This document shows, piece after piece, positions 1-64,000 of a stretch of DNA of 64,000 nt. Position 1 is the stretch's first letter; the number at the start of each line of letters is the position of its first letter. The stretch is from Octopus vulgaris (taxonomy: Eukaryota). The stretch spans positions 24,738,001-24,802,000 of the forward strand of contig OX597820.1 in assembly GCA_951406725.2 (NCBI GenBank). The letters run 5' to 3'. A program made the position numbers and the translations under genes. The notes beneath the pieces are model-generated. The model was not told the origin of the DNA. It saw only the letters and a list, made by a program, of their open reading frames with translations, and did no database searches.

Positions 1-721
1 TTGCTTTTCTCCTCTCGACCATATCCGGTGGCATATTAATGCTACCATCTTCTATTGGCTGCGGTTTTCTCTGCTCCCATTCATCTAAATTATCTATGTA
101 TATGTATGGATGTATGTATGCATGCATGCATGTGTATGTATATGTACGCATGTATGTATGTATCTACGTATGTATGTACGAATTACGGAATGTATAGGGC
201 ATATGTATATTTATGCATATATATGTATGTGTGTGTATGTATATATGTGTGTACGTCTATCAGCCTCTTTCATGCCGAATATTTTTTAACGGTATTTACA
301 TATGTCAATTATATATTGTGGCATTATTGCTCTAAACCTGATCTCTTTCAATTTACCAAGTCCTTTGCTAATCGTGTTGCCCACAAGGAATATTTTCGTT
401 ATGGACGTGAAATATTTATTTTTCTCATGTATGCATATATATATATAGAGAGAGAGAGAGAGGGAGAGAGAGAGAAAGAGATGGCTAGATATAGATATTC
501 ATACACACACACACACACACATACAGGATGGCAGGAAAGAAGAGAATAATTCATAAGATTTATAACCGTCCTTCAAACAGATTCAGTTTTAGGCGTGAAT
601 TGTACGATCCTATAAACATTTTCTAATCTGTTTTCTTCTGACATATTAGTAATTCAATTTCTGGCAGTGTGTGTATGCATTGGTGTGTTTCTAAGTGTCA
701 GGGAGAGTGATAGAGAGAGCA

Positions 722-806
<85 letters not shown>

Positions 807-2099
807 AAGAAAAAGAGAGAGAGAGAGGGATGGTGTCGGGAATGGGGAAACAGACAGATACAGAATGCGTATATGTGCGTGTTATATGTGTTTGTGATAG
901 TATGTGTTTTCGTGGATGCAATTTCATGAAGCATCATCAGTATGCATGTGTGTTTGTTTGGAGTGTGTTATGTTTGATGAGATCTCAACAAGCATGATAA
1001 ACAATATTAACAGCTGTCTGAAAGATGACAGTTTATGTAACGAGTGATTGAATCATACACGTTCAATGCTCAATCACGCTGTATACCGCGCAGTGTATTT
1101 TACAGAGCGATGCTTAAGATTTGATTCACATCGAATTCGACACCAGTGAATCAATCAATCATTATCAATTCATAATGATTTCGACAGAAGATGTAAATAT
1201 ATAACTGATATTTGTACGGGCTACGAGAGACTCTCTAAGTAGTGGCTGGACCTGTTTGAAATGGTGGTCAAATATAACACAAATTACTCTCTGTTGCACT
1301 GAAATGTGAAAATAAGTCTATGCATGTGTTTCTACGTGCAAAAATGTCAAAAAAGGACGGGATCCTGACCAGATGAACGTCAAGTGACGCTCATGGCAGC
1401 GTCCTTGCATGCTCTTTGAAGTATGAGAAGTGTTTCGTCCCCCGTTTTACCCCAGCAGAAAACAGAATTTTGCAGAAGCACGCTGTCCCTTCGTTTCAGC
1501 CATCGCAAAAATCGACGAACTGAGGAGAAGGACTGCAAAACAAAGCCGCACCCCACGGCAGTTCGACCCGTCAAATTATTTTATGTCTTAATACATACAT
1601 CTACATCCTTCAGCAAATGTTTTAAATTAATTAACATTCACAACAGCAACATTCTTTTGTACACACTTTGTTCAGCGATCGTTTAAAAGTTGTAAAACGA
1701 TAAATTGTTTTTGTATGAAAAATTGAATTATGCCTTCTGAATTTTGTTGAAGCTTGACTTTATTCACCGTCACATTCAATCCTGAATTTTATAACATTTA
1801 GTACATGTTCAAAATAAATGTTGACTTTCTGTACTTTATTACACTGGTGTTGCATAGTAATTTTTGATAAATTGGTGACTTTCCGACGCTGGTCTATTTA
1901 TTTAGGAAATATTCGCTTTAAAAAAATTTTATAGCGTAACTATGCTACAGAAAATATGTTTTGCACCTATATTGACTACATTTCGTTTTGCTTGAACTTC
2001 GTGTGCGTATGTTCTGCTGTCTTTAGTATTATCAATTCTATGAGTGTCTATTTGTCTGTGAGTGTGTATGTGTTTCAGCGTTCGTTACGTCTTAGTAAA

Positions 2100-4001
2100 C
2101 TATAATAAAAGACATTTTACACCATTTTATTGAGCCCACATCTAATGAAGTAGCTATCTTTATGGTAGGCGATCCCCATGAAAATCGTGATATTCTCATT
2201 CGTGCTCGAAATAACAACCTTAAACGTGTTTCAGAAACTCATCTCTCTGATGATGCTCTTCAGTATCCTCTTATTTTGTGGAATGGTCAAGATGGCTATC
2301 ATTTCAGTATTCTATAGATTGAACCTGTAACAGGAAAGCCAACTACAAACAAAAATTTGTTGTCAAATGACTTCTATTCTTATCAACTGATGTTAAAACC
2401 AGAACAATCAAATCAATCACACATGTATCGTGATCTATTTCAGCAAATCCTGGTTGATATGTATGCTTAAGTTGAGAGTGAGCGTCTCCTCTACATTCGT
2501 AACAATCAGAAAAAGTTAAGGGCTAAAAATTACGTTCATCTCTAAGATGCTTTGAGGATAGGTGGTGATATTCAGAACACGGGGCAACTTATAATCCTCC
2601 GATCATCATTCACAGGTGGTCCTCGATATATGAACGAACGAACACAAGATGCTATGACATATGTCAAGACAAGGAAAACCAGATCTTTTTGTCACTTTCA
2701 CCTGCAATCCTAAATGGGAGGAAATGAGATTTAACCTTCTTCTAGTGTTGGATCTTCTGGTATTGCAGCTATGTTCAAGATCTCTCTCTAAATCTTGCAA
2801 TGAAAGAATCTCAAATGTGCAGCATATCCTAAAACTCTGCAATGGAAACAGTTCTCAAAAAAACTTGTCCCATTGTTTGCGATGAGCGTACTGTCACATC
2901 GTTGAGTTCTAGAGGTACTTGACCGTACCCTCCAAGACATAGAAAACAATAACACGCTCATGGGAGGATTATCAGTTCTTGCAGATTTTCGTCAAACATT
3001 GCCAATTATCCGCAAAAGATCAAAAGCTGATGAGGTCAATGTATGCTTTAAAAAATGTACCTTTGGAAACGTGAAAAAACTTCATCTTACAAGCAGCATC
3101 AGATTACTTCTACAAGTTAATAATAGAAGCTTCTTAAAATTTGTAAGCGGATATTAACATTCAACTCATAACTTCAGCTACATGAAATTACAATCGGTCC
3201 AATGATACTTTCTCTTAGGGATCTTATGGATTAAGTATTTGTTTCCTAATTGATCTGTCAACTACACTGATGTTAACTAATGAAGTGGTTGATAAATTCA
3301 ATTATTAACTTCTTCAAAAGTTAACAGATACATCAGAAATCGTTTTTAGATCAATTGACAGCAGTTGATCAAGATCAGGTTCAATCCTCTGTTGAATTTC
3401 TGAACCCACTGGGATGCCACCGAATAACTTGACATTAAAACTGGGTGTTCCCATTATGTTGCTAAGGAATCTTGACCCATCACACCTGTGTAATGGAACT
3501 CGCTTAATTGTTACTTCCATGAGGCCCAATGGCCTACAGGCAGTAATTAAACAAAGGAGAAAATGTCTTCATTCCAACATTCCTCTCACACCTACAGATG
3601 CTTCATTTGAATTTAAGACACTTCAATTTCCAGTCAAGCTAAGTTTTGGTATTTCAATTAAGAAATCTCACTGTTAATCCCTCAAAGTAGTTGCACTTGA
3701 TCTCTCTACAACATGCTTGTTCCATAGCCAACTCTATGTTGCTTGCACGCGAGTTGGAAGCAGCAACAATTTATTCATTTCGACAACTACAAAAAAAAAC
3801 ACACAATGACTATTGTTTAATCTCAAGTGCTTTAAGATTGAAAGATGTTCAATTCTAAATTCTATTATCATAACAATTTGGATATTTTCAAATAAAATAT
3901 AGATATTTTGAAATAATTATGAGAATATATCTTTATATTTATTATTTACTAATCTGAATAAAACCAGCAGTAACCCGGGCAACGCCGGGTCATTCAGCAT
4001 G
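2100..4001 (+). mobile_element. Decayed, internally deleted autonomous-type Helitron (Rep + PIF1-like helicase remnants, 3' hairpin)
   Basis: Frameshifted fragments read DALQYPLILWNGQDGY, SSFTGGPRYMNERTQDAMTY, GKPDLFVTFTCNPKW (Rep motif 1), then LDRTLQDI..MGG..ADFRQTLPII, MPPNNLTLKLGVPIMLLRNLDPSHLCNGTRL, QFPVKLSF and HSQLYVACTRV (helicase motifs). A subterminal hairpin acccgggcaacgccgggt lies at 3973-3990, followed by a degenerate end (catg instead of ctag). The 5' boundary is uncertain. Confidence 0.9.
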
Positions 4002-4009
4002 TATATATA

Positions 4010-4680
4010 TAGGGTGAAATGGGTAAATTATCGCCATTTTATATTTTTTATTTTGTGCATGCGCATTGCTTGTTTCTGATTTTGCCGACTACACAGAATA
4101 GTAGGGTCAGTTGGGTACTGTCTGTGAGAAAAGCAGCAACATGACGCAATTCACTCTGCCAGAAATTTGTAAACGACATGCTGTACTGCTCGGCATTCGC
4201 GCCGGAATCTCCAATACGAACATTTCCGAGTGTTTGGGTGTCAATCTGAGGACATGTGCCAAGAGTGATAAAAATCAATCATCCAGTCAACATGGTGTTT
4301 GGAGTGATTACTAGTGATGGCGACGTTATGCCTCCATTCATCTTCCCACACGGCCTCAAACTCAATACGGAGACCTACACCAAGTGCCTGGAGGAGGTAG
4401 TGCTGCTGGAAGTGTCAATGTCTGGCAACAAGGCTCTGCGCCACGCCACAAAAGCAGGAGAACTTAGTCTTGGATGTCAGACAATTTCTGCGACCACATC
4501 ATTCCAAACATCTGGCCTCCTAACTGCCTATACTGCAAGTCACTTGATTATTATGTGTGGGTACCAACAAAACTCCTTGTGACACCAAAGACGAACTGAA
4601 GGCAACGATTATGGCAATACTCACCAACTTAAACAAGGAAACCGTCCAGGAGATACCAAATATATCTGTTAAAATGAAAT
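4010..4680 (+). mobile_element. Tc1/mariner-family transposon relic
   Basis: Starts after TA with agggtg..aaattatcgccatttt. Transposase fragments MVFGVITSDGDVMPPFIFPHGLKLNTETY and the TPCDTKDELKATI tail. Same family as the minus-strand copy at 13860-14480. Confidence 0.8.
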
Positions 4681-4734
4681 GTCAGCGTCGTTTTCCTTTT
4701 TGCATAATTTACACAACAGTTTATTCACCGCAAC

Positions 4735-5112
<378 letters not shown>

Positions 5113-5122
5113 CATACATACA

Positions 5123-5154
<32 letters not shown>

Positions 5155-5253
5155 GACGCACATATACAAACAGAAACATATATGGAGCACAGGTCCTTTG
5201 TTATTATTCTTGTTCATCATAGACAACGTATATGTGTGGGTAGGTATACGTTA

Positions 5254-5297
<44 letters not shown>

Positions 5298-5645
5298 TCT
5301 CACAATACAAACAAAATAGCCAGGAGTGAGGTAGTGAGTGAAGGGAGGAACATATATTGATGGCTGGTTAAATGCTTCGATCTATAATGCTGTAGACTGT
5401 TAAGCAGCGATTTATAAACTGTTCATCTTCAAAGGAATTTCAAAGTCTTTGAAAAAGAATATTAATAACCGAAAAACAGCCTAAATACATACCTAATCAG
5501 TAAGTACATTGTAGACGGTGTTTCCCACACATATATAGTTTCCTCAAATCATCCGTTATACGTGTCTGTGTGTACATGTGATGTGAGTGCGTATATATAT
5601 ACATATATGTATATATACATATACATATATATAAATGTATGTATG

Positions 5646-5689
<44 letters not shown>

Positions 5690-6399
5690 GATGTATATAT
5701 ATATATATGTATTAACGTATACATATATATGTATATATATATATATATATATTGTGCTTATATATACGTATATGTGTTTATACATACATATATATACAGA
5801 CTTGCGTGTGTTTTAGTGTAAGATATTTATATTGCACAGGATAATGTTTCTCCATATAGACATCCTGACCTGCAGCCTTACATACACAAACACATACACA
5901 CATACACACACACACAGGTATGTATACATATATACACATACATACATGCATACATACATAGATACATACATAGATACATACATATATACACCCGCACATC
6001 CGTTATAGCGTGTCTGTGTGTACATGTGATGTGAGTGCGTATATACAGGTGCATATATGAGCACATATAAATGCATTAGAATAAGAAAATTCTTGTCTAC
6101 ATTCGAATGTATGTTTTCTGCATTTATGCATCGGAGTTGTGTATGATTTAATCTATATATTTTTGCGCATGTCTGTGAATGTGTGTGTGTGTGTTTGTGT
6201 GCATGTGTGTGTGTTTGTGTGCATGTGTTTGTGTATATACATACTCATGTATCCGCCCATTGGCTAGAACTACTAGAAGATATGTACACTAGAGTGTTAC
6301 ATATACACATACAATCACACCTACACACATATAGACATGCATAGCTGTATATATGTATATGTATGAGTGGAGGTGACCGATTATACATATGTATGTATA

Positions 6400-6800
6400 C
6401 GAGGTTCGGCTGAAAAGTTCATAGGCCGACCAAGATATTCTTCTGGAATATGACCACATGAGCTTTATTTTTCAACGTAGAACCCTTGCAGCCCCCACAC
6501 GTCTTCCATCGATGATTCAGTGCTTAGATCCCATTGGCAAATAAGCTTTCATCCTGTTAGCCAAAATCTCATGATATGACGTCGTCATCACTGCGATACT
6601 GGTCTCCAGTAAAGTGGGGTTTTTTTCATGTTAAGGAACAGATGATAGTCAGATGGGGCAAAATCAAGGGAATATGGTCGGCGATCAAGCAGTTCAAAGC
6701 CAAATTCACAACTAGAAAACGAAGGGCTTGTCTGCTAGATCATTGTCCGGATGAAACAAAACCCCTTTCGTCAGTTCTTCTGGGCGTTTTTTCTTGATAC
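6400..6800 (-). mobile_element. Mariner-like transposon relic (3' end of transposase plus TIR)
   Basis: TIR-like ta|cgaggttcggctgaaaagttcatagg. The minus strand holds decayed HDN..P.SPD.AP.DYHLF-type sequence. Homologous to 43378-43830. Confidence 0.75.
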
Positions 6801-6936
6801 GCTTTCGTGTCTGCCTCCGCTGATTGGGATGTCTTTTGGGATTCCTTTTGTCGTTTGCATCCCCCGGCAAATGAAAGGACCTTGGCCTACTTTGGAGCAG
6901 GTGAGGAGGGATTTTCCCACTGCATGTATTGTCTCT

Positions 6937-7016
<80 letters not shown>

Positions 7017-7031
7017 AAGAAGAAGAAGAAG

Positions 7032-7518
7032 AAAAGGTCACAGAAAACGAGAAAGCAACCATATTATGTGATATGCCAATACACACAGATAGAGAAATTA
7101 AGGCCAATAGGCCAGATATAGTTGTCAGAGATCATGAAGAAAAAAATGCTTTCTAACTGATGTATCAATACCAGCAGATGACAACGTATCTCTAAAAGAA
7201 ATAGAGAAACTTTCAAAATACAAAGACCTGAAAATGGAGGTAACTCAAATGTGGAATCTAAAAACAGAAACAATTCCTATCATAGTGGGCGCATTAGGTA
7301 TGATAAAGAAATATTCAGACAAATACATAACAAAAACATCAGGACTTACAAATATATATAACATACAGAAAATTGCACTACTGGTCACTACACACATCCT
7401 ACGCAAAAAAAATTCAATACAGTAACCATAAGAGCATCACAGCAAACTACAACACATACCCAACGCACACGGAGCTGCGCTCGGTAGTGAAGTGAAACAC
7501 GTTATAAAAATAAAACTA

Positions 7519-7522
<4 letters not shown>
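7032..7522 (+). mobile_element. 3' end of an RLE-type non-LTR retrotransposon (R4/Dong-like) inserted in (TAA)n
   Basis: Reads ENEKATILCDMPIHTDREIKANRPDIVVRD..., LSKYKDLKMEVTQMWNLKTETIPIIVGALG, IQKIALLVTTHILRK (PD-(D/E)xK restriction-like endonuclease). Flanked by (TAA)n/(GAA)n on the left and (TAA)n on the right. Confidence 0.85.
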
Positions 7523-7596
<74 letters not shown>

Positions 7597-7649
7597 CATC
7601 GGCAAGAAATGGAAGCAAATTTGAAAGAAGAAGAAAACCCATAATAATA

Positions 7650-7855
7650 ATGGTTTCAAATTTTGGCACAAGACCAGCAATTATGGGGGAGGGTGCTTGT
7701 CGATTAAATGAACTTCCAGTGTACGACTGGTACTTAATTTATTGACCCCAAGATGAAAGTCGACGTCGGCGGAATTTGAACTCAAGACATGCAGACAGAC
7801 GAAATGCCGCTGAGCATTTTGCACGGCGTGCTTACGATTCGGTCATCTCACCGTT
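7650..7855 (-). mobile_element. SINE family B (ggcgagctggcagaa head), degenerate
   Basis: Reverse-complement similarity to the copy at 10199-10430. Confidence 0.7.
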
Positions 7856-7881
7856 TTAGAATAATAATACGGGTTTTACCA

Positions 7882-8143
7882 ATGATGATGATGCAGACAA
7901 CGATGATGATGATGCTGATGATGATGATGAAGACAACGATGATGATGATGAAAATAATAATAATATTAATAATAATAATAATAATAATGATGATAATATT
8001 AATAATAATAATAATAATAATGATGATAATATTAATAATAATAATAATAATAATGATGATAATAATAATAATAATAATAATAATATTAATAATAATAATA
8101 ATAATAATGATGATAATATTAATAATAATAATAATAATAATGA

Positions 8144-8210
<67 letters not shown>

Positions 8211-8215
8211 GAATG

Positions 8216-8247
<32 letters not shown>

Positions 8248-8298
8248 CCTTTCTATTATGGGCACGAGGCCTAGAATTTGGGAGAGTGGATAGTCAAC

Positions 8299-8358
<60 letters not shown>

Positions 8359-8390
8359 GTGGTGATGATGAAGATAATGATGGTAATGAT
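7882..8390. repeat. Compound (ATG)n/(TAA)n microsatellite
   Basis: Seen directly. Confidence 0.95.
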
Positions 8391-9046
8391 GAAGATATAC
8401 TTAAATAAATAAAATTATGCTGTCTGCATTAGTTTATGCAGATATCTAGAAGAACATTGAATGAATTAGATTCCCTGATCTTGTTACGTTTGAAGAGATA
8501 CCTATCTCATCATATAATTGCATAATGTGCACAAGTGAATAAGCCATTGATAAACTTCATATTTCTACACAATTATATGTACATATATATATATATATAT
8601 ATACATATTAAGAGGAAAGGGCGAAAAGGGTGAAGAGAAAGAGAAAGACAGACAGAGAAACAGGTGTATGTGTACGAGTCTCAGTGTCTATGACTGTGTC
8701 TATCTCTCCTCTCTTTCTCTCACTCTCTCTCTCTCTCCCATTTATAATCATTCTCTCTCAATCTGTGTGTGCGTTTGTGTGTCTCTGTCTCTGTGTACGT
8801 AACGTATAATTATTCAAAGCCATTTTCTTTTTCTTTTGAAAACATGGTTGAACAAACAAAGATGTGGTCTGACGAAAAGTTGCTTTTTGTTTTCCTTACA
8901 ACAAAAATGTTACTAGTAATCACGATAGATGATCTCGAAACCGTAAATTCATTTTACTCTACCTCTTTCTCTTTTCCCCGCACCATTTATGCATATAAAT
9001 GTTTGTAAATGTTTGTGTATATATATACATATATACATACATACAT

Positions 9047-9092
<46 letters not shown>

Positions 9093-9173
9093 ACATGTAC
9101 ACACACACACATATATATATAAATATATACATATATAAATATATATACATACATAAATATAAAAATATAAACG

Positions 9174-9209
<36 letters not shown>

Positions 9210-9281
9210 TGTATATATGTGTGTAAATATATATAGGTATAAATACATATATATGTGTATGTATGTATTTATGTATGTATG

Positions 9282-9312
<31 letters not shown>

Positions 9313-9825
9313 ACTATACACACTCTTACACAATGTCTGAATTGCCGAGTGAGTCGATGGAGTTAATGGAATAAAATACTTTAACATGTCAAAGTGTATT
9401 AAAAGCAACAGTAATTTTCCCATATTTTCTTTTTCTGATTTAATTAACTTCAGTTGCTCTTGGTGTTGTTGTTGTTGTTGTTGTTGTTGTTGCTGTTGAT
9501 GTTGTTGTTTGATTAAGTGTACGTGGCGCTACGGGGAAGTAGACATATTTTCCATCTTTCGCCTTTTGTTTTTGATAAATTATCGATAAATTTGATGTCG
9601 ATATGGGTATCAAGGTTACTATCTTAATTATTTGGAAATCTATTTGATACTTTCAGATCAAGTACACCGTCATCATCATCGTCTTCTATCTCCTCCTTCT
9701 TTTCATCATGATCATCGTCATCGTCCTCTTGAAGCATATATATATATACATACAAACCATACAAACATATATGTGCTTACATACATAGATACATTCATAC
9801 ATACATACATACATACATACATACA

Positions 9826-9901
<76 letters not shown>

Positions 9902-10148
9902 TAGGTAAATGAATTATCCTATGTTTATCGTCAGCATGGAAAATTCATTATCGCTTTGTTTACCATGTAGGCAATCATCGAAATTTTTGTTTGTCTTGTT
10001 GTCGAGAGAGGCTCCCTTTCTTTCCTGATGAGAAGATTGCATAATGCACCCTTTATTCCTATGGAATAAAAACATGCTGTCTTCGAAACATATGTCGAGA
10101 GTAAATGAATTTTGTTAACATCTTCGTTCGACTCCATTCTTTCATTTA

Positions 10149-10197
<49 letters not shown>

Positions 10198-10198
10198 A

Positions 10199-10426
10199 AA
10201 GGCGGCGAGCTGGCAGAAACGTTAGCACTCCGGGTGAAATGCGTAGCCGTATTTCGTCTGCCGTTACGTTCTGAGTTCAAGTTCCGTCGAGGTCGACTTT
10301 GCCTTTCATCCTTTCGGGGTCGATAAATATAAGTACCAGTTACGCACTGGGATCGATGTAATCGACTTAATCCGTTTGTCTGTCCTTGTTTGACCCTCTG
10401 TGTTTAGCCCCTTGTGGGTAGTAAAG

Positions 10427-10430
<4 letters not shown>
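10199..10430 (+). mobile_element. SINE family B, near full-length
   Basis: Head ggcggcgagctggcagaaacgttagca (A-box-like), gagttcaagttcc (B-box-like), conserved core gaggtcgactttgcctttcatcctttcggggtcgataaa. Inserted in (TA)n. Confidence 0.85.
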
Positions 10431-10462
<32 letters not shown>

Positions 10463-10469
<7 letters not shown>

Positions 10470-10775
10470 TAAATTAGAGATAAAACCACTATTAGGCAAA
10501 TCAAACAATGAAAAACTTAAGCCAATACATAAAATTAATTAATTTATATTATTTTAAATATACAAACGTATTAAAAGTTTAATAAAAGATAATGAGTAAA
10601 ACACTACGATCGTTTCATGGCTGTCCAATTCGTAATAATTCGAGTTATGGTTACAGTCAATCTTCAGGTAATTGAAATATTTATCTTAGCGAGGTTTACT
10701 ATAAAATTGGATTCAATCCTAAATCTGATTTTTCCCTGTAAGTTTGGATTTATTCCCTAATATTTTATTATTAAT
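10463..10775 (-). mobile_element. Non-coding hammerhead-bearing (Penelope pLTR-like) element next to (TA)n
   Basis: Contains the hammerhead at 10602-10670. Both ends match segments of 52738-52875, one directly and one inverted. Confidence 0.7.
10602..10670 (-). ncRNA. Minimal type I hammerhead ribozyme motif
   Basis: Minus strand: tac CTGAAGA ttgactgt...acagccat GAAA cgatcg TA gtg. Helix II is tgactgt/acagcca with one mismatch, helix III is replaced by palindromic cgatcg, and helix I is short. Confidence 0.65.
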
Positions 10776-10904
10776 TTATATAATTTAAGATGCAGAAATA
10801 GAAAGTGACTGTAACTTCGAAGTCTCGCTGGGCACGCCCTTTAAACGAGGAAATAGCGAAGTTACGGACATGATATGTATATATATATAAATATATATAT
10901 ATAT

Positions 10905-11090
10905 ACCATGCTGGGACATTACGCTGAAATACTTTAGACGCACGAATCCACCCAGTACTTATTTTTTTACGTCCGGTACTTGTTTATCAGTGTCTTTTGC
11001 CGAACCGAGAGGTTACGGAACGTAAATAAACCCAAAACCAGTCGTCATATGGTGATGGAGGACACACACATACACACACGTGCGCACACA
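10905..11090 (-). mobile_element. SINE family A fragment
   Basis: Degenerate match to the family A body (ttttgccgaacc...gttacgg.acgtaaa). Confidence 0.65.
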
Positions 11091-11108
11091 CAATCGCACA
11101 TACACACA

Positions 11109-11149
<41 letters not shown>

Positions 11150-11153
<4 letters not shown>

Positions 11154-12463
11154 ATAAATGGTGGGGTTGTGTTGACCGCACGTGGAGAAATGATAAGTAA
11201 GGAAAAATTTTTTTAAAAATGCAGAATGCTCAAATGAAAGAAAATTTTAATAAAATGAGAAGTTGATAAAATATATAAATATATATTTATTCAACCGGTT
11301 TTCGTCATTGTATGACTTGTCAAGAATATTTATGTTTTAAGAAGTTTTTTTAAAAATTAGAAAGGGGAAAAAAAGAAAAAGAAAATTGCATTGTTTTTTG
11401 TAAAAGAATAATGATAAAAATGTACAAAAATTAAAAAATAAGTTCTCCGATACATTGTGAGTTCGTTGTGTATCTTGAGTTTTATGGTTGTTTACGAAAA
11501 AATTTCCTTGAGGTGTTAAGATCCAAAGGGATTAAGAGCATGTGTTGTGTTGTGTTGTTAAATTCAGCATGTTTGCAGGACAGGAAGTAGTAGTAATTGT
11601 GGTCCTGGTTCTTCAGTTCCTGTGTTGTGAGTAAGGGGAGACAACTCTTTTGAGTTCTTCAATAAAACCCAAATTATAAAACTATCATTTTAGCTTCATT
11701 TGCATTATCTTTTTTATATAATTGCTTGTTAACTTAACTTTCAGATTTTAACACTTTATTTATATTATTTTCTAATAATATAAATCTGCATAGACAATTG
11801 CATTTCAAATTGTCATATCATTTATAATAAAAATGATAGTAATAACAACAATAGTAAAAATGATATTTAAAGAATATAAGTTTTAGCTTGAAGTGATGAA
11901 TGCATGGTATCTTTATATATTTGTGTTAGTCCATCCATGAAGAGTGAGGTAGAGAAAGGAAGTTTGATCAACGAGGAGTTTGCATATTAAGTTGTGTTTG
12001 GAATTTTTCAATAAAGAGATTCTCCTTGTTAATTCTCTCCTGTGTGGTGATCCCGTCTTTACATTGGTAGAAGGGGAATATATAGAATTTGGGGTTTAAG
12101 TCTTTAGCACATGAGTCTAAGTGGTCACTCAGTGGAATTTGTCGGTATTCCGGGAGATTTATTTGTTCTTTATGCACCGTTACTCGTTTACGTAACGGGA
12201 GACTCGTTTGTCCAACATAATTATGTTGGCAACCAGCGCATGTGAGAACGTAGATAAGGTTCTCGGAGGAACAGGAGAAGTTAGTCTTGATTTTAAACTT
12301 CGTACCTTGTTTGAAGGTAAATTCAGAGCCTTCAAGTAGAAAGGGGCAGGTTCCACAGTTTGAGCGTGCACATTTTTTTACTGTTGGGGGTGGATGTGGT
12401 GTGTGAAGTTTGGCATTTGTCAAGAGTTTTTTTAAAGATTTGTGTTGCATTTTGCATTTGAGG

Positions 12464-12466
<3 letters not shown>
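11150..12466 (-). mobile_element. 5'-truncated Penelope-like retroelement: uninterrupted GIY-YIG endonuclease C-terminus (12466-11968) plus 3' UTR/pLTR
   Basis: ORF reads KKCARSNCGTCPFL...FSCSSENLIYVLTCAGCQHNYVGQTSLPLRKRVTVHKEQ...ERINKENLFIEKFQTQLN (Zn-knuckle plus GIY-YIG of PLEs). (TA)n on both sides. A variant hammerhead-like motif lies at 11291-11325. Confidence 0.92.
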
Positions 12467-12536
<70 letters not shown>

Positions 12537-12539
12537 TAT

Positions 12540-12692
12540 ACAATGGGTTTCATTTAGTTTCTGTCTACCAAAACCACGTACGAGGCTTTGATCAACCTGA
12601 GGCTATAGCAGAAGACACTTGTTCAAGGTGTCACACAGTGGGACTGAAGCCGAAACTATGTGACTGAGAGGCAAGCTTCTTATCCCAGTCAC
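12540..12692 (-). mobile_element. SINE family A head fragment
   Basis: tttctgtctaccaaa...ggctatagcagaagacacttg...cagtgggactgaa matches family A. Confidence 0.75.
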
Positions 12693-12724
12693 TTCTATAT
12701 ATATATATATTCGTTAGAGAGTGG

Positions 12725-13085
12725 CGTTATTTTATCTACTCCGGAAGGATGAAAGATAAAGTCAACCTCGGCGAAATTTGAACACAGAACCTAAAAACGG
12801 ACGAAATGCCGCTAAACAGTTGGCCTGGTGTTCTAACAATTGTGCCAGCTCGCCGCTTTCGTTGCACTTATGAATTTCGTTTCTACTATAGGCACTGAAA
12901 TTTGGGATGAAGGGTCTAGTTGATGATCTCAGTAATTGACATGAACTGATTACATAGACCTCGGATGAATGACATGCAAAGACGATCTCGACGGAATTTG
13001 AGCTCAAAATGTAAACACGGACGAAATTCAGCTAAGCAATTTGCCTGGTGTACTAACGATTCTGTCACCTCGCTGCTTTCGCTGC
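12725..13085 (-). mobile_element. Two adjacent SINE family B fragments
   Basis: Repeated ctcg.cg.aatttga.c.ca.aa...acggacgaaat...ctaa.ca.tt.gcctggtg segments at about 12760-12860 and 12985-13080. Confidence 0.7.
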
Positions 13086-13471
13086 TCTTATAAATATAAT
13101 ATAAAATACATCGGTGTGTGATTTTATGCATATATAATCATTCGGATATATTTGTATTTCTGACTCAACGCCCAACTCACTTTAACTTCAAATACTTATA
13201 TTTCATATGTTGTCTACATTGTCTATCTCACTCTTTAACTATTGAAACTGAGCCAATTGCTTCACTTTTCTACTTAATATTTGAATATATATGCAGCATT
13301 GAAACTATGAAGATATATTTTTTTTTACTAGTTTCAATTGACTTTTATATCATTGTTGATTTTCTTTCTCTCTCGCTTTCATTTCTTTCTCACTCCAATA
13401 TTTTTCAATACAATATTTTTCGCAATATTTTTCAGCAGCTTGCTTTTACAGTATTCTTTAGCGTCGATACA

Positions 13472-13556
<85 letters not shown>

Positions 13557-13716
13557 CGAGTATAACTAGCCGAAACTGCTAAGATAATGTGGTACTCGAC
13601 TGAGGATAGAAAGTTCAGAATGACCCGTCCTTGTTTTTTCCTGTCCATTATTTGTATCACCTAACTGTCCGGATGTTTTGTTGTCTCCTGTTAGGTTCTT
13701 TTTCCATTTTTTGTTT

Positions 13717-13784
<68 letters not shown>

Positions 13785-13859
13785 ACACACACACACACAT
13801 ACACACACACACACACACACACGCACACACATACATGAAATATCACTAACATCTCATTT

Positions 13860-14480
13860 TAACAAATATACTTAGAAAAACTACATAAAAATATCTTGAA
13901 ATACTAAAGAGTAAGTATATTCAATAAAATCACCATTGGCTTCAACTACGGCTTCCAAATGACTTTAGAATCTCCTGCGACTCTTCTGGATGGTCTCCTT
14001 GTTTAAGTTGGCATGGTGCAGGGTCTTGTTGCCAGACATGAGGTCTTCTAGCAACCACTCTCTAGACCGAGGGCTGCGCTATCTCTTTAAGGCACTTGAT
14101 GTAGGCCTCCGTGCAGTGTCTGAGTGGTAGAATGAATGGAGGCATAACGTCGCTATCACTAGTGGTCACTCAAAACACCATGATGTTAACTGGATGCTTG
14201 ATTATTATCACTCTCGGTACATGTCCTTAGGTTGCACTTCCTCAGATTGATACCCAGACACTCTGAAATGTTCGCATTGGAGCTTCTGTCGTGAATGCCA
14301 AGCAGTACAGCATGTCGTTTCCAAAGTTTGGTGGAGAGAATTACGTCATGGTGCTGTTTTCCTCAGAGACGGTGCTCATCTAACCCTACTATACTGCGTA
14401 GTCGACAAAACCGAAAGCAAACAAGGCGCATGCGCGAAATAAAAAATACAAAATGGCGACAATTTAGCCTTTGCACCCTG
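13860..14480 (-). mobile_element. Tc1/mariner-family relic, same family as 4010-4680
   Basis: Ends in aaatggcgacaattt...caccctg|ta (TIR plus TA). Internal sequence is reverse-complement similar to 4010-4680. Confidence 0.8.
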
Positions 14481-14858
14481 TATATATATATGAAGATCGT
14501 AGGACATTCACAAACCATAGGCTCATAGGCCGGTTTCCCGGATACTATGGCGAATATTTGTTCCCCCCTCACTCATTGTTGCCAGCAGAATGGACAAACA
14601 GGAAGTTAGTGCATTTCTCGGGTACATAACGTATCACCAGGTCCTGAGAGCACAACCTTATGATTTAGTGCAGAATCCTAGCACTAAACCGCTCACATCC
14701 ACATAAATACACAAACACAAATATACACATGTAAGTCTGTACGTATGTGTATGTATATATAATTGTGCTCTTCTTTAATAGTGCCATGGTTATTTTCATG
14801 CTATCATGTGTACCAGACTCTTTCGTCCTTCTATAAGTCTCTTTCTCTATCTCCTAGT

Positions 14859-14908
<50 letters not shown>

Positions 14909-15214
14909 TACATATATACATATACATATACTTACATACACAGACACGCAACACAGACATATTTTTTACGGATATGTTTTTCTCCATCCGATAACTCAAA
15001 AACCATCATATAATACTACACAATAAAGTTCTTTATTCATCATAATTTAATTGAAATAGTATAATGTAGTTGGAACAATTGACAACAAGCGAAGTGCAGA
15101 TTCAATGCTATTTTGACCAATATTTTTTGACCATTAAATTAATTTCACAAAGTAACAGAGAACGGGGAAGAATAAAGTGATAAAATATTTTTCCTTTTTC
15201 TTTCCGATTGTTGG

Positions 15215-15965
<751 letters not shown>

Positions 15966-16218
15966 GGGTAAATTTCCCCCACCGCAATGTTTATAGGTTG
16001 CATTCGACGCCTGTATTGAAAGTACTTCTCTTTAATCTATAATCATCAGATGTGGTATGCTTTTTCTTTTACGTCTGCAACAGACGTTTTTGGTTAATCG
16101 CTTTCCTCACTACAGGGAAAAAAAACTGCTGCAACACAAGGCATGTTTGAGGGCGTGTGTGTGGTTTAACTAGCACGTGTTTCTGTCTTCATAAAGGCTT
16201 TTTTCGATATGTATACAG

Positions 16219-16262
<44 letters not shown>

Positions 16263-16312
16263 CATTATTATGAATAATTATAATCGTTATTAAAAAATTA
16301 AAATTTATTTTG

Positions 16313-16406
<94 letters not shown>

Positions 16407-16654
16407 TCATTATTACCACCATCACCATTTTTATTAGCATCTTCCAATTCTGTTTCCATTTTTTGTCGAGTGTCTTCCTGACACCTAGGGCAGAGAAACG
16501 TACTGTATGCATTGATAGGCCATTAAAACATGTTCACCAGATTGTTCATTTACAGAGTCATGTGATAGAGAAAAACAAGATAGAGAGAAAAAAGGAAAAA
16601 TAAAAAATAGAAAAGTAAACAAATAAAATAAAGAGGGGAAAAATAAAATTTACA

Positions 16655-17045
16655 GCGACAATGCTCTTCTCAATATGTGTGACGTACCAGTTAAGACAAT
16701 CTTTTGCACTTCTTGCATGGATGGTTAGCCAGAGTCATTCTTTAATAATTTTCAGTTCCTTTTTGTATCATTCTAAGTGCTTCTGCCATCATTGGTATTG
16801 TAATCGTCTTGAGATGCCACATCTTTTCGATTTCGATTAGCAGATCTTTATATTTTCTGAGCTTGTCAAATTCTTTTGCCGAGATATTATGGTCACAGGG
16901 TATTCTCATGTCAATCAATATACAGACTTGATTGCTTTTATCTTCCACAACAATATCTGGTTTATTTGCCTTGATGGTCCGATCTGTACATACTGGCAAG
17001 TCCAAAAGAATAGTTACATTTACTCCCTCAGTTACAGCCTCAGGT
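16655..17045 (-). mobile_element. 3' end of a second R4/Dong-like RLE non-LTR retrotransposon
   Basis: Reads DLPVCTDRTIKANKPDIVVEDKSNQVCILIDMRIPCDHNISAKEFDKLRKYKDLLIEIEKMWHLKT, then VQKIVLTGTSHILRRALS. Homologous to 7032-7522. Confidence 0.85.
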
Positions 17046-17054
17046 TGGTGCTTG

Positions 17055-17180
17055 TACCATTTGTTAGCACGTTGGACGAAATGCTTAGCAGTATTCGTCT
17101 GTCGTTACGTTCTGAGTTCAAATTCCACCGAGTTCGACTTTGCCTTTCATCATTTCAGGGTCGATAAATTAATTACCAGT
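17055..17180 (+). mobile_element. SINE family B fragment
   Basis: gttagcacg..gacgaaatgcttagc...ttacgttctgagttcaaattcc...gactttgcctttcat. Confidence 0.75.
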
Positions 17181-17222
17181 AAAACATTACAATATACAGT
17201 AAAACCTTGTTTGTAGGAATGG

Positions 17223-17223
<1 letters not shown>

Positions 17224-17269
<46 letters not shown>

Positions 17270-17313
17270 CTTCCTATTATTATCATTATTATTGTTATTA
17301 TTATTATTAATGG

Positions 17314-17409
<96 letters not shown>

Positions 17410-17414
17410 GTTAC

Positions 17415-17471
<57 letters not shown>

Positions 17472-17524
17472 TTAATATTTAGGAATTATTATTATTATTA
17501 CTATTATTATTTTGATTATTATTA

Positions 17525-17600
<76 letters not shown>

Positions 17601-17610
17601 CATTATTATT
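17224..17610. repeat. (TTA)n microsatellite
   Basis: Seen directly. Confidence 0.95.
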
Positions 17611-18351
17611 GTCTGACGTACTCAGCTTGTTGCTAGATGTGTCACAAACGCACTAACTATTATTCACTTCTCGTGTACTATGATGGTATCTTTTTAAATT
17701 TCGAGGTATATTTCGAGACTCCTTACCCTACCAAGGACTGCTGTTCCCTGGATGTGCACTATTTTCATTTATATACTTCTCATTTCCAACCACATTTTTC
17801 ACTTCTTTGCTCACTATACCTACGGCACCAAGAACTATTGGAACAATATATACTTCAGTAATCTAATTTATATTACATGCATTCACAGCCTATCTGGGTA
17901 TAGTTTTGTACGCATTGGGCATATGCACTACATTATTATTTCGTATTTGTGTTTTTCTACTGAATTCACAATATCTTATGTGGTATTTGTTCTATGCTAT
18001 ATATTTATGTTTCAATTCCTTTATAGTATATATTGGCCTTCGATGGTGTTGATAGATCGATTAAGTATTTTTCCATGTGGTTTCTAACAATTGCATCCGG
18101 ATGATTTGTTTTATTCTCAATGTTTGCATGAATCGATCTAGTCAAAAGTATGTTACATTTATCGTTCTCTGCAACATTTGTGCGATATTCTTCAATGCAG
18201 TCATAATTTCTAGTGAATTAAAGCGCCCACTACTCTCTCGTTTTTTGCATGAATATATACATGTATGTGTCCTATATATTTACGTATTTATATATGTATA
18301 TATATATGTGTGTGCATACTTTTATATGCCTATGTGTGCTTATACGTATAG

Positions 18352-18418
<67 letters not shown>

Positions 18419-18559
18419 AGGGGGAGATAAATAGATAGATAGATTAATGGGTAGGTAGGTAGGTAGGTAGATCGAAAGTTTGAAAGTATTAATCCAATAA
18501 GTATATAATGTTCTTCCCAAACCCTTTTAATGGTTTAATTGAGAAGAAGCAGGACAATG

Positions 18560-19000
18560 CGAGGTTATTAAAGGTGATGTTAAAGGTTTGATGATAAAGG
18601 TTTGATGTTCAATTTGGACATCTGCACGTCGTCAATTTCAGGAAATAATTACGGAGGTGGAGCGGAGAATTCAAAAGAGAAGACGTTGTGGACGTGGTAG
18701 TTGAAACGGATCAGATAATCTGCTACTTCTGGTCTGTGATATTGAACAAACTGTGGCTCACAAGTGGAGAAGAGACGGATGTGTAGAATAGGCATGACGA
18801 AATTGGTAAATTAGTAAACAAGAAGCTGCTCAAAAGTAGCGTTGAAATATTCACAGTGTATGAGCCATAGGTTAGAATGTGTTGATATGGGTGGTACTTG
18901 ATATGGGAGTTTTGTAAAGTGTTAGAAGCTGGTTAGAACTTAAGTATTTTCTGGACATGAAAAAGGAATTTATGCTTTGAGGTTGGAGTTTTGCTATGGT
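18560..19000 (-). mobile_element. Highly decayed LINE RT C-terminal remnant
   Basis: The minus strand reads SRKYLSSNQLLTLYK, resembling the LLxLYKxxIRP region of CR1/L2/Jockey-group ORF2. Many disruptions. Confidence 0.45.
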
Positions 19001-19149
19001 ACGAACGCGTGATTGTTCGCCAAGAGATATATCATTAGGGATCATGAGATACAAGATAGCATGGTTATATGGTAAGAAGTTTGCTCCCAACGACATTATT
19101 CTGTGTTCAATCCTACTACGTGGACTATACATACATATATGTATGTGTG

Positions 19150-19362
19150 TGTTTGTGATTGTGTTATTCTTCCACTGCCGCTTGACAATCGGTGCTAGCT
19201 TGTTTACGTCCCCGTATCTTATCGGTTTGGCAACAGTAACCGATAGTAAAAGTTCCAGGCTTTAAAAAAATAATACTGGTGTCAATTCATTCGACTAAGA
19301 CGGTGCAAAGTGATGCCTCTGCGTGGCCGAAGTGTAATGACTGAAACACGTAAAAGATAAAA
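19150..19362 (+). mobile_element. SINE family A 3' half
   Basis: cgcttgacaa.cggtgct...tttacgtccccgta...gactgaaac..gtaaaagataaa. Confidence 0.75.
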
Positions 19363-19830
19363 TATGGGTGTTTTTAGCTTTGTTTATTCGAAAATAGAGG
19401 GAGTGAAGCGTAGGATTATTTCTTTGATATTTGTCTTTGATTTGTTGAAGGAGATAAAACTGCGATGTCCCCAGTGGAGAGCATTACGGCGATAACAGAT
19501 CATGCAGGGAGAGGCGATTCGATGTAAGACGTCTAAGTTGAGTGTGGATGACATATCTGTATAGAAATGGAGTAAAGAGTGGTATCTTCAATATAGAAAT
19601 GATATTAGAGGTGATAGTAAACTATTCATTGGCGTACAGACCTAGCCGTATCTCGGCGACCTAACCGAATCTCGAAACAAATTTGAATCTATAGAGTGCG
19701 GCTGATTATCTGTTGATAGTTTCCCTCGTTAACGCATTCTGAGAGGACACTTCTAATATAAGAGACGACAAATTGAGGAAGGCCATGGGTTTGCAACAAA
19801 CTGTGAAATTTTCATAGGAAATTATTAATG

Positions 19831-20460
19831 AATAATTAATGAACCAGTCTGAGTACAGCAGACATATTTTATTTTATGTTTGATCACTTCAAACAAATAA
19901 CGCCTCTGACCCTGGCAATATATCGTATAATACCTTAAAGGATAATGATACACATATGCTCTTACCTTCACCAAACTATTCAATGTTTCACTATCCACTG
20001 AGAAATACGATTTGTTGATGTCAAGTTCGACGACATAGCTGTCACCAACTTTCTAAGGTGTAATGGCTCCCAAGAGACTGGAATAGGGAAGCATGTTTCC
20101 AGTAAATCTGTCTCAACATAAACTGTACTGGGATCACTGAAGAAGAAATGAGACACAAAGAGCCAAAGATGGTGATCGTTAACGTCTATTTCCATCACTT
20201 TTGAGGTGTCGAAACGATAGGTTAATAATTGGTTGTGTCAGAGTAGGGACTGACTCAATGTGGCACTTTTCCATCGATTCAGATATTTCTCAGTGGATAG
20301 TGAAACATTGAATAGTTTGGTGAAGGTAAGAGCGTCTGTGTATCATTATCCTTTAAGGTAATATACGATATATTGCCGGGGTCAGAGGCGTTATTTGTTT
20401 GAAGTGACCAAACATAAAAGAAAGTATATCTGCTGTACTCAGACTGATTCATTAATTATT
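19831..20460. repeat. Long inverted repeat: arms about 19831-20007 and 20284-20460, spacer about 275 nt
   Basis: For example ctcttaccttcaccaaactattcaatgtttcactatccactgagaaata pairs with tatttctcagtggatagtgaaacattgaatagtttggtgaaggtaagag. Few mismatches along the arms. Confidence 0.93.
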
Positions 20461-20879
20461 GAGGTTTAATAAGTTTGCTTTCTGTGTAGTTTTCAATATC
20501 TGTTTCTTTATGACGTGTGATATTTAGTAGACGTTATTAACGTACCTCATTAATGTTGCTTTGGCGCATCTTCCGTATAAATTTTTAATTCCCTATTTTT
20601 AATTAAATTTACAAAATTGTCTTCAATTTACCCAAGGTAAGTAATTTTGTTATTGGTATTGGACTCGTACTTGCTTTTGTTGTTGGTGCTGTACTGATGA
20701 CTAATATTTCGACTAAAAAAATATTCTAATAGTTAATCTATCTTACTTAGAACTTTCTTTTTTCTCTCATATCAGTCGGTTATTCTTTTGTCGATCAATA
20801 ATTTATTTTGACTGTCATACGAGTCTTAGCGCCATCACTACGTTCTTAAGATTGTATGATAACGTACAATCTTAAGAAT

Positions 20880-21285
20880 ATTTTATTCTCTTGCTTGTTT
20901 CAGTCATTTGACTGCGGCCATGCTGGAGCACCGCCTTAAAGGGTGTTAGTCGAAGAAATCGACCCCAGGACTTATACTTTGTAAGCCTGGTAGTTATTCC
21001 ATCGGGCACTTTTGCCGAACCACTAATTTACCGTGATGTAAACACACCAGCATTGGTTGTCAAACCATGTTGTGTGTGGGGGGGGGGGGGGGGCAAAAAA
21101 ACACACACACACACATGCAGGCACGTGAACACAAATATATATATATATACGACGGGCTTCTTTCAGTTTCCGTCTACCAAATTCACTCTTAAAGCTTTAA
21201 TCGACCCGAGGCTATAGTAAAAGGCAGTGGGATTGGACCCGGAACCATGTGGTTAGTAAGCAAGCTACTTACTACACAGCCACTA
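20880..21285 (-). mobile_element. SINE family A
   Basis: Reverse complement of the family A consensus: ttgtttcagtcatttgactgcggccatgctggagcaccgcc...ggaaccatgtggtt..taagcaagctactta. Confidence 0.9.
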
Positions 21286-21969
21286 TATAACTTTTTTCTT
21301 CTGATGTAGACGTTGATCTTTCGGAATAATAGTTATGTTAAGAAATTTTGAACCTTAGGTTGGTAAATCATGGACTCGTTGGTCGGATCATTTGTCCTGT
21401 TGTCATCCTTCTGTATAAAGATGCTTAAGTGGTCGCTGAACCATTTGAGAGTTGTTTAAGTCTCTTTCAGTTACAGAAAACATTTGAGACTGCGCTAAGG
21501 ATATGGATACGTATTAGGATATTTATCCAAAAGTTTGGAACATTATTTGAACTTCTAGATAAGATTTTATGATTTGGACATTTTTTGGACATTTTTATGT
21601 CTAATGATCCAGTGACTCTCAATGCGCTTTCTTTAAGCATTTTCATTTCAGTTGAGGTTGTTGTTGCTGTTTGGTCTCTATTATATGCTGTAGGAGTTTA
21701 TTGAGAACCATAAAATTCATAATTTCTTTTGAAATTGTATAATTTTCCGGAACATTTGTCATTTGAATTGATGTAAAAGTCCATAAAAGTCCAGCACATT
21801 GGTATCATTTATTGAAACTGTAATCTTCAGAAAATTTATTTTGAGGTGTTTATTTTCTAGAAATAACTGTAGTCATTATTTTCATCACGAAGAATTCACT
21901 GCAATTTGGTAACGATTGTCGCTTTTTAGCACTCTTTGATTTTAGGAATGAGTTTCATATATATATATA

Positions 21970-22815
21970 TTAAATTAATAATAGAAGGGTAAAATTTATC
22001 AATTAAATTAATTAATTAACAATTTTACCAAGTAGATCGGTGCGTTAAAATAACATTTATAGGTAAAATTATCCACGTAATTATAATTAGAGTTCAGCTA
22101 ACTGCTTCATCACACACCGAAATTAGAAATAGGAGTTAAAAATTCCCTTTCTGCTACTATACGAATCACCGTGAGATTCGTATGGAGATTCGTATTGTAG
22201 CAGAAAGTGAAATTTTAACTCCTATTTCTAATTTCGGTATGTGGTGAAGCAGTTAACTGAACTCTAATTATAATTATGTGGATAACTTTACCTATAACTG
22301 TTATTTTAACGTACCGATCTACTTGGAAAAATTGTTAATTAATTAAATAATTAATTAAACTAATTAATAAATTTTACCCTTCTATTATTAATTTAAAATT
22401 ATAATTTACTCCATGATAGAATACTGCGGTTTTTCTGCGGTATTGCTCGTAGCATACACGTGGGTATAGAGTTTGAATAGTATGTAATATTCGACTGTGT
22501 AAATTTTGGAAGTGTTGGTTGGATATCTGTTACTTGATGACGCTCGATTGCGTGCATATTCAGTCATAGCACTTTCAAATTTTATTAAAATTGGAAATAT
22601 TATACTGAAGAGAGAAGTAAGTAAAATTTAAATTACTTTAATCTCGAAACGCGTATATAATTAATCCTGGTCGTATTGATTCATTGTTTTTTTCTCTTTC
22701 CTTCTTAAAAAAGTATGTTTACCGTTATGGAGATTCGTATAGTAGCAGAAAGGGAATTTTTAACTCCTATTTCTAATTTCGCTATGTGGTGAAGCAGCTA
22801 GCTGAACCCTAATTA

Positions 22816-22822
<7 letters not shown>
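21970..22822 (+). mobile_element. Hammerhead-bearing retrozyme-like / non-autonomous Penelope-like element (inverted arm + 545-nt unit + partial tandem copy) in (TA)n
   Basis: 21970-22167 is the reverse complement of about 22186-22396. 22181-22277 recurs directly at 22726-22822 (offset 545). Hammerhead at 22599-22661. (TA)n on both sides and no ORF. Confidence 0.85.
22599..22661 (+). ncRNA. Type I hammerhead ribozyme motif with a full catalytic core
   Basis: attata CTGAAGA gaga-agtaa...ttact-ttaa-tctc GAAA cgcg TA tataat. Helix I is attata/tataat, helix II is gaga/tctc plus agtaa/ttact, and palindromic ACGCGT replaces helix III. Predicted cut after GUA (22655). Confidence 0.85.
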
Positions 22823-22877
<55 letters not shown>

Positions 22878-23109
22878 CTTTCAACTTTTCATTCATTTTT
22901 TCTGCAATTGTGTCTACGTTATTCAGTCCATAAACGATGAAGGAGCTTTTGTTTCAGTTATTATTCATCTCTAAGTTTGTTTCTACGGTGTTTGCTTGGA
23001 TTTATATGTTCACATGTGAAATGTTACGAGGAAGTACCCATTTTCCATTATGTCTTGCGTAGGAGTTGGCATCGATCAGTTGATTTATTCTGGAGCCATA
23101 GATATCATA

Positions 23110-23330
23110 TTGGATTGGCAAGAATCGGCAAAGCATCGGAAAAATTTTCACGCCGTATTTAGTTACGTCTCTCTAAGTTCTGAGTTGAAGTCTCACCGAG
23201 GTCAGCTTTACTCTTCATACTTCCGTTGTCGATAAAATAGTGTTACTGTACCATTCAAATAGTAGGTTCGATTTAATCGATCACACTGTTCCCCCATATC
23301 TTCAGGCATTATGTCTGTTTTAGAAATCAA
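23110..23330 (+). mobile_element. SINE family B, degenerate
   Basis: ttggcaagaatc...gttctgagttgaagtctcaccgaggtcagcttt...gtcgataaaata. Confidence 0.6.
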
Positions 23331-26313
23331 TATATTTGTTTACATCGTTTTCAAGTATATCTATAACGACTCAGTTTTGCTTCTTTTTGTTTAATGCTGT
23401 TGCTGTTTAACTTTTTAAATATTTTTTTTTTTTACGGAGGAAGAAGTGAGAAGCAGATTTTGTCTTCGATTTTCCTCCTCTTTTTTCTTCTTTAGTTTAT
23501 TGTCACATTAAAACCACTGTAAAACTTCATACGTTTACGTCTTTTCTATATTCACTTGTATCCCTATTTAAAATGTGATAGCTCGGTTTAGATTCTGTTG
23601 GTCATATCACATATGTTCTACATGTGCCCGCGAAAATTCCACGGTTATTTTGAAAACTGTAAGATGTTGGAAGTTTATCGAGAACTATAAAATGCTTTAC
23701 TTTTTTTTGAAATTGTAAATTTTTCTGGAACACTTGGTCCTTGAGATGATGTAAACGTCCACTATGTAGGTAATATTAAAAGTGTAGACTTTGGCGGGAA
23801 CACCTTTGAAAACTGAACTTTTTATACACTTCCCACCTCTCATACCTTGGGTATTGTTATTTACTATTTTCACATTACGTCAAGGAATAAACAGCCTTAG
23901 GTATGGAACAACATTAAAGACATAATCTAGTTATATTATTATTTTGTTATTTATGACTACATTGTTAAAGCTTTAACACATCTTAATACATTTTATTACA
24001 TTCTTATTTTGATATCACAGAAAAGTTCATAAGGTAATACTTGAACCCGAAGTCCCACTGAACGAAGTGTAGCAACTAAAACTCTCAGTTGAAGATTTAA
24101 AACTAAAACGACTAAATATGTCAGTTATACAGCTATGGCTATATTGTGAAAATGTTCGATTCGTTAACATTTGGTTCTAGGTTCGGTGCCGAAGCAAAGC
24201 ATTTTGAGTGTTTTCTGTAACGTAGTGTGCACTAACCTTTTGAGTAAAATTTAATCAGCAGGAACAAAATGGAAGCCCATCGCGTCTATGCATGTGTGTG
24301 TGTGTGTTTGTTTAGGCATGTAAGTGTGTGTGTATGTGTGTGTGTTTATGTATCTATGTATGTATGTAAGTGTGTGTGTATGTGTGTATGTGTATGTGTG
24401 TGTATGCGTGTGTATGTATGTGTGCGAGTCTGTGTGTACATGTGTTTGTGTGTGTTTGTGGGTGGGTGTGTATGTGTATGTATCTGTGTGTGTCTGTGTG
24501 TTTGTGTATATGATGTGCAGCGCGTAGCATAGAGGTAAAAAAGCCAAACTTGCAATCTTCAATTAAGGTCCCTCCGAAGGGTCCCTGGAGTAACATTACC
24601 TCGGCAGGGTGCGTAGCTCGGAGATCAGGGAATCTCTCCCATGTCCAGGCGTTGCTTCTCTGCATTGAGACGTCACAACCCCATGACAACAGACATGAGG
24701 TTAGAATACCACAGGAAAGGACAGCAAGACAGGTTCTTCAAGCCGCGTCATCTGGCCGGAGATCTTGAAATAGACCAAGAACGAAATGGGTGGGGAATAT
24801 CCAGACTCTCAGCTGGTCACACTTGGGAATCCAGCCGGAAAATGTAATGATGGGTGCTTTTGATAGGGCCCTAACGAAGAGGTGCTCGAGGACGCCACCC
24901 CTTACTACCCTCCTAGGAATAGTGGGCGGAGATAGGTGGATGACGGGATCCCAATTTCGTTTTGATTATAAGCATATAGTGAGGTGGAAGTACTCAAATG
25001 GACACGAGGAACAAGGTGTATAATTGATGTTTCAACAACGTGCGCACACCCGCACGTACACACTCGCACAGACACACACACTCACTCACACACACACACA
25101 CACGCGCGCGCGGGAACATAAAACTTTCATTTAATCATTTCTACAACTGTTTCCATGAACCAGGAGAAACCATTGTCAGCTCTATAATAATTACATAATG
25201 AATTAACTTATCTGTAGAATGTGATGTGAAAGTAATTTCGTAAGGAACGGTTTTGAAATAGGAAAATCAAAACACCGATTCTGTTATAAATATAACATCA
25301 AAAAAGAATATAAAAATAATAAGGGGGAAAATGAAATATGAATATGAAATATTTGTTGTTTGTCTTGTTTTTGTGTTTAGTCCTAGGTCCGTTAGCCGAA
25401 AATGTTAACGTCGTAGACAGATTTGTTTCCCCTGAGCGATATATTGTACACAGTGCTTCTGTAGAGGCTTGCTTTAAAACTAGCAGTGATAGAACTTTGG
25501 GTATTGTGTAAAAGTTGTTTTGCACTAATCAAATCGACAGATCTCTGTTTACAGACGATCTAGCAATGACACTCCCAGCTTATTTCTTCCGGTGTATTGT
25601 ATCTAGGATATTATTATGTCAAGTTTCCTTCCATTTTGTATGACGATGACTGCGTCAGACCAAACGATCACGAATAAAGCTGCCAAATTCGTACGAATGT
25701 ATAGAAATAAATGCCTAAATTTAGTCAGGCAAGTCATGAAACTTTCAAATGGTTGCTTTAATAATTATAATTTTCAAGTAATAATTGCAGCTTCCAACAT
25801 GATTAAAGATGGACGGAGGAATTATAGGTTTACGTTCTTCCCAGAATTTTAGAATAGATTTTCTTTCTATTTCTAACATACCTGTCTGTAGAACATCATT
25901 GTGATGCTATCCACCAAATAGCTCCCATACTTTTCTTTTTCTTTCAGTACAGTGTTTTCATGTGCTAGGTACAGACTATATCTATTCTAAAATATTAATA
26001 TTTATCGGTCCCAGTTCTTAATATTTATCCATCTAAGTCCTTTATATGCTACCTCTTTTACCGGCTCCAGAAGGAAGAAATGTGAAGTCGATTCGGAGCA
26101 AAAGGACAAATTGAACAAAACCGAATACTAATTGCTGTTATTCTCCCATCATTATGTGTATGTATGTATACTTGCATGCTTGAATGTATTGTATGTATGT
26201 ATGTATATATGTATGCATGCATGTATGTATGCATGTAGGTAGCAACTTCGAAGTAACAGTCAATACATACATATATGTATATATAAACATATATATATAT
26301 GTTTATATATACA

Positions 26314-26376
<63 letters not shown>

Positions 26377-26399
26377 TTATATAATAAATATGGATTTCA

Positions 26400-26610
26400 A
26401 TATGTGACAGCGTGTGTATCGTTGGCGATTTTCTTTCTCTGTCTTCCCTTCTTTGAACTTTTTCTAGATTTCTGATGAAGAGGTCCGCTCGAAACGTGAC
26501 ACCCTCTTTCTTTTCTTTTCTTTCCTGAGCGTTCAATAACACTGTACTGATTCCACGCCCTCGCGTTGTTGTTTTTTCTTGCTTGTTCATGTTTGGATTG
26601 ACTATATACA
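26400..26610 (+). mobile_element. Short pLTR-like repeat with a minimal hammerhead-like motif (26472-26500)
   Basis: CTGATGA agag-gtcc-gctc GAAA cgtgac. Homologous to 4846-5058 and 50392-50620, flanked by microsatellites. Confidence 0.65.
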
Positions 26611-26793
26611 TACGCAAATGTGTGTGTGTGTGTGTGTGTGTGTATACAAACAAAATTTTTTTTCATATATACAAACATAAATATATATATATAAATATAA
26701 CATACATACATGCACGCATACATACCTTGTGTTACATAGGAATTAACTGTTTCAGTCTAATGTACTAATACTTTTTTCTCTTCTATTTTGTAG

Positions 26794-27826
26794 AGAACTG
26801 AGGCTGAGCCTTGAATCCAGTGGAGAAATACTGGATTATACCCAAGACAGCAGCAATTATACTTTCCAAATATTAAATTTAGTCAAAGACCTAAAAGGGA
26901 CAAAAATATGGAAATTTGTTGGAGCAGTCGATAATTTCTATGTAAATTTAAGCACGGTGGCTGAACTTCCGGGTCGGCGGGAGAATGCTACGCACCGTTT
27001 TCGCAAACTTTATAGCATCATTACCAAAGTTTCACCACCATTTATCATGCAAAAAGAGGCCTTTTCCGAAGATGGTGACTGCTATTCGTACGTGCCATGT
27101 GTTCAGGTAGCCAATGAAAGTGATGTTGATAATGCATTCGAAGACTACTTGCTTACTAATCGATACGATCATGACAAATTCAGTGTTTCTTGCTGCACAG
27201 GAGTGACCATAGATATCTTGGTCAAACTGGCGACGGACATGGAATTTGATTTCATCCTCTTCTTTCTCAAAGAACCTTTCGATGGAAACTACACGTATGA
27301 TTCAGGAAGTTGGAATGACACGTTAATGTACCTGGAAGATGACAGAGTCGATATAGTGGCAGGGCCGCTCAGTATAACAGTAGAACGGGTAAGGTATATC
27401 ACATTCACTGAGGTGTATTTTTACACTGGCTTCTCCATGATTACCATGAAGCGAGAGCGTGAAACTTCCATGGACGCCTTTCTAATGCCTTTTTCCGTGG
27501 AGGTATGGATCGGCATAGCGATAAGTGCCACAGTTACTGCCGTAGCAACATCATTGTTCGAGTGGAACAGTCCATTTGGACTCAACCCTAAGGGGAGAAA
27601 ACGGGAGCGCAACTATACCCTTGGTTCAGCACTCACTATGGTTTATTCAGTGCTTTTTGGTCATATTGTGCGCACCAAATCCCCTAAAAGTTGGCCAGGA
27701 AAAGTACTTCAGAACTTCTGGGCAGGTCTTGCAATTTTTATGATTGCAAGTTACACTGCTAATTTAGCTGCATACCTGGCAGGCCGCTCCGAGCAGTCGG
27801 ATTTACTAAACATAAATGACGAACGG
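26794..27826 (+). CDS. GRIN3A: Internal coding exon of an ionotropic glutamate receptor, NMDA GluN3-like (end of ATD, S1, M1, M2 pore loop, M3)
   Basis: Acceptor ttttttctcttctattttgtag| at 26793 and donor gaacgg|gtaagt at 27827. The frame is open from ELRLSLESSGE... to ...DLLNINDER. Motifs include CCTGVTIDIL, GSWND, AGPLSITVER, TEVYFYTGFS, FEWNSPFGLNPKGR, LFGHIVRTKSPKSWPGKVLQNFWA and SYTANLAAY. These match the recalled GluN3A-type pattern (FEWKSPFG..PKGR, LFGRT..IKPPKCWTG, TYTANLAA). The symbol marks the class, not proven one-to-one orthology. Confidence 0.95.
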
Positions 27827-28524
27827 GTAAGTAACTTTTTATACTTTCTATGTCTCTCAACCATACTCCATAAAAACTAAAAAAAAAAAAGCTTCCACAT
27901 ATTCACCAGCTTCTGTAAAAAAAAATTCTATACTCTCTTCTCCAATCTAAAATGTCCCATCACAGACTATTTTTGAACTTCATTTTCTCACTGTGAATTT
28001 AATACCTATAAATACAAAGGTTTCAAAGCTCCATATTACTCATCTGGATTCATAAATTTTAAATAGTTTTACCGTTTCTATCGATATTCTTTAATTTTTG
28101 TATCTGCATGTGGTAGGATCTGAAGAAAGTCATGGCCATTTCAATGTGTACATTTCTTATTAAATACCATCCCTCCACTTAACAACAAGAAAACGCGAAT
28201 AAAGCACTCGAGATATAACGAAATAAACAAGTAAACAGATAAACACTCTCACTTCTGGTCCATAGGTCTGCTGTCTTCTCTCTATGCATTTTCTTTGGGT
28301 GGAGGTGGCTCTTCACCCCTCGTAGTCCTCATCTCGCACCCTCTCATCACCCTTGTTGTGTACAACCCATCAGGCTTCCACAGTAATTAACATGTCCATT
28401 CTTTTTTTCCGTTTCCACAACACTGATGCTCTTGAATTCCCTCGCCTGCATATACCTTTCTCGGGGATATTGACTCACGAAGTTCTCAAACTCACCGAAC
28501 TACGAAAGCCTTCAAAGGGCACAT

Positions 28525-29212
28525 TCATACATACATACGCACACACACACACATACATACATACATACATACATACATACATACATACATACATACATAC
28601 ATACATACATACATACATACATACAAGAATGCCCTGTTATTGATGTTGAAATTCCAATGAAGGAGCCCTGGATCTAGTAAGAAACTGACTCTCTATTAGC
28701 AAGAAATCTTGAAAACTTTACACACACACATACATACATACATACATATATACATACATACATACATACAAAAATACAAACATACATACAAACATACATG
28801 CATACAAACAGACATGCATACATACATACAAACATACAAACATACATAAGTACAAACATACATACAAACATACATACATACAAACATACATGCATACATA
28901 CAAACATACATACATACATGTACACATACATACATACATACATACAAACAGACATACATACTTACATACATACATACAAACATACATACATACATACATA
29001 CATACATACAAACATACATACATACATGCATACCTACATACATAAATACGTACGTACATACATACAAGCATACATACATACATACATACATACAAATATG
29101 CATACATACAAACATACGTACATACATGCATACATACATACATACATACATACATACATACATACATACATACATACATACATACATACATACATACATA
29201 CATACATACATA
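28525..29212. repeat. (TACA)n microsatellite and degenerate array
   Basis: Seen directly. Confidence 0.95.
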
Positions 29213-29386
29213 AATCAACTGACTCGCAAACTACAAAATCAACCAACTATAAATAACTCGCACATTACAAATACAGTCTGTAAGTGGAACAATAAAACTA
29301 TGCAAGGCCTTTTGCAGGCCTAGAATGTGACATTGTTTCCGTTATCTGTATTCCTCTTCAGAGGAAGAAATTAAATTATTAAAAAC

Positions 29387-29810
29387 AGGCTGTGTAGTAA
29401 GTAGCTTGCTTATCAACCACATGGTTCCGGGTTCAGTCCCACTGCGTGGCACCTTAGGCAAGTGACTTCTGCTATAGCCTCGGGCCGACCAAAGCCTTGT
29501 GAGTGGATTTGGTAGACGGAAACTGAAAGAAGCACGTCGTATATATGTATATGTATATATATATGTGTGTGTATATGTGTGTGTGTTTGTGTGAATATGT
29601 TTGTGCGTCTATGTTTGTCCCCCAACATCGCTTGACAACAGATGCTGGTGTGTTTACGTCCCCATAACTTAGCGGTTCGGTAAAAGACACCGATAGAATA
29701 AGTACTAGGTTTACAAAGAATAAGTCCTGGGGTCGATTTGCTCGACTAAAGGCGGTGCTCCAGCATGGCCGCAGTTAAATTACTGAAATAAGTAAAAGAG
29801 TAAAAGAGAA
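29387..29810 (+). mobile_element. SINE family A, near full-length (tRNA-like head, internal TA/TG microsatellite, gtaaaaga tail)
   Basis: ggctgtgtagtaagtagcttgctt...ggttccgggttcagtcccactgcgtggcacc...ggtagacggaaactgaaagaagc...ggcggtgctccagcatggccgcagt...gtaaaagagtaaaagag. Confidence 0.92.
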
Positions 29811-30495
29811 GAAAAACATATATACACGCATATTTTTATATACATGTATGTATGTATGTGTGTGAGAGAGAGAGAGAGACAGAGAGAGAGAGAGTATGTA
29901 TGTATGTATGTATGTATGTATTTATTTATGTATGTATGTATGTATGTATGTACGTACGTACGTACGTATGTATGTATGTATGTATGTATGTATGTATGTA
30001 TGTACGTACGTACGTACGTATGTATGTATGTATCTATGTATGTATGTATGTATGTATGTATGTACGTACGTATGTATTAATACTTATTCAAATCGAATGT
30101 CTCATTTCGTCGCTACAACATGTTTCCCATCCTTTGTATTTCACAGCACCAATTCGCTTTAGTCGCTAATTTAAGACGGAAAAATAAAAACATTTAATAT
30201 TTTTTTGTAATGGTTGGCGCAAGAAGTTGAGGCTGGCGTGAGAATAAGACAGAAATAGACTATTGAAAAGGTGTAAAGGGAAAAGTGCAAGAAATATTAA
30301 GAAAGAAAAATGGCGAAGAGAATAACAGCGAGAAGCGTGAAAGGAAAGAAACAAACATACACAGGATTAGACGGGAAAGATAAACGGAGGAGTTGAGAAG
30401 AATTTGGAATATACGTATGTTGTATGGTATTATCTAATAGAGTATAGGAAGAATAAGTAAAGTGTTCGAAAGGATGAAACGGGATAGATAAATAG

Positions 30496-30636
<141 letters not shown>

Positions 30637-31928
30637 GAGAGAGATAGAGAGATAGATCTGTTTGTGCATTGTTTCCACATCATATAAAACTTTTTCAGTT
30701 CTTACTCAAAACTTCACCAAGAGACATGCATACATATGTAAGTATACACGTACCTACGTATATATGTATGTATAAGAATACATGTATGTGTAGATCGATA
30801 CATATATATATATATGTGCGTGTGTGTGGCAGAGGAATCTTATGTAGAAAGTTCGATGGATAGATGGATGGGTAGACGGAGGGACTGATCGATGGATGGA
30901 TGTACAAATAGAGAGATAAAACGAGTCAGTAAAACATTTCAAAGCGATCGAGAGATTGAGAGGAATTGAATACGGAGGCTGAAAATACGCAAACAATGAA
31001 AAAAAAAGTATGTAACTACAAAGAGAACAGTAACCCACAGAGAGATAAACCAAAAAAAAAAAAAAAAGGAAAGGATTGAGAAAAAGAAAAAAGTGAGGGA
31101 AAAAGTTGAAAGGTGTAAGAAAGTAATGTTGAACAAAATTATATTAACTCCACTAATTTAATTTTCATCGAAAAATCTAATGCAATATTACAGAGTTCGG
31201 GTTCTTTTTTTTTTTTTAAATAAAAAGAATTGTAATTATTTAATTTATATTTTCATCACTTCGGCATATTTCAATTTACATCGAAACTGTAATTGAGCAC
31301 GAATTATTCAATTCATTAACCTAATCATACATCTGACTATCTGCACGTTAACATATTTATCTTTAAAAATTTGTGTCTATTCGTCAAGGTATTTTAATCG
31401 TATTGTTAACTATTTTTATGCATTTACTTTTTTATATCGAACTACCGACATATTGTTTACTTACAACTGACTGTTTATTTAACCCTAACTCGCAAAATGC
31501 ATGTGTGGCATGGATCAGTATGCATACACTGGCACACTCGCACATACATACATACATACATACATACATACATACATACATACATACATACATACATACA
31601 TACGTACGTACATATATATGTACGTACACTCATTGCGCGCACTCGTTCCTAAACACAAATATAAAGACAAACATATATAAAGATAGAAATTCCTATATGA
31701 ATGTTTACGTATGTATGTATGTATTCATGTATCTGACTGTCTGTCTATCGGTCTCTCTCTGTCTGTCTGTCTGTCTATCTATCTATACCTTTTCTCATTC
31801 CTTTCTCTCGAAGTGCGTGGGCTTGAAATGTCAAAAACTTTTCCAATTTTCCTGAGCGTTAAACTAATACTCATTACTTGTTGTTTCCTCACCTGTCTGT
31901 GTCTTTTATTTTTTGTACAATTTTGAAC

Positions 31929-32082
<154 letters not shown>

Positions 32083-32209
32083 TATTTATGTTTCGAGTCT
32101 ACGCTCTTCTACAGAAAGGGGCACAGAAAAATACAAGGAGAGAAACAAGGTGAGGAAAAAATGTGTGTATTGGCTAACGATCTATCATGGCGACTGACTG
32201 CCGGACAGA

Positions 32210-32370
32210 AGGTGGCCAAGTGGCAGAATCGATAGCGCAGCGAACAAAATGCTGAGCGGCGTTTCATCCGTATTTGGTTCAAATTCCACTCTGGTCAACT
32301 TTGTCTCACATTCCTTCGCGATCGATAAAATATATCAGTTGAAATTTCAGGCCTTGTTCTTATTGTAGAA
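32210..32370 (+). mobile_element. SINE family B, degenerate
   Basis: gtggcagaatcgatagcgc...aaatgctgagcggc...ttcaaattcc...gtcaacttt...tcgataaa. Confidence 0.6.
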
Positions 32371-32379
32371 GGAATATAT

Positions 32380-32701
32380 GAGACCCCCTTCGGTCATAAC
32401 CGACCATATGATTGCCCCTAGAAAGTTACCTTCCAAGGCACAAGTCCGGAAGACCAGTAGTCGTCCATACATACCGGCTTCCCCTCTCTGTGTCACCAGT
32501 GTTATCTAAGGGAAAAAGCAAAGGCCGATACAGCTTGGCACAGGTTACGTCGCAGCTCATTTCTGCAGCTAGTGAACTGGAGCAACGTGAAATAAAGTGT
32601 CTTGCTCAAGAACGCAACACGAAACTCGGTCCGGTCCGGAATTCGAACTCACAACCTCACGATCATAAGCTCGACGCTCTAACCACTGAGCCATGCGCCT
32701 T
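32380..32701 (-). mobile_element. tRNA-derived SINE family D
   Basis: Minus-strand head ggcgcatggctcagtggttagagcgtcgagcttatgatcgtgaggttgtgagttcgaattccggaccgg has A and B boxes. Related to the heads at 43069 and 62888. Confidence 0.8.
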
Positions 32702-32729
32702 CACAGAAAGAATATATAATAAATATATA

Positions 32730-32956
32730 CTCTTTTACTCTTCTACTTGTTTCAGTCATTTGACTGTGGCCATGCTCGAGCACCGCCTTTAGACGAGCAC
32801 ATCGACCCCAGAACTTATTCTTTGTTAGCTTAGTACTTAATCTATCGATCTCTTTTGCCGAACTGCTAAGTTACGGGGACATAAACACACTAGCATCGGT
32901 TGTCAATCGATCTTGGGGGGACAAACACAGACACACAAACATATACACACACATAC

Positions 32957-33037
<81 letters not shown>

Positions 33038-33172
33038 CGACGAGCTTCTTTCACAGTTTCCGTCTACCAAATCCACTCACAAGGCTTTGGTTGGCCCGAA
33101 GCTTTAGTAGAAGAAACCTGCCCAAGGTGCCACGCAGTGGGACTGAACCCGGAACTATGTAGTTCGTAAGCA
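32730..33172 (-). mobile_element. SINE family A
   Basis: Reverse complement of the family A consensus. Confidence 0.9.
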
Positions 33173-33299
33173 ATAGTTATATGTTTATTTATTTTTTTTT
33201 TACCGTTTGTTTACATGATAATGGAGCAAATGCATTGTTCTGAAAAGCCAAAGTTGCAGAAACTTCGATGATACAGTCAGGTTCTTTTAAAAAATATAT

Positions 33300-33718
33300 A
33301 CTCTTTTCTCTTTTACTCTTTTACTTGTTTCAGTCATTTGACTGTGGCCATGCTGGAGCACCGCCTTTAGTCGAGCAAATCGACCCCGGGACTTATTCTT
33401 TGTAAGCCCAGTACTTATTCTTTCGGTCTCTTTTGCCGAACCGCTAGGTGACGGGGACGTAAACACACCAGCATCGGTTGTCAAGCAATGCTAGGGGGAC
33501 AAACACAGACACACAAACACATACACACGCACACACATATATATATACATATATACGACAGGCTTCTTTCAGTTTCCGTCTACCGAATCCACTCACAAGG
33601 CATTGGTCGGCCCGGGGCTATAGCAGAAGACACTTGCCCAAGATGCCACGCAGTGGGACCGAATCCGCAACCATGTGGTTGTTTAGCAAGCTACTTACCA
33701 CACAGCCACTCCTGCGCC
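33300..33718 (-). mobile_element. SINE family A, full-length
   Basis: Runs from the ctcttttac tail repeats to the cacagccactcctgcgcc head. Very similar to 50770-51130. Confidence 0.92.
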
Positions 33719-34049
33719 TACGTAATCAAAAAAAATTGTACTTATGTATTCATATTAAAAAAAAAAACACTCACACGTGCACAGACACCCACACACTCAC
33801 ACATACACACACATACTCATACACACATACACATACATACACACACACATACACACACATATTCACACACACATTCTCACACACACAACCACACACACAC
33901 ACACATACATATATATACTCGCACATACACATATATACACGTTGCGTTATAAGTAATCCTAAAACTTTTTCTCAGCGTCAATATTTGCCCCTGTATATGC
34001 TTGCCTACACTATCATTTTTTTTACAATTGTAGTAGTAGTAGTAGTAGC

Positions 34050-34161
<112 letters not shown>

Positions 34162-34446
34162 AGAAGGTAAAAAGAAACAATTAACCGTTAACGTGTTCTG
34201 GCGAAACGAAGAGTGGGAGAGAATACAAATGATAGCTCGGAGATATGTAAATGAAAACGTACTTATACATTTTCAGAAATTCTTTAACGCGTGCCGCGTG
34301 GATTGAATTTTTACCTTACTTTCAATATTTTGGCATTAATATACGCGTGCGCGAGTGTGTGTTTGTGTGCGTGTGTGCCCATATGTATATATACATATAT
34401 GCATACATACATACATACATACATACATACATACATACATACATAC

Positions 34447-34578
<132 letters not shown>

Positions 34579-34785
34579 TGATAGATAGGTAGGCACACGA
34601 ACACATACACACATATATATAGTTCGAAGCACATATATTAACCAAAAATATATATCATATCACAGTTGTACACAATTGTATTTTTGCTAACGTGCCGTCT
34701 TTCTAGAAGTGCAGCTTAAGGTGTCTTTACACAGAAACTAAACAAGTGAACATCGATATCAAATATATCACACACACACACATAC

Positions 34786-34862
<77 letters not shown>

Positions 34863-35551
34863 TATATGTCCATATGAATGTATGTTTACACCCTATATAC
34901 CCTATCTGCCGTAGAGTAAGTGATATGAAAAAATCAGCAAGATTTTGTAATATTAACATTCCTTGTGGGTGTACAAACTTAAGTGCGTGTAAATAAAACA
35001 GAGTTTTATCTAATCTTAGAGCAATTCATGTAGGTATTAGTTTTTCTTTAACATACATGTAGAATGTACTCTCAAGCATGAAGTCTTAGAAAGCCAGAAT
35101 GAAATTTACGATGTAAAACAGAGCTATTAATATCTTACTTCGTATAGCACAACATTGTAAAATAATAAATAGAAATATGACTCAATGAAAATAAAAATAA
35201 CATATTGAATTTGAAATAAAAGTATATTGAGGGATAAGAATATTTATAAGCGTATGCGTCAGCGTGTAAACGCGGAAGCGTGTGTGTGTGAATGGTCGTG
35301 TATTGAAGAGCGGTGTTTTTTTTATAAAAAGAAGGGTATTTAATCTAATATTTACACGCTATTATTTATAGCTTTGTTTGCTTGGAGCTTCACAGGTCCA
35401 AAGTAGAATGTGTATTATGTATACATGTATGTATGTATGTATGCATGTATATATGTATGTATATACATACTTATATGTATATAATATATGCGTGTATATC
35501 AAAATGAATAAATACATACATAGACATAGACATACATACACACACACATAT

Positions 35552-35610
<59 letters not shown>

Positions 35611-35611
<1 letters not shown>

Positions 35612-36247
35612 TAGCAGTATCGCCCGGCGTTGCTCGGGTTTGTAAGGGAAATAACTATATAAGCATTTTTAGTGAGTTATAGCAAAAAAATAGCAAAAAA
35701 TGCATTAAAAATGGAAAAAATATGATGGTAAATTTTTTTTTAAATCGTTGACTCATCGTAGACATTTTTAGAGAGTTACTTCCCTTATATAATAGCGAAA
35801 AAATGCATTAAAATGGAAAAAAAACGATGGTAAATTTTTTTTTAAATCGTAGACTCATGTAGACGCTTTCTTAGCCATTTCTGTTTTGGTGTCTTCAAGC
35901 CATGAAGTCGTTGTTCTAAAAGAACACTGGTCTCCTTGACAACGCATTACGACGTTGATTTCCTTACACTCCCTTCCCCACAGGTGCAGGTGTGAGCGTG
36001 GACGCCAACTCCGCCGCCATCGACACACGAAAAATTATGCATTAAAATGGAATAAAAAATGATGTTAAATTATTTTTAAAATCGTAGACTCATCGTAGAC
36101 GCACGCTAATATTCAGACGGGCTCGATATGAATCACGACTATAAGCTACCCGAATTTGGTTAAACTGCACCGCAAAATGTGGGAGTAGTTAGGAATCTAA
36201 ATCGAAGGGGACAGACACTCACACAACTACAGTTTTATATATATAGA
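35611..36247 (-). mobile_element. Complete non-autonomous Helitron (637 nt)
   Basis: The minus strand begins a|TCtatatatataaaactg and ends cccgagcaacgccggg-cgatactg-CTAG|t. This gives a 5' TC, a 3' hairpin plus CTAG, an A|T target and no TSD. Internal repeats of aaaaatgcattaaaatggaa...aaatcgtagactcatcgtagac. Confidence 0.88.
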
Positions 36248-36339
36248 TATACATAGCGCAGTAGTGGTGAGATGTGACAGCAAAGAAAAGCATACATTCA
36301 CTCTCTGCATGCAATTAGACTCGGAAAGTTCGTGAGGAA

Positions 36340-36615
36340 CCCATTGACCCAATTTGCTGACTTTTCCGATAGCACACAGGTCTCAATGAATGGTTGAATG
36401 ACCAAATCCAAGCTTCTCTGCTAGTTCCTCAACAGTTACGATGAGATTTTGTTCCACCAGGGTTTTCAGGATGTCCTTGTCGAGTTCTACAGATCTTTCA
36501 GGATGAGGCTCGTCTTCTAGGCTGTAGTTTATGGCTCGGGATTTCTGGAACCACCATTGACACTGCCTTACGCTTATTGTCCAATCCCCATATACTGCAT
36601 TAATATTTCTTGTAC
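36340..36615 (-). mobile_element. Mariner transposase N-terminal (HTH) fragment
   Basis: STRNINAVYGDWTISVRQCQWWFQK...SLEDEPHPERSVELDKDILKTLVEQN..VTVEELAEKLGFGHSTIH. Confidence 0.8.
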
Positions 36616-37039
36616 TTTGCACACATTTATATTCTGTTATTCTTTTATATGTTTCAGCCTTGAGGTTGTGGCCATGCTGGATCATGTGTGTGTGTGTGTG
36701 TGTGTCTATCTGTCTGTCTGTCTGTATGTATATATGTATATGTATGTGTGTGAACAATAATATTTTCAACAGATGTGTTGCAAATGTATCTGATTGTTCT
36801 CAAGCTTCAATACTGTGTGTGTGTGTATGTGTGTTTGTGTATGTATGTATGTATGTATATGTATGTATGTATGTATATGTATGTATGTATATATATGTAT
36901 GTATGTGTGTATGTATGTATGTGTGTGTGTATGTATGTGTGTGTGTGTGTATGTGTGTGTGTATGTATTATGTATGTATGTATGTATGTATGTATGTATG
37001 TACTTTATTACTAACACAAGCCACTACGGTTATTTAATG

Positions 37040-37468
37040 AAAGTCTTCCTCAAATCACTCTCTCTCTCGCTATTTACTCTCTTCCAAGAACATTTTCACT
37101 CACTCTTAGCTCTTAGCTTCCTATACATTTTACTCATGTATCTATCAGCGTCATAGACAGAATACTTTCAGTTTAGTCTTCCTCAAATCACTCTGTCGCT
37201 ATTTACTTTCATTTTATTCGTTGCCCACTGTGTGTGTGCGTTTGCGTGTGGTGTAAACCAGACTAAGAAAAGCATTTGACACACACACCAGAATGTGAGT
37301 TTTCTGTAAATTTTGCTTAATTGGAGTTTAAATTTTAAAAACTGGACCTGGCATGACGCGATGCATTGTACTCTTAAAAATGCTAGGTAAATTGTAATTG
37401 AAGAAAACCTATATTGTAGATTTGTATAACTCCCAAAGGGAGGCAGATAAAATCTGCCTTTTATAATA

Positions 37469-37472
<4 letters not shown>
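37040..37472 (-). mobile_element. Possible second non-autonomous Helitron-like element
   Basis: The minus strand starts a|TCttattataaaaggcagat next to (TA)n. Internal duplication of agtcttcctcaaatcactct..cgctatttact. The 3' end is not resolved. Confidence 0.35.
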
Positions 37473-37553
<81 letters not shown>

Positions 37554-37967
37554 ATATTGTTATATTTCGGAATGGTCATATTGCCAGTTTAGCCAATAAA
37601 AACACACGCACTATATATTTGGTGTATTTTGCTTCAGTGTTATCTATTTTTTACATTAATCTTAATCTTATTTCGGCCAGAGTTCTTTCGTCACACTCCT
37701 GTGACCGCATCAGTGGTCCTTTGTTTTCTTCTTTCTTATTTGTGTCTCTCCTTACTAACCGTCAGCCATTTTGTATTTTTATTGTATGTCTTCATTTGCG
37801 CATGCTTATATCTCTATAAGCTGAATAACACTGAAGCAAAATACACCAAATATATAGTGCGTGTGTTTTTATTGGCTAAACTGGCAATATGACCATTCCG
37901 AAATATAACAATATCTGTTTCAACATACGACTTCACATAAAAGATCTTGCACAACAAATATTTAAAC

Positions 37968-37968
<1 letters not shown>
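37554..37968 (-). mobile_element. Foldback element in (TA)n: 90-bp inverted arms (37554-37643 / 37825-37914) enclosing a hammerhead-like motif
   Basis: The arms are exact reverse complements as far as I can read (atattgttatatttcggaatggtc...gcttcagtgttat). The loop carries the motif at 37675-37719. Confidence 0.85.
37675..37719 (-). ncRNA. Minimal hammerhead-like motif with an A9 variant
   Basis: Minus strand: ggacca CTGATGC g gtcac-aggagt-gtgac GAAA gaac TC tggcc. Helix II gtcac/gtgac is perfect and helix I is cca/tgg. The core reads CUGAUGC instead of CUGANGA. Confidence 0.55.
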
Positions 37969-37996
<28 letters not shown>

Positions 37997-38001
<5 letters not shown>

Positions 38002-38345
38002 TCTTACTCTTTTACCTGTTTCAGTCATTTGACTGCGGCCATCCTGGAGCACCGCCTTTAGTCGAGCAAATCGACCCCAGAACTTATTCTTTGTAAGCCT
38101 AGTACCTATTCTATCGAACTCTTTTGCCGAACCGCTAAGTTACGGGGACGTAAATACATCAGCATTAGTACAAACATATACACACACATATATATCTATA
38201 CATAAATACAACGGGCTTCTTTCAGTTTCCGTCTACCAAACCACTCACAAGGCTTTGGTTGGCCAGAGGCTATAGAAGACATTTGCACATGGTGCCACGC
38301 AGTGGAATGAACCCGGAAGAATGAGGTTGGTAAGCAAGTTACTTA
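37997..38345 (-). mobile_element. SINE family A
   Basis: Reverse complement of the family A consensus. Confidence 0.88.
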
Positions 38346-38404
38346 GCAGGCAGTCAAAACTTACTTGGAATTGGATGCATGGCGTTCGATCATATAATAA
38401 TATA

Positions 38405-38461
<57 letters not shown>

Positions 38462-39239
38462 CATACATAGATACATATATATACATACATACATACATAT
38501 ATATATGCATATATACATACATATATATATATATACATACATACATATATATACATACATACATACATACATATATATATATGCATATATACATACATAT
38601 ATGATACATATATGTACATACCTACATATATATTATGTACATGCATATATGGATACTGGACGTCAAAAAAAACTTGAACAAAATGCAAAACGAGGATATA
38701 AAGAAACAAAAACATGAAAAACGAACTTTTTTCGAACAAGGAAAGAAAAAAATAGACAATCGAGACAGGCAACATCAAGAACAATCACTTCATCAGTCGT
38801 CCTCTGTTTTATTTACTCGGCGTTTCGAACATTGGTACAAGACGCGACTTAATTAAAATAGTCGTTCCCGCAAAACAAATTAAATAAAATTTGGGATTTG
38901 CGAAGGGTTAAAGTGGTAACAAAAACAAGACAGAAAGAACAAAATAGTAAAAACAAACTGTTAAGCCATAACCAGGTGAAGTGGTGAACGCTGGAAAAAG
39001 GAGCTTTGACAGGAGACAGGCAAAAGCGTGTCTGGTCTCCTGTTAGGCAAGGGGAAGAAAGATAGCCGCTGGTCACATGTGAACAACGAGAGAAGAATGA
39101 GAGAAAGGGGGAGGGAGGGAGAGAGAGGGAGAGAAAGAGAACGGTGAAGGGGAGGAGAAGAATTGGAGAAAGGGTGGGAGAGAAAAACAGAAAGAAAGAA
39201 GAATAAGAGAGGGAGAATAGAATATATATATATATGCGC

Positions 39240-39700
39240 ACACATGACTGCGTAGTAAGAAGCTTTCTTCCCGTTTGCGGCACATTGGGCAAGTATCTTT
39301 TACTGTAACCTCGTGACAACGAAAGCCTTGTAAGCAGAAGCTGAAGGAAGTCGTCGTATGTATGTATGTATGTATGTATGTATGTATGTATGTATGTATG
39401 TATGTATGTATGTATGTATCTATCTATCTATCTATATATATATATATAAATATTTATATATATATATATATATATATTTGTGTGTGTGCGTGTGCTTGCG
39501 CACCACCACCACCACTACCGTTTGACAACCGATGTTGATGGTTTTACATCCCTGTAATATCGCTGATTGACAAAAGAGACCGGTAGAATAAGAACTACGC
39601 TTACAAAGAATGAAACCTGGGGCAGTTTCTTCCACGAAGATCTTTTTAGGCGGTGCTCCAGCATGACCGCAGTCAACTGAATGAAACGGGTAAGAGAACA
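39240..39700 (+). mobile_element. SINE family A, degenerate
   Basis: ttgggcaagtatctt...aaagccttg...ttgacaaccgatgttg...ggcggtgctccagcatgaccgcagtc. Confidence 0.8.
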
Positions 39701-40350
39701 GAAGAATGAAAAATAGAAGAATACCTTTATGTGTGTTAATTCGTGGCTATGAGCGTGATACGCGTATGAATTCATAAATACAAGTCAGCTTTATATAAAT
39801 CGTTCACAATCTTAAGAAAGTTTTGATGTTTTAATATATATATCTATATATATATATATGGAGGCACATTCTCTCAGACACACGTTTGCAAACGCATACG
39901 AACACACGCGTACATGTATATGCAGTCTCATCTGTGTGTTTCTGTAATCGCATATGTTGTGTACATACGAATATGGGAAAGATGAAAGATATCAAGGATT
40001 GGATGTAATTAATGCCAGCAATAGCTGCCGTCAAGAAAAATAATAAAGCCATGAAAAAACGTTCCTATCCTCCTAAGAAGGATTTCAAACAACTCTTCCC
40101 TCTCTCTGTCTCTCCCTCTTCCTATCTCCTCCTTCTTTCTCTGTCTGTTTTCGTGCATATCGTATCGTGTATGTGTGTGTATCTGTGCGTCTGTATATAA
40201 TATAACGCATTTATACTCGTGGTATAGAAATATATATATACATATATACATATATACATATGTGTGTATATATATATATGCATATGTATACATATACATA
40301 TATACATATTAACATATATACATATACATATATATACATACATATGTGTG

Positions 40351-40390
<40 letters not shown>

Positions 40391-40904
40391 GTATTCAAAT
40401 ATGTATACGTGCATTTACACACATACATACATGCATACATAGATACACACACACACATATATACGTGCGTGTGTTTATGTGTGTGTTTGTTTGTGTGTGT
40501 ATGTTTATGTATGTATATGTTATACATATATGTAAAGTCAGCATTTGAAAGAAGCTTACTGTACGAAATTGCCCATATGACGTAACTAGCCATCATTCAC
40601 ATTGGAATTGGATATTTGTGAAAGCCGAAAACCGAGAGAACAAATACTGTTTATCTCCCAGTCTGGTAAACACACAACAGACGAGATATAACTTGATGTA
40701 CGAATCGAAAGAACGTTAATAATGGCTGAAAAGCAGTGGAGAAAGCTAAAGAAACATATAAATCATTCCTAATCTAATGTGAAAAAAAAAACAAATCCAT
40801 CAGGACAAATTTTCTGCAAAACATTCCCACTGCAACCATTTATACGTTCTTGTTACTTCATTGCTGTTTCTTGTTACATCGCCGTTGTTGTTATTGTTAT
40901 TATT

Positions 40905-41760
40905 ACTGGCGAGCTGAAGGTAGCGAGATGAAGGCGGCAAGCTGGCAGAATCGTTTGCACGAAGGGCAAAATGCTTAGAGGTATTTCGTCCATCTTAACG
41001 TTCTGAGTTGAAAGTCCGCCTAGGTCGACTTCGCCTTTCATCCTTTCGAGATCCATGAAATAAGTACCAGTGAAGCTCTGGGGTCGATATAAGGAACTAG
41101 ATCCACACCTGAAATTATTGTCTTTGTACCCAAATTAGAAACTATTATTATTGGCGAGCTAGAAGAATCGTTTGCACGCCGCACAAAATGATTAGCGGCA
41201 TTTCATCCGTCTTTACATTCAGAGCCCAAATTCCGCCAAGGAAGATTTTGTCTTTCATTCTTCCGGAGTCGATAAAATAAGTACCAGTTGAGGACTGGGG
41301 TCGATATAATCTACTTGGCTCCTCCCTCAAAATTGCTGGCCTCGTGCCTATAATAGAAAATATTACTACTGATGAGCTGGCAAAATCGTTAGCACACCGG
41401 ACAAAGTGCTTAGCACCATTTCGTCCGTCTCTCCTTTCACAGTTCAAATTCCACTCAGGTCAATAAAATAAGTACTTGGGTCCATGTAATTGACTGATCG
41501 CCTTCCCCTAAATTTCAGACCTTATGCCAAGCGTTGAAAGGGTTATTACTGGCCACATGGCCCGAATCGTTAGCACGTCGGGAAAAATGCTTCTTTGTCC
41601 GTCTTTACGTTCTGAACTCAAATTTTGCCGAGGTCGACGTTGCCGTTCGTCCTATCGGATTCGATAAAATAAGTAACGATTGGACATTTGGGGTGATGTA
41701 ATCAATTTACCCCCACTTCCACCGAAATTGCTGGCATTGTACCAAACACGAAACATTTAT
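40905..41760 (+). repeat. Head-to-tail array of at least four diverged SINE family B copies
   Basis: Heads at about 40932, 41151, 41370 and 41549, plus a stub at 40907. The heads are separated by short tattattact/tattattatt-type linkers. Confidence 0.85.
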
Positions 41761-42224
41761 TACTATTGCTCCCCCATTCTTTTTGCTGAGGTATTTCATT
41801 CCGTCGGATGAGTGGGAAAGGAATAGTTGTCTAGAGCCCCTGAACAGCATACAGCGAGGGAGTATCCTTGTTGTTATTGTTGCTGTTACTGTTATTGTTG
41901 CTTTTGTTGTTGCTATTGTCATTTCTGTCATCATCGTTGCCATTTTTGTTATTGTCTCTATTTTGAATCCATTTATCCCATCAAAGAGATCTTAGACAGA
42001 TGGGAGTTCGGCATACAGGACAACATGGCGAGAGGGAATATGTTATATTTCTTAGATCTGTTGTCGGTACTGCTGCTGCTGCTCTTTCTTCTTCTTCTTC
42101 TTCTTCTTCTTCTTCTTCTTCTTCTTCTTCTTCTTCTTCTTCTTCTTCTTCTTCTTCTTCTTCTTCTTCTTCTTCTTCTTCTTCTAATTCGAGCCTACTC
42201 TAAGCTACTAAGAATGCGATAGAC

Positions 42225-42525
42225 TGAGTGAATTTGGTAGACGGAAACTGAAAGAAGCCTGTCGTATATATGTATATATATATGTGTGTATATGTATGTG
42301 TGTGTATATATGCTTGTGTTTCTGTGTCCCCCCTCCCCAAAATCGCTTGAAAACCGATGCTGGTGTGTTTACGTCCTCGTAACTTAGCGGTTCGGCAAAA
42401 TACACCGATAGGATATGTACTAGGCTTGCAAAGAATAAGTCCTGCGGTCGATTAGCTCGACTAAAGACGGTGCTCCAGCATGGCCACAGTCAAATGACTG
42501 AAACAAGTAAAAGAGTAGAAGAGTA
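42225..42525 (+). mobile_element. SINE family A, 5'-truncated
   Basis: tgagtgaatttggtagacggaaactgaaagaagcc...cagcatggccacagtcaaatgactgaaacaagtaaaagag. Confidence 0.88.
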
Positions 42526-42810
42526 AAGGGTCTGTGTTTGTTCGTGTGTGTGTATGTATGTGTATGTGTGTGTGTGTGTCTGTGTGTTGTATATAAAATA
42601 GAATCGCAAACTAAATACTTCTTGTCACAACTGTAATATATCTCACCATACTGTATTGCCATTCAGAGTTTGCCAGAGACTAAAAGACAACTAGAATACT
42701 TTAGATAGCGTTGAGCCAGTCAGAGATATTTATTGTTATAAATACCTCGTTATTGTTTGTACTTCATTACATAATATTAAATAATATTTTATGACATTTA
42801 TAATTTTCAG

Positions 42811-42941
42811 TTGCGAACAATGCAAGTGGCTACCTTAGAATACGGTGCTGCCAAATATTTCCTTTCCAAAATCAACCCTAGCCTTTACAACAGCTTGAAA
42901 ATGTCCGTGGAATCTATAGAAGAGGCCTTGCAGAAATTAAA
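42811..42941 (+). CDS. GRIN3A: Next coding exon of the GluN3-like receptor (start of the S2 lobe); absent from the supplied ORF track
   Basis: Acceptor taattttcag| and donor aa|gtaagt, 131 nt. The phase-0 start matches the previous donor. It translates LRTMQVATLEYGAAKYFLSKINPSLYNSLKMSVESIEEALQKL(K/N), aligning with the post-M3 iGluR S2 segment (cf. FGTVRESSAEDYV...GVQYLK). Confidence 0.88.
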
Positions 42942-43068
42942 GTAAGTAAAAACGTTTATCTTCTGTTTTATTTCTGTCTATCATTGATGTTTTTGTCGCT
43001 TATCACCCCGACCAGTCCAGATGGACTAGATCTATTATCCAGCCTTAACCGTTCCGTGTTTGTTTTAG

Positions 43069-43320
43069 TGGAGTGCGTGGCTTAGTGGTTAGGGTGTTGG
43101 GCTCATGATCGTAAGATCGTGGTTTCGATTCCTACAACGGGCGACCTGTTTGGTTCCTGAGCAAAATACTTCATTTCACATTGCTCTAGTCCACTAAGCT
43201 GGCAAAAATGAATAAAACTACGACCGACCGGCGTCTTGTCCAGGTGGGGAATATCTGCGCCATGACACCGGGAAACCAGCCCTTATGAGTCGGTATAATT
43301 CGAGAATGTAACTTTACATT
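43069..43320 (+). mobile_element. tRNA-derived SINE family D
   Basis: gcgtggcttagtggttagggtgttgggctcatgatcgtaagatcgtggtttcgattcct head, followed by an ttgagcaaaa.acttcatttcac.ttgct body. Confidence 0.8.
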
Positions 43321-43377
43321 TTTTGTTTTTGTTCCGTGTTTTATTTAGCCCTTTTTTCATACATTCGGAATAAAACA

Positions 43378-43830
43378 AAGGTCGGCTGAAAAGTTCATAG
43401 ACTGGATCAAAATACTCTCATGGAATGGGACGAAATGAGATTTATTTTTCAATATAATACCCCTGGTTGGCCATACTCATCTTCTATTGGTGTTGCAGTG
43501 CTTGGATCCCATTAAGGAAGAAGCTTTCATCCTTTTGGTAAGAAAACGCCACCAACAGCAGATATGATGTCATCGTCACTGCGATACTTGTTCCCAGGCA
43601 AATGTTTTTTCATGTTGAGGAACAGACGATAGTCACGTGGGGCTATATCAAGAGAATAAGGAAAGTAATCAACCAGTTCACAGCCACAGTTATGCACGGC
43701 AGCCATTGAAATCAAGGGCTTGTGTGCTGGAGTATTGTGCTGGTGAAACAAAACCCCTTTCGTTAGTTTTCCTGTGCGCTTGGTTGTATAAAGCTTTTCT
43801 TTCAAAGGTCCCAAGTTACTCTGGTGGTGG
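43378..43830 (-). mobile_element. Mariner-like transposase C-terminal relic
   Basis: KRTGKLTKGVLFHQHNTPAHK...PYSLDIAPRDYRLFLNMKKHLPGNKYRSDDDIISAV, a decayed DD34D domain. TIR ggtcggctgaaaagttcatag is shared with 6400. Confidence 0.85.
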
Positions 43831-45260
43831 AAAAAAATAGGGAAAGTGTGTCATATATGATACATGGATGCTAGGGAAATATTTCCTGTGTATCACATGT
43901 GATACACAGGCAAAGGGTTAACTACTTAAAGAAACAAAACCTAGCGCGTGATTCAACGATGCTGTTGGTAATCTATCACTTTCGATGTCTTTTGTATCTC
44001 CTCGAAGCTGAAACAACGCCAGTTTTTATATTTTTTTCTCATTTTAACCCGAAGATCTTTGACCCCGTATAAAAGTGATCTGGTTAGAAATTTACAGCGC
44101 TTTTATATTTGACTGTTTGCTAGCGAATTCAAAGACCAAATCATTCAGGATTAAATCCAGATACGAAGTCTATTAATGCTAAAGAGTTCAAATGACATTT
44201 AATTTTTGCTGCTGGTGATCTTGGCACCCTGATCATCGCTGATTGAACTTAGTCATATTCAAACGATTGCCAACCCTGACTTCACCCAAACATTTTTATA
44301 TCCAGGATGACATTAACCAGCACGTCCTTCATTTTATTAGATGTATGAGTGCGATTGCGAGGAAGCTGGCAGTGATTTCTAGCAGATCAAGCAAATACAT
44401 ACAGGCTACTGGTTTTTTAACCCCAAGTCGGTCTTCGTAAAACTGTTACCCTTCCAGCCATGATCCACTCATGTTACACTAAAAACAATCAATGTTTCGG
44501 ATTACATTATCTAATGTGTCCTTTCGTTTTCTTTTTTGTGGCCAGAGATGGATTGCTTTTGGTTAGTCTGTAACCAATGCGATACCCTTTCTTTCTAACC
44601 TGCTCTCCCCCCCTCTCTCTCTCTCTCTTCCCCATATTTTATTTTCCTCTCTGTTTTCATTTGTTCTTCTCTATCTCTCTCCATACGTCACTCCCTCTAA
44701 GACAACCAACAAGAACCCAAAAAGACTGGGTTTTCCATACTTCACGGCAACTGAACATATAAAACATTTCTAACAAAACACGTATCGATTAGTTATCATA
44801 CAGATCATTACCAAACAGATTCTGGGGTAGGCTCTCTCATTTAACATAGAGCCGGCTATTATTTCTAGCTGCTAGGTCGACAGAACATGTGTACCTTTGC
44901 TCATTGGCCCGTATGACTGTCTTTCTCTACTCACATGTATTTGTATTTGAACCACTATTTGAGTATGTGAATGTATGTGTGTATAACGTGTATATGTATA
45001 TGTATGTGTCTATATATGTGTGCAATGTGTGTGCGTGGGCAAGTGCGAGTGTGTATATGTGTGTGTATGTATGTATGTATCGGTATGTGGGTGTGTCTGT
45101 GTGTGTGCACGCGCGTGCACGTGCGTGTTTGTGTGTGCGTATGTCTGTGGTATAATCCGTTCCGATCATTTTGATCTCGTCGCAGTTCTCAAGACATCAA
45201 AATGATCGAAGCAGATTTAGAAACCTATAAACTATTGTTGATATATAATTCATATAGAAG

Positions 45261-45330
<70 letters not shown>

Positions 45331-45714
45331 ACACACACACACTCACACATACACCACACAACTCTCACACATACACCACACAACTCTCACACTCAAACAC
45401 GCTCAGATTCACACACACAATACGCTATAAACATATGTATATATGTATGTGCGTACGTATGAATGTATATATGTATGCGTGCGTGTATATGTATGTATAT
45501 ATGTATATGCATATATATTTATATATATATATATATATACATAGACAGACAAGTAAATCTAGGAAGTTAGCTGATATATATATATATACACATATATATA
45601 TATATATATATACACATATATATATATATATATGTATATATATATGTATGTATGTGTATGTATATATATACGTATGTGTATGTATATATATACGTATATA
45701 CATACATATATGTG

Positions 45715-45753
<39 letters not shown>

Positions 45754-46231
45754 ATATATATATACACATATATACATATATACACGCCCACATATATATG
45801 TATGTGCGTATATGTATAAATTCATAGATATACACATACATACATACATTCCATTTATTCCTTCATTCTTTCATTTTCATTTGTTTGAAGCTAATTCTTC
45901 AGTCGAACGTTTTAAACTATGTAATGATAGATGGAACGTTTAACATCAAACAACAAATAAACCCTGCGTATTCAATAAGATTTTTTCTATCGTTTCTACA
46001 ACCCAACGCACACATCATCTATCTATCTACAGAAAGTTTCTTTGAGTGTGCATATTACTGCTTTTTTGTTATTAACACACACATACACACACACACACAT
46101 TCATACTCACATACACATACACACACACATATATATCTATACCTATATATCTATATCTATATCTATCTATCTACATATATATATTTACAGATATATATAT
46201 ATATATTCATATATACAATATATATACATAC

Positions 46232-46333
<102 letters not shown>

Positions 46334-46409
46334 GTATGTATAAATATGTAATTATAAATATATATATATAAATATATATATTTAAACATACATATATGCA
46401 TACATATAA

Positions 46410-46467
<58 letters not shown>

Positions 46468-47269
46468 ATACATATGTATGTATATATATTCATTCATGTA
46501 CACGCAATTTCTGGCACCGCAGAAAATCTCGGCGCTATACTTCCATAACAGCTAGAATCAATAGACGCAAATACGCGCGCGCACGTGTATGTGTGCGCTT
46601 TTGCATGCGTATGTTCGTGTGCACTAATGCGTATATGTGAACTTCCTAAGTAATTCTTGTGTATAAATTGTGCGGCTCTTTATGCTCGTGTGTGTGCACA
46701 TTCTTCTTTTACCATAATTAGGTAAATAGATAACTAATATTATATTAATTAACTAGCTTATGATGAACTTTAATCATTCCGCATATAAATAATTAATCAG
46801 ACCAAATTTCGCATAAACACATATAAACGAAGCAGAAGCTGCATCATTAATTTAATTAACCTTAATTAGCGTGCTGGATTGCACAACAGAAATGCTAGAG
46901 CAAAAGAAGAACAACTGAAGCATGTACACTGTGGTCAACAACCAGAAATTATTGCTTTACCATAAACCTTGGAAGTAATGAGCCTTGACGAAACGCCTTG
47001 GCCGGCTAGAAATTGCAGACACATCTTGCATCATGACCTGTTGTCTTAAAGACACATTGGATGATAATTACGTCTAGAGTAAAAATCAAATAAAAAGATA
47101 AAAAGATAAGAAGCAGAAAATACTGTACACCTGAAAATAGATAGGACAGTCATTGTTAGAATGTCTCTGTCAGAGCAGATGTTAGATAATCATCAGTAAC
47201 TGGCTTACGAGGAACTAGTGAGGGATCCTTGAATGATGTAAGGACCTACTAAAAATTTCATGGAAGTGT

Positions 47270-48355
47270 AATACAAATGAAATGAGAGATTTATCGGAGT
47301 TTCGAAGCGGTCAAATTGTTGGTGATCGTATGTAAGGCGCTAGCGTAACGAAAACAGCCGAAATGTTTGGTGCATCAAGAAAAGCTGTCTCGAAAGTAAT
47401 GACAGCCTTTGAGAAAGAGGGAAAAAACCTACTCTTCGAAAACAAAACTCCGGAAGAAAACAAAACTTTGAGATAGGGACCGTCGGACTCTTACGCGAAT
47501 TGTTAGAAAGGATCACAAAAGCACAGATCCCAAAATTACTGCAGAGCTTAATGACCACCTCGTGAACCCAGTTTCCACAAAGCCTCTTCGCCGGGAGCTG
47601 CACAAAGCCAGATTTCACGGGAGGGCTGCAATCAGAAAATCACTACTTTCGAAAACAAACGTTGCAAAGCGGTTAGAATGTAGTAAAAACTTACTGAATT
47701 GGTTCCTAGATCAGTGGAAGAACATAATTTTCTCGAACGAGTCATCCTTTACCTTATTTCCGACCACCGTCCGAGTATACGTGTGGAGACAGCCAAAAGA
47801 AGCATTTGACCCAGACTTCTCCTTCCAACTGTTAAATATGGAAGAGGATGTGTGATGATCTGGGGGGCTATATCTTGGAAATCCGCCGGCCCAGTGGTTT
47901 TCCTTCATGGCAGAATTAATAGTCAAGACTATTTTATTTGATCAAATTCATCGTATGGTTACGGAACTGTTTCCGGGGAGAAACGTAATTTTTCAGGATG
48001 AAAATGCACCAATTCACACAGCTAAAGTTGTTACTGAATGGCACGAGGAACATTCTAGTGAAGTTGAACATCTTATCTGGCCACCAGTCCCCAGATCTCA
48101 ATATTATTGAACATTTACGGTGCATTTTAGAAAAACAAATAAGGAGTCGATCTCCTTCACCATCATCACTACAAGAACTGGAGACTGTTTTAGCTGAAGA
48201 ATGGACAAAAATTCCTTTGGAAACAAATCAAACTTTGTGCGAATCCATATCTCGTAGATTTCAAGCTGTAATTACTGCCAAAAGCGGTCCTATCCCATAT
48301 TAAAATAAATTTCTTTGAAAGTTTAAGTTGTTTCCATTATTTTGTCCAACCCCTG
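47270..48355 (+). mobile_element. Tc1-like transposon pseudogene (DD34E type) with right TIR
   Basis: Frameshifted MRDLSEF..GQIVG, GRAAIRKSLLSKTNVAKRL, WKNIIFSNESSF, VMIWGAIS, FQDENAPIHTAK, SPDLNIIEHL, AVITAKSGPIPY. Ends in tttccattattttgtccaacccctg|ta. Confidence 0.92.
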
Positions 48356-48377
48356 TATATATATATGCGAGAAAAAG

Positions 48378-48448
<71 letters not shown>

Positions 48449-49304
48449 TGTGTGTACATGTGTATATGTATACCTGAGTCTATGCGCGGAAATATACATG
48501 TATTTATATGTAGGTATGTACTTAGGAACATGTATACATATGCACATGCATACATAATACACACACACACACATACATATAAATATATATATATATATAT
48601 ATACATGCATATACACACACAGACACACAGAGAGACACACACACACACACACATATACAAACAGACAAACATACACTCAAACCTTCCCATAAGTAGGATA
48701 TCGAAAAATTCATTTGTGCACCAACTTGTATGCTTTTGGTGATATTTACATATTTCTGTCAACAACTCTTCATCGAGAAACTAGATCTATCGATTCCCCA
48801 GCCAGTCGATGATGAAACGATATAGCAGTGTTTTATTTATCGCACACAAACCTGATAGATACAGTGAACTTTTGAAATGTCTACAGTCAGATCTCGGTGT
48901 CCATTTACCATCAGAAGTTCAAGTCGGACATCAATCGCGTTAGACCGGCCAACCAGACAGACAGAATCGGAAAAGGTCTGCAAAGGTTAACAGTTTCGGC
49001 CGCTCTTTGCTACGTCGGACTAAAATTGGAAATAAAATATCCAGTTTCGATATCAATCCGTTGCTATTTGAGTTTTGCTGTAGTTGCACTTTAAATTTGG
49101 TTGTTGTTGTTGCTGGTGGTGGTGGTGCTGTTGTAATGGTTGTTGGTATTTTTGCTTCTTGAGCTTTGTTCAATATTTATTAAAGAGACCAGTGTTTCTC
49201 AACGGGGTCCATATGACCGTTGGGGGGCCCTTATAACCCTTGAGGATTTACTTGAGATTCCGTTGTAAGAATATATTTGCCCTAAATCGGTTGTACTTCT
49301 ACAA

Positions 49305-49640
49305 TTCTTTTATTCTTTTACTTGTTTCAGTCATTTGACTGCGGCCATGCTGTAGCACCACCTTGAAGGGTTTTAGTCGAACAAATCTACCCCAGACTTA
49401 TATCTTAAGCCTAGCACTTATTCTCTTTTGTCGAACCTCTAATTTACGAGAACGTCAACACACCAACAGAGGGGGTCAAACGGTGATGGGTGGGGGACAA
49501 ACACAGACACAAAAGCACACACACACAAGGCGGGACTCACAGTTTTCGTCAACTAAGTCCGCTCACAAGACTTTGGTCGACCCGAGGCTATAGTAGAAGA
49601 CACTTGCCCGAGCTTCTAACCACACAGTCACGCCTGTGCC
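49305..49640 (-). mobile_element. SINE family A
   Basis: Reverse complement of the family A consensus, with a deleted head. Confidence 0.85.
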
Positions 49641-50119
49641 TTTTTTTTTTTTTTAATCATATTTAATTCTTGTATTTAATTATCAAAATATAATAGGATT
49701 TTTTAAACATCGAATAGCTATGAGGGTCACCCCAGTAAAATAGCAATCAAGAAGCCTTTTATAGGAAGGAAAATGAAATAGTCCAATGATTACTTGGCCG
49801 TTCTTTTCTACCCCGGATATAAATTGGGAACAAAATATCCGGTTTCGATACCAAGCTGTTGATATTTGAGTTCTGTGGTTGTTGCGTTTTCAATTTCTCT
49901 GGTGCCGCGAATTAACTACAGTTCAACCCTAATTGAAAAGATTAATGTTTAATGACAAGTATTCAATATGTAATTTGTTGTGTAAGATTTGTGTGAGGGA
50001 TGAGGATTTAAGGAAGAGAAGTAGGGAAATATCATAATTCCTTAACGCATGATTTTGGTCATTCAGACTATTTCCTTTCTTTTAGTCAGTTATCCATCTC
50101 TCGCAAACATGTGTGTCTG

Positions 50120-50360
50120 TACCTTGACCGACCAGTCCATAAGATGTAGTTACACATCGCTGGTCACAATGCGTTCGCATTGTTTTAGCCTTCGAATGAC
50201 GCCACACCGCTGGCTAAGCGAGCAGGCCAACAGAAGAAAGAGTGGTGAAAGAGTACAGCAGGGATCACCACCCCCTGCCGGAGCCTCGTGGAGCTTTTAG
50301 GTGTTTTCGCTCAATAAACACTCACAACGCTGCCCTAACCACTAGGCCATTGCACCTCCA
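50120..50360 (-). mobile_element. tRNA-derived SINE family C (internally deleted head)
   Basis: Homologous to 59530-59840. Confidence 0.8.
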
Positions 50361-50391
50361 CATATGTATACATATACATACATATACATAG

Positions 50392-50620
50392 TTAATACAA
50401 AGAACAAACAATTAAAAAAACAGAAAAAAAAAGAAAAAACCAAACATGAGGACGTGCACAAGAAATATATTTTATTAATTTGACGCTCGGTGAAAGGAGA
50501 GAGTTGTTAACGTTTCGAGCATAGCTCTTCGTCGGAAAGAGAAAAGTCCAAAGAGAAGGAAGGGAAAAATAAAGAAAAATCGTCCGCAATCCACGTGCGG
50601 TCATGTTTCTGAAGTAACCG
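50392..50620 (-). mobile_element. Short pLTR-like repeat with a minimal hammerhead variant (50508-50535)
   Basis: Minus strand: CCGACGA a gagc-tat-gctc GAAA cgtta. Same family as 4846 and 26400. Confidence 0.65.
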
Positions 50621-50769
50621 GAAACTGAAGGAGAAAGAGAGTGGCTTGGGGACAAGAGAGTGTGAAGATGGTCAGTATGTGTGTGTGATTGTGTGTGTGT
50701 GTGTGTGCTTCTGGTAGCATACATAAACATTTTTGTAATATACTTGTATTATATTTATATAGATAAATA

Positions 50770-51130
50770 ACCAACCACATGGTTCCGAGTTCAGTCCCAC
50801 TGCGTGGCATCTTGGGCAAGTGCCTTCTGCTATAGCCCCGGGCCGACCAATGCCTTGTGAGTGGATTTGGTAGACGGAAACTGAAAGAAGCCTGTCGTAT
50901 ATATGTATATATATATATGTATGTGTGTTTGTGTGTCTGTGTTTGTCTCCCTAGCATTGCTTGACAACCGATGCTGGTGTCTTTACGTCCCCGTCACTTA
51001 GCGGTTCGGCAAAAGAGACCGATAGAATAAGTACTGGGCTTACAAAGAATAAGTCCCGGGTCGATTTGCTCAACTAAAGGCGGTGCTCCTGCATGGCCGC
51101 AGTCAAATGACTGAAACAAGTAAAAGAGAG
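50770..51130 (+). mobile_element. SINE family A
   Basis: Matches the family A consensus. Confidence 0.9.
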
Positions 51131-51239
51131 TAGAGATATATACATGTATATATCGGTGTATTTACGCGTATATATGTATACGCACACGTACACGCATACA
51201 CACACTCGCGTTTATCCATCCTTCTATCTATCACTTCCC

Positions 51240-51314
<75 letters not shown>

Positions 51315-51319
<5 letters not shown>

Positions 51320-51433
51320 CAATCGGTTAGCGCGCCGTACATATAGATAGTACCTTCCCTGTGTTTCAAACCACAAGACGGAGGTTATGCGGAGGTTATG
51401 CGGAGGTTGTGAGTTCGAGACTTATCCGAGGCA
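51315..51433 (+). pseudogene. Intron-containing tRNA-Ile(TAT) pseudogene with the 5' acceptor strand lost
   Basis: tggcacaatcggttagcgcgccgtacaTATa [intron about 51346-51397] atgcggaggttgtgagttcgagacttatccgaggca. This matches the metazoan tRNA-Ile-UAU pattern TGGCGCAATCGGTTAGCGCGCGGTACTTATA...ATGCCGAGGTTGTGAGTTCGA. U33 is mutated and the 5' end is replaced by (TA)n. Confidence 0.8.
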
Positions 51434-51442
51434 CAAATTTTA

Positions 51443-51596
51443 TAGGCGCAGATTTGGCTGTGTGGTAAGAATCTTGCTTTTCAACCACACGGTTCCGGGT
51501 TCAGTACCTACTATAGCCTCGGGCCGACCAAAGCCTTGTGAGTGGATTTGGTAGATGGAAATTGAAAGCAGCGCGTCATATATGTGTGTGTGTGTT

Positions 51597-51650
<54 letters not shown>

Positions 51651-51866
51651 TATGGCTGTGGTTGTCCCCCACCACCATTGCTTGGCAGCCGATGTTGGTA
51701 TGTTTACGTTCCCGTAACTTAGCAGATCGATAAAACAGACCGGTAGAATAAGCACTTGGCTTACAAAGAATCTGTCCTGGGATTGATTTATTCGACTAAT
51801 GGTGGTGCTCCAGCATGGCTGCAGTCAAATGACTGAAACAAGTAAAAGAATAAAAGATTAAAAGAA
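51443..51866 (+). mobile_element. SINE family A
   Basis: aggcgcagatttggctgtgtggtaag head through to the gtaaaagaataaaaga tail. Confidence 0.9.
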
Positions 51867-52231
51867 TATATACATACAGTAATGCTTCGACATACGAGTT
51901 AATTTGTTTCTGGAGACCGGTTGTAAAGCGAAAACTCGAAAGCAGAGCAATAATTTCTCATAGTAGTAATGCTATAAATTGTAATTCGTTCCTCGAGAAA
52001 TATTTTACCTATAAAATTTTTAATACTCGTAAATAAATGGCAATAAAACAACAGTAGAATGTAACCAATATTTTATGTAAAGTCAAAAGAATGTTAATAT
52101 CACTTATACTAAAAAATATAGTTCTTATAATCATTTTTTGAATCGCTTTCACTCGCACAAGACTCGTGCACACCATCACTTGTAGACGCGATCGCTGATT
52201 TACAAGCACTCGTAGATGGACTTATAGATTT

Positions 52232-52308
<77 letters not shown>

Positions 52309-52737
52309 AAATGCATGAATGAACGGTATATCAATCGACCAGGATCTAACAAAGGTAAAGAAGTGGTTCTCCATTAGATACCCTCAAAATTTAAGTCTTG
52401 GGTGGGTGGTGGGAAATAACTACAGTTTTTATTACATTAAGGAAATGGAAATTGGGACGCTTCAATACATGTCAGCGGTTTGAGAGGAGATAGACGTTCA
52501 TAAACTTCCGTTATATGATTTTTACTTCATCAGCTAAGCGGGATATTCAATCACTGAGAGTGCGCAAGGACTTCACGGCTTGTTAGTCATATGGCTACGT
52601 TTACGTGAATTAATCAAATGGTAACAACTACACAGATACATACATCCAGATATGTACACACACACATACACACACACGCATATGTATATAATACATTTCT
52701 ATCATATATGTTATGTTATGATATATATATATATTAA

Positions 52738-52875
52738 TAATAATATTAGGGAGTAAATCCAAATTTACAGGGAAAAATTAGATTTAGGATTAAATCTAAT
52801 TTCACAGTATAAATATAAATTAAATTAAAGATAAAACCACTATTAGGCAAATCAAACAGTGAAAAACATAAACCA
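52738..52875. mobile_element. Fragment of the element family seen at 10463-10775
   Basis: attagggagtaaatccaaatttacagggaaaa...ggattaaatc is the reverse complement of about 10700-10765. The following aaattaaagataaaaccactattaggcaaatcaaaca is a direct match to about 10470-10510. Confidence 0.75.
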
Positions 52876-52987
52876 AAACATGAAAATAAAAATAATTAAT
52901 ATACTCTACAAAATATATAAAATATAAAATTTAAAATTTAAATTATTTAAATTTAAAATTATTAATTTATATTTATATTTATATTTA

Positions 52988-53023
<36 letters not shown>

Positions 53024-53128
53024 TAATTATATATAACTATCAAAAAGTATTAAAAAGTTTATTTTATGTAGGTATGCATATAAATGTATGATTAGCTTTG
53101 CTCTCATACACTGTATACTTTTCTCACT

Positions 53129-53190
<62 letters not shown>

Positions 53191-53304
53191 AACTCTCTCC
53201 CCCTGTTACTGTGACTTCCATTAAACTTACCCGTTCCCTTTCCCTGCTTCTTCCTCCATTTCTCTGTCTACGTATCTATTTATCTATCTTATCTATTTGT
53301 CTGC

Positions 53305-53379
<75 letters not shown>

Positions 53380-53380
53380 C

Positions 53381-53434
<54 letters not shown>

Positions 53435-53444
53435 GTCTGTCTGA

Positions 53445-53482
<38 letters not shown>

Positions 53483-53583
53483 GTCTGTCTGTCTATCTAT
53501 CTATCTATTTTTGTGTGTTCGTGTGTGTGCGTGCGTGCATATACATGCTTATATAGGTATCTATATAAATATTTGTATTGACA

Positions 53584-53624
<41 letters not shown>

Positions 53625-53819
53625 ATTGATTGATTGATTGATTCTCAAACACATATGCGCGTGATGATATGCGTGCGTGCGTATTGATGTCTGTTCTGTT
53701 CCTTTGCAATTCCAAAAAAAATGACATTATTATTCTCAGCAAATAGGGTTTCTATGAAACACTAAGATTTAACACGAAAACTAGGAAAAATAACAAAAAG
53801 AAAAAAACAAAATGAAAGC

Positions 53820-54002
53820 ATAAATCATCATCATCATCGTCGACGTTATCGTTGTCGTCGTCATTATCATTGTCACTATCATCATCCTTACCACCACCAA
53901 CACCATCATCATCATCATCATTATCATCATAGTTGTTGTCATCACTACCAACAACAACAACGTCAAAACAACCACCAACACCACAATCATCTCCTCTTCT
54001 TT

Positions 54003-54036
<34 letters not shown>

Positions 54037-55048
54037 CCACCAGAACCATCACCATCACCACCACCACCACCACCATCATCATCATCAACATTATCATCAT
54101 TATCATCATCGTTATCATCACCAACACGAACACCAACACCACAGCCACCACCTCCACTTTATCGTCATCACCACCACCACCACAGCTACCAACACCACAG
54201 CCCCACCCCCTTCATCATCATGTTCATCACCACCACCACCGCCACCACTAAAACTACAACCACCACAAACATACATCATCATCATCATCATCATCATCAT
54301 AACAACCACAACTACCACCACCACCACCACTATCATCATCATTGCTATGTCCGACTTCAACTGTTTGAGAACAGAGATGCGGTGAAGCGGGGAGGGGGCA
54401 GGAACGGTGGACAGGAATCAATACTGGCGCCATTTTGAACCAGCTCCTATCGATCTTGATGCTATAGCAGTCAAAGTAATTCGCATGGCATTTATAACAT
54501 AAGAGATGTTACAATAACTCGCTCTACATATGGTTTAATGTTTTGTTTTATGAGCGTACGATTGTGTGTGTGAGGGGGGCTTGCGTGTGTGTGTGGGGGG
54601 GGCTTGCGTGTGTGTGTGTGTGTGTGTGCGTGTATGAGAGAACGAGCGTGTGGGGGGGGGGTCGCTGTGTGGGTGTGTGTGTGTGTGAGTGTTTGTGTGT
54701 GTGTGCTTGTGTGTGAGAGTGTATGGGAGAACGAGCGTGTGTGTGTGTGTGTATGTTTGTAAGAGTGAGTGTACTTGTGTGTGAGTGTGCGTGTTTCAGT
54801 ATACGCGACACTGGTCCTGTTGTTTGTGTGTGTGTGTGGTTGTGTGTGTGTGTGGTTGTGTGTGAGAGTGTATGAGAGAGCGAGCGTGTGTGTTTGTGTA
54901 TGTGTGTATGTGTTTGTGAATGTGCGTGTACATGTGTGTGTGTGAGTGTGTGTGTGTGTGTGTTGTTTCAGTAAACACGCACTGGGTCTGCTGTTTGTGT
55001 GTGTGTGTAGGGGCTCTATGTGTGTAGGTGTGGGAGTGGGTGTATGTA

Positions 55049-55104
<56 letters not shown>

Positions 55105-55304
55105 AGTGTTTGTGTGTGTTTATGTAACTGTCTCTTTCTGCGTGTCTGCATGTGTGAGAGAGCCTGGATGCATATGTATGAGTGCGCGTATATAAGTGTA
55201 TCTGAGTATGTGTGAGAATTCTGTGTGTAGGAACATATGAACACGTTTGTATGCGTGTGTATGTGTGCATATAAATAATAAATATGTGTGCACATATAAA
55301 TACA

Positions 55305-55335
<31 letters not shown>

Positions 55336-55402
55336 CAGTGTGTGAGAGATTGAGAGGGAGAGAGATAACATTTGTGTATCAGTACCAGTATGCTGGTGTA
55401 TT

Positions 55403-55440
<38 letters not shown>
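53820..55440. repeat. Cryptic (CAT/CAC)n and (TG)n low-complexity tracts
   Basis: Seen directly. Confidence 0.9.
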
Positions 55441-55441
<1 letters not shown>

Positions 55442-55632
55442 TGAGGTATGACGAAGTGTCTGCCTTGGTGTTCCATGTGTGTGCATTTGCATATGTATCT
55501 TTGTTTCTGTAAGTGTTTATTTGCGTATCTATGTATAAGACAATCTGAAAGTATTAACATGTATGCGTGTGTGAGATAGCATGTATGCACGAGCAACTGG
55601 ATGCTGGCATGCATACATTCATACATACACAC

Positions 55633-55683
<51 letters not shown>

Positions 55684-56326
55684 CATATAAACATAAATAT
55701 ATATATATGTTCATGTGTGTATGTGTTTGTGTTTGAGTATGTATAAACATGTATGCATGCAAGTGTGTGCATCTGCATGTGTGTGTGTTTGTAATGTACG
55801 TGTGTGAGAGACAGCCTGAGCGTGTGAAAGTCAATATATTTGCGTCTTCGAATGTCTGGTAGTGTATTCGTGAAAGGAAAACGGGAGAAAGCGATAGGAA
55901 GAGCGAGAGAGAGACAGAGACAGAGAAAAAGGGAGAGAGTGTGTGTGTATGAGAAAGAGAGACAAACAGACAGGCAGAGAGCATGGTTATGTATCATTGA
56001 ACTTCACTTTAACAATAGAAAAATATAAACATGGCATGATTGCATAGAATCAGAAACATTTGATGTTGCCACACATTGAACAAGTATGCATAAAAGTACA
56101 CACAGAGGCACATACATGTTAAGTGTGTATATCGTGGGTCTGAGTGTGTGTGTGTCTGCGCGAAAACACACACACACACACACACTTACACACACTTACA
56201 CGTTATATTATATATATCTGTGCACATATGTATGCGTATGTAATATCAATTTCTAAATGTGAACGTGATGCACACACACACACATATATATGTGCGTGTA
56301 TGTATAACACGTATAATATATATAAC

Positions 56327-56368
<42 letters not shown>

Positions 56369-56737
56369 GTATGTATGTGTATGTATATATATACATGCAT
56401 ACATATGATATATATGTAATATATATAGCATATGTATATATGTGTGTGTGTGTATATAAATACATATATAATATATATGTATATACATAAACAAATGTGT
56501 GTGTATATATATATATACATATATATATGTATGTATATATGCGTTTATGTTTATGTATATACATATTTATAAGTGTAGATATATGAAATAAATGTATATA
56601 TGTGTGTGTACACACACACACACACACACATATACATATATATATATATATATATATGCATGTATGCATATACATATATATAAATGTAGATATATGAGAT
56701 ATATGTATATATGTGTATGTACACATATATGTATATC

Positions 56738-56794
<57 letters not shown>

Positions 56795-57283
56795 ACATAC
56801 ATACATATAAATACGCATATGCATATTCATATGAGAAAGACTGATTGATTTATGCAGTTTTATAGGAAATTAAAAGCAACCCTCTTCAGAAATCACAGGT
56901 CTCTGTGTCTTGGACCGTTGCTTAACGTCCGTTTCCTGTAGTTAGTAGTTAGTGCTGACTTGGTGAAATACCATTTCAACACTTATTTTGCTTTCTTCTT
57001 TTGCCGGTTCCATTCAACTGGACAGCGGTCATGCTGGAGCCTCGTCGGTTTTTTAAAAATCGATTATATTGACGCCAGTCCTCTAATTGTTAGCTTATTC
57101 TATCGATCTTAATAAGGGACGAAAAACAAAGCTGATACCAGCGTAAAGGAACCGAATACCACTTCTCTCTTTATTCGATGAACGCATTCTACCATTCCTT
57201 GCCAATACACATACATGCATACATACATGCATACATGTATACATACATACACACACTAAACAAACATACATATGAATACGTAA

Positions 57284-57363
<80 letters not shown>

Positions 57364-57672
57364 ACACGCGCTCTTACACACATGCGTACGTGCAATTATT
57401 TGCATCCGTACACACGCGTATATAAATATACATATACACATACTGTTTTAACTGAAGAAAATGTGTTAGAGATAAATTCCTTGTTTAAATCTGCCTAGGG
57501 ATTAAAACTTGTGTATGCATGTATGTATGGTATGTGTGTATGTATGTATGTACGTATGTATGTATGTATGTATGTATGTATGTATGTATGTATGTATGTA
57601 TGTATGTATGTATGTATGTATGTATGTATGTATGTATGTATGTGTTCATGTTTGAATCTTTATATATATGTA

Positions 57673-57750
57673 TATATCCGCTGATGAGAACTTCGCCTGG
57701 CAAATTATTTTACTTGATAATTAAAGTTCGAAACCGGAGGTCCAGATGTA
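57673..57750 (+). ncRNA. Type I hammerhead ribozyme motif (copy 1)
   Basis: tatatccg CTGATGA gaactt...aagttc GAAA cc-gga-gg TC cagatgta. Helix II is gaactt/aagttc, helix III is cc/gg, and helix I has one mismatch. GUC cut site after 57742. Confidence 0.8.
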
Positions 57751-58126
57751 AAACATGGTAAATGTTTTTATTTTTTATTTCCTTCGAAATTGCTTTTAAC
57801 TGTGATGTGGACTTTTTGACTGTTCTTTCTAGTATGATAGGCAACCTGTTAAGACTCGCTTCTTTGTGTTTAAATGTACACAATTTTTATATGAAAAATA
57901 TGTCTATTGACTTTGTATACATACTAGGCCACTGGTAGAAGAAACTTCTACAATTTCCCCTACCCTATATCCATTTTAAGAAATGATATTAGCAATTTCT
58001 GAAGTTTAATCAGAATTTTTATTTGCTGCCGATTCAATCTGCGCTTGCGCGGATGATTCGAAAAATTATAACATATAAGGATGGACACGTGTTATTTGGT
58101 CTCTAATTTATATGTTAATGTTTTGG

Positions 58127-58204
58127 CGTATCAGCTGATGAGAACATCACCATGCCAATTATTTTATTTGCTAATTAAGGTTCGAAACCTGAGGTCCGGC
58201 TGTA
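58127..58204 (+). ncRNA. Type I hammerhead ribozyme motif (copy 2)
   Basis: cag CTGATGA gaac...gttc GAAA cc-tga-gg TC cggctgta. The core is intact but helix I is degenerate. GUC site after 58196. Confidence 0.7.
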
Positions 58205-58617
58205 AAACATGGTGAATATTATTTTTCATTCCCTGCGAAATTGCTCTTAAGTGTGGTTTGGACATTTTGACTGCTCTTTCTAGTATGTTAGGCAACCTGT
58301 TAAGGCTCGCATCTTTGTGTTTAAATGTACACTAATTTATATATTCATATACATGCATATATATATATATATATATATATATGCATGTATATGAATATAT
58401 AAATGCATATATATATATATATATATTACATTATATAAGGGCTTAGTAAAATAAATTACTTTGCCACATACTGAACTCATTAGAAATAGCAGCTAAAAAA
58501 ATTTTTTTAACTATTTCTAATACTTAAAGAAAATCTCTCTCATATAGTGTTTGCTCAAGTCAACTCACGAAGGTATGGGGGTAAAAACATTAAAAAGTCA
58601 CAAATGCAAAGGTTATT

Positions 58618-58669
58618 TGAGAACGTACGTTTCTAGATTAGTCAAATCGACATTTCTTTCGTCAGCTCA
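58618..58669 (-). ncRNA. Minimal type I hammerhead ribozyme motif
   Basis: Minus strand: tgag CTGACGA a-aga-aat-gtc-gattt-gac-taa-tct-a GAAA cgtacg TT ctca. Helix I is tgag/ctca, the helix III stub is palindromic (aacgtacgtt), and the site is GUU. Confidence 0.78.
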
Positions 58670-59175
58670 GAACTCCTTGATTCGGATTTGGGAACACTGA
58701 AAGTGGGAGCATACCCTTTTGGCTTCTTATCACTTCCGGAGATCTGCTCGAACTATCAGTGCTACCAAATTCAAAATATGCAAGCGAAGAATTTCTGCTC
58801 TCCCCTTTCCACCAGCGTGGGTTAAAATTGGTAAACACTATGTTTTATCGGTACAAACCGAAGCATTAAATAGAGAGAAATGAATTATAATTTCAACAAT
58901 TGAGGGTAAAATTAATTAATTATTAATCGATTTCACCAAGTATTCAGTATGTAAAGGGACCATTTAAGGCGAATTCAAATTATTACATTATATAAGGGCT
59001 TAGTAAAATAAATTACTTTGCCACATACTGAACTCATTAGAAATAGCAGCTAAAAAAAATTTTTTTAACTATTTCTAATACTTAAAGAAAATCTCTCTCA
59101 TATAGTGTTTGCTCAAGTCAACTCACGAAGGTATGGGGGTAAAAACATTAAAAAGTCACAAATGCAAAGGTTATT

Positions 59176-59227
59176 TGAGAACGTACGTTTCTAGATTAGT
59201 CAAATCGACATTTCTTTCGTCAGCTCA
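59176..59227 (-). ncRNA. Minimal type I hammerhead ribozyme motif (identical second copy)
   Basis: Identical to 58618-58669, offset 558. Confidence 0.78.
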
Positions 59228-59398
59228 GAACTCCTTGATTCGGATTTGGGAACACTGAAAGTGGGAGCATACCCTTTTGGCTTCTTATCTAAGCCCTTAT
59301 ATAATGTAATAATTTGAATTCGCCTTAAATGGTCCCTTTACATACTGAATACTTGGTGAAATTGATTAATAATTAATTAATTTTACCCTCAATTGTTG

Positions 59399-59441
<43 letters not shown>

Positions 59442-59454
59442 TTCTATCTATCTA

Positions 59455-59521
<67 letters not shown>

Positions 59522-59529
59522 CTGTATAT

Positions 59530-59840
59530 ATCACCGTGATCACCGTGACCGACCAGGCTATCAGATATTGTTACACATCTTTGGTCACAATGCGCTTCGC
59601 ATTGTTTTAGCCTTCAAATGACGCCACCCCGCTGGCTAGGCGAGCAGGCCAACAGAAGAAAGAGTGAGAGAAAGTTGTGGCGAAAGAGTACAGCAGGGAT
59701 CGCCACCACCTCCTGCCGGAGCCTCGTGGAGAATTAGGTGTTTTCGCTCAATAAACACTCACAACGCCCGGTCTGGGAATCGAAACCGCAATCCTACGAC
59801 CGCGAATCCGCTGCCCTAACCACTGGGCTATTGCGCCTCC
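59530..59840 (-). mobile_element. tRNA-derived SINE family C, full-length
   Basis: Minus-strand head ggaggcgcaatagcccagtggttagggcagcggattcgcggtcgtaggattgcggtttcgattcccagaccggg has A and B boxes. Confidence 0.85.
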
Positions 59841-60196
59841 ATGTCTGTATATATAGCAATAATAAATCTCTGAGCGAGAAGTAAACAGTAGTAACACGGA
59901 ATCGTAAAGTATATTTGCCACCTAAATTTGGCACACCCATAGGGAACGGAACGGTGCTACTGTTGTTTATAGCCCCAGGAAGACATCTCCTCCAGCTAGC
60001 TAACGAAACACTGTCTGTGTCCGATTAGTATTTGCGAAGGCAAATCATCGTTCTCATCTCTAGTCTTACGTGATATGCACAGACCCGGGTTTCTGAGTAG
60101 TATCCCAGACAGTGTGTCGTTAGCCAGTTGGAGGAGCTGTCTTCCTGAGGTTATATACATCACACACACACACACACATACACAAATACATGTATA

Positions 60197-60241
<45 letters not shown>

Positions 60242-61482
60242 ACGCAGGGGAGTTTGCGCTTTCACGGTATATTCTACGGCGTTATGTTTCCGTCCACCAA
60301 ATTTCCTTCGTATTTATCATCGTATATATATGAATATGTGTGTATATATGTATGTGCATGTGTGCATATATCAGTGTATGTGTTTGTCTTAGTCTGTCCT
60401 CACACGCACGCACACACACACACACACACACACATACACATACACACACTCACTGATTGACAATTAGTGTTTGTTCATATCTCTGTAACCTAGCAGTCCG
60501 AGAAAAACAACGGTAGAATAAGCACAGGATATAATAAATAATAATAAGGATAATAAATAATAATAAATAATAAATAATAATAAGGATATAATAAATAAGG
60601 AGAGTGCGGGTCGTTTTGTTTCGACTAAACACTTCAAAGCAGCCCTAAAACATGGCCGCTCCGTGCAGTAGCCGAAAAAAGTTCAAGAATAAATGAATAA
60701 ATGTGTAAACTTCTACGTGTAAGCCTTACTGGATGTAAACTATTAACACAAACGGAGATAACTAATGGGAGATATGTAACATGTTATGTGATCTTTTACT
60801 GTGTAACATCATCCGGAAGTAGTGGATCCCTGTTTCACCCAGTAGAGATATCCTTGCTTGGCAATAAATGTTTCACTTTATGACGGCAAATGGACATTAG
60901 ATAGGATCCTTTATTGTTGTTTAATGCCATGACGGCTCGGATCAGATAGATCTGTGTTCAAAGACTAATGCAACAACTCTTCGGGCATAATGTACCTTGG
61001 ACAACATAAACGAAACATCAATTTATGAAGCGGTATGTTTTGGTTTGAAAAAATATTAAAAAAACAGCTTGACATCTGTTTCTGGTAGGTTATGTGACCC
61101 CATAGATACCTTCCTCACTGCCACACGCTTTGATATCTTTTTTTTCTTCTTTTTTTTTTTTGTGGTGTCAAAAGGTTAGAGAAAACGCTGGTCAATAATA
61201 AGTTCCTGGATTTAGTTCCGTTACATCTAGCAACTTACGTGAAAGATATTAGATCGGATGAAGTATTTATTCGTAATTTTGGTTGTATATTACATTAAGG
61301 ATACAAGTGTTACCCCAAAACACAGCGATTTACGTTAATCTATAATAAATAGTTTCTTTAAACGAACTGGAACATTCGTTCGAGAAATCACTATACATAT
61401 GCATATATATGCGTGTGTTTGTGTGAGTGTTTGTGTGTGTGTATGAAGTGCGTATGAGTCGTATGAGTGTATGTATACAAGC

Positions 61483-61519
<37 letters not shown>

Positions 61520-61522
<3 letters not shown>

Positions 61523-62790
61523 AATTGATCTGCGTAAAAATGTCAAGAAGAGTACTCCATCTAATGAGAGTCCTATATTAATGTATGCGTTTCACTCCTC
61601 ATATATTACACGTGCTCCTAACAGTTTCACGTCCATGACAACTACGTTCATCCGTCATCAGGCGCTGCTTATTCTATTTAACTTATTTAACATTAAATCT
61701 AAATATCTCCTCATATAAGCCTTACCATAAATTCGATGAAAAACTAACATATAGGCATAGATAGTCCTGCCACCCTCTTGTTATAATTAAAAATCTAGTA
61801 GCAAACATTAGCAAAAGGGTATCTAATCCCTCATTCTCTAGGGAAATGTTCAAGAGGGCTGCCCCATATTACAACAAAGCTTTAGCTAATAGTAGGTTTA
61901 AGGAAAAGTTGGTATATAAACCTTCGTCTAATAAAAGTATTAACAATGGACGTAGGGAAATTAATGATAACGTATCACATTCTAATCAGAATCCTGTAAG
62001 TAGATCAAGATAAATTATTTGGTTTACCCCTCCTTTCTCCCTGAGTGTAAAGACGAATATTGGTAGAAAATTCCTGACCCTCCTAGATAAACACTTTCTT
62101 GAAGCGCATATATAAGGAGTCAAGACTATTGAAAAGGTTGCAAGATGCAACGAAAATTTTAGGAAAATAAAAATAAGAAATAAGTAGAAATTTTACCGGT
62201 GAGTGTGTTACATTATAAGGCACAAAAAGAAAATAACTCTTCCCAGACACAACAGAATATGCTCCAACACACGAACTCACATAAAGAATCTGGCAAACCA
62301 AATCCCAAAACGAAATTTAACAGAAATTCTGTTAAATTATCATATAGCTGCTGCCCGAGCATAAAAAGTATTACCACCTGCAATAACTAACAAGAAACTG
62401 AACCAGATTGCAATTATCGCTACGTGGAATCCTGTTCGCTGGACCAGTAGTGTATGACGAAGTCCAGAGGTCTCGGCAACCCTTAATAGCAGTGACACAA
62501 CCAATAAAAGAACATACATCGGATTATGTGAAGGAACTTTTAAAAAACGTTACGCCAACCACATGGCATCGTTCCACCACAGTGAGAAAAGCAAAACCAT
62601 AATACTGACGAGCCACATTTGGGTCGTGAAAGTGGACCATATGTGATCAGATGAAGAATAATAGAAAGGTCTAAAACATACGTGAATGGATCTAATAGAC
62701 ATATACTTTAATTGGCTGAAAGGGTGCAGGTTTTATTTACATTCGAGATTCCGAACTCGATATTGAACTCGAGGTTGTAGATTTTTAATG
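61520..62790 (+). mobile_element. Decayed Penelope-like retroelement (RT thumb/linker plus GIY-YIG) with an upstream inverted hammerhead-like pLTR piece
   Basis: Frameshifted FKRAAPYYNKALANS.FKEKLVY, IIWFTPPFSLSVKTNIGRKFLTLLDKHF, KFNRNSVKLSYSCCPSIKSI, GPVVY, YIGLCEGTFKKRYANHMASF. The minus strand at 61612-61665 reads CTGATGA cggatga-acgt...acgt GAAA ctg TTA. Confidence 0.85.
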
Positions 62791-62887
62791 GATGTATGGT
62801 GCAGTTAACTCTGCCAGTCACCTTATATCATTGCGCATGCGTTAACCGAAGTCCCTTGCAAACACGTATTATTTTGAATTAAAAAAA

Positions 62888-63217
62888 GGCGCGTGGCTTA
62901 GAGGTTAGGGTATTCGGCTCACGACTGCCAGGTTATGGGTTCAATTTCCGGCGACACCTTGTGTCCTTGAGCAAGACACTTTATTTCACGTTGCTGCAGT
63001 CGACTCAGCTGACAAATAATGAGTAGTTCCTGTATTTCAAAGGACCAATCTTGTCACATTCCGTGTTATGCTCAATCTCCCTGAGAACGGCGATTAAGGT
63101 ACACATGTTTGTGGAGTACTCAGCCACTTACAGGTTAATTTCACAAGCAAGCTGTTCCACTGTTCCGTTCATCAGAACAACTGGAACATTGGACGTCGTA
63201 AGAGACGGAGTGCCAGT

Positions 63218-63218
<1 letters not shown>
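62888..63218 (+). mobile_element. tRNA-derived SINE family D
   Basis: ggcgcgtggcttagaggttagggtattcggctcacgactgccaggttatgggttcaatttcc head, then cttgagcaagacactttatttcacgttgct. Confidence 0.8.
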
Positions 63219-63269
<51 letters not shown>

Positions 63270-64000
63270 AGAGTATGTGTGTCTGCATGTATATATACAT
63301 TAATGTATGTATAAATACACACACAGGTATTACTTTGTTTTTTTATTTAGTTTTTTTTGTATTTTTTGTTTTTTTGTATTTAGCAAAATTTTATTGCCAC
63401 AAGATTTATATATATGCTTACATACATACATAAATGTGTGCGTGTGTGTGTGTTCGCACGCGCGCGCACGTAGTATGAGTAATTAAAAATGCTGAAATAA
63501 AATGAAAAGCTATAAAAACCTCATTGTAGGCTAAACAAGACATTAAACACAATCTCTATTGTTGAAAGAGAAAATCCTGACAGACTGATCTTTAAAGGAG
63601 AAGAATTTGATTTCCTCCCCGAATCAATAACATTGACCAGCTGCTTATAAGACAATCATAAATTAGGCTAGCACCGTGGTAAGTGATATAATTTCCATAT
63701 TGACATTTTGATGGCTTGTCATTAAGTAATGTATGCAGAGAACAGTATAAATTAGAAGAACTCGAATTTAAACACTATAAAATGTTGCAATGGATTAAAC
63801 AAGAATATAAACATATTGTATGCTACATTTGATTGGAAAGAAGAGGTGGTGCGGATCACTTGACGGCTGTATCACAACTTATTGACTGTTGTGTACGTCA
63901 AGATGTTAAGTCGTGCGTCAAAACGTCAAGACGCTCGTAGCTTCAATAAACAGCAACTACCAACCACCGGATTATAGGTCAGTTGGAAGGGCCACTCTTG

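Follow-up and report, generated by a model that had tools for sequence, protein, structure and literature searches.

The question raised by positions 21970-22822 of the 64,000-nt stretch of Octopus vulgaris DNA analysed here (the window) is what kind of element combines a hammerhead ribozyme, an inverted arm and a partial tandem repeat inside a TA tract, and how it was copied. This segment is an old, decayed genomic copy of a short, non-coding, hammerhead-bearing repeat. In our preferred reading, to which we give a probability of about 0.7, the 545-nt repeat lies in a TA tract as two head-to-head arms, each stopping at one of two fixed sites. Its likely origin is copying from RNA by the reverse transcriptase (RT)/endonuclease of a Penelope-like element (PLE), which would bind a predicted structure of about 190 nt shared between families.

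The features are collected in Table 1, where unit positions are counted from the hammerhead cut. The foldback reported by the initial annotation aligns as two arms of 176 nt with 90% identity (21995-22170/22184-22359) around a 13-nt spacer, and further as 21967-22018/22348-22399 with 92% identity. Its 545-nt periodicity was also recovered (22181-22277 against 22726-22822, 93% identity across 97 nt), as was the (TA)n surrounding, which is present at both flanks of this copy, a member of what we call family A. The GC content of the region is 0.28 and the family A consensus has 544 nt. The unit is low in GC, short, non-coding and without LTR, as a retrozyme should be (PBS and PPT lie outside this check). 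An ORF with RT and GIY-YIG is absent from the family A insertion and units, so the family A unit is not an autonomous PLE. Compared pairwise, the window copy's three segments disagree at 6-7 of ~93 positions, which is what a single old, inert insertion would show. Flanking the element at 21720-21783 and 23698-23761 is a 64-nt direct repeat (80%); it is part of older host-region sequence, and no ORF accounts for it.

Table 1. Features of the family A insertion and its context in the window.
Feature	Position	Strand	Basis
Left (TA)n target tract	21957..21970	.	sequence
Inverted 5'-truncated arm, unit ~74 to ~290; stops at end site 2 and holds a second module copy	21970..22170	-	
Head-to-head junction, 13-nt spacer with short duplication of arm start	22171..22183	.	
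Direct arm, 642 nt (1.18 repeats of 545 nt); begins at unit 71 and runs once round to unit ~166, end site 1	22181..22822	+	
Conserved module of ~190-200 nt with both end sites	22195..22402	+	
P1, predicted hairpin	~22202-22229	+	
P2, predicted long-range helix enclosing hairpin P2a, end site 1 and hairpin P2b	22234-22241 with 22310-22317	+	
End site 1	~22272-22277	+	
P3, predicted hairpin; the 'terminus' of the initial annotation, antisense at 21986-22034	22325..22378	+	
End site 2	~22396-22402	+	
Type I hammerhead, the only one in the family A insertion; predicted cut after A22655	22599..22661	+	
pLTR-like partial tandem, running up to end site 1	22726..22822	+	
Right (TA)28 target tract	22820..22875	.	
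Exon of NMDA-3A-like receptor gene; the ~34-kb intron upstream of it holds the element (context)	26777..27838	+	
Family B copy, 557-nt period, hammerhead ~58614-58676 (- strand), inverted arm 59289-59406; same module and two-end anatomy	58426..59406	-	

The ribozyme seen by the initial annotation was found on the plus strand with stem I at 22599-22604/22656-22661 (6 bp), CUGAAGA at 22605-22611, stem II at 22612-22615/22642-22645 (4 bp), GAAA at 22646-22649 and a stem III that is a 2-bp palindrome; the core CUGANGA / GAAA / NUH and the three stems of a type I hammerhead are all present. A descriptor search of the window gave three matches, this one among them, and 20 simulated Markov-1 windows gave none with stem II of at least 4 bp and stem I of at least 6 bp. 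RNAfold recovered stems I-III in this region with z -2.3, 8 of 200 shuffles being equally good. The Rfam hammerhead models, a search that the initial annotation had suggested, gave no match at E<=10 in 22400-22800, and among the 150 matches listed of 335 for the whole window there were only repeat-driven miRNA/snoRNA matches. The helix covariation that it had proposed to look for is present, with compensatory changes in 8 of 12 pairs over seven sequences of six families (0/500 shuffles). Stem I varies within family A too (T-A/T·G/C-G), and the core is kept in 22 of 30 family A copies, including the one in the window. Across families the stem II loops measure 15-70 nt; A·A replaces G10.1-C11.1 in families B, E and F, and the core of family E is UUGAUAA (U3/A8; loci L133-L162), as in the autonomous PLE N3 (L109-L131). 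An 'active' copy in the sense of Li 2026 has two consecutive complete hammerheads; this insertion has one, which speaks of the copy and not of the family, and with a single hammerhead the window copy cannot release a monomer. The 5' ends of 34 of 110 arms fall within the first 80 nt past the cut (14% expected if uniform), and 22 against 9 lie on either side of it, both counts being inflated by short arms and query choice; as a footprint of cleavage this clustering is weak at best.

Our searches covered the 2.8-Gb genome in 227 contigs. A one-unit query of family A gave 1400 first-look candidates, of which the best 40 were scored, and a query with the second element of the window, family B, gave 1676; these counts are not copy numbers, and families may overlap in them. 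The 30 family A loci have a mean identity of 94.4% to their consensus, and the 26 family B loci (after four duplicates were dropped) 98.1%. In family A, CpG sites diverge by 14% against 5% elsewhere, a decay that fits inert copies. Contigs of three presumed-RNA runs and one run of unstated kind cover the family, giving neither ends nor strand. Units read out for seven families are 494-618 nt long, each with a type I hammerhead, and no small ORF common to the units compared was found. Family A forms partial tandems, and B, E and F also multi-unit arrays, with short periods of 554 nt in E and ~616-618 nt in F. Family F (L163-L192) has a 70-nt AT-rich stem II loop, arrays of five or more units and many identical copies (99%), and is so young that its partner enzyme must have been active recently in this genome. 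The period of the second element, previously given as 558 nt, is 557 nt in the window copy. It adjoins a 455-nt tandem at 57676-58344 (+) that contains two type I hammerheads and has a relative in L245:1880-2600; this tandem may belong to the module superfamily as a distant member, although the module profile that matched it included it, and a profile without it missed it. Two more hammerhead-bearing repeat ends with palindromic stem III, belonging to other families, lie at 10025-10096 (+) and about 10470-10870 (-).

The initial annotation had also noted that the terminus at 21986-22034 resembles 58900-58942 of the second element, and had proposed a terminal module common to two families. The likeness holds (score 40, 0/1000 shuffles) and narrowly clears an AT-rich control, the best of 553 AT-rich 60-mers of the window scoring 37. 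The statement that the rest of the two elements differs stands for the 5' part (309/1000 shuffles) and the spacer after end 2 (718/1000), but not for a second upstream block (unit 95-161) and the whole tail between the ends, which are common as well (0/1000 shuffles each). The likeness of the two families extends from unit ~95 to end 2 and is confined to that stretch. The 'terminus' is only the last hairpin (P3) of the module, read antisense; the module itself is larger than claimed, covering about 190 nt on the ribozyme strand, spanning both 3' ends and occurring in at least 10 families. Further families, set in unrelated flanks, were detected with a profile of the A/B-like region, and clustering at 84% grouped 192 full-length hits from 288 sequences into 11 clusters; cluster H belongs to the profile training set, and family L adds one more family. 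Among seven families, the modules were more alike than in any of 200 shuffles for 20 of the 21 family pairs, whereas only 5/21 pairs reached this in the 5' part and 3/21 in the spacer.

Within the spacer, a loosely kept CACGTGG-like block occurs at ~22455-22470 and in the homologous spacers of B-G and I, ~60 nt past end 2 and often with a G-rich block after it; it is possibly a promoter. Palindromes like it flank the ORF start of the autonomous PLE N1 and of the 811-aa family. The idea of a telomere template was rejected: AACCCTAA is found at end 1 in A and L and is not kept in other families.

The module coincides with the places where the copies end. The outer 3' ends of family A fall at unit ~161-173 or ~277-292 in 36 of 41 cases, two sites about 125 nt apart, and those of family B at ~192-204 or ~291-295 in all 44; the queries ended at site 1 (A, B) or spanned both sites (E, F), and the loci were picked by best match to the query, both of which bias these end counts. 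TA flanks the outer 3' ends in 142 of 160 cases (A 31/41, B 44/44, E 36/40, F 31/35), and the tails in the module families measure 97-125 nt. The 5' ends and inversion points of A, B, E and F differ from copy to copy. Among inverted copies, site 1 is paired with site 2 in 40 of 52 (B 18/18, E 11/12, A 7/11, F 4/11), and at most one has both arms near one and the same site; family F fits this two-end rule poorly. The window copy obeys it, with its inverted arm running to site 2 and its direct arm to site 1. The partial tandem, the inverted truncated arm, the tail on one end and the (TA)n target of these copies are a PLE-type insertion signature.

Single-sequence folds gave P1, P2 and P3 in four of six families (A, B, D, F; P3 is short in F); C and E fold otherwise alone, and a shorter stretch of the E consensus yields P2 and P3. 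Covariation of the module helices, another of the checks proposed earlier, came out modest. On a sequence-only alignment of nine families, with the helices taken from family C, itself among those aligned, 87% of the cells are paired against 40-50% in slid controls, and 9 of 32 pairs show a compensatory change, values matched by 3 of 500 shuffles of a kind that related sequences can beat. RNAalifold, in turn, gave no structure on all 12 sequences, and P1/P2/P3 or P1/P2 only on nine-sequence sets. On the hammerhead strand, G·U cells outnumber A·C cells by 30 to 5, an excess that points to RNA. Fold energy clearly favours the sense strand in only three of seven families, A, E, F and I not being among them. 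Whole units are strongly self-paired, with circular-fold z of -9.7 and -6.1.

These observations are best accommodated by a model in which the module is likely the signal recognised by a Penelope-type RT/endonuclease. Read-through transcription of tandem copies would give a multimeric RNA, which the hammerhead would cut once per unit. Given its 2-bp palindromic stem III, the ribozyme would probably act as a dimer, and the monomers may be circularised. The PLE protein would bind P1-P2-P3 and nick both (TA)n strands. One nick would prime cDNA at site 1, which lies inside the P2 loop and is preceded by P2a and an ACCCU-like motif; the other would prime it at site 2, preceded by P3 and a motif of similar kind. 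AU-rich ends, which can pair with TA, would help. The two variably truncated cDNAs would then be joined head to head. For arms exceeding one unit, the template would have to be an uncut multimer or a circle; 66 of 110 arms cross the cut. PAc inserts in vitro without its hammerhead according to PMC11167929, so cleavage may be incidental. In the same paper the PLE tail corresponds to the sequence lying between two places in a stem-loop at which the RT starts, and in vitro the two DNA strands are each cut and extended.

Which PLE could have supplied the enzyme? Intact RT+GIY-YIG frames are many in the genome and belong to a Neptune-like group, recognised by its CX2-5CxxC linker, and to a Hydra-like clade, assigned from motifs by comparison with PMC8557442, Pfam detecting no RT there. 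The search took in these two groups, with Naiad and Penelope/Poseidon left out, and the Neptune-like families covered were N1 (753-aa frame), N3 (781 aa), a 776-aa, an 811-aa and several older ones. A module in the PLE's own 3' end was found in none of 117 Neptune-type loci (550 kb) and in none of the Hydra-type loci (sets of 50 and 60, with 20 in common). Module matches in L063, L086, L098, L110, L129, L279 and L283 were judged by eye to be separate insertions past TA tracts, and those in L206, L210 and L380 likewise from TA position only; the detailed inspection did not cover the matches in L246 and L073/L094. Local alignments of PLE termini to the module were not convincing, with one of 45 at 0/100 shuffles (N3 against family G, z 2.8) and Hydra z <=1.8, and the Hydra-like consensus folds without P2. 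Family G was also considered as an ORF-linked PLE end and rejected, as it is a short closed unit; no PLE ORF linked to G or L loci was seen.

The Hydra-like clade (L268-L287, L332-L401) has 14012 candidates, a 2.5-kb 3' UTR, a young subfamily with 99% identity and similar motifs ~55 nt ahead of each end. A 5'-truncated, very young Neptune-like PLE lies in the window itself at 11152-12460 (-); it belongs to a group with 19035 candidates, 99% protein identity, 753-aa frames and a ~48-nt tail, and carries a variant hammerhead-like motif in its 3' UTR. The two ends of N1 are ~48 nt apart, and the tails of the autonomous PLEs measure ~48 nt in N1, ~43 nt in the 811-aa family and ~170 nt in the Hydra-like clade. 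As in the module families, the Hydra-like family has a long tail and, ~200 nt ahead of end 1, a canonical hammerhead whose stem III is palindromic, and its inverted copies pair both ends (5/5). A PLE outside our sample is a realistic partner at somewhat less than even odds. The Hydra-like clade, with its long tail and similar geometry and no sequence match, is a tentative candidate slightly behind it, and one of the sampled Neptune-like PLEs is a doubtful one.

We also consider, as a bolder and rather unlikely proposal, that the families make up a superfamily of hammerhead RNA parasites, old and evolving on its own, which keeps a multi-helix RT 'origin' of its own. Its two sites would allow the halves of an RT dimer to prime one strand each, and PLE enzymes would be captured by shape, without sequence similarity to the ends of a donor. 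If true, a cis-acting RNA would thereby be defined for a telomerase-related RT, and TA-targeted insertion would have a minimal template.

The strongest rival keeps the same element and gives the module another job, such as RNA stability or circularisation, host-protein binding or an internal promoter, while the PLE would start at AU-rich spots through TA pairing and take no account of the structure. It would account for the absence of the module from any autonomous element among the sampled PLEs, for the AU-rich character of both end sites, which could pair with TA, and for strongly self-paired units, as described for retrozyme circles in PMC7229834. However, conservation peaks exactly over the stretch that holds both end sites, each of which comes after a hairpin and a CCCU-like motif, and many other AU-rich sites in the unit go unused as ends. 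For a snRNA-type promoter, moreover, the ATCAGT core, the motif upstream of most U2 genes, is absent from the sense strand of the eight units checked. We regard this rival as improbable. The U2 snRNA genes themselves (L318-L331) have several upstream types, with ATCAGT at about -60 in three of them and unrelated upstream sequence in 2 of 14 genes.

That a long autonomous PLE has left here no more than its 5'-truncated 3' end, consisting of pLTR and tail, is largely refuted and very unlikely. Truncation with the same anatomy is common among PLE copies according to PMC8557442, and the best 40 candidates per search were scored, but the unit closes on itself: past end 2 come the hammerhead and then the module again, at the 545-nt period and in several copies. 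The sister families E and F form short-period arrays, and no PLE ORF was seen linked to the G and L loci either.

Two further explanations are hardly credible. A DNA-level foldback, MITE-like element or satellite unit with a chance hammerhead would fit the long inverted repeat, the AT-richness and the TA flanks, but the inversion point varies, and in each family 7-19 copies lack an inversion altogether, which leaves neither fixed terminal inverted repeats nor a constant TSD across copies; the hammerhead also covaries across families, and the pairing shows the G·U strand bias. A host-kept intronic ribozyme and foldback regulating the NMDA-3A-like transcript would agree with the intact core of the window copy and with its strand, which is that of the receptor gene, as the initial annotation observed: the element lies in sense within the intron, the previous exon is at G000:C7:24730293-24730934, 7 kb ahead of the window, and the exon in the window matches octopus-labelled NMDA-3A-like proteins. 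Against this, 22/30 copies keep the core anyway, the differences between the segments of the window copy show that nothing is homogenising the foldback, the window's family B copy lies antisense, and with thousands of genome-wide candidates an intronic match is expected. The sense position is probably due to chance, and nothing points to function.

The reading that we prefer, PLE copying from a recognised RNA structure, bears on two questions, namely which RNA signal PLE RTs recognise and whether PLEs mobilise animal retrozymes. The module offers a concrete, testable candidate for such a signal, with helices and positions named for the published in vitro PLE assay, and at least 10 diverged families keeping one structure round two start sites amount to a natural mutational scan. 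Literature searches gave no paper on the module or superfamily; subscription papers and supplements lay outside them, and the supplements of PMC8557442 and of the preprint 10.64898/2026.07.22.740005 may bear on tail lengths.

Among known systems, EN+ PLEs (PMC8557442, PMC3846280, PMC11167929) share the partial tandem, the inverted 5'-truncated arm, a tail on one end only, an AT-rich or (TA)n target and a hammerhead upstream of the ends; the (TA)n target is found as in Neptune, Naiad and Hydra PLEs. Unlike them, the families described here have no ORF, their tails measure 97-125 nt against 30-40 nt in print, and their start sites lie in a multi-helix module kept across families rather than at the ORF start of one family. 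The non-autonomous Chlamys PLEs, such as MRC1 (PMC8557442), are likewise short, with pLTRs and head-to-tail copies, but they resemble an autonomous family at the 3' end, whereas the families here match none of those sampled and carry a canonical hammerhead. The minimal type I hammerheads of PLEs (Cervera and de la Pena 2014, PMC4209133) have the same 6-bp helix I, the same 4-bp helix II and a helix III that is likewise short and palindromic, for which dimerisation is predicted to be needed, and differ from ours in the 15-70-nt stem II loops, the A·A of B, E and F and the U3/A8 core of E.

Metazoan non-LTR retrozymes (Cervera and de la Pena 2020, PMC7229834; Li, Clavereau and Pollet 2026, 10.64898/2026.07.22.740005) also have a non-coding low-GC unit, one type I hammerhead and tandem copies, and their mobilisation by PLEs has been proposed in these accounts as likely but unproven. 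The units here, about 494-620 nt, exceed the 150-450 nt of PMC7229834 and lie within the 51-972 nt of 10.64898/2026.07.22.740005; in (TA)n, our families occur mainly as dispersed 1-1.5-mers that have inverted arms. Their two fixed end sites, and the structured module that they have in common, do not appear in the parts of these two accounts that were consulted. In Xenopus, 24 of 57 retrozyme families match known elements, and 21 of 22 matched are PLEs (10.64898/2026.07.22.740005), whereas here the pLTR matched none of the autonomous PLEs sampled. By analogy, the element would behave as a metazoan non-LTR retrozyme that a PLE mobilises. The retrozyme or non-autonomous PLE kind is itself already known, and what is new here is the structured module common to families.

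Follow-up and report, generated by a model that had tools for sequence, protein, structure and literature searches.

Two hammerhead ribozyme motifs occur in tandem, 454 nt apart, in a 64,000-nt stretch of Octopus vulgaris DNA (assembly GCA_951406725.2, contig OX597820.1, positions 24,738,001 to 24,802,000 of the forward strand; here called the window). Do they still act as ribozymes on a host transcript, and how did they come to lie where they do? We consider it highly probable that the pair is an old, 5'-truncated retrozyme copy of about 1.5 units, lying in sense in an intron of a GluN3A-like gene and likely pasted there by Penelope-type machinery, and that its ribozymes are, by prediction, largely inert.

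The hammerhead pair and its host intron

The host gene is identified as that of a GluN3A-like NMDA receptor subunit by the open stretch of a large exon (26792 to 27826, + strand). Its best match among solved structures was GluN3A (E 4e-49), and it was 100% identical to an 'NMDA 3A-like' protein of Octopus sinensis and 90% identical to an Argonauta protein. When the Argonauta protein was compared with 100 kb of DNA 3' of the window, further GluN3A-like exons were found at about 71580, 79706, 102148, 115123 and 150907 (window numbering extended). The closest database protein model (P0001) stops just past the large exon, where it reads on into the intron, and therefore lacks the exons located further 3' in this analysis. 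The exon 5' of the host intron spans 42811 to 42941 (+). The intron starts at 42942 (GTAAGT), occupies the window to its end at 64000 and continues for another 7,581 nt to extended position 71581 (TTGCAG), giving a GT..AG intron of 28,640 nt. The frame across this splice reads ...LQKLKSNELDVF... and agrees with the Argonauta ortholog; the 44-aa exon by itself gave nothing informative against Pfam or PDB. The original prediction had placed the hammerheads in a receptor intron in sense orientation and had asked for the next exon as a check. That exon lies 7.6 kb beyond the end of the window, its spliced frame matches the ortholog, and the placement was borne out.

Inspection of the + strand revealed CUGAUGA cores at 57681 and 58135, GUC ends at 57742 and 58196, and GAAA in both motifs. 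Each has a GAAC/GUUC helix II enclosing a 34-nt loop and a 3-bp helix III. Hammerhead 1 (type I, 57678 to 57745) has an intact core and intact helices II and III, with a predicted cut after 57742; hammerhead 2 (type I, 58118 to 58210) has its predicted cut after 58196. A hammerhead descriptor gave 3 matches in the 64-kb window and 0 in 100 dinucleotide shuffles. No Rfam match in the window reached the gathering score; at E<=10, the region from 57600 to 59450 gave 39 weak matches, none to a hammerhead family. Unconstrained folding of the two motifs returned neither a hammerhead fold nor a stability signal (z 0.58 and -0.53). The motifs open direct repeats at 57675 to 57892 and 58129 to 58344, which are 85.8% identical over 219 columns at a spacing of 454 nt. 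Thus, the two GUC-type hammerheads, their predicted cuts and the diverged repeats of about 200 nt were all found as first described.

The initial description also stood as regards the retention of both cores and of the GAAC/GUUC helix, but it had overlooked a mismatch in the middle pair of the 3-bp proximal helix I, which is C.A in hammerhead 1 and A.G in hammerhead 2. Through truncation at 57675, hammerhead 1 has lost its GGCG loop together with the 5' strand of distal helix I. In hammerhead 2 the distal helix I is whole (6/6 pairs), and a predicted loop-loop contact has one pair broken. Likewise, the tandem repeats were correctly seen, whereas the spacer of about 240 nt between them (57893 to 58128) had not been recognised as part of the repeat unit; it belongs to the family unit and is not host DNA. 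The whole insertion runs from 57675 to 58344 (+) and contains only short frames (<=58 aa) among those listed. It is flanked 5' by a (TATG)n/(TA)n microsatellite (57520 to 57674), probably the host target, and 3' by 79 nt of TA-rich microsatellite (58345 to 58423).

Beyond this tract lies a member of a young 558-nt hammerhead family (58424 to 59406, - strand), antisense to the gene, with CUGACGA cores at 58665-58659 and 59223-59217 and an inverted 118-nt part. The two elements had been described as abutting directly and forming a ribozyme cluster. The 79 nt of microsatellite intervene, however, and the neighbour is an unrelated and much younger family on the opposite strand: comparison of the 558-nt family with the unit of the older element revealed no similarity (best E 0.11), its internal repeats are 99.7% identical, and its near-full-length relatives reach 90-99% identity, with several-unit arrays. 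Since its hammerheads are on the minus strand, they are absent from the receptor pre-mRNA, and the two elements do not form a cluster in RNA. Most likely, the 558-nt element is the later arrival, having entered the TA tract at the 3' end of the older one. Arrays of at least four units of the 558-nt family occur near G000:C1:213.67 Mb, and its CUGACGA hammerhead was identical in 7/7 loci scanned.

A dispersed family of about 456 nt

That the element is a copy of a retrozyme family dispersed through the genome had not originally been recognised. The repeat and its spacer were each found dispersed over many contigs (976 and 1284 first-look candidates, counts that probably include sister families; 40 of each were scored). 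Alignment to a tandem of the unit showed the copies to be circularly permuted with respect to a single unit, whose majority sequence is 456 nt long with 32% GC, and units are joined directly, repeat to repeat, head-to-tail. The pieces are old and dispersed, span 0.3-1.7 units and show 79-98% identity to the family majority (median 91.5%; 73 segments of at least 150 nt), with the studied copy at 93.2%. A 25-letter core pattern had 15 exact matches genome-wide, among which the two at the studied locus are the only tandem pair. The 16 letters after the cut had 44 exact matches, about half of them (counted by eye) already collected, which suggests that hammerhead-bearing copies number in the order of a hundred genome-wide. 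Two complete hammerhead spans in one run were seen only at L001, L030 and L147 among the loci studied. At L030/L132 (G000:C4:130.314 Mb), a 483-nt inverted arm accompanies a 783-nt direct arm, and the latter carries two tandem, fully intact hammerheads. No young master copy was found among 40 scored candidates, the best near-full-length non-self match to L032 being 90%.

A sister family, recognised by a 20-letter motif with 123 matches, is about 67-82% identical to this family in long stretches and has unit spacings of 441-465 nt. In most of its hammerheads (L101-L130) the core reads UUGAUGA (C3U) and the stems are compensatory. As to expression, contigs from four runs, compared at 80% likeness, yielded mostly other pieces of the family and sister family, and contigs of this kind do not reveal ends, strand or level. 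None of the papers listed on octopus hammerheads and on cephalopod retrozymes describes the family, although supplements may list cephalopod elements; we take it as a further member of an already known kind of retrozyme.

To what extent the ancestral unit was a ribozyme was judged from 13 family and 16 sister copies, hand-picked as complete from 42 and 30 collected. Comparison of the two families revealed six stem pairs with double changes. Helix I holds four of them, one proximal and three distal, and helix II the other two, of which one is paired in only 8/16 sister copies. These compensatory pairs, together with a clustering of 5' ends at the cut site (see below), suggest that the ancestral ribozyme likely cleaved. 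Both families retain GGCG in the helix I loop and CGCC in loop II, and these could form a loop-loop contact, a predicted pairing without covariation. Family helix III is palindromic, a property linked to dimer action of hammerheads in the account given in PMC4209133. Folded as a circle, the majority monomer is compact and strongly self-paired (z = -4.5, 30 shuffles). The core and all helices are fully intact in 21/61 complete family hammerheads. Changes in catalytic letters across the family were rarer than background (16 observed, 40 expected; 59 loci), a deficit that could stem from a bias of the search or from selection as the family amplified.

The ends of the copies were analyzed in 83 segments from 63 distinct loci. 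The 3' ends fell in two clusters after the cut site, at +141..180 (48/83) and +221..260 (17/83), and a microsatellite of period 2 or 4 lay 3' in 47/83 segments, compared with 9.8% at random positions. Both orientations were present in 20/62 loci. The 5' ends were assessed in those of the 15 best spacer-selected copies that start between the cut and +151; of these 12, 6 start within -4..+15 of the cut (p=0.002). Over all loci, a set that includes matches from a query starting near the cut, 8/16 did so (p = 4e-4). Upstream family sequence was retained in 41/44 of the post-cut 16-mer matches. The first cut site was mostly passed, while at the second 8 copies stop and 4 pass. The 5' ends at the cut and the upstream retention thus indicate that reverse transcriptase usually went across a single junction and frequently halted on reaching the following cut site. 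The 5'-end cluster could also be read as stalling of the enzyme at helix I, a reading made less likely by exact +1 starts at L039 and L155 and by the ease with which the first junction was passed. First-junction passage with stops at the second cut points to templates whose 5' end was made by the ribozyme and in which one junction was uncut or re-joined. For L030, with 483 nt inverted and 783 nt direct, a multimeric or circular template would have been needed.

The 5' truncation, inverted partner, microsatellite target and clustered 3' ends of the family are traits of Penelope-type insertion, and from them we infer mobilisation by Penelope-type machinery. The window holds other sequence of this type. 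A Penelope-like element of very recent origin is represented at 11971 to 12549 (-) by its 5'-truncated end, with GIY-YIG at the Pfam cut-off, and broken frames at 61765 to 62643 (+) resemble what we take to be a second Penelope-type endonuclease end. Of 150 copies scored in the young GIY-YIG family, 125 show 100% identity over 139 aa, and open frames of 753 aa occur in many. Across 30 loci of this one family, no sequence homology between the retrozyme and the end of the autonomous element was detected. A reverse transcriptase/GIY-YIG frame near L030 was set aside as an autonomous partner, as a microsatellite and other DNA intervene. L126 and L127, on the same strand 2.4 kb apart, have near-identical surroundings, and no Penelope frame was among those listed there.

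Taken together, a route can be proposed in which tandem units would be transcribed by read-through and the RNA would cleave itself by its type I hammerhead with palindromic helix III, probably aided by dimer folding. A borrowed Penelope protein would then nick a TA microsatellite and prime internally on the RNA, some 150-165 or 230-245 nt past a cut site. Copying would proceed backwards across a junction that was uncut or had been re-joined, and would usually stop at the next cut-generated 5' end. In the studied copy, reverse transcription would have read through two junctions, and the two repeats would later have drifted independently, with no sign of selection.

Decay of the studied copy and its possible activity

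Compared with the family majority, the studied copy carries 46 differences, split 15/14/17 over the first repeat, the spacer and the second repeat. None is shared between the repeats, which points to a single template followed by independent drift. The chance of two intact cores ranged from P = 0.054 (25 letters) to 0.25 (11 catalytic letters each) at a locus that was picked because both cores are intact. With the changes evenly spread and the intact cores within chance, no purifying selection was detected at the locus. Both hammerheads fall outside the fully intact set, helix I being broken in each, and at no point of the element are two consecutive hammerheads intact in the core and all three helices.

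Constrained folding was carried out with ViennaRNA, which ignores tertiary contacts and co-transcriptional folding; on this basis the active folds within the whole element cost 17.6 and 16.9 kcal/mol, compared with 7.3 and 7.7 for the majority. The penalties in isolation were 5.7, 17.9 and 3.7 kcal/mol. The double-hammerhead fold, which combines core 1 with the cut at 58196, cost 15.9 kcal/mol here and 5.0 in the family majority. The cut-to-cut monomer (57743 to 58196, +; 454 nt), folded as a circle, gave z = -1.2 (30 shuffles), compared with -4.5 for the majority. From these models we infer that both hammerheads would at present be largely inactive. The original prediction held that host transcription could excise a 454-nt RNA, and it named helix I mismatches beforehand as the point on which it might fail. 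Such mismatches are present in both motifs; the resulting loss of cleavage is a prediction. Excision requires two cuts; with a disrupted helix I in each motif and active folds that cost 16-18 kcal/mol (5-8 for the majority), it is modelled as unlikely. At most one cut, at 58196, could be made via the double-hammerhead fold.

Could the locus nevertheless be active? It is possible, if unlikely, that this decayed retrozyme keeps a residual, unselected activity, its double hammerhead occasionally cutting the nascent intron once at 58196. When core 1 is combined with that cut, no proximal pair is lost, and the two mismatches of helix I are confined to the other site. The palindromic helix III matches that of the dimer-acting hammerheads discussed in PMC4209133, and in the majority the dimer fold (5.0 kcal/mol) is cheaper than the cis fold (7.3-7.7). 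Against this stand the 15.9 kcal/mol that the dimer fold costs in the studied copy and the lack, in core 1, of the distal helix I strand and GGCG loop for tertiary support. The same geometry, with one double-hammerhead site dead and the other intact, would allow the relic to have been tamed into a one-cut intronic switch, an idea to which we give little credence. If it were true, the pre-mRNA would be cut once with no mobile monomer released, and in octopus neurons receptor output would hinge on whether cleavage or splicing came first: an invertebrate counterpart, in an NMDA receptor gene, of the CPEB3 and RECK intronic ribozymes.

Slightly less probable still is exaptation by the host, with the ribozyme tuning GluN3A-like mRNA output in the manner of the amniote RECK hammerhead or the CPEB3 ribozyme. 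The pair is in sense in an intron of a neural receptor gene, has both cores intact and is the sole tandem pair among the exact core matches. The intact cores, however, are within the chance range given above for a locus picked for that trait, and the divergence equals that of other copies and hits the functional helix I. Moreover, the introns of this gene contain three other type I hammerhead-like motifs in sense (+), at 10025, 22605 and extended 72562 (the next intron), each with an unbroken helix I of 5-7 bp and a palindromic helix III. Such insertions are thus common there, and intronic hammerheads form the background in this GluN3A-like gene; judged by their helices, these three are better candidates for cutting the pre-mRNA than the pair with cuts at 57742 and 58196. 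Antisense type I hammerhead-like motifs were also noted in the introns of the gene, at extended 114471 and 114094 (-). The least credible reading is that two cuts release a 454-nt RNA able to circularise or re-transpose. With two complete hammerhead spans, the architecture is competent for a source, but helix I at the 57742 cut is broken whether the motif folds in cis or as a dimer, and the compact fold of the monomer is lost. At most 3 derived changes are common with any other copy, where 0.9-1.2 are expected; the sharing does not exceed chance, and the locus was rejected as a source. The decayed and largely inert retrozyme copy remains our preferred reading, and as such the locus itself is ordinary, one more retrozyme copy in a retrozyme-rich genome.

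Comparison with known systems

Metazoan non-LTR retrozymes are described as head-to-tail units of 150-450 bp, those of mussel being 350-390 bp (Cervera and de la Pena 2020, PMC7229834; 10.64898/2026.07.22.740005). By its sequence, the family fits this class as outlined in PMC7229834: it is non-coding and low in GC (32%), with head-to-tail units, one type I hammerhead per unit and a self-paired monomer. As far as that outline extends, it differs in its unit of 456 nt, just above the range, in the long structured 34-nt loop of helix II, and in occurring as pieces of 0.3-1.7 units instead of long arrays; the studied copy differs further in its broken helix I. In the account of Li, Clavereau and Pollet (2026, 10.64898/2026.07.22.740005), 42-44% of Xenopus retrozyme copies overlap introns, and non-LTR retrozymes are derived from Penelope pseudo-LTRs.

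Truncation, inversion and microsatellite bias are among the Penelope insertion traits catalogued in PMC8557442, and internal priming with AT-rich nicking has been demonstrated in vitro (PMC11167929); the 3'-end clusters and microsatellites of the family fit the latter activities as reported there. Partial tandems, an adjacent inverted copy, an internal start of reverse transcription and a palindromic helix III are likewise shared with Penelope elements as these sources and PMC4209133 present them. Unlike Penelope elements, the family has no reverse transcriptase/GIY-YIG frame between its repeats, and its units join directly. The hammerheads of amniote RECK, CTCL and DTNB are conserved across amniote lineages, and a retroelement origin has been proposed for them (PMC6155905). 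The studied pair resembles these, and the CPEB3 ribozyme, in being intronic and in sense; unlike the amniote hammerheads, as characterised in that report, it shows family-level drift and a broken helix I.

Follow-up and report, generated by a model that had tools for sequence, protein, structure and literature searches.

A recent copy of a non-coding hammerhead family in Octopus vulgaris with a Penelope-type insertion footprint

The element at positions 58424–59406 of the window, i.e. of the 64,000-nt stretch that was analyzed (Octopus vulgaris, assembly GCA_951406725.2, contig OX597820.1, positions 24,738,001–24,802,000), is most probably a recent copy of a non-coding hammerhead family which has units of 545–560 nt and two fixed ends in (TA)n, and which likely represents a non-LTR retrozyme served in trans by a Penelope-like enzyme. 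Several features of retrozymes were found: a short non-coding tandem unit, a type I hammerhead in every unit, a stable self-paired monomer, and dispersed young copies. Judged by those features that can be tested on sequence, the element is a metazoan non-LTR retrozyme with the insertion footprint of Penelope; its kind, the animal non-LTR retrozyme, is already in print (PMC7229834; bioRxiv 10.64898/2026.07.22.740005).

The element consists of two arms which are joined back to back. The main arm (58424–59289, minus strand) is a partial tandem of 1.55 units; its 3′ end is at a fixed site (site A, position 58424), where it enters (TA)n, and it is 5′-truncated at 59289. The second arm (59289–59406, plus strand) comprises 118 nt and ends, again in (TA)n, at another fixed site, which is located 95 nt into the next unit (site B, the tail end). 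The upstream partial copy within the main arm (58981–59289, minus strand) resembles a pseudo-LTR and is identical to 58424–58731 at 308 of 309 positions, the exception being a single extra A in an A run, so that the spacing is 557 and then 558; the near-perfect partial tandem of the preliminary description is thus confirmed. The inverted arm matches 58886–59003 as reverse complement at 117 of 118 positions. The target is represented by a (TA)n-rich left flank (58340–58423) and a (TA)n right flank (59403–59515). As had been noted initially, both sides are (TA)n and the element has no ORF of note: its longest Met-initiated frame has 41 aa, and the RT plus GIY-YIG ORF of autonomous Penelope-like elements (PLEs) is absent from it. 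The longest non-repetitive frame of the window has 377 aa (26747–27877, plus strand) and is possibly a host exon.

The left flank is itself at the end of an older hammerhead dimer (57660–58340, plus strand), in the (TA)n of which the studied element is inserted. This dimer has a different unit (spacing 451–454, 84%–88% identity); its hammerhead motifs, at 57681 and 58135, read CUGAUGA...GAAAC...GUC, and their helix II starts with G-C.

The two identical minus-strand hammerhead cores described initially were recovered 558 nt apart (TGAG-CUGACGA-helix II-GAAA-CGUACG-UU-CUCA, starting at 59223 and 58665). They are part of type I motifs at 59176–59227 (upstream copy, minus strand) and 58618–58669 (downstream copy, minus strand), the latter with helix I UGAG/CUCA, core CUGACGA...GAAA, and a GUU triplet. 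The cuts predicted after GUU (59180/59179 and 58622/58621) would release a monomer of 558 nt (58622–59179, minus strand), which is predicted to fold as a branched rod (−141.6 kcal/mol; z = −4.56; none of 100 shuffled sequences does as well). A type I hammerhead descriptor detected five sites in the window, including the two of the element, and none in 100 locally shuffled windows. Another well-formed type I motif, with a long helix II and a GUC triplet, is located at 10025 (plus strand). An Rfam scan over 57660–59400 gave no hammerhead match at E ≤ 10; the matches obtained were microsatellite-driven miRNA hits and were set aside.

The sequence of the core is as initially described, but a peculiarity had been overlooked. 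Canonical type I hammerheads have a Watson–Crick pair (usually G-C) at the first position of helix II (10.1/11.1), whereas the element has an A·A mismatch there (58658/58634). When the sampled motifs were counted as variant by locus, with overlapping loci included, A·A was found 94 times, U·U 84 times, U-A seven times, G-C four times, and other combinations six times. G-C is confined to one sister group, U·U occurs in most relatives of the A·A lineage to which the window belongs, and U-A or A-U in a few. A·A is also found in a distant sister family, where helix II shows covariation (AGA/UCU to GGA/UCC); other sister families show covariation of helix I (UGAG/CUCA, UGUG/CACA, UAUG/CAUA). Recent decay was considered and ruled out, as A·A marks whole subfamilies that are up to 8% apart, including the copies nearest to the window, and recurs in the distant sister family. 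This recurrence, together with the covariation in sister families, argues that the mismatch is a tolerated trait rather than decay. Because A·A replaces G-C at the start of helix II, cutting by the predicted ribozyme may be slow.

The motif also has a helix III, of 2 bp with a GUAC tetraloop, rather than none. In the monomer, the pairing probability of helix III is about 0.01. The proposed action of a palindromic helix III as a dimer is backed by the ACGUACGU duplex, which is predicted to be stable at −9.8 kcal/mol, but it does not extend to several sister families, in which loop 3 is non-palindromic. Dimer cleavage of the element is plausible on the basis of this prediction. When the whole element is folded, helix I of the upstream hammerhead has a probability of 0.01 (0.10 without the inverted arm). 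The upstream motif is thus predicted to be mostly misfolded, so that this locus may be a poor donor.

A first-look similarity search of the genome (2.8 Gb, 227 contigs) returned 1,670 candidates, 40 of which were scored. Exact matches to the ribozyme patterns number about 2,000 altogether, 366 to the 22-mer of the A variant and 1,609 to the 18-mer of the U variant, a ratio which is approximate because the patterns differ in length; the reversed control patterns gave 0 and 1 matches, respectively. Family tandems reach six units. The 97 loci with a full unit form 12 clusters at 4% distance, and the widest pair is 16% apart. Nearest-neighbor divergence has a median of 1.1% among these full units and is 0.9% for the copy in the window; being low across 12 clusters, it indicates that several subfamilies were recently active. 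The initial characterization as a young, multi-copy, non-coding element with hammerheads is supported by these numbers.

The stretch is contained in contigs from runs labeled with four organism codes. It is covered by contigs of four runs guessed to be RNA and of three of unknown kind, from which transcription, strand and ends are not readable, and the joined form exists in DNA anyway.

The insertion footprint was analyzed for 132 insertions, comprising the 40 most window-like ones, 43 from the first 100 listed matches of the A variant, and 49 from the first 100 listed matches of the U variant. Rows were dropped for duplicates (L012, L013, L023, L025, L029), overlapping U-variant loci, an incomplete sequence (L167), and extra neighboring insertions (in L015, L179, L218, L232). 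The outer ends of the insertions are at two fixed points about 100 nt apart: site A at unit position ~549–557 (58424 in the window) and site B at position 95 of the next unit (58886 and 59406 in the window). B ends were binned at 88–120, as permissive scoring overshoots to ~114 whereas default scoring places them at 91–95. Back-to-back insertions account for 95 of the 132, and 89 of these combine A with B (A+A 0, B+B 0, one irregular end 6), whereas free choice of ends would yield A+B in about half. The remaining 37 insertions are single-armed (end A 21, end B 15, irregular 1). The family thus has two ends which are used as an A+B pair. A ends enter (TA)n in 97 of 103 cases; the commonest B flanks are likewise (TA)n. 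The inner 5′ ends are scattered all around the unit.

Two-armed A+B loci also bear on how the second arm arose. Neither arm is contained in the other at 28 of 80 such loci, which requires two primings on RNA, since copying by fold-back cannot account for these loci. Near-mirror 5′ ends were found at 14 of 80 junctions (5.9 expected), and fold-back may have occurred in some insertions. Loci with more than two arms were excluded from the counts of 5′ stops and arm lengths. The A+B footprint corresponds to the anatomy of Penelope, so that the 118-nt arm of the window is best read as a B-primed cDNA. The inverted arm is thus present as initially described, but not as a terminal inverted repeat: it is likely a second, separately primed cDNA which ends at the tail site. 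The proposed link to retrozymes or non-autonomous PLEs is partly supported by this footprint in 89 of the 95 back-to-back insertions.

The ribozyme core and the RNA fold are under selection. All 11 core nucleotides of the hammerhead are present and show no shared variants across the 132 loci; the 3′ half of the core is biased by the search pattern, and the 5′ half is free of this bias. Among columns of the core and helix I outside the search patterns, 0 of 14 have shared variants, compared to 156 of 513 elsewhere (p = 0.007), and the free position N7 has three alleles (C, U, or A). The contig variant table was left aside as a test of the core, as N7, a position known to vary, is missing from it just as the core positions are. 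With the structure taken from the window's own unit, pairing is kept in 57 of 89 pair types for shared variants (at least three loci), compared to 45 of 156 for singletons (p = 1e-7). The whole 52-nt motif is not depleted in a shared-to-singleton test (p = 0.32), because loop 2 and position 10.1/11.1 vary.

Conservation is highest around sites A and B (17 of 155 columns with shared variants vs. 139 of 358). This region forms a structured end module across the unit junction (58886–59050, minus strand), in which site A is in the loop of a long stem and a second hairpin precedes site B. When 16 end modules were aligned, 97.8% of the cells pair, with two-sided changes in 4 of 34 pairs (27 of 500 shuffles reach four). 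Sister families whose units are of about the same size also have the module (1,488 matches to a pattern built to exclude the subfamily of the window). It is likely the region for recognition and priming by the RT. A distant member of the superfamily, with back-to-back arms, the same end module, a unit of ~545 nt, and a hammerhead motif at 22605, is found in the window at 21968–22820.

As to the template, arms cross the cut site in 238 passages and stop there five times (200 arms), a passage count which is inflated because loci were chosen for having a ribozyme; 174 of the 200 arms pass the first cut site upstream of their own priming site. This argues that a cleaved linear monomer is not the usual template, which is likely either a circle or an uncut multimer. 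The five stops represent a weak excess (1.9 expected, p = 0.04) with other clusters being as large, and two exact-site junctions are alignment overshoots. Enrichment of 5′ stops near the cut site was discarded as an indicator, since it depends on the interval chosen around the site (p from 0.025 to 0.89). Arms have a median length of one unit, exceed one unit in 106 of 200 cases, and reach 3,406 nt.

There are 37 locus-private variants which every overlapping copy within an insertion has in common (27 of them across both arms) and 154 which occur in one copy only, with "private" being judged on 132 loci of a larger family. The window has one which is shared, at 58597 and, in the upstream partial copy, at 59155. 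The shared private variants favor repeated copying of one RNA.

The strongest alternative retains a Penelope-type insertion but uses as template an uncut linear multimer, or monomers chained by template jumps; the hammerhead would be slow or serve another step, and a circle would not be involved. We consider this a possible but less probable scenario. The passages across the cut site suit an uncut RNA as well as a circle, the A·A or U·U mismatch suggests weak cleavage, and RNA that had not been processed was the main substrate of the anole enzyme in vitro (PMC11167929). Divergence within an insertion (0.7%–0.8%) and to the nearest other locus (0.8%–0.9%) is also close, which suits this scenario; the values are too close to discriminate between templates and were rejected for this purpose. 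However, homogeneous arrays of five to six units recur in different subfamilies despite the median arm of one unit, whereas linear inheritance would shorten arrays and leave mutations specific to a unit. The private variants common to all tandem copies and the selection on the ribozyme core speak against a linear multimer as well.

A second alternative concerns the autonomous partner: the unit might be only the pseudo-LTR (pLTR) or the 3′ end of an autonomous PLE which was not sampled. Vertebrate retrozymes do resemble PLE pLTRs (bioRxiv 10.64898/2026.07.22.740005), and each of our three PLE searches scored the best 150 of 6,136–16,658 candidates. Within that sample (113 PLE loci from about six families), no autonomous element was found that has the end module as part of its own sequence or that shares the 3′ end or pLTR. 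Beyond site B, the sequence runs on into the same unit in the 132 insertions, and no arm enters an ORF-bearing region. The tandem spacing of 545–560 nt also speaks against this alternative, which is further weakened by head-to-tail tandems of 558 nt. We thus consider it unlikely. Unit-like matches beside PLE genes (L038, L057, L093, L259, L258/L271) were examined as partners and rejected, since these were sister elements that had inserted separately, in or close to (TA)n. In the region of L258:1500 (minus strand), the A end of a sister retrozyme is almost directly joined, in the same orientation, to a 5′-truncated copy of another PLE family (full frames ~727 aa). This joint is ambiguous: it may reflect a template switch, which would name the partner, or a nested insertion.

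An autonomous element of the same genome, which codes for a 781-aa RT/GIY-YIG protein (L108), shows the A+B and (TA)n pattern with a tail of roughly 35 nt. In this young element (L109:2-1417 and L108), an open frame of at least 472 aa without a Pfam hit overlaps from upstream, and a hammerhead core of the U3-A8 type is present near the 3′ end. In a different autonomous PLE family (L091, L078), hammerhead helix II likewise begins with U·U. In the window, a fragment at 11971–12549 (minus strand) resembles, as judged by eye, the zinc-finger and GIY-YIG end of the 781-aa Penelope-like protein family. The authors of the O. vulgaris repeat paper counted 31 Penelope-like families with recent activity, and the words "ribozyme," "hammerhead," and "retrozyme" are absent from its main text.

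An origin at the DNA level, i.e. a MITE-like element with terminal inverted repeats, a local tandem duplication, or an assembly artefact, is superficially suggested by the inverted terminal arm with TA flanks and by the near-identity of the two copies, with locus-specific junctions resting on assembled sequence, but is hardly credible given that the same architecture occurs at 89 loci, that the outer ends are fixed yet asymmetric with variable inner junctions and thus unlike symmetric terminal inverted repeats, that the unit-to-unit joint is also present in contigs of independent runs, and that there is selection on RNA structure.

The insertion by a Penelope-like enzyme is consistent with published data on PLEs. 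Their anatomy has been described as a partial tandem with an inverted truncated arm and a tail of 30–40 bp, often at one end only (PMC8557442). EN+ PLEs (Craig et al., 2021, PMC8557442; Frangieh et al., 2024, PMC11167929) share with the octopus element the partial tandem, the inverted upstream arm, two 3′ ends, AT-rich targets, and internal RT starts in a stem-loop region; the tail of Penelope was defined in vitro by two internal RT start sites (PMC11167929). Unlike EN+ PLEs, the family lacks an ORF, and its tail, which is likewise at one end only, has about 100 nt instead of 30–40 bp. Both end sites of the family are AU-rich and target-like, whereas the start sites in anole lack homology to the cut DNA (PMC11167929). 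In vitro, Penelope insertion was unaffected by hammerhead mutants, and the anole ribozyme required protein but was dispensable for insertion (PMC11167929). The minimal hammerheads of PLEs (Cervera and de la Peña, 2014, PMC4209133) are similar in their short helix I, long helix II, palindromic loop 3 that permits dimers, and low expected activity, but have a highly conserved G10.1-C11.1 pair, which is missing in the element, and the element has a real helix III of 2 bp.

Metazoan non-LTR retrozymes (Cervera and de la Peña, 2020, PMC7229834) also are non-coding tandems of low GC with one type I hammerhead per unit and a strongly folded monomer. Like the element, HHR_Amex2 from axolotl combines a tetraloop-capped helix III of 2 bp with a mismatched first position of helix II (U·U there, A·A in the lineage of the window); its monomer showed 22% cleavage in 1 h and cleaved better as a dimer (PMC7229834). 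The units of the octopus family (545–560 nt) are longer than those in coral, mussel, and axolotl (225–390 nt). For those retrozymes circles have been demonstrated, whereas for the present family they are predicted; an analysis of insertion sites or ends is not contained in the passages of PMC7229834 available to us. Vertebrate retrozymes (Li, Clavereau, Pollet, 2026, bioRxiv 10.64898/2026.07.22.740005) occur as dimers and multimers of hammerhead units (51–972 bp) that co-occur with PLEs, and one of nine Xenopus dimers cleaved in vitro. Their tie to PLEs is pLTR similarity; here it is the insertion footprint, with no pLTR homologue among the 113 PLE loci. As far as the sections seen of that preprint report, it covers 35 species without a mollusc and ascribes tandems partly to local amplification. 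The preliminary description knew of no account of this family; we found no paper on cephalopod retrozymes, as judged by title or abstract start, but the kind as such had been published (PMC7229834).

In our preferred reading, a retrozyme mobilized in trans by a Penelope-like enzyme, the tandem copy would be transcribed, and its hammerheads would cut slowly, perhaps as dimers, to yield the 558-nt monomer, which would, on balance, be ligated into a circle. Both strands of a TA run would be nicked by a GIY-YIG endonuclease. Each of the two 3′ ends would then prime reverse transcription on the same RNA, one using site A and the other site B within the folded end module. The two cDNAs would extend 5′-ward beyond the ribozyme, terminate at random, and become joined back to back. 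In the window, the cDNA from site A would have 866 nt and that from site B 118 nt.

Taking these observations jointly, we tentatively suggest, as a speculative extension, an old retrozyme superfamily (545–563 nt) without sequence kinship to an autonomous pLTR, whose conserved RNA handle of several helices would offer two priming sites which resemble the target and are 100 nt apart. With a single RNA circle as template, a dimeric Penelope enzyme would prime from the two nicked strands, and selection would have kept the base of helix II unpaired as a brake on self-cutting of the circle.

The family bears on how animal retrozymes are mobilized and on how the tandem, inverted, and tail structures of PLEs form. 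A short defined RNA with two mapped putative priming sites and a covarying end module could be used in the existing in vitro Penelope assay, for which the natural variants at one ribozyme position (A·A, U·U, U-A, G-C) provide ready material.
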